32,184 nucleotides of DNA from Ginglymostoma cirratum. Lineage: Eukaryota. The stretch covers positions 772,401 through 804,584 of the forward strand of contig JAHRHZ010000282.1 in NCBI GenBank assembly GCA_024137785.1, read 5' to 3'. The translations under genes and the position numbers were made by a program. How positions within the stretch are numbered: position 1 is the stretch's first letter; each line of letters opens with the position of its first letter. The notes beneath the pieces were generated by a model that was given only the letters and a program-made list of their open reading frames with translations, was not told where the DNA came from and ran no database searches. This document shows, piece after piece, positions 1-32,184 of this stretch.

Positions 1-9
1 CAGTGGTTA

Positions 10-1630
10 CATAGAACATAGAACAGTACAACACAGGACAGGCTCTTCGGCCCACGATGTAGTGCTGACCTATTATCTTACTCTAAGATCTAACTGTGGT
101 GCATACTCTACATTTTACTATCCTCCATGTGCCTACCCAAGAGTCGCTTAAATGTCCCTAATATATCTGACTCCATTACCACCACCGGCAGTGCATTGCA
201 AGCACTCACCAATCTGTGTAAAGAACCTACCTCAGGCATCTCCCCTGAACTTTCTTCCAATCACTTTAAAATTATGTCCCCTCGTAATCGTCATTTCCAC
301 CCTGGGGAAACGTCTGTGGGTATCCACTCAATCTATGCCTCTCCTCATCCAATACACCTCTATCAAGCCACCTCTCATCATCCTTTGCTCCAATGAGAAA
401 ATCCCTAGCTCCCTCAATCTTTCGTCACATGACCTGCCCTCCAGTCCAGGCAGCATTCTGGTAAATCTCCTGTACACCCCCTCTGAAGCTTCCACATCCT
501 TCCAATAATGAGGCGACTAGAACTGAACACAATATTCCAAGTGTAGTCTCACCAGGGATATATATAGAGCTGCAGCATAGCCTCATGGCTCTTAAACTCA
601 ATTCCCCTGCCGATGAAAGCCATCATACCATGCACATTCTTAACAAGCCTATCAACTTGGGTAGCAACTTTGAGGGAAATATGGACATGGACCCTAAGAT
701 CCCTCTGTTCCTCCACACTGCCAAGAATCCTACCATTAACCCTGTATTCTGCATTCAAAATGAATCCAAAATGACCTTCCAAAATGAATCACTTCACACT
801 TTACCGGTTTGAATTCCATCTGCAACTTCTTTGCCCAGCGCTGCATCCTGTCAATGTCCTGACGCAACTTACAACAGCCCTCCACACCCATCCACAACTC
901 CACCAACGTTTGTTTCATCGACAAACTTATTAACACACACTTCTACTTCCTCATCCAAGTCGTTTATAAAGATCACAAAGAGCAGGGATCCCAGAACAGA
1001 TTCCTGCGGAACACAAATGTTCACTGAGTCCCAGGCTGAAGACTTTCTATCTACTACCACCCTCTGAGCTTCTAGAGGACAGACAGTTCTGTATCTAGAC
1101 AGCCAAATTTCCCTGAATCTCATGCCTCCAAACTTTCTGAATGAGCCTACCATGGAGAACCTTATCAAATGCTTTGTGAAAATCCATATACACCATATCC
1201 ACTGCTCAACATTCCTCAAGGTGTTTTGTCACACCCTCAAAGAATTCAATAAGGATTGTCGGCATGACGGGCCCCTCACAAAGCCATGCTCATTATTTCT
1301 AATCAAACTGTGCTTTTCCAAGTAATCATAAATACTATCTTTCAGAATTCACTCCAATAATTTGCCCACCCAGAAGTAAGACTGGCTGGTCTGTAATTTC
1401 AATGATTATCCCAATTCCCTTTCTTGAACAAGGGAATAACATTTGCCACCCTGCAATCATCTGGTACTGCTCCAGTGGACCGTGAGGACGCAAAGATCAT
1501 CGCCAAAGACACGGCAATCCCTTCCCTCGCTTGCCATGTAACATTGGTCATATATTGCCTGGCCTAGTGGGCTTATCCATCTTCTATTTTTTCAAAATTT
1601 GTAGCACATCCTCCATCCTAACATCAACCT
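10..1630 (-). mobile_element. CR1-clade non-LTR retrotransposon, 5'-truncated, degenerate ORF2 (reverse transcriptase) plus 3' tail
   Basis: Minus-strand ORF pieces encode RT motifs (VPQESVLGSLLFVIFINDLD, KFVDET, MEFKPVKCEVIHFG). The 3' tail (TTCTATG)n reads catagaacatagaa at ~10-23. Multiple stops and frameshifts. Confidence 0.93.
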
Positions 1631-2654
1631 TGTTCACATTCACTACCTATCCTCTTATTAGCGCTGAATTCTCCATGAATTATCCCCTTTCAGACATTAC
1701 CCAGTTCCCCTCTGGTGGCACTAACTTAAGAAATACAATCATGGACGAGATTCTGGAGTTTCGTCAGGGCCTGCGCACACTGTGCCTCAGTCAATGGTAT
1801 CAGTAATTGGGCATTTCATTCTTAAAAGGATTTTGGAATACAAATTCTTACTTTAGAACATGATGTTACCCTTTTTTTTCTTTAAATAAAACGTTCAAAC
1901 TGACCCAAACCACCCTAATTTATATCAGAGTGTATCTACAATCTCATTCCCCTTGCTATACAACGTGTTACAGAGAACGCGACAGGAAAGAGGGAAAGGT
2001 TTGCTGCAGCTATACAAAGTCCTGTTCAGTATACAGCAATAGGGCGGGGTAAAGACTGTTTTTCTGCACTGTTGATGATGAACTCCTGTTAATGGGAACT
2101 GTCCACACCTCATCCTGGAAGTTTTGAAAAACCTCCCGTCGTTCTCTTCCCAAGGACAGTGAACAAATGAACAGCTAATGGAGTAAAAAGTATCGGTGCC
2201 GCACTGTCTGTTCTCTCTGACTGCACATGCCAAATTCTGAAGATTAGGGATCGTTTAATATACTTCTGTCAGGCAGAAAGAAGAGTAAAGACCATCAGGT
2301 AGAACCAGAACAACATTTTAGACACAAATGCTATTCGAATTGTGGCTCATAATTCGGTTACAATAACAGGAAGAGTTGCTTTTCTATAATTGTTTGTCCA
2401 GAAACGACAGATTTCATTGTTATAAGACAAGGGATCTTAGATCGATCTGGGGAAATGGGGTATCAGTATCAGTTCTGTAGTTACTTTACCCACTAGTGTA
2501 ACCTAGGTGGAGTCACTGAGAAGTGTCCAGGCAGTCAGATTAACCGAATTCTAGAGGACCCATTGACCTACAATAAACCATATCCAACCGAAATCCAGAG
2601 CTTCTGGATTACAATACCATCTCTAACTTTCCCTGTTATTCAGTCACCTTCCTG

Positions 2655-2845
2655 ACTTTGAACAGTATATATTCCTTCATTGCCGCTGGCTCAAAATCTT
2701 GGAACTGTCTTGCTGACAGCATTGTGGCTGTCCTTGCATCCCAACCATTCAACTGTTCAGGAAGTAGATCATCGTCGCCTTCTCTAAGGAAAACTGGGGT
2801 TACAACAGGAGATGGCTTCTCTCAAACGTCACCAGAGGAATAAAA
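2655..2845 (+). mobile_element. 3' end of a second LINE family, degenerate
   Basis: The motif ttccttcattgccgctggctcaaaatcttggaactg...cagcattgtgg is recognised as the 3' end of a shark LINE. Related reverse-strand pieces occur at ~7620 and ~19780. Confidence 0.5.
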
Positions 2846-3540
2846 GGAATCCGTTGGTATTTGTGAAATTTACATATCCAGATATGAACCACTGTCAAGA
2901 AATCAACAAACGTAGGTCGTCGGTGAAGAATATTCAATTCTAGATAGCCCAACAGCAGGGACCACTTGTCATTGAGACTTTCAATGGTGGCTCTGACTCA
3001 TTAATCAGCCGCTACTGGACATATTCATTTCGTTCTTGCTCTTCCAACGTGAGTTACATCCCACTTTCTGGTTGATATTTTAAAGCAAGTTTACATTATC
3101 CTGAACCAGTGAATCTATCATTCGCCATTCTGGAACTGTTGACATGCAGCTGCTAGGGCAGTATTGAATAACACAGAAAATGCTTGACGTTATTCAGGTT
3201 GCTCTAGTAGTTCGTTATTAGAATCATGCGACAGATTATTGTTTCTTGAACAAGATCTAAATCTTTCATTGAACGTAATTGGTTGCTGCATTTTCTACAT
3301 TATTTCATCGCTTAAAATGTGGAACATTTTGAGTTAGTTCAAAAGTCACGAAATAAATTATTTGCTTTGCATTCACTGAACTAACAGGTTCAGTTTAATT
3401 CAACAATATGTTTAAAACGAATAAAGATATGTATTCGAATGAAAAATATCGGATATCATTGTGAATTCGGGAAGCGCATCAGATCCACTTCTGATCTCAT
3501 TGCCTGCCTGACACGCTGTCATGTTCAGTGACACTCTGAC

Positions 3541-3571
3541 AGTTTTTATACAGGGGCAACCCAATTTTGTG
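3541..3571 (-). other. Damaged recombination signal sequence (about 8 nt short of a 23-RSS)
   Basis: CACAAAATTGGGTTGCCCCTGT + ATAAAAACT. Heptamer start to nonamer is 22 nt instead of 30. Confidence 0.6.
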
Positions 3572-3868
3572 GCTCAGTACGCAGTGACACACTGTACGGT
3601 CTGTCATCTTGTTGTCACCCCTTTCAACTTGATAGTGCTGTTAACAAACACTGAGGAAATTCTGTCTCTGGAAATCTCTCTATGTTCCCGATGTATTGGC
3701 TTCTCCATGTCAGAAAATCCATGGAGTCACTAGAATTTTGACGGTACCAGAATGTTGAGGATCGCTGCTTGATCGAGTGTAAATACAGAACAACTGGATA
3801 TCATCCCCCATCCCAATCCAGTGCGATTGATGCTCGTCTCTGTGAGACAGAATCTCCTTGACAAAGTC
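3572..3868 (-). pseudogene. TCR V (alpha/delta-like) pseudogene
   Basis: Manual minus-strand translation across frameshifts: GLCQG-DSVSQRRASIAL/GDDIQLFCIYTRSSSDPQ/FWYRQNSSDSMDFLTWRSQY/RDRISSVFVNSTIKL/TDRTVCHCVLS. It is followed by CAC and a nonamer ATAAAAACT (3541-3549) with a shortened heptamer/spacer. Confidence 0.85.
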
Positions 3869-4374
3869 CAGCAAGACCCAGGAGAATCAGGAAATTACGG
3901 AAAATGCTCCATTACTCTTTTTGCCCAGACTCATCCTATCACCTTGAACTATAATCTGAGAAATAAGTCAGAGAAGATAAACAAAACTCCATTTCATCCA
4001 ACTCAGCGGCTGTAACGGGAAAGGGCTTGACAGATTAAATATAATGTTCTTTAATAAACAGATCACACCTTCTAACGAGGACATTTTCCATTTCAACTGA
4101 AGTTTGAGAGGAAAATTGCAAACGGCCCGTGAGTTTAAAACTGTCGCCTCTGCCAAATCATCTCAATGGATTCAGCCCTGTTTGATTTCTCAGCCTAAGT
4201 CTTCCATTATCATTCACTTGAACACAGTGCTGGGTATTAGGACAAGTTTGGCTCCAGATGATTGTTCTAATTCGGAGAGAATGCATTGCTGACTCTGTTT
4301 TGGTGGAACTGCTTGTGTAAATGTAATTGCAACTGATGATCTGAAACCACGAGTTCCGCAAGTTATCAACTCAC

Positions 4375-4426
4375 CAGTTAGAACACCTGCAGATGTGAGG
4401 AATAAACACAGTGCTCCATGCAACAT
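4375..4426 (-). pseudogene. Antigen-receptor leader exon (L-PART1), possibly belonging to the V pseudogene at 3572-3868
   Basis: ATG..MLHGALCLFLTSAGVLT + G|GTGAGT: 52 nt, phase-1 donor, hydrophobic. It would join in frame to GA-CTT-TGT-CAA-GGA at 3868. Confidence 0.6.
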
Positions 4427-5827
4427 TGTTGCACAGAGATCGCAGTGAGTGAGAGCAGAACTCGTTGAAGCTGAATTTGTTTTAGTCAAGAATCGGAAAG
4501 GGGTTAAGTAATTTCTGTATCTCTGCCAATTGCTTCATTGTTGACATAGACATCAGGCGACAGCCAATGATGTTTGAACGCCTTTGTTCTTCAATTCAAT
4601 CAATCAAGTTCCATTGACCTCCACTTCATATGGCCAGGACAGAAAGGAGCACAATGAATTTATTCACCATACCACGGGGTTTTAGACAAACATCAAACAA
4701 ATTTTGACATTTAATAGTTTTATTTGTCTGTAGCTAAAATCAGAGAAGAAACACAGTTCATGTTCGAGTATCAAAACTGGAGCTCCCCAGATAACAGAGC
4801 TGGCCTCTAATTTTGACAGCTCCACTCAGTACATGCAGACGGTCAGTAGGGGTGAGAGGTTTGGGCACAATGACGAGGTCAGTAAACAACCAGAATTTCA
4901 ATTACTTAAACTGTAGACGGGAATGTCGTTTTGCTGCATTTTCTGGTAAGATTCATAGCAACCGACGTTTCTCTAATTTTGCTTTCTGCCATGCAAATGT
5001 AACTACAGTATCTATACTAGATACTTTGCAGCATCTGAAAAAAACGGTTCACTGCCACAGTTTCATTGAGTATTACAACTGGATGCCAGAATTTCCTGCG
5101 ACACCCAAATTCCACAAATGAAAATTTTAAGGAAGACGTTATTGTGCAGTTTTTCTCAAAGTTTGAATGGGAATGGTGAGACAGCAGAGATATGCATTAA
5201 CACGAATCCTGAAAGAAAAGAATTACTTTGTGAAGTTTATGAATGGCACAAAAATAAATGGGAAGGCAAGTGGTGAGCATGACACAAAAAGGCTGCAAGA
5301 GTTGATGTGAGTGGGACTATAGCATCCACTGGCAGGATATCTAGTAACGTTACACCACAAGGAAATGAACAACTCGGTGAATGGGATGACATCCAATTAT
5401 CAGCTTTTAGGAAACGTTTTTGACACAATTGGATTTTCTAACTATTATGGAAATGTGAATTGTGTTAAAAGAAATGCCACTTTACTTCCTTTATGGTTGA
5501 CTTATGATTTAATCTGAATTAATATTTTACCTCTTTGCATCACGCTCGTATTTTGCACTTGCTTCCATTTTTCTTTCAATAGTTTCTCGCCATTCAGTCC
5601 TCTACAGGTATTGTCACTTTATTTCTGCTTTTTCTCTATACTTTTCTTTCACTGATATTAGTACATGTATACTCTTACTTTATCTTCGCCCAGATTTCTA
5701 ATTCTCTTCACTTATAATACACTTTACATATTTTTTGTCTTTATTCCCGTTAATATTGAATTATAGAGACCTAAATTAGTAAGTTTGATACTTCAAATTC
5801 AACATCGTTTCCCTCCCAGTCGGTGGA

Positions 5828-5866
5828 GGTTTTAGTATAGCCTCTCCCTCTATTTGTAACACTGTG
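5828..5866 (-). other. 23-bp-spacer recombination signal sequence
   Basis: CACAGTG (5866-5860) + 23 nt + ACTAAAACC (5836-5828), directly after ...YLCAADG. Confidence 0.95.
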
Positions 5867-6201
5867 CCATCAGCAGCACAGAGATAGGTGGCAGTGTCGT
5901 TCAGTCTGGCGTCTGTCACCCTTAGGGCACTGTGTTTGTAGTCTGCACTGATTGAAGCGGTGATCCTCTCGCCTTGATCAGTTTCTGTCTTCGCCGTCAC
6001 CAGATGCTGGGGTGGATGATTCGCGAGTTGTCGGTACCAAAGCACCACGGTAAATCTTGTGGTTGTAGAGCAGTTCATGGAAGCGATTCCTGTTTCGCTA
6101 ACAATTGTCCACTGGGGAAGTTGCATTACTTCATCTTCTCCGGTCACTTCTGTGTAGATCAGAGTGGCAAGCAACAAAAGAAATCTGTAAATTTGAGACA
6201 T
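5867..6201 (-). CDS. T-cell receptor V gene segment (TRAV/TRDV-like), intact ORF, signal peptide apparently contiguous with the V exon
   Basis: MSQIYRFLLLLATLIYTEVTG-EDEVMQLP...MNC...LWYRQ...ERITAS...SALRVTDARLNDTATYLCAAD. Conserved Cys23, Trp41, D-x-A-x-Y-x-C104, short CDR2 region and a near-consensus 23-RSS. Confidence 0.93.
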
Positions 6202-6841
6202 TGGCAACTTACACGAAAAGTAAGATTCATGGAATTCCGTTGAGAAACACGAGTTAATAGTTACAAAAACGCTCCCTTCAAGTCTAATTCCGAGCCGCCT
6301 TCTTTCAAAGTTATGAAAGAAACTGTGTCTTGGTGTTTCTCTTTTAGTACCAAGCCTTCACACCAACAGCTGCTCACACAGTCTGTAGTGTCGCTCTCCC
6401 CTCACTTTCAACTTATAGCCCAGATTCACAGTGCCCTCCAGTGGCGACTTCTGGAAATTGCGATGTAAATTTTCTCACCGCAAATTGAGTTCACTGGATC
6501 GTGCTCAATCAAAACAGATATATCTCCCCTCCTGGAATAGCATTGATATCCGAGGATACTCTACACTTCCTCCTTCAACTGCGGCACCCAATGATTTCAG
6601 GGAATTTACTTCACACATTGTACTGAAACTTTATTCTGTACACTGATAAGCCTCAGTGTAACAAGAGAACTGTCTCAGCATTAATCCTAAAATCTTCGTT
6701 TGTGATTGAAAGTTATGTGTTTCCTCAGAGTCGTGCGATCTGAACATTCATTTCCATTGTGTGCACAATGCAAACAGGAAACACGAAGAGCAAACTTGGT
6801 AACTCGTTATCATATAACCGTCAACCAGATTTTTTCTGAAA

Positions 6842-6878
6842 TCTCTCTCTCCCTCTCTTTCTCTCTCTCTCTCACACA

Positions 6879-6919
<41 letters not shown>
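6842..6919. repeat. Compound (CT)n(CA)n microsatellite
   Basis: Directly visible. Confidence 0.97.
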
Positions 6920-6921
<2 letters not shown>

Positions 6922-7214
6922 ATGAATGCACACCTTCAGCTATCATTGTCTGATGGATTGGCTCCCAAACCACACAAACATCTTCCAAAATTTCCCTTTA
7001 CTAGAAGATGCAATGTATTCATTAAACTGCTGCTTGCAAAGAAATTGAATTTGACAAAAGTGGAGCAATCGGGAAATCGATTGATAGCTTGCACCTGAAA
7101 GGGGCCAGAATACTTGCGAAAAGTTCACAGAATCCCTGTTTTGCCTGGCTTTTGGATCCAAATTAACAGAAAGCACGGACCAGGTTTCTGTATGTAACAT
7201 GGATTAGTGATCAG

Positions 7215-7318
7215 TTCTCAGGAAGGGTCACCAGAGCCGAAATATTAACTCTGATTTTTTTTCTTCACAGATGCTGCCAGACCTGCTGAGCTTTACCAGC
7301 AACTTCGGTTTTTGTTCA
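7215..7318 (+). repeat. Dispersed repeat (acagatgctgccagacctgctgag family), single arm
   Basis: Near reverse complement of 25071-25165. The same core occurs at 28853-29075, and related sequence at 25300-25420 and 32105-32184. Family not assigned. Confidence 0.75.
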
Positions 7319-7619
7319 TGAATTAGTAATTATTGTGAACGAATAGATTCCAGATGCAGATAAACAATTATGAACTGATGATATATAAGTTGATCAGTTG
7401 AAACTGATCAATGCAATGAACCACTCTCACCCTGTTATTCTTGGGTACAGATGGAGCAAGCTGTCAATTTTAAAGGTGTTGCGCATCTCTGTCCTTCCTC
7501 TGACTTAATCCCGAACGATTTTCACACCGTATCTGTGCAGTGGCGTCGAGCCGCCAGCAAAGAATGGCATTATATCAATTTCAGCGCGGAGAAATAGGGA
7601 GAGAAACTTCAAACAATCC

Positions 7620-7960
7620 TTACTTCCTGGGAGAAGGTGGTGGTCAGCTACCTTCTTGACATCGACATCCTTTGGTGTGTTGGTGCACCCACATTGTAGT
7701 TAGGAAAAGAGTTTCGGGGCCTTGACCATCTGATAGTGAAAGAATGTCACTACGGAGGATGCCCTAGGAGTAAGTTGCAATAAGTGGTGTTTCCATGCAT
7801 CTACTGTCATTGTCTTTCTCAGTGGTGGTCGGCGTGAAAAGGTTCCGTTGCAGGACATTTGGTGAGTCATGGCAGTGCATCTTGTGGCCACACCACTGTA
7901 TTTGTGCATCAGTGATGAGGTAGTAAACGTTGAAGCTGATGATTTGGGTGACAACCCAGC
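7620..7960 (-). mobile_element. LINE 3' fragment, degenerate
   Basis: gagaaggtggtggtcagctaccttcttga... resembles the reverse complement of the 2655-2845 family and 19780-19900. Confidence 0.55.
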
Positions 7961-9254
7961 AGATTTTTGTATGTTCTACTTTTCATTTATGTAAGCGATC
8001 TTTACAGTCCACCTTTATGATTCCTCTGAATATCCATGCATCTTCTATTTTCCTGTTTAACACGGTTCTTGACTATCTTTGTTGAATTCTGAATCACCCT
8101 CAATCTTTTGGCTTAACACTTTCCCTTGCAGCCTTACAAGCTATTTTTAATCTAATGTAATCTTTCAGTACTTCTGTCAGCCGTAATTGATTAATTTTCC
8201 AGCTGTATATTTCTGTTTCCGTGTAATGAATAATCATACATGCAACCATTCGCTGCTACTTGTCTACTTTCAAATCATTTTCCTATTTTGGCAAGCCATC
8301 ACAGCCGATCTGCCACTCCAATCTTCATAATTTCCATTGTTTAGATTTCAGACCCTAATCCCAGAATAAACTATGCCACTTTGAAACTTGATTAAAAATC
8401 CCAGTCTTATAGTCCTATTCTACAAAACTTCTTCACAGCAAGCTTATTAATTGCTTTACAAAAGGCTTTAGATTATTTGGTCCTTCAATGTTCTGCTTCA
8501 GAAATGTTCAGTACAAACTCAAGAAATGCATCCCGCCATGCATTCGTCGAAGGATGTCCAGTGATGATGGGTAATTGCATCCCGTGCCGCAGAGCTCACG
8601 TTTCCATGGTTTCTCCATGGTGATATCTTCTTTGTACCTCTTCAAGAGGGGTGACCACTTGAAGCCTTAACTACATACAGATTGAGCACAGTATCTCCCT
8701 TCTGTGAATGCTTTGTCAATCTTCTTGAGTAGTTAAAATTATCTTCACAGGAAGATTGTGATCTGTTTCATAATATAAAACGCAACTGCGGATGCTGGGG
8801 ATCTGAAACACATAGAAGTATATGTTTGTCACCTATTCCTGACTGAAGGCAAAGACAAAAGTTTATGTTTCCAGTTTCCAAATGGCATTTGATAATTCTC
8901 CAACATTTGAACCTGTTTGAGTTACCATACTAACGTAATGACAAAATTACATTTAAATATAACAAATAAAATCTGTACTAAAAGTGCAGATGGAGGTAGA
9001 TTCACTCCTAGATAAAGATGGACTTGCATTGTTTCCAATAATTGCGTCTTGCCCTGCTTTCTGCTTCCGATGCACTTTCCTTTGAAATATGCATCATCCA
9101 AACTGGCGAGTAAAAATGAGTTGGAATGCATTACCTGAAAGGATGTTGGAAATAATTTCCATCAGAGCTTTCAAAAGGAAATGAGAAGTAAAGTTGAAAC
9201 GTAAAGCTTTGGGGAAATATCATAAACGTGGGACCTGACAGCCTGCTCGTATTA

Positions 9255-9862
9255 TCGCTAGATGATTAATCCATAGAGTGAGTTAATGCTCTGGGATCCT
9301 GGATTTGAATGATGCTGAAGTGGATGGTGGAGTTTGAATTGAACACAATAAAACATGTGGAATTAAGAATCTCATTGTCGATTGATGTGAAACCCTATCT
9401 GGCTCACTAATGTCCTTCAGGGAAGGAAATCTTCTATTTTCATCTGGTCTGCTCCACATGTGACACCACGCCCACATCAATGGCCGACCAAGCCTCTCAA
9501 TTGTATCAATCTCTCTGAAGTCTCAACAAAGAAATGAAATTGGACGGACCACCTGGCATCGACCTAGCCACAGGAATGATAAACTGCAGAAACAGTCTTG
9601 TGGACCCTGCAAAGTTGTCCTTACAAACATCAGGAAAAGTAGTGCCAAATTTTGGAGAACTGTCTCAGAGACTAGCCAAGCAAAAGCCTTACATACTCAT
9701 ACCTATGGAATCAAATCTGACTGACAAGACCACAGACACAACGTCACCATCTCTGGATATGTCCCATCCCACCCGCAGACAGACCCAGCAGAGCTGGCGA
9801 CACAGTGGAGTCCTCATCATTATCTCTGGATCTTATGAAGTGTCATGGCTTCAGGTTAAACG
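9255..9862 (+). mobile_element. 5' part of a LINE with SINE-like 5' region and AP-endonuclease remnant
   Basis: SINE-like block (ctggctcactaatgtccttcagggaaggaaat) followed by ORF remnant VPNFGELSQRLAKQKPYILIPMESNLTD, a degenerate endonuclease motif (PDIxxxTE-like). Confidence 0.7.
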
Positions 9863-9949
9863 TCCTAGTAAATCTTCTGGAGATTAGACTTCTGTCCTCC
9901 CTTGAGAGATGAATTAATAATCCTCCATATTGTCTTTCTGTCTTTTCGT

Positions 9950-10000
9950 GTATGTGTCTGGTTCTGTGTTTGTGTGTGTATCTGTGTGTATGTGTATGTC
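9950..10000. repeat. Imperfect (GT)n microsatellite
   Basis: Directly visible. Confidence 0.8.
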
Positions 10001-10180
10001 TGATTCTCAGTCGCTTTTGTCACTGCGCCAAAGAGCTTTTCAGAAGCCGTTCTGCCGGCCACAGGAGGTCGCTCTCTGGACATTTCCCTTCTGACTTAAA
10101 GTCGTTGCTTGAAGAAATAAAAATGGGCGGGGTGATGAAACCCGCAGCGATTGCATAACATCCAGATCAGGTACAGACAG

Positions 10181-10445
10181 TCATAACTATCTCCGCCTGA
10201 CTGTTGTTATTCTCCTGGTCACAAGTAAGTCGTACAGAACATCCAAACTAAACACTCAATTATTTACCAGTGTCATCTGCAGGGGGATACTTCTTTCTCA
10301 TCCTCTCTTTAACCCGCTTTACATCCACTGTTTAATTTCAGAGGTGAGTAATGGACACTCAATGACCCAGTCAGAAGTAATAAAGGACGAATATTCGGCA
10401 ATACCCTGTACTTACTCGGTTTTTGCTGCAGCTACTAGCTATGAC
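10181..10445 (+). pseudogene. TCR V pseudogene, 5' half (leader exon without ATG, intron, FR1-CDR1)
   Basis: HNYLRLTVVILLVT+A|GTAAGT (donor 10225); acceptor tttaatttcag| at 10341; exon KVSNGHSMTQSEVIKDEYSAIPCTYSVFAAATSY, then cut by CR1. Confidence 0.75.
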
Positions 10446-10447
10446 AA

Positions 10448-10724
10448 TGCATACAGTTATGGTCACCACTCCAGCAAAAGGATGTAAACGTTTTGGAGAA
10501 GGTACAGAGAAAGAGTGATGAGTGCCTGGAAAGCATTGACAGAGGGGTTGGCGGAAGCAGACAAAATAGCTGCATTCAAGAAGCACCTGGACGATACATG
10601 AATAGGAATGGAATAGAGGGATATTAACCCTATAATTTAAGACAGTTTTGGTCTGGAAGGTCAAAATGTAGCGGCGCAGGCTTGGAGGTCCGAAGTTCTG
10701 TGCTGTATCATTCTTTGTTCTTTG
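10448..10724 (+). mobile_element. CR1 3' fragment with internal deletion
   Basis: Degenerate QFWSPH..KDV..LERVQ-coding DNA, then CR1 3' end, finishing in tgtgctgtatcattctttgttctttg. Confidence 0.75.
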
Positions 10725-10930
10725 AACTGCAATGACACAGCACAATCCATTTTCCAATGCTCTTCTGGTGCATTCAGCATGCCGAGGAAGCTCAGGGATA
10801 TCTATTGAGAAGGTTCGACAAGAAACAAAGAGATAAGTTGCCAGATTTCTCCGACAGATTTTCTGCGACCTGGGACAGTGAAAAGTAAAATGTTCCTTTA
10901 AATATTGCCGCTGCTCTTGTCTCTGATTGA
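10725..10930 (+). pseudogene. TCR V pseudogene, Cys23-FR3 portion of a different V gene
   Basis: NCNDTAQSI/PMLFWCIQHAEEAQGYLLRRFDKKQRDKLPDFSDRFSATWDSEK*NVPLNIAAALVSD*. YYC and RSS are absent. Confidence 0.85.
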
Positions 10931-11883
10931 CTAATTGATTTATTTAATGTCATGTGTACTGAAATACGGTGAAAATCTACGAGCGGTATAGGCAGGTCAG
11001 AGTAAACAAAGGATGTACAGATCAAAAAGACTTCGGCAAAGGCATAGAGGCTACATTAAACAGGGCGTGCGTTAGGTGAGATCAGCATCAGTAAGATCAG
11101 CTCAGCGTTGTGCTCCAGCCAGTGAGGGAGGTGCACACAACAGAACATGAAACAACAACTTCAGAACCCCGTGCAATACGCAATAAAATGAAAACTGAAT
11201 CTTGACTTACATCAAGCCCTGTATGATGTGTTTAGATGTCCAAAAGCAATTCCATCATTCTTCCTGGCATATTTCAATTCGATTGTTGCCCTCGGTCTGG
11301 TTTCTGATCATCCATTAACATGTCAGAAGCCTACAGCTATTCCTCTATTACAGATTATTGTTGTATTGGTCTTTGTTCATTAGCTTCTAATTCTGTCTTG
11401 ATAACAATGAGGTTGCACTTGTTAACATTGAAGATGCTTGGTATTAATATGTGTCAGTATCTTTAACATTGAAGAATCTGTAATCAGGTTGCTACAATTG
11501 TTTGGACTTTCATTCGACAGGCTTTGGTGCCCACTGCAAATTGATATTTTGTGTCAAAATTATTTGTTCCTTTGAATGAGATATTTCGGGAACGGCTGGA
11601 CTGGGAAATACTTCATTCCAAGCCACTTCAAGTTTTGCATTCTTCATCGTAGTCGCCTCTTTCCAGCGATTCTCAAATAAACAGCAACCTCCCTCACACA
11701 GTGTCAGTATCAGCAATTGATGTGAATGATTTTAAATGATATTTATGTGGACTATGCTCTGAGTATGCCCTCACAAGAATATACTGAATTATCAGTGAGT
11801 GGCCCGCTGTTATGCACAGCCCTCAACAGGTAGCAGCTGTGATCCAGAAACCAGTGGCAACGATTGCCATTGCTCGCTCCCAA

Positions 11884-12207
11884 TGCTGTGAGACTCATAG
11901 CACATTAATAGAGCGTGATATCAGACAGCGGTAGACCCGAGATTGTCAATTGGTACAACTTGTCTGACTGCTGGACTGTATCAAAAAAAACTGTTCTGAG
12001 TGAAATCCACCTTCAATTTCGGACCACCGCTCTTGTACCTCCGGACTGCAAGCTCGGGTTGACAGCATGGGTGCTGATGGGACCAGAATAAGGAATACGC
12101 TTGGTCAGCGTAGGTGCAGTTAAAGTGACATATTCTCCCTCTGTCAGTCTGAGGGAGGGCTCCCGCTGAGAAACAGAAATTCTATCGCCAAGATCCGAAA
12201 CGCAAGG
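11884..12207 (-). pseudogene. TCR V (alpha/delta-like) pseudogene with heptamer remnant
   Basis: Acceptor ctctttcttcag| at 12208. ISVSQREPSLRLTEGEYVT/NCTYADQAYSLFWSHQHPCCQPELAVRRYKSGGPKLKVDFTQNSFF/DTVQQSDKLYQLTISGLPLSDITLY*CAMS, then CACAGCA (11890-11884). No recognisable nonamer. Confidence 0.9.
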
Positions 12208-13074
12208 CTGAAGAAAGAGGAAATCATTTAATAAAACTTAACTTGAATTAGTGTACAAAAAAAGTCTTATTCAGTGTGACATGAGATTATACAGGAATTT
12301 ATACCTCAATATAACATCAGAAGAACTGGTCTATATCCGTGTTATCACTTCAAAGAAGAAATGCCCTTTCGCCTTCTTCTGTTTCTATCTGCATGTCCTT
12401 ATTTCCATCTCGCTTTCACTTATTTACCTGACGCCTCTTTCATGAATCTATGGATTTGATTCAACCGCCCTTGGCGCCAGTGTGTTCCGTCGTCTGAAGC
12501 GTACTTAGGATTCTGTTACTGTTTCTTTTAGTTCTTTTTTTACTCTTACACTTAAGAATCGCAGTTTTTGGAATCTTCCCCAGTCCAAAACATTATCTTT
12601 ACGATTATCCTGCCAAGAAATCTTCATCAGTGTAAACACGATTTTATCGTTACTTGAGGGAAGAAAAATGTCCGTTTATGTAATCTGTTTCAAATGCATT
12701 GTCCCTTAATACTGAGATCATCGCTGTAAATATTTTTGTGCGTTTCGTGTCACTTTCGTATTCTTACATGATGGAGAGAAAATCGGTTCACAATTGCTCA
12801 AATGCAATGCAGCCAAAGTCCGATGTTTGTTGAAAAGAACACTGGTTTGTTTCACTTTCAAAAATACAGAAAATGAACTGCACAATATCAAATAAGACAG
12901 AGGAAAAAAGGGTTCCGGTAATCATTACAGTTGAGCTATTTCAAGAATATGTTCAGGAAGTGGAAGACAAGTTTAAAATAAAAGCCGCACTTAAAATGTT
13001 GCGAGATAGACAGGACTCAGAAGAATGAAATACTGATGTAATCTGTGGGTAATTAATTCACGTTTTTCTTTCTG

Positions 13075-13410
13075 TTCCCTTATGGAATGTAGGCATTGCA
13101 GAAAAAGCCAGCGATAGCTCTTTGTCTGAGTGACTTGCTCAGTTATTTCAAAAGGCTCACGATCTGTTGTTAAATGAATCCCAGAACAGTTAACAGTGGC
13201 AGATTTCCATTCCTATTAGGTTGCAAAGAGCCAATGGGCTTTTACAACAATCGATGACAGTTTCACGACCATCATTACTTGGTCGACTTAATACGAGATT
13301 AACTATGAATGAGTTGACGTTCCAACAACTGCTGTGTACCCAAAACATTAGCCTGGCCTTCTTGATTACTAGACCAACCACAAAACCATGATACAATCCC
13401 TCGTTCCCTT
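13075..13410 (-). mobile_element. Shark-type tRNA-derived SINE, degenerate
   Basis: Reverse-complement similarity to the SINE-like block at 9255-9480 (ggcagatttcc..., ttttacaacaatcgatgacagtttc, attactagacca). Confidence 0.6.
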
Positions 13411-13599
13411 CCCCCCACTTCCTATCCTCAGTCCTCCACTGACTATGCAATTTTTCATGTTATTCTGTAAATGTTTCATTTCTTAATGATGTCTTGGAGA
13501 TTAAAATAAGAAAAGGGACGATTGTCGGGTATAAAATTAAACAGAAATTATTTGAACTGAAGCGAATAATTTATATTTCAGTAAAGAGAAAGAGGTGGT

Positions 13600-14620
13600 C
13601 AGCAGCAATGTTAGCTCACTAAAACAGCAAGTGGGGTTATTGTGTGGAAATGCCAGCATGTTCAGTGATTATTATGTCTCAGTGTTTACAGTAGAAAGAA
13701 GGATAGTTTGCCAGAACTGGCTCAGAAACAAGTACTGAACAAAATTAAAGTAAGCAAAACATTGGAAATGAGGAAATTAATGGAAATACAATGGGTCAAG
13801 TCACCGGGGCCTAATGGACTCCATTCAAATGTGTTAAAGGAAGCAGGGGAGCACATTGTAGGGTCATTAACTAAATATTTAAGGCACGTTCTAAATGGTA
13901 TGAAGTTAAAAACAGTCCATGTACAATGAGACTTACGGCTTAGCTGCACAGATCATTAAAATTTTTGAAAATAATCAAGAGAACTAATGAAATACTGGTC
14001 TTCATATAGGGTGGACTGGATTACAAGGTTGTACTGATATTCTGCAGTTATAGAAAGTCCGGGTTAGCCCATACTTGGAGCATTGTGAGCAGGAAGGGGC
14101 ACCATATCTTTGGAAAGATATATTGGCTTCGGAGGGAGTACAAAGCAGTTTTAGTGGTTAGAAGCTTGAACTTCCTGGTTTAATTTATAAAGTGATATTA
14201 TGTAAATTAGGCCTGTTTCCATACAATTTGGAAGTTTAAGGGATGATCTGATTGAAGTCCAAATGTATTAGTAGGAATAAACAGGTTCTGTAGATAAACT
14301 ATTCCATCTGCTTGGGAGTTCTAAAAAATGGCGGCATCGTACGACAATTAGGGCCAGATATTCAAGAAGAGATGTTTGGAAGCACTTCTACACACATAAA
14401 TTGGTGGATGTTTGGAACTCTCTTTCACAAATGAGATTGAACAAAGGATTAGTTTTTAATTTTAAATACAAGGTAAATGTTTTATTTTAGTGAAACCAAA
14501 GCGTTAAGGGATATTGGCCAAAGGTGGCTACCTGGAGTTACACTACAGATCAGCCACAATCTCATTGAACGATGCTCGAGGAACTGAATTGCCTATTCCC
14601 GTTCCTATTTTCCTATATTC
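13600..14620 (+). mobile_element. Old CR1 LINE fragment, internally deleted
   Basis: KSPGPNGLHSNVLKE motif (13708 ORF), later RPHLEY-like DNA, and a CR1-type tail ending cctattcccgttcctattttcctatattcctt. Confidence 0.75.
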
Positions 14621-14954
14621 CTTAATAAAATGAAGCTGTTTTAGATTAGAGATAGTATGTCATTTCAGTCTTAACAATTAGTGGCTTCAGTTGATGGAGG
14701 CAGAAATGCATTCTTTTTTAGGAAAGGACAAATGCAAACCTTGCATTTATCAGTTCACATACAGATATAATTCGGCATTCACCCAAGCAATAAACCGCGA
14801 ATTCGTCTGTTTGTTTGCTGAACTGTAACTAATATGCATGCTGTGTTTTTATAATGTTTCTGGTGACTCTCTGTTGGGATAAATAAGGACCGATTTCAAT
14901 GTGTCAGAGAAATAAGGTTTGCAGTTTCTGAAGTTGTTTTTGTTCCTGGAAAAG

Positions 14955-15024
14955 ATGCACGGACCAGCGAATGGGCTGTTGTTTGCCATTTGCTACCCCA
15001 TTCTCGCCTTTATTGGTGCACCAG
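14955..15024 (+). CDS. Class A GPCR (GPR139/GPR142-like), coding exon 1
   Basis: ATG..MHGPANGLLFAICYPILAFIGAP+G|GTCAGT, phase 1. It supplies the first half of TM1 and joins exon 2 to give G-A-P-A-N (the TM1 GxxxN motif). Confidence 0.88.
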
Positions 15025-16311
15025 GTCAGTAACTGATCTCAGTAAGTCATTTTATGAATATTTATTAATTTAGTTTCTCCACTTTTAGGATCAATCCGAA
15101 TTTTTTCCAACATTCCGTGCTCTACTATGTGACTAGATGGTACGGTGGCAAGTTATAGAACATTATTTGCACTTGTGGTATGGAACATGAAACGAAATTT
15201 TTCAACGTATTATGCAACATGATTATAAAAATATCGCATATTAGATTGCTGAAATATGAATCATCATGAATGAAATATGCTCAATTCGATTATAATTAGA
15301 TATTATCTCCATGTAGCAAAAAACTCATCTAGCGTGTTTAATGTTTCTTGTTAAGAATAATATTAGTAACATATTGCATGAATATTTAACATGTTGATGT
15401 GGTCAGCGAAATTAATCCTGGAGACTTTTGAATGTGACTGGCAGTGCAAGAACTTCTACAGATTATACTTTTGCTTTGTCCTGATAGGTGTTGTAAATTT
15501 TGCTTTTAATTTTATTAATTAAACTTTTTCATCCTTAGGCGGCTGTTGCTCGTTCTAGCAAGGAGATTAACTTCATAATAGAGTTTGTTTGTATCTTCAG
15601 TTCTTGCCGTATGTTTGGTGGGGATGCCGCTTAGCATGTATTACAAATAAATTTGACTATGAAGTACGGAAGGAGATATCGATTTTGATACCCAGATCCT
15701 TGATCTAAGAGATATTATAAAGTATGTCCCGAAATAGACTGGCGGGCGAGAGTAGTTGAGGAAGTGAATAATGGAGATCTGAACTTCTACATGTAAATTC
15801 ACAACTGCTGCTGAGTTAAGTATTGGTATCATACCAGAATTACAGTTACAGTGATCACAGATGGCTGTACAATTTTACGGATGATAGTGGGAAGATTGCA
15901 CCATTATTTCAAAATCAGGATGCATGAGACTATTATAACCCTGAAGTTGCTGGATGAAATGCCAATGTAGACCAGGAAGTATTGATGTCATGAATGTACG
16001 AGACTTGTTATGAATAACAGATCAGACAGCAAATGGCTCAAATGTGTTTAGATTGGGTAGGAAGCTGTTCGTGTCGTCTCAGTGGTCATATAAATGCGTT
16101 TGTCTCTGGAAGGGTTGGGGATTTCTCATCTGTGGAGAAATGTTTGCTCCCAACATTGGCTCCAGAGCAACTACCAAAGGCTTTGGAATAGTTAATCCGT
16201 GGAGATACCACTGGATGCATCTGGAGGGGTTCTGCAATAAGATTTCATGAGGCTGTAGCTTGTGTTTCGAATTCACCTTATGATATATTCCTCCCTTGTT
16301 ATCTTTCACAG

Positions 16312-17213
16312 CCAACTTGTTAGCGATTATAATTCTATCCAAAGGGCAGTGCGGGCTCTCGGAGTGCATCACTTACTACCTGGTGGCCATAGCAGTGAGT
16401 GATTTCCTTGTCATCATCACAGGTGGGATTCTTAACAGAATTGGTCGTATTTATTTTAGCTACAATATTCTTTCCACTACCCCTAGCTGCAGTCTAAATG
16501 CGGTGCTGGTGTATGCAGCCCGGGATTGCTCTGTCTGGCTGACAGTAGCCTTCACAACTGACCGTTTTGTGGCCATCTGTTGCCAGAGATTGAAGAACCT
16601 ATACTGTACTAAGAAATTTGCATCGCTGGTCTTAGGAGTAGCCTGTGCCCTAAGCTGTGTCAAGAACACCCCTTTCTATTTCATTTATCAGCCCATGTTT
16701 TTCCTCGAAGGGATGCCCTGGTTCTGTGATATCAAGCCCACGTTCCACACTTCACCTGCCTGGCAGGCTTTGCACTGGCTCGACCGAGTCTTAGCCCCAT
16801 TTCTCCCATTCCTTCTCATTCTTATGCTCAATGCTCTGACAGTCAGACACATTGTATTGGCCAGCAGAGCACGCAAGAGGCTCCGAGGTACTGAGAATTG
16901 TGAAGATCCAGAGATTGCAAACCGCAAGAGGTCCATAGCCCTGCTCTTTGCAATCTCTCTCAGCTTCCTCCTCCTGTGGGCCACCTATATTGGTCGCTTC
17001 CTCTATCGATTGCTGGCACATGAGGGGTACATCAGCAGCCTGAACTTCAAAGATCCACAGTACATCCTTCAAGAAACAACCAACATGCTCCAGATAATCA
17101 GTTCCTGCAACAATGTCTTCATCTATGCGGTAACTCAGAAAAAGTTTCGAGAGGAGCTAAAAAGAGTGCTGATGTGTCCTTTCACCACTCTAACTGGATG
17201 CTTCAAATGTTAA
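16312..17213 (+). CDS. Class A (rhodopsin-family) GPCR, GPR139/GPR142-like, coding exon 2 (spliced protein 323 aa)
   Basis: Acceptor atctttcacag| at 16311, then an uninterrupted ORF. Motifs: TM2 AIAVSD, TM3 Cys and SVWLTVAFTTDRFVAIC, ECL2 WFC, TM5 LPF..LN, TM6 FLLLW, TM7 NVFIY, helix 8 KFREEL. SVW.T...T.DR and a Pro-less NxxxY are GPR139/142-type features. Confidence 0.93.
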
Positions 17214-17729
17214 AAAAAAACACCAAATCACCATACCGAATCTACTGATGACCATCAGTGTCAGTGTGCCCGAGAATATAACACTTTCATTTTACAAGTA
17301 GTAAGTAGTAGATTTAAACCGCAAGAGTAGAGAAATATAAGATAAAAACTCTCAAGGCGCGTCAGTGCACTAAACAAAATGCTGAAGAAATTCTGAATGA
17401 CCAGAGTTCATGCTTTTCTGGGTGGAACTTCTGTCCAACTTCTGAATGGAACATAAAATGCACCTCGTCGTTTCATTAAATAATAACACGAGTTATCTCC
17501 ATAGTTCTGAGTCAATATTTATCCTTCATGTAGAAAGCAGGGACAGGGCACTGAGCAGATTAGAAGAGATATAGCCTATTTTCCCCTCATGTTTTGTATG
17601 TTTCTGTGTTAACAGTAAACAAAAAATCTGATTTCTGCTTATTTTTGTGATTACTGTTCTGAAGTACTGGACTTTACCTCTGCACGGCTGATGCCACTTT
17701 TTTTTTGCATCACAGTAGGAATGTGTATA

Positions 17730-17810
17730 ATTTCTTTCTTCCTTCCTTCCTTCCTTTCTTTCTTTCTTTCTTTCTTTCTTCCTTTCTTTCTTCCTTTCTT
17801 TTTCTTTATT
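17730..17810. repeat. (TTTC/TTCC)n microsatellite
   Basis: Directly visible. Confidence 0.95.
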
Positions 17811-17811
17811 T

Positions 17812-18205
17812 TTGTTGCAGACCCGAGATCGTTAAACAGGTGTATTTTCTTGAGATCTCAGCAGAGAAACGGATTTTAGAAAATTCTGCTTTCGTGCACC
17901 ACCGTTCGAGCATTCAGAGAATACAAACTCAGACTGTGAGCCGTTGCTCATACCATGGGACATAATAGCTAATCCATGTAGTTTCGAAGGCACAGGTTAA
18001 AGTTAGTATTTGTTTTGTCTTAACATCTGAGGCTGAGTGACGGAAATTCCATGCTCAGATTTGAAAATGTTTAATCGGAAAAATATCAGATAGACTGGTG
18101 TTCAAAATTTAAATTAAAACATTGTTCAATTTGAAACGTGTTTTGTCTGTAATTACCTGTCAGAAATGCTCCCCTGACAAGTCAGACACTGGTCAGTTGC
18201 AGCCT
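17812..18205 (-). pseudogene. TCR V pseudogene with leader exon (18205-18157) and V exon (~18061-17812), 3'-truncated
   Basis: Leader (AGG for ATG)LQLTSV*LVRGAFLT+G|GTAATT; ~95-nt intron; SEHGISVTQPQ/ILTLTCAFETTWISYYVPWYEQR/SQSEFVFSECSNGGA/KAEFSKIRFSAEISRKYTCLTISGLQ, then the microsatellite. Confidence 0.88.
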
Positions 18206-19774
18206 TGATCTCTAATTTATGGAGGTGGAGGTGGAAATGTTAACAAGCTCGTTCTGTTCCCCAACCTCACCAACCTGCTGTTGTATGTTAGCTTGATCTG
18301 ACTTCCACTCCTCGTGCTCCCAATAGCACTATGAGACCAGTTCCAGTCAGCTGACAACCAGTGAATGGAAACACCTTGAGACAGATACAGACAGTGTCCT
18401 TATAAAAAGAATTGTTTCATTGTCGAACACGTCGAAGCCTTTATCAATCTACAAACAGAAAAATGGTCTTATCAACAGTTTCTTTTTTAAATTCAGGCAT
18501 TAATGCTATTTCTCCTTTTCAAATGTCATCTGAAAGTTCAGAGCATTGAAAGTCAGAGATCTTCCAACACCACTTCAGTTTCGTTGAATAAAGCAAATTT
18601 CTCCATTGGTGGGAGCAGCTATAGTAGACAAATTATAATCACGTTAATAGCAAGGTTAAATAGAAAACGCCATTCAAAACTTTAGAGTAGATTGGATTTA
18701 ATTAAATGAGGGTGCATATTTACATTGTTTGCAAGTGTCGGCAGTTAACAGTTGTCATCTCACTGCAGCTTTGTGATTTCATACTGCTAAAACCGTGTTC
18801 CGTCCAACTAGTTTGACTTATCTTCTCATTTTAATGCCTCTCTGTATTAGAATATATAGAAACTGTGACAACAAGGCCAATGTGACATAATGATACATCA
18901 ACATCCTTCGTTCATTTGAGGATTCGATGATATTTCAGCAATTGGACGTGGATTTCAGATCATCAGCAGATAGAGCTCTCACATTGCTGTATGCAGTCTG
19001 CAAGTTGCACGGTTATGGTGAGCCCATGTTCTTCTAGGAGGACTAGTGGCTCCCAAAACTCACCCGATTCGTGCCACATGCTCTGATATATTCATGTATT
19101 TTCTACCCCTTCAAGGAGCCCTTGCTTCGACTGTTATTTCTTTACTTCTTCCACTTTCTTTCTCATTGTCTGTTCATTTCTTACAGTTTGTTTCTCAATC
19201 TGTACTACCTGCAAGCTTCTTCTTTCATTTTATCTTTATGTAATGAGCTCAGTCATTCTGTATTCATTTATTAACCTCTGTGTCGAAATATCTACGTCAT
19301 TTGAATTACTCTTTGTATCAATGTTAACGCCTCAGCATCTTGTGTGAAATATGCCTTAATTGCTCTCAAGATCTTTCTCTCTCATTCACTCCATGTTTCT
19401 TTGTTCTTAATTTATTTTCCTCCATTTGTTAATTGTCTTCGTTTTCGTGTTGCTGCCGTTGACTCCTTGATGTATGTTCACTTAATACCCTCCCCATCTG
19501 TGTCAGTCTCATTTAAATCATTGCCTCTTCCACAGCACATGCCTGGGTCTTTACCAAATTGTCTTTCCGTATGCCTCTTCATCTCTAAATACGTATACAC
19601 CCGGTTCTTCCCGAAGGACTAATTCAAGACACAAATGTGCTTGGTTCTGCGTTCGTCTATGGTAATTTTTCATTTCATTGAATATATGCAAATGTTATTC
19701 TTCAATCCACTTCCAGGAGAATATACTTGGTTCAGCGCCAGTTACAGATTTTAGATTGCGAGTTTTCTTATTCT

Positions 19775-20010
19775 GTCGTGGAACATAGGCATCGCTGGCT
19801 GGGATCACAATTATTGCCATCCAGAGCTGCTGTCAAGAAGCTGGTGTTAAGCTGTCTTCTGGAAGCGCTCCATCCCGTGTGATCTAATTTAACCAACAAA
19901 ACCGTTAGGGAAGCATCCCCCGATGTTAGTAAGAAAGATTTTGTCCGGCCACCCTTGTCATTTCTGGTACCCATATCAATGTCAGGTGGTCCTGCCAGTT
20001 TTATTTCTGA
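19775..20010 (-). mobile_element. Internally deleted LINE (5' and 3' ends of the 9255-9862 family juxtaposed)
   Basis: 19905-20010 is reverse-similar to 9530-9640 (ORF shows KLAGPPDID vs KLDGPPGID). 19780-19900 resembles the 3'-end family. Confidence 0.6.
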
Positions 20011-20531
20011 GATTAACCAATATTCTGCAATTGAAGGCACGATTACCCCTCACAATGGATCTCACGCACTCTTACATTTATATCAATGATCAATTACGAA
20101 CATTATTCATTTCCTGGGCTGTAAGGAAACACAGCAAAACAGCTGCACTAAAATCAACTCAGACCCATCAGATCCAAAACATTTCTAGTCTATGTGTCCG
20201 TACAACGTTCCATCACATTTAGGAGCGTGAAATGTCAGTATTTGTATGCGTCTGAATTTGACCCCAGGTCCCAGTCATGAGGTCTAGTGATCAGCGTGGA
20301 TTGTTTGCTTGTTGAAGGCACGTAATACATTCAACAGAAAATAATGCCTGGATTGTACATCCCAAAAACACCCAATGAAACCAATCCTCCAGTGGTACTC
20401 CTGATCACCGAGCGGAGATACTAGGAAAATGCAATGAATTGAATTGGTATGTTCACAGGTTTAATTTTAGGTCAACATCTGTTGGATAAAAACTTCCAGT
20501 ATTAAAATATATTTCTGCACTTTTCCTATCG

Positions 20532-20806
20532 AAATGTGTGCGTCAAGATATTGTGATCAGCCAATCGCATCAGTCATTACTCCAAGCGGGAGAATCTACT
20601 GAAATGAAAGAATATAGAATCTTCGGAGACTCTGTGACAATCCGCCGTTCTAACTGGAACTACAAAAGCAAATTTTTCGTGTTGGTAATGCCACAGACGA
20701 ACAATTCAAACGTTTTATCCACACAACAAGAGGTTATAACGACCTTCAAAGGGATATCACTAAGTAATTGCTGCAGAAATGTGTACATGTGCAGTAAGGC
20801 ACAATA
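20532..20806 (+). pseudogene. Possible highly degenerate V relic
   Basis: QDIVISQSHQSLLQAGESTEM (FR1-like) ... KGISLSN...VY/TGT GCA GTA AGG (CAVR) followed by heptamer-like CACAATA. No Cys23, clear WYxQ or nonamer. Confidence 0.35.
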
Positions 20807-20989
20807 ATAAATTCTCTCTGCACTCCACACCAGCCTCTGTGATTTCCTCAAGATGCTTACCCCTTCGTGAACGACATTTAGCAGCGTAGGTTTCAGTATG
20901 ACGTCCAAATGCCTATTAAGACCTCACCGCTATAGATATTTCTTTGTGTTATTAAGATGTTAATCCTTAGCATTTGACGATTGGGCGGG

Positions 20990-23682
20990 AGAATTTTCAT
21001 CAAGTTAGATGTTCAAATCAAATGTTCCAGTGTTTCGATGTTTCAAAAGAAATAGGGAAGGTGGTAAAAGAGGTGAGGGAGTGGCTTTGTTCGTCAGGGA
21101 TGGCATCACAGCTGCAGAAAGGGAGGTATGGGTAGAAGTCAGAAACAGGAAAGGAGCAGTCACTTTATTGGGAGTTTTGTACAGACCCCACAATATCAAC
21201 AGAGACACTGAGGAACAGACTGGGAGGCAGATTTTGGAAAGGTGCAGAAGTAATAGCATTGTTGTCATGGGTGACTTCAACTTCCCTCGTGTAGACTGGA
21301 ACATCTTTAGTGAAAATAGTTTGGATGGACCACTATTTGTCAGGTGGATCAAGGAAGGATTTCTATCTCAAAATATAGATAGACCGACTAGAGGGGAGTC
21401 CATATTGGATTTGGTGCTTGGCAAAGAACCAGACTAGGTGTCAGATCTCTCGGTGGGAGAGCATTTCGACAATAGTGACCACAACTCCCTGAACCTTTAC
21501 TAAAGTCATGGAAATGGATAGGGTCAGACGATATGGGAAAGTATTTAATTAGTGGAGGGGGAATTAAAATGTTATGAGGCAAGAACTTCGAAGCGTAAAT
21601 TGGGAACAGATTTTCTCAGGGAAATGCACGAAAGAGATGTAGAGGTTGTTGAGGGAGCAAATGCTACGAGTACTGGATGGGTTTCTCTCACTGGGGCAAG
21701 GAAGGGGTGGTAAGGTGAAGGAACCTTGGATGACAAGACATGCGGAACATCTAGTCAACAGGAAGAAGAAAGCTTGCTTAAGGTTGATGAATTAAGGATC
21801 AGCCAGTGTTCTAGAGAGCTACAAGGTAGCCAGGAAGGAACTGAAGAATGGACTTAGGAGAGCTAGAAGAGGGGTATGATAAAGCCTTGGCGGGTAGCAT
21901 GAAGGAAAAGCCCAAGGGGCTTGTTTTTTTACTTATGTGAAGAACAAGAGGATGGCCAGAGTGACGGTAGGGCCCATCAGAGACAGTGGAGGGAACTTGT
22001 GTGTGGAGTCGGAGGAGGTAGGGGAGGTCCTTAACGAATACTTTGATTCAGTATTCACCCATGAAAGGGACCTTCACGGATGTGAGGACAGCGTGAAACA
22101 GGCTAATATGCTCGAACAGGTTGATGTTTAGAAATTTTGAAAAACATGAGGATAGATGAGTCCCCTGGGCCAGACGGGATATACCAAAAGGTTACTACGG
22201 GAAGAAAGGGAGGAGATTGCTGCGCCTTTGGCGATGATCTTTGCGTCCTCGCTGTTCTCTGGAGTAGTACCAGATGATTGGAGGTTGGCAAATGTTATTC
22301 CCTTGCTCTAGAAAGGGAATATGGATAATCCTGGGAATTACAGACCAGTGAGTCTTACTTCTGTAGTGGGCAAATTATTGGAGAGGATTCTGAGATATAA
22401 TATTTATGACTATTTGGAAAAGCACAGTTTGATTAGAAATAGTCAGTATGGCTTTGTGAGGGGCTGGTCATGACTCACAAGCCTTATTGAATTCTTTGAG
22501 GATGTGACAAAACACATTGATAAAAGTCGAGCAGTGGATGTGGTGTATCTGGATGTTAGATTCATTCAGAAAGTATGGAGGCATGGGAGTCAGGGAAATT
22601 TGGCTGTCTGGATGCAGGATTGGCAGTCCAATAGAAGACAGAGGGTGTTAGGAGATGGAAAGTATTCAGTCTGGAGCTCGGCGACCAGTGGTGTTTTGCA
22701 GGGATCTGTCCTGGGATCCCTGCTCTTTGTGATCTTTATAAATGACTTGGATAAGGAAGTGGAATGGGGGGTTAGGAAGTTTGCCGATGACATGAAGTTT
22801 GGTGAAGTTGTGGGTAGTGTGGACGGCTGTTGGCATTTGCAATGGGACATTGACAGGATGCAGAGCTGGGCAAAGAAGGTGCAGATGGAATTCTAACCGG
22901 TAAAGTCTGAAGTGATTTATTCTGGAAGGTCGAATTTGAATGCAGAATACAGCGTTAATGGCAGGATTCTTGGCGGTGTGGAGGAACAGCGGCATCTTGG
23001 GGTCCACGTCCATTGATTCCTCAAAGTTGCTACCGAAGTTGATAAAGTTGTTAAGAAGGCTTATGGTGTGTTGGCTTTCATTGGCAGGGGAATTGAGTTT
23101 AGGAGCCGTGAGGTTATGCTGCAGTTCTATATAGCCCTGGTTAGAACATCCTTGGAATATTGTGTTCAATTCTAGTCGCCTCATTATAGGAAGGATGTGG
23201 AAACTTTAGAGAGGGTGCAAAGGAAATTTACCAGGATGATGCCTGGACTGGAGGGCAGGTCTTACGAGGATAGGTTGAGGGAGCTAGGGCTTTTCTCATT
23301 GGAGCAAAGAAGGATGAGAAGTGACTTGATAAATGTGTGCAAGGTGATGAGAGGCGTTGATAGAGTGGAGACACAGAGGGTTTTTTCCCCCCAGGGCAGA
23401 AATGATTATTACGAGGGGACATAATTTTAAGATGATTGGAGGAAGATAAAGAGGAGATGTCTGAGGTAGGTTCTTTAGATCGATAGTGGTGCGTGAGTGG
23501 AATGTGCTGCCAGCGGTGGTAGTGGAGTCAGATACATTACGGACATTTAAGCTACCCTTGGATAGGCACGTGGATGATAGTAAAATGTAGGGTATGCAGG
23601 GTAGTTTGATCTCAGAGTAGGATAATAGGTCGGCACAATATCGTGGGCCGAAGGGCCTGTACTGTGCTATACTGTTCTATGT
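20990..23682 (+). mobile_element. CR1-clade LINE, most of ORF2 (endonuclease + RT), inactivated
   Basis: Endonuclease motifs GEGVALFVR, LYRP, MGDFNFPRVDW, PTRGESILDLVL. RT motifs SPGPDG, PGNYRPVSLTS, QGSVLGSLLFVIFINDLD, KFADD, LERVQRKFTRM. Tail ...ctgttctatgt. Many stops. Confidence 0.96.
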
Positions 23683-23849
23683 AAAGTATTATCGGGCGTT
23701 TGATCCAGGTCTGAGCCTATTCCACTGCTTGAGGAGTCGCTCCAGTAAAAAAATAGATCAACAGCAATGCACTACTGAATGCTGACTTTCAGCCAGTTTT
23801 GCTAGTTCCTCATACAGTGGTCGCTGCAAGTAATTGTGTAGGTGAAGAA

Positions 23850-24495
23850 GATGGTGAAGAATGCAAATTATACGTTGGCTTCATAGTGAGGGGTTCGAGT
23901 GCTGTAAGCCGGGTGTCTTGCTGCAATTTTACAGGGCCTTGGTGAGACCGTATCAGGAGTATTCTGTGCAGGTTTAGATTCCTCATTAGAAAATAAAAGT
24001 TCTGGCTGTTGAGATTTACTGAGCTGATTCCTGTTTTGCCAGGTGTATGAATTGCACCTGAAGCAGTTATGACTGCATTCACATGGGTTCAAAAGAATGC
24101 TAGGGAGAGGGGAGAGATCTCATTGAAACCTATAAAATGCTCATAAGACTTGACAGGGTAAGCACAGGAAGATGTTCCCGATGGCCAGGAGATCAGAACC
24201 AGAGACCACAGCCTGAGGATATGGAGTCGGGCTGAGGACCGAGATTGGTAGAAATTTCCACATGCAGAGAATGGTGACCCAGTAGAATTCTTTGCACGAA
24301 ATGTGGTTGAAGTGCAAGTAATGAAAGTTTTCAAACCGAGTTAGGATTAATGGTATTACCGGGCATAGTTCGAAAGTATGAACAGGTTGTTGAGTTGGCT
24401 GATCAGCAATGATTGTATTGAATGGCACAGCAAGCTCGAAGGTTCAAATGATCTATTCCTATCGCTCTTTTCTATGCTTTTCTTTGTTTCTATGA
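23850..24495 (+). mobile_element. Older CR1 3' fragment
   Basis: Degenerate Y-ALVRP-EY and RGDLIETYKML coding DNA; tail ttctatgcttttctttgtttctatg. Confidence 0.75.
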
Positions 24496-25070
24496 AACAC
24501 ACCTCCACCTGCAATATAAAGAGATACGTTAATTATTGTAATAAAAAAGAAATATGTAGTACAAATAAATTGAGGGAGAGTCTGTTATAGTATTTACCAG
24601 TTCACAATCTTGTGTGATATAAATAATGATATGATACGGCATAGTATTGACTTACACATAATTCGGTAACGAGACTGGATCTATTAGGAATAAAAAGAAA
24701 CACCGTGCAGTGTCACAATAATAAAAATACAGCCAACGTTATTATTGACAGAATTTTGTATGGTCAGTGATGCAAATAGTAGCTGTTGTGAAATGTAAAG
24801 GAACACTTAATACACTGTAGTCATTTTTAAGGAGATGCCGAATATACGATAAACTGATTTCGGAGTTCATGCTACAATAACTGAAGAAAAGGCATCCTGT
24901 ATAAACCATGGAATTCTCAATGCTTTGATGAGCGATCCTGGCTCAGCTGTGAGTCCGTGGTTATCAGAGTTAGGCAGAAATGCGGAGTTGAGGTTACAGT
25001 CAGATCAACCATCACCTTAGCAAACGACTGAGCAGGCTAGAGTGACTGAACGACATGCTTGGATTCCTAC

Positions 25071-25165
25071 AAAAAAACAAAGTTGCTGGAAAAGCTCAGC
25101 AGGTCTTGCAGCATCTGTGAAGAAAAAAACAGAGTTAAAGTTTCGGGCTCAGTGACCCTTCCTCA
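25071..25165 (-). repeat. Dispersed repeat arm (same family as 7215-7318)
   Basis: Near reverse complement of 7215-7318. Confidence 0.75.
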
Positions 25166-26162
25166 TAACTCAGCTTGCTCGGATTTCTAACTCGCTTGGT
25201 TGTTTGTATTTTATCCATTGTTCAAAAGACTTGTGGAGCAATAACAGGGACTTGGTCTCCCACCATAAGTGAGCCAGAGCCAATTCTGACCAAGACTAAC
25301 AAACAGCGGGTGCTGGAGATCAGATATAAAAATAGGAAGACACCGGAAGTCTCTGCAGATCTGCAATATCTATGGAGATAAAGAGAAAAAAGAAATAGAA
25401 TTAACGTTTCCAGTCCAACTTAATTCTCCTGAGAAAACAAAAAGAGGTAGTATAGTAGTAGTTTCCATACTGTTAAACAGGGGAGGGAAGCTGAAACTGA
25501 AGGCATGCTCAACAAATAAAAGGTGGTGATTGAGACTGAAACCAAAGATTTCAATATTCTAACATGTTAGAAACTGTGATAATGGCTGCAAAGACGACAA
25601 ACCATAGATCAAGTGTAAGAATTGACAACAGCGTAGATGTCATCTCTGACAGAAAGCAACATCTTAAAATCTAAGACACTGGTTGAAGAGTAATAACTGT
25701 ATCAAAATGAAAGTCAGAATTTGTGATCTAAATTTATTTAACTGTAAAACCTAAAAACGAAAGATTCAAATAACTTGTCGATTGACCATAGATTCCAGCC
25801 GGCTTTTTTACGTTCTCTTTGGCAAGCACCTGCAATTTAAATAACTCAAGTATGTACAGGACAACTTTTTCCATGCAGTTTTCATCATAATATGAAATAC
25901 GCTTTTTTTTTCTTGGACGCACCTCTTTTATTTGCTGCAACATTTTTTTTAGATAATGAAATATTTGTTTTTGATATACATCTTGTATTTCTTGCTTTGT
26001 TTCTCTCCTGCTCTTTCTGTAACCGTGAAACGTATCGGATAAGAGGTGGCGACGCTGGATCCATGTTTACAAGGCACCTGTGGAAGTCGCTGATAGAACC
26101 ATCATCAGCTTCACGAAAAAAAACTATAACCTGTCATCTCACTAATAATAAGAAATTCGGTC

Positions 26163-26199
26163 ATGGGTGCCATGCATTTATTCTTCCTGCTTACCTCAT
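26163..26199 (+). CDS. Leader exon of intact TCR V segment
   Basis: ATG..MGAMHLFFLLTS+T|GTGAGT, phase 1, in frame with the V exon at 26550 (T|GC = Cys). Confidence 0.75.
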
Positions 26200-26549
26200 G
26201 TGAGTATTTTATAGTCCATTCCAGGAACTGGGTATTATATACCGTCTATATTATCTATATAAAACGATTCTGAAGCGATCTCTAATATGCTACTGGATGT
26301 ATGAAGTTGCGCAAACGTTATCCCTTGAAGAAATTAATCATTGCGGAAGTCAGCATTGAAATTATGGATTTCAAAATATTGTATTGTGACAATTAAATGT
26401 TGCATATTTAAGAAATAACGTGGTTTCATAACAGGAAAAATACACTATGTCTTTTGGCTGTTGTTGATCTACAATTTTTTTGTACAACGGCAGCCCGACC
26501 TCTTTGTTTCTTGTTTACTTGAACATGGATATTTTTCATGTTTCCTCAG

Positions 26550-26841
26550 GCAGTGGCCTTGGAAATGAAGTATTACGATGGCCCATTTCCAGAACAGTCG
26601 AGCTGGGAGAACCAGCGCAGTTTGATTGCAAATTCAACAGCTTGAAGATATCAGACTTTCAATGGTACAAGCTGAATGCAAATGGACGGCTGGAGTGGGT
26701 CATGACCAGCACCGAAAGCGGGAAGAATGTAGTCGGACGATGGGAGATTATGCTTGAAATAACCGAAAGGAGAGGCTACTTCGTGTTCAGAAGAACAACA
26801 ACGTTGGATTCTGTAGTATTTTACTGCGTAATCCAGGCACT
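26550..26841 (+). CDS. T-cell receptor V gene segment exon (TRAV/TRDV-like), intact ORF
   Basis: Acceptor tttcctcag| at 26549. SGLG-NEVLRWPISRTVELGEPAQFDCKF...FQWYK...LEWV...GRW...LDSVVFYCVIQA with Cys23, Trp41 and Cys104, followed by a 23-RSS. Confidence 0.9.
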
Positions 26842-26880
26842 CACAGTGACATTAATAAGAGAGACCACAGTTCAAAAGGC
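26842..26880 (+). other. 23-bp-spacer recombination signal sequence
   Basis: CACAGTG + 23 nt + TCAAAAGGC (6/9 to consensus ACAAAAACC). Confidence 0.88.
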
Positions 26881-28269
26881 TGGTCCTGAAAAACATTCAC
26901 TTTATTTACAAAGATTAAGCATTGCATTACTCATAACGATACATTTCATTGCTAGGTTACCTAACGAAGCTTATCATCATCATTGCCTGCAACTGCCGAT
27001 TTCTGGAATTGTGCTGCAGAGAACGTCTTGCACAGAAACTGTAACTGGTGGATGCTGGTGTTCACTCTCTAAGCAAGTCTCCTCCCGCATTACGTCATCT
27101 AAAACTATTCGTATACTTTTTGTTTCTTTCTCTTTCAAACATTTTATTTAGCTTTATTTAATCATGTCTACGAGAATTACTCAGTTAATCCATGTTTGTA
27201 CCCGTTCTAACAGCTCGGCATATTAATAAATCTCTTGGTGCCTTGTCAATGAATATATTTTCTTTATTCCTTGTCGTTTTCAACGCACATGAAGGTGGAG
27301 CATATATTTCACATCAATACTACAAACTTCTTTCATAATTTTTAATTTATTCTTCAATCATGATGCAAGCCTTGTATATTTACAAGCTAAATTTTGAAAG
27401 TGTCATGTTGATGTAAATGCATGCAAAATCAAATTAATGAGACATTGTACGGTCAGGCAGAAGTGGCTCTGTTGTTGTTGAGCAGATTTCACTTTGATAA
27501 TATGCGTGTGCTGTTATAGTCGATGCTAGACCTGGCAAGTGTTCCTTGTCACCTGAATTATATCTAACAGATGAGACGGTCATGTATAAGGCCATCAATA
27601 ATTGTGAATTGTTCAAGAAGGCATTTCAGAGGGCAGTTATTATTCTATCATGTTTCAATTGCAGTACGATCGAAGATAGACCACACAATGTAGCTGGTGG
27701 ATTGCGTGGCGTAAAATGATAGAAGCAACCAATGAGGAGTAAACAACAAACTGGTCACTTCCTGGGTACTATTGGCAACCACGTTCTCTGTATTTTTGAA
27801 AATAATTCAGATCCATTCATCAGCGGAGTCTATATTTCCCGCCTACTGTATCGTTATTCCATCTCATGATTCTGGCATGTTCATTCCAACATCTGCATCA
27901 CTAGGCCACTAACGTATGCTTTATGTGAACGTGAGAATATTGTCATGATGCAATCACATTTTTTAACCGTATGATCACTTTCATCGCTGAATCAGATGAC
28001 AATTCCTGAACACTGAACTGAACAGCTGGAACTCTGGTACAAAGGGGCTGTTGTCCTGTCAGAAGTGCCAGACTCTCGTCAACTGTTGGGCAAAAATCAA
28101 GCAGACAGGGTGCACAGAAATCTTGTAACTCCGTACAGGAAAAGAGCACGGAAAAACAAAAAGAAACATGGTCTTTCCATTTCATTTTCCAAAGAGAAGT
28201 CAGTCTGTTTCAACATTCTGGAAAGAAGTGTATTATTGTTCATGCTTTGTTTTACGATTGTTAGAAATC

Positions 28270-28635
28270 AAGGTTGATAACATAATAAAGAGTAGGTGTA
28301 GGCCATTGCAAATTTCAAGCATTCTCCATTTCAAATAGGTCATAGTTAATCTATATCAAGGTCAATTTCCTATACTATTCCCATGTTTATTCCCTAGTAT
28401 ATGAATGTCTGTTGATCCCTGCCTTGAATTGATTCTGCTGCTGGTCTCCTACAACCGTCTGAGATATCATAACCTACAGAGTGACAACCATTTAGCGAAA
28501 AAATTCATCTTACTTCTGTCCTAAATGTTGGAACCGTTCTAATACTCTACCCTTGTGTGAGAAACTTTCCTGCTGGGTGAACCACAGCACCAACACCAAT
28601 TTTTCAGCTCCATTAAGAATTCTATGGTGTTTCAA
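28270..28635 (-). mobile_element. Old CR1 3' fragment
   Basis: Degenerate reverse CR1 tail (cataataaagagtaggtgtaggccatt) and C-terminal region. Confidence 0.5.
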
Positions 28636-28639
28636 TTTT

Positions 28640-30255
28640 ACAGGGCATGAATTTTAAAAGAAGTTGATGAAAAGCCAGCTGATCTGCTGATGTTTATATT
28701 CCAAAATTCTTTTGATTCAGGAAATGATCCATTTAACTGGATAGCAACAAATACAAATTTAACAATCAAGAAAAGAGGGAGGCAGAAAATATAAAGATTA
28801 ACTTCTGTCATGGGACGGTGCTGTAATTGATCGTTAATGAGATTGTAGTTTTGCAGAAATTGCTGCAGAAGCTTAGCACATCTGGCAGCATTTGCGGGAA
28901 GAAGGCAGCATTAGCGTTTCAAGTCCAGTGACTATTCATCAAAACTGAGTTATTGTAAAGAATCACCGGACTCAAACCATTGAGTCCATTTCCTCCCCAC
29001 AAATGCTGCCAGACCTGCTCAGTTTCTCCATCAACTTATGTTTTCATTTCAGATGTCCAGCGTCCGCATTTCTTTAATTTGTTATACCTGTGCACTTAGG
29101 CAAGAATCAAAGTACTTGGGAAGATTCAACGTGGTTTCAACAAAAGGAAATTATGTTTAACCATTTGTTTGACTTCATGAAGTAGCAACATGAGTCTTGG
29201 ATAAAAAGAGAACCTGCGGACGTACCACACTCAGACTTTCAGAGGCTAATGCCCAGTAAATCAAAGCTCTTGCTTTAGGGAATAGATATTAGCTTGAATA
29301 AAAGAGTGGCTGGCTGGATGAAAGCAGACCAAAGCATAATTGGGTATTTTTCTAATTGGCAGGATGGGACAAATGGAATCTTGCTGGGTTCTATGTTGGG
29401 ACATCAACGATTTACAATTTAAATACATGACATAGATGAGGGGGGGCAAAGGTATGATAGTTAAGTTCGCAGACAATGCCAAAATGTGCAGGAAAATCTG
29501 AAGTGAACACACTTTCAGAAGTTGCAGAATGGAGAACGACTGAAGAATGCGAAGTTGCAGAGGAATTTAAGTGTTCACGTGCACGAATCAGCATTCAGTT
29601 ACGTGCAGTAATCACGAAGGCAGATGAGATGCTATCTTTTATTGCCGGACGAGGTTGAACATAAAGGTAAGAATGATATAATTTAGTTCTACAGGGCATT
29701 GATGAGACTGTGACAGAAGAACTGTGTGGAGCTTTGGTCTCCATTTTTAATGAAGGTTGTAAATGTAAATGGTTCATGGGAGATTTAGACCTGAAGAGAG
29801 TACAGTTTCTTATCTGGATAGGTTGGAACGGTGAGTTTACAGAGCCATAGAATAATTTCCAGTGAAGCTGATAAAAGTGAGTGGTGACTTGATTTAAGTT
29901 TCCACGTGCCTGAATGATCTTACAAGGTTTACACAGAAAGGATATTTTGACTTCTTGGTCAGTACGTAAATACGGACCACTATTTTCAAATTGGTAGTTA
30001 CTGCTGTAGGACAGAGGCAAGGAGGATTTTATTTCTCAGGTAGTTGTTCAATGTTCGAACTTTGATTCAGGAGATAGCAGAAGCAGAAACACTAAGTACT
30101 TGAAGAAGTAGGCAGACAAATTCTTGTTGGTGAATAGAATCAAAAGTTATCGCTAGGAAATGGGAATGTGGAATTTGAAACGTAAACATATCATCTATGA
30201 TCTTATTAATGCTGATGTCGTATGCTCTGCTGCAGCTTCTATCATATACGATCGT
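28640..30255 (+). mobile_element. Old CR1 LINE fragment (RT region to 3' tail)
   Basis: aagttcgcagacaatgccaaaat (KFADNAK), caacgtggtttcaacaaaaggaaattatgtttaacc (QHGF..GKSCLT-like), 3' tail near 30240. Confidence 0.75.
28853..29075. repeat. Palindromic (foldback) dispersed element nested in CR1
   Basis: Left arm 28853-28937 and right arm 28960-29040 are imperfect inverted repeats (tctggcagcatttg / caaatgctgccaga). Confidence 0.8.
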
Positions 30256-30399
30256 ATTTCATACTAATTCTAACAGTTTGAAGGGAAGTTAATGAATACT
30301 CGAAGGAAATGCATGCTCAAAGCTCCATAAAAAGAGCATGGGGGGTCGATTTTTTTATTCTATATCTAAACAGCTTCTTTTTGTTTACTTTCAATTGAA

Positions 30400-30693
30400 A
30401 CTCTGCTTTATTCTGACGTAGTTCAGCAACCTGCATCAGTGTAGTGCTGGGAAAAAGAACGCATGGTTTTTCCCCGGTTACTGTCTATGGACAGCTGCCG
30501 ACATATCTGCTTTGGTATTGACAAAGAACGGCGAGGCACTGGAGCTTGTAATCAAATGTAAATATGAATGAGAAGGGCAGAGAGCAGAGAGTACGGGGAG
30601 CGGATTCTCTTCATTACGTCTCGCATCAGATTGTTTCTTCAGGTTAAACCTGCAAGGTATACAGCTGGGCAAGAGTGCTCTGAGCTGAATATT
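30400..30693 (+). pseudogene. TCR V pseudogene lacking the YYC motif
   Basis: SDVVQQPASV*CWEKERMVFP/TVYGQLPTYLLWY*Q/NGEALELVIKCKYE*EGQRAESTGSGFSSLRLASDCFFRLNLQGIQLGKSALS, followed by an RSS. Confidence 0.8.
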
Positions 30694-30732
30694 CACAATG
30701 AAACAAATTGATACAGGCTACATGCACAATTT
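30694..30732 (+). other. 23-bp-spacer RSS, variant
   Basis: CACAATG + 23 nt + GCACAATTT. Confidence 0.65.
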
Positions 30733-31359
30733 ATCAGTGAACTGGATTATAACCTCTGTGGTGACAAGTCTACTTATGAAGATTGCTGTGTCATCCGTGG
30801 TGGCACCAGAATTTGAAACCGTCAGTTTCCAGCCTGCGACTGCATCCAGAAATAATGTATCAACCAATACAGAAAGGCATCTGAGAACTATTCAATTTTC
30901 AGCAACGTAGGGAGAAAAAGGCTAAAGGAAATCAATTCTAAATAGAGAGGAAGATAGAGATAAAAGGGCAGCAAAATTTCTTGAAACATAAACAAGCAGA
31001 ACAGATCCTGCAAAGATTAACACTGGTTTCTGAAAAAGACCATCTGCTACACAGAGTCAGAGTAAAATAGACAAAGAGAGAAAACTCTAAAGATGGTGAA
31101 GAATAGAGAGTAAGAGAGAGGGAAAGAACACATCTGATTCAACTTTTTAAAAAAATCTTGTCCTACTTTGTGATTTCAATGTAAATTAATGCAGGTTTTC
31201 AGAGATTAAAAGATATGGAATTGTAAGCGACTGCATTACAAAAACCATATATTTAACATTTCTGCTTAGAAATGAGCAACGAAATAGAGAAAACCATTAA
31301 CAGGTGCACGTCTCTCAAGGTCAGTGACTATGGACCACAATTTCAATGTTGTCAGCAAG

Positions 31360-31590
31360 ACAGCTAGGAGAAATGTATTTACTCAGAGAGTTGTTAAGAT
31401 TTGGAATGTGCTGCCTAGGGAGTGTGGTGGAAGTGGATTCCAGAGGAGGTTTCAAAAGTGAGCTGGGTACATATTTGAAAGTGATGAATTGAGTGAGCTA
31501 TGGGGTAGCTAGGTCACTTTTTCGGGAGCCAGTGCAGACACAATGGGTAGAATAACTTCCTTTTGTACTCTAAAATTCCATTATTCAAAG
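31360..31590 (+). mobile_element. CR1 3' fragment
   Basis: aggagaaatgtatttactcagagagttgttaagatttggaatgtgctgcc (FTQRVV..WN.LP) plus 3' tail. Confidence 0.75.
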
Positions 31591-31944
31591 GTGTGAAATG
31601 TGTATATTTTGAGAAGGAGATGGTAAGCAATTTCCGGGGATTGCTGTAACTCATCACAATATCGCTGTGGCAAAAAAAAAGGTGGAGTTCTTTTATCCGT
31701 TCATTTTAGACCACGATTGAATGGCAGAGTAGACTCGATGGACAGACTGGCCTAATGCTGCTCCTAAATCTTCTTATCTGTTCTGTTAAACTCTAGAAAA
31801 TTTATTCTTTTTAATCGAAACGTACTTGATACATTAATTCCAGACTTTGCAAGACCACTTTTTAAAATTACTCAACGGTTCAAAATTTTTGAACAAATTT
31901 ATTTCATCTACTCTTGTGGAAATAAATTACGTATCGTTCTTCTA

Positions 31945-31983
31945 CCTATCTCTGTCTCTTTCTCTATCTCTCTCTCTCTCTCC
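31945..31983. repeat. Imperfect (CT)n microsatellite
   Basis: Directly visible. Confidence 0.85.
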
Positions 31984-32104
31984 CCACCACAACCCCGCCC
32001 CCCGACCTTGCTCTTTGTATCTCCCTCTGTATCCTTGTACCTTTCCATGTCTGCCCCGTTCTGTCTCATTAATCGGAAAACATATGTCATTCTTTACATG
32101 AGAG

Positions 32105-32184
32105 ATAAAAGGTACTGCAGATGCTGGAGAATCCGAGATAACAAGCATGGGGCTGGATGAACACAGCAGGTCAAGCAGCATCAT
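32105..32184. repeat. Dispersed repeat (actgcagatgctgga... family), runs off the window end
   Basis: Similar to 8783-8812 and 25300-25380. Confidence 0.55.

Follow-up and report, generated by a model that had tools for sequence, protein, structure and literature searches.

An intact class-A receptor gene of a large elasmobranch family among T-cell receptor V segments of the nurse shark

In a window of 32,184 nucleotides from the nurse shark Ginglymostoma cirratum (the whole stretch of DNA analyzed here), we found an intact class-A G-protein coupled receptor (GPCR) gene, encoded on the + strand by 323 codons plus stop in two exons of 70 and 902 nt, and lying between V gene segments. We consider it probable that this gene is a functional orphan receptor of a large elasmobranch family, sitting as a passenger within a working T-cell receptor (TCR) V array of the nurse shark.

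Structure and class of the receptor gene

Exon 1 (14955..15024, + strand) opens with an ATG at 14955, which is preceded by in-frame stops and has an A at −3, and its 23 codons plus 1 base cover an N-terminus that is very short, followed by TM1 as far as its middle. From its donor, CAG/GTCAGT at 15024/15025, a phase 1 intron of 1287 nt (15025..16311, +; GT..AG, canonical splice sites) runs to a polypyrimidine tract and a CAG acceptor that end at 16311. Exon 2 (16312..17213, +) supplies the remaining TM1 to TM7, helix 8 and a TAA stop, and 262 nt past the stop an ATTAAA (17475..17480, +) is a candidate polyadenylation signal, as a pattern match only. The initial annotation had described a spliceable, stop-free gene of 323 aa with canonical splice sites, and this description holds in full, with ATG, donor, acceptor and TAA all present.

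In alignments with 323-aa homologues, which come from many sharks and one ray, the 23 exon 1 residues pair with the homologues' N-termini, and elasmobranch RefSeq models named “probable G-protein coupled receptor 139” share both the 323-aa length and the two-exon layout with the window gene. Judged from these alignments, the two-exon layout is the family standard. The intron was also found in same-species DNA contigs, as pieces 99-100% identical, and in a related species a single contig is ~95.6% identical across 14716-17500, intron and flanks included. We ruled out a recent retrocopy on account of this intron, which is shared with the family and has an orthologous counterpart in the related species.

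The translation of exon 2 matches Pfam 7tm_1 with an E of 8e-20 (71.9 bits vs. a cut-off of 30.5), the match spanning profile positions 2-260 of 260, while exon 1 contributes the hydrophobic first half of TM1. The Pfam search of the GPCR also gave a weak match to the chemoreceptor-type Srx family (E 0.0023) and no match to 7tm_4. Modelled with AF2, the exon 2 part (pLDDT 84, pTM 0.80) adopts a class-A GPCR fold: the long helices are there, ECL2 forms a beta-hairpin, and a further helix lies at the C-terminus; seven TM helices and helix 8 are accounted for, in a model that covers the exon 2 part only. Foldseek returned at least 500 matches at E<=0.001, and all among the matches listed are class-A GPCRs, the top ones being peptide receptors (ghrelin receptor, NMUR2, TRHR, MCHR1, NTSR1), with GPR139 at rank 10. 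As for the signature motifs, E/DRY at the end of TM3 is present as DRF, which is the family norm (74/80 homologues), whereas TM7 carries NVFIY instead of NPxxY and TM6 carries LLLWATY instead of CWxP, both without the proline and both as family-wide variants.

A large elasmobranch family and its nearest relatives

A word search gave 1379 matches, and the best 120 of these 1379 are all elasmobranch (53-97% identity); in a representative library, 101 clusters were found at E<=1e-30. On the strength of these comparisons we assign the gene to a large elasmobranch-specific birth-and-death family, labelled “probable GPR139” in databases. The elasmobranch entries named “probable G-protein coupled receptor 139” are automatic annotation only. 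Literature searches on GPR139 combined with sharks, elasmobranchs or cartilaginous fishes found no paper on the family or its genomic neighbourhood, and nothing relevant was found in the TCR-locus and genome papers searched for GPCR or olfactory content. A very large elasmobranch GPCR family, annotated automatically only, thus appears to have been passed over in the literature searched.

Human GPR139 (PDB 7VUG, 9M42) is indeed the top PDB sequence match to the receptor (37 bits, E 2.4e-8), with NMUR2 only 6 bits behind. GPR139 and the shark receptor both lack the NPxxY proline (NFFLY in GPR139, NVFIY in the shark gene), and they have an LWA core in TM6 in common. However, structural alignments against GPR139 give 19-22% identity, and the ghrelin, neuromedin-U, TRH and MCH receptors outrank it by fold. 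Since “GPR139-like” proteins of salamander, coelacanth and teleosts score 92-138 bits, far above the 37 of human GPR139, we place the receptor, as far as sequence goes, in a clade separate from GPR139, of which it is no orthologue. The receptor was not seen to be highly similar in sequence to GPR139 or GPR142 proper, and the initial label “GPR139/142-like” survives only as a loose nearest name, apt for the PDB sequence comparison (at 37 bits) but not for the fold, where GPR139 ranks tenth.

The whale shark protein XP_048475037.1 (P0123) is the orthologue of the window gene, at 97% identity. In the tree the two are sisters with support 100 on a long stem, with branch lengths of 0.023 for the nurse shark and 0.007 for the whale shark, and many further one-to-one orthologue pairs on long stems are found within Orectolobiformes. 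The whale shark gene model draws an alternative first exon from inside the intron, and this first exon is probably wrong. No orthologue above 74% identity was found among the proteins annotated in zebra, epaulette and bamboo sharks, and a loss of the gene in close relatives is suggested.

The size of the family bears on a more specific version of the passenger explanation, in which these proteins would be overlooked odorant or tastant receptors of elasmobranchs, the window gene would be one of them, expressed in single sensory neurons, and its TCR neighbourhood would be incidental. The very large lineage-specific expansion with its birth-and-death tree is what such a repertoire would look like, and the very short N-terminus, the single coding intron and the weak Srx match all point the same way. 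So do the presumed ligands: GPR139, the nearest solved relative by sequence, responds to aromatic amino acids and peptides, and amino acids are fish odorants. Elasmobranchs have very few classical olfactory receptors. On the other hand, the one-to-one orthologue pairs on long stems in Orectolobiformes suggest a slower turnover than that of typical odorant receptors, and the fold resembles that of peptide-hormone receptors generally. We therefore regard a chemosensory role as a possibility, on balance an unlikely one. According to the whale shark genome paper, cartilaginous fishes show a paucity of both GPCRs and olfactory receptors; the paper leaves the family of the window gene unmentioned. 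Since both kinds of receptor are described as scarce in sharks, the family is a candidate for their missing sensory repertoire.

V segments and repeats around the gene

V1 is an intact V gene segment (5867..6201, − strand; V-set E 1.4e-10) whose leader is continuous with the V exon, and it carries a perfect 23-RSS (5828..5866, −) made of CACAGTG, a 23-nt spacer and ACTAAAACC. A word search with V1 gave 4 candidates. Over 111 aa, V1 is 100% identical to P0121, a V-J-C protein of cDNA type, the J-C part of which matches “T-cell receptor beta chain [Ginglymostoma cirratum]”. On this identity we take V1 to be used with TCR beta, although the genome may contain a second, identical copy of the V at another place. 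Because V1 is found with C-beta, we ruled out a TRA/TRD array, an assignment made by V similarity alone. The same 100% identity to the V of a TCR-beta V-J-C sequence also speaks against the V cluster being an orphon, an outcome that the initial annotation had allowed for.

On the other side of the GPCR lies V2 (26550..26841, +), an open V exon that is VH- or TRAV-like and is followed by a 23-RSS (26842..26880, +) consisting of CACAGTG, a 23-nt spacer and TCAAAAGGC. Its V-set match reaches 23 bits (E 9e-5) against a cut-off of 26, its PDB matches are a mixture of VH and TCR alpha, and a leader exon was sought and not found. RSS-bearing Vs are thus present on both sides of the receptor gene, V1 at 8.7 kb and V2 at 9.3 kb; the earlier description of both as intact stands for V1 and for the two RSSs, but not for V2, with its V-set match below the cut-off and no leader found.

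Two V remnants had been proposed closer to the gene. V pseudogene B (17809..18054, −), which stands tail-to-tail with the GPCR and 0.6 kb off, extends from FR1 to FR3 and is then truncated by a simple repeat; it shows the motifs LTLTC..WYEQR and RFSAEIS..LTISGLQ, and its FR1-FR2 part matches TCR V-delta-1 and V-alpha chains (PDB phmmer E 5e-5). Upstream, head-to-head with the GPCR and 2.7 kb off, a possible V pseudogene A (about 11908-12237, −) has V-like FR1/FR3 motifs in the six-frame translation (..EGEYVTLT.., ..LTISGLPLSDITLY*CA), together with stops and frame problems; it gave no significant match, with a best PDB E of 0.55 and nothing in Pfam. Neither remnant was found by tblastn with V1 and V2 as queries, and stop-free pieces of both had no match in Pfam. 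The downstream pseudogene is thereby upheld, while the upstream element may tentatively be read as one. V1 and both remnants are antisense to the GPCR, and the window is without any J or C segment.

Between the GPCR and V2, outside the gene, the space is occupied by a decayed LINE with endonuclease and reverse transcriptase (21009..23682, +; Pfam Exo_endo_phos_2 E 6e-9, RVT_1 E 3e-4), of which an inverted copy, 81% identical, lies at 16-1603. The repeat search within the window found LINE copies only, and no V+GPCR duplication unit; the window holds one GPCR and four V-like elements.

This architecture has consequences for the proposal that V+GPCR blocks spread through shark TCR loci and that lymphocytes express or regulate the family, such that V(D)J joining would remove the gene, flip its orientation or place it close to the TCR enhancer, with clone-specific dosage. 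In favor of such co-amplification, the gene does lie between V segments, one of them a used V-beta, and in each species the closest paralogues gather on a single scaffold; a whale shark scaffold of 11.7 Mb, for example, carries at least 12 of them. The V+GPCR cassette of the initial annotation is nevertheless not visible in the window: a V-to-GPCR repeat unit is missing, the single GPCR is outnumbered by four V-like elements, and it runs antisense to the three nearest Vs, V1 and the two remnants. Nor does the wider family keep to antigen-receptor loci: in fused gene models, its members adjoin unrelated non-immune genes (hemopexin, TRIM, hexokinase, sodium-channel, integrin, uromodulin). The part of that claim concerning an undescribed chemosensor family in cartilaginous fish is left with a large elasmobranch family on which no paper was found, but which in its wider membership reaches beyond antigen-receptor loci. 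None of the 20 long family representatives checked for a fused V-set domain has one; P0235, considered as a V-GPCR fusion for its weak Ig-like match, was rejected, as it resembles a separate membrane IgSF gene. In addition, a search of sequencing runs for the GPCR sequence matched only DNA-like contigs and no RNA run, and these contigs cross the exon-intron borders, with no splice joint seen in them. The mammalian analogues, trypsinogens and olfactory receptors, are not lymphocyte genes. Taken together, we hold co-amplification with lymphocyte expression to be improbable.

Selection and the passenger reading

Of 99 alignment columns in which conservation among 80 homologues reaches 90% or more, the receptor retains 95, and the replacements are all conservative; compared with the whale shark orthologue, two changes, at positions 51 and 171, hit columns of this kind, which, like the longer nurse shark branch, speaks against a functional gene. 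The two orthologues differ at 8 amino acids, where ~30 differences would be expected neutrally (ratio ~0.26, Poisson P 2e-6). The neutral expectation is derived from the 4.4% divergence of the related species' contig over 2.8 kb spanning the gene, and the estimate assumes that contig and P0123 come from one species and that mutation proceeds at a uniform rate throughout the region. On these assumptions, the protein changed ~4 times slower than the surrounding DNA, and the gene is under purifying selection. The initial annotation had left a choice between a gene under selection and one recently arrived; the change at about a quarter of the neutral level argues for the former, and the 97% identical whale shark orthologue and the intron of the related species argue against the latter.

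The same estimate weighs on the reading in which the open reading frame is silent, staying intact only through the slow change of shark DNA, in a gene that is unexpressed or unneeded. Such a frame would be consistent with the sequencing runs, where no RNA run matches the gene, with the zebra, epaulette and bamboo shark proteins, which contain no orthologue above 74% identity, and with the slightly faster nurse shark branch. It is at odds with the reduced amino-acid change (P 2e-6), with the retention of 95/99 conserved positions with conservative replacements only, and with the intactness of splice sites, start and frame next to neighbouring Vs interrupted by stops, and we consider it very unlikely. 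More doubtful still is a GPR139-like family that would have been amplified with TCR Vs across TCR loci and whose expression would fall in lymphocytes, developing or mature, giving a clonally variable GPCR repertoire.

In the passenger reading that we favor, the receptor gene would be driven by a promoter of its own in a tissue that is not lymphoid, for which sensory or neural tissue is a guess from the family size and the similarity to peptide and amino-acid receptors, and the receptor would signal via G proteins when it binds a small peptide or a ligand resembling an amino acid. The location of the gene would result from block duplication and decay in the V array, as for the trypsinogen genes in mammalian TRB, and T cells joining a V beyond the GPCR would lose the gene on excised DNA, without consequence. 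If the interleaving with V segments proved systematic, it would offer a natural test of how somatic deletion and enhancer proximity act on bystander genes in lymphocytes.

Two mammalian arrangements are comparable. The trypsinogen (PRSS) genes in the TCR-beta V array are likewise an unrelated, functional, tandem-duplicated family between Vs, and in mammalian TRB they are passengers, deleted in T cells that use more distal Vs. As with these trypsinogens, at least one V flanking the shark GPCR is used with C-beta; unlike them, the embedded gene encodes a GPCR and not a protease, the host is a shark, and the window holds a single copy and neither J nor C. The olfactory receptors at the 5′ border of mammalian TRA/TRD are likewise rhodopsin-class receptors of an expanded family, near or among TCR Vs, but the shark receptor belongs to another GPCR clade (no 7tm_4 match, GPR139 nearest solved by sequence) and lies inside the array, with V elements on both sides. 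The trypsinogen-in-TRB arrangement would be extended to a cartilaginous fish, where the embedded gene encodes a GPCR, which suggests that from an early point in the history of jawed vertebrates V arrays have harbored unrelated genes and amplified them along with the Vs.

Structure of the receptor gene and of the surrounding V segments

The window contains an intact, constrained class-A GPCR gene with V segments on both sides, and one of these is a V-beta in actual use. The gene starts on the + strand at an ATG (14955) that has an A at -3 and is preceded by in-frame stops, and its first exon ends at a CAG/GTCAGT donor, with the splice point after 15024. A CAG/ acceptor with a polypyrimidine tract, ending at 16311, opens a second exon whose frame continues to a TAA at 17211-17213, so that the two exons (14955-15024 and 16312-17213; 70 + 902 nt) give 323 codons plus the stop. 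The translations of exon 1 (14955-15023) and exon 2 (16314-17210) were searched, aligned, modelled and placed in trees separately. Exon 2 matches Pfam 7tm_1 across the entire profile (E = 8e-20; 71.9 bits, with the cut-off at 30.5), and the 23-residue exon 1 peptide (MHGPANG...IGAP) lines up, position by position, with the N-terminal ends of homologues of 323 aa in Mustelus, Rhincodon, Heterodontus, Cetorhinus, Stegostoma, Scyliorhinus, Heptranchias and the ray Narcine. This alignment indicates that the two-exon layout is standard in the family, and that the spliceable 323-aa model of the initial annotation was right. Two other gene models, whale shark RefSeq XP_048475037.1 and the EukProt protein P0001, instead take an exon within the intron, at 15538-15609 (+; ..AVARSSKEINFIIEFV.IFSSCP), which stands in for the family exon 1 and joins the same acceptor; it is probably a misprediction, but it could be an alternative 5′ exon. 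Contigs carrying the gene that were retrieved from sequencing runs are DNA-like only.

V1 (5867-6201, - strand; V-set E = 1.4e-10) carries a 23-RSS on the same strand, consisting of CACAGTG, a 23-nt spacer and then ACTAAAACC. Over a stretch of 111 residues that takes in the leader, V1 and P0121, a V-J-C protein of 160 aa, are 100% identical. The J-C part of P0121 shares 92% identity with “T-cell receptor beta chain [Ginglymostoma cirratum],” and the constant regions of the two start identically. These identities point to V1 being an expressed V-beta within a working V array rather than a dead orphon cluster, and to a genome that is very likely the nurse shark's. No intron separates the leader of V1 from its V exon, and the cDNA-type P0121 is collinear with the genome across the 111 residues. 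V1 taken alone looks alpha-like: when it was compared with solved structures, all 60 best matches were TCR alpha. As V remnant B (below) also looks alpha- or delta-like, the array as a whole is a candidate TRB array only. Either shark V-beta families contain alpha-like Vs, or V1 is used by more than one locus.

On the other side of the receptor gene, V2 (26550-26841, + strand) is followed by a 23-RSS and retains the conserved Cys, Trp and Cys; its V-set score is under the Pfam cut-off, with VH and TCR alpha matched about equally. The region 26480-26880 shows a good heptamer and a 23-nt spacer together with an odd framework (FQWYKL, VFYCVIQ), and no recognisable leader exon lies within 250 nt upstream. 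Both flanking Vs bear an RSS, but V2 is an uncertain V, possibly of TAILV type or decaying. The V pseudogenes reported on both sides of the GPCR fared unequally. The downstream remnant B (17809-18054, - strand) is supported and resembles V-delta-1 or V-alpha, whereas for the upstream remnant A (about 11908-12237, - strand), which displays V-like FR1 and FR3 motifs and stops, database searches gave no significant match. A low-complexity repeat (17700-17810; FLSFFL or KERKKE), 0.5 kb past the GPCR stop, truncates the 3′ end of remnant B. Since the GPCR is on the + strand and V1, A and B are on the - strand, the gene is antisense to all three, head-to-head with A (2.7 kb) and tail-to-tail with B (0.6 kb), which corrects the earlier strand picture and leaves the GPCR and its V context standing.

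Orthology and selective constraint

The best match of the GPCR is whale shark XP_048475037.1, from which it differs at 8 of 299 residues. The two are sisters in a tree of 119 rows (support 100, path 0.029, long stem 0.22), nested in a small orectolobiform paralogue clade; the tree as a whole combines many one-to-one pairs within Orectolobiformes with order-specific expansions, a pattern indicative of birth-and-death evolution. The zebra, epaulette and bamboo sharks have no annotated protein above 74% identity to the GPCR, compared with 97% for the whale shark orthologue, so that the gene is either lost in these close relatives or unannotated there.

The initial annotation had left open whether the gene was under selection or recently arrived. 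A 4490-nt contig of a related species, taken to be whale shark, spans 14716-17500 including the intron (122 mismatches, 10 gaps). Alignment through the intron argues that the locus is orthologous in that species and old, and rules out a recent arrival or a retrocopy. Selection is supported: with neutral divergence taken as 4.4%, about 30 amino-acid-changing substitutions are expected in exon 2 and 8 are seen, a ratio of ~0.26 (Poisson P = 2e-6) if the species is whale shark, as assumed. In addition, of the 99 columns conserved at ≥90% among 80 full-length homologues, the gene keeps 95, with conservative changes in the other four.

An expanded receptor family of elasmobranchs

A word search returned 1379 relatives, the best 120 of which are exclusively from sharks and rays (53-97% identity) and nearly all of which carry the NCBI pipeline name “probable G-protein coupled receptor 139”; an exhaustive representative search gave 1603 matches at E ≤ 0.001, and with the threshold at E ≤ 1e-30 it gave 101 clusters formed at the 50% identity level. 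The closest non-cartilaginous relatives are “GPR139-like” proteins of a salamander (34%), the coelacanth (32%) and one teleost (31%), followed by lamprey, amphioxus, nemertean and mollusc proteins. Human GPR139 is the top sequence match among solved structures, at only 37 bits and 6 bits ahead of NMUR2. GPR139 and the window gene's family both lack the TM7 proline (NVFIY in the window gene) and have in common the LWA core in TM6; the family has DRF instead of DRY. For the exon 2 part, AlphaFold2 gives a confident model (pLDDT 84, pTM 0.80) with an ECL2 beta-hairpin; the structures that match it best are those of peptide receptors (ghrelin receptor, NMUR2, TRHR, MCHR1, NTSR1, galanin receptors), and GPR139 ranks 10th. 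“GPR139/142-like” thus serves only as the nearest name for a separate, old clade, greatly expanded in elasmobranchs. A literature search found no published description of this clade, which merits a proper one; the whale shark genome paper describes cartilaginous fishes as having few GPCRs.

The receptor gene as a probable passenger of the V array

Comparison of the window with itself detects LINE copies only (16-1603 against 22129-23682, 81% identity), and there is no second GPCR fragment within the window, where four V-like elements accompany one GPCR; the proposed co-duplicating V+GPCR cassette, which would form a repeat unit, is therefore not borne out here. The LINE is decayed (endonuclease and reverse transcriptase), and its inverted copies, at 16-1603 (-) and 21009-23682 (+), bracket most of the V-GPCR-V stretch. 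In other genomes, wider-family members adjoin, in long fused gene models, hemopexin, TRIM, hexokinase, voltage-gated sodium channel, integrin-alpha and uromodulin genes, so the family extends beyond antigen-receptor loci. The closest paralogues are strongly clustered: a single whale shark scaffold of 11.7 Mb carries at least 12 of them, and comparable concentrations occur in basking, zebra and bamboo sharks. Another fused model, P0235 (UniParc UPI0004572981), combines a type-I membrane protein bearing an Ig domain with helices one to three of a GPCR of the family, which hints at an IgSF gene neighbouring a GPCR paralogue in another genome.

We propose that the gene encodes a receptor that signals through G proteins and binds a peptide or an amino-acid-like ligand; its own promoter would drive its expression, in cells other than lymphocytes. 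T cells using Vs beyond the GPCR would lose it on the excision product, with no effect. Clonally variable dosage is a logical possibility for any gene so placed, and hinges on lymphoid expression. In the mammalian TRB locus, trypsinogen genes were swept along in the V array by block duplication. The GPCR is likewise an unrelated gene within a V array and may have been carried along in the same manner; it is a fresh example, in a shark, of an already known type of arrangement.
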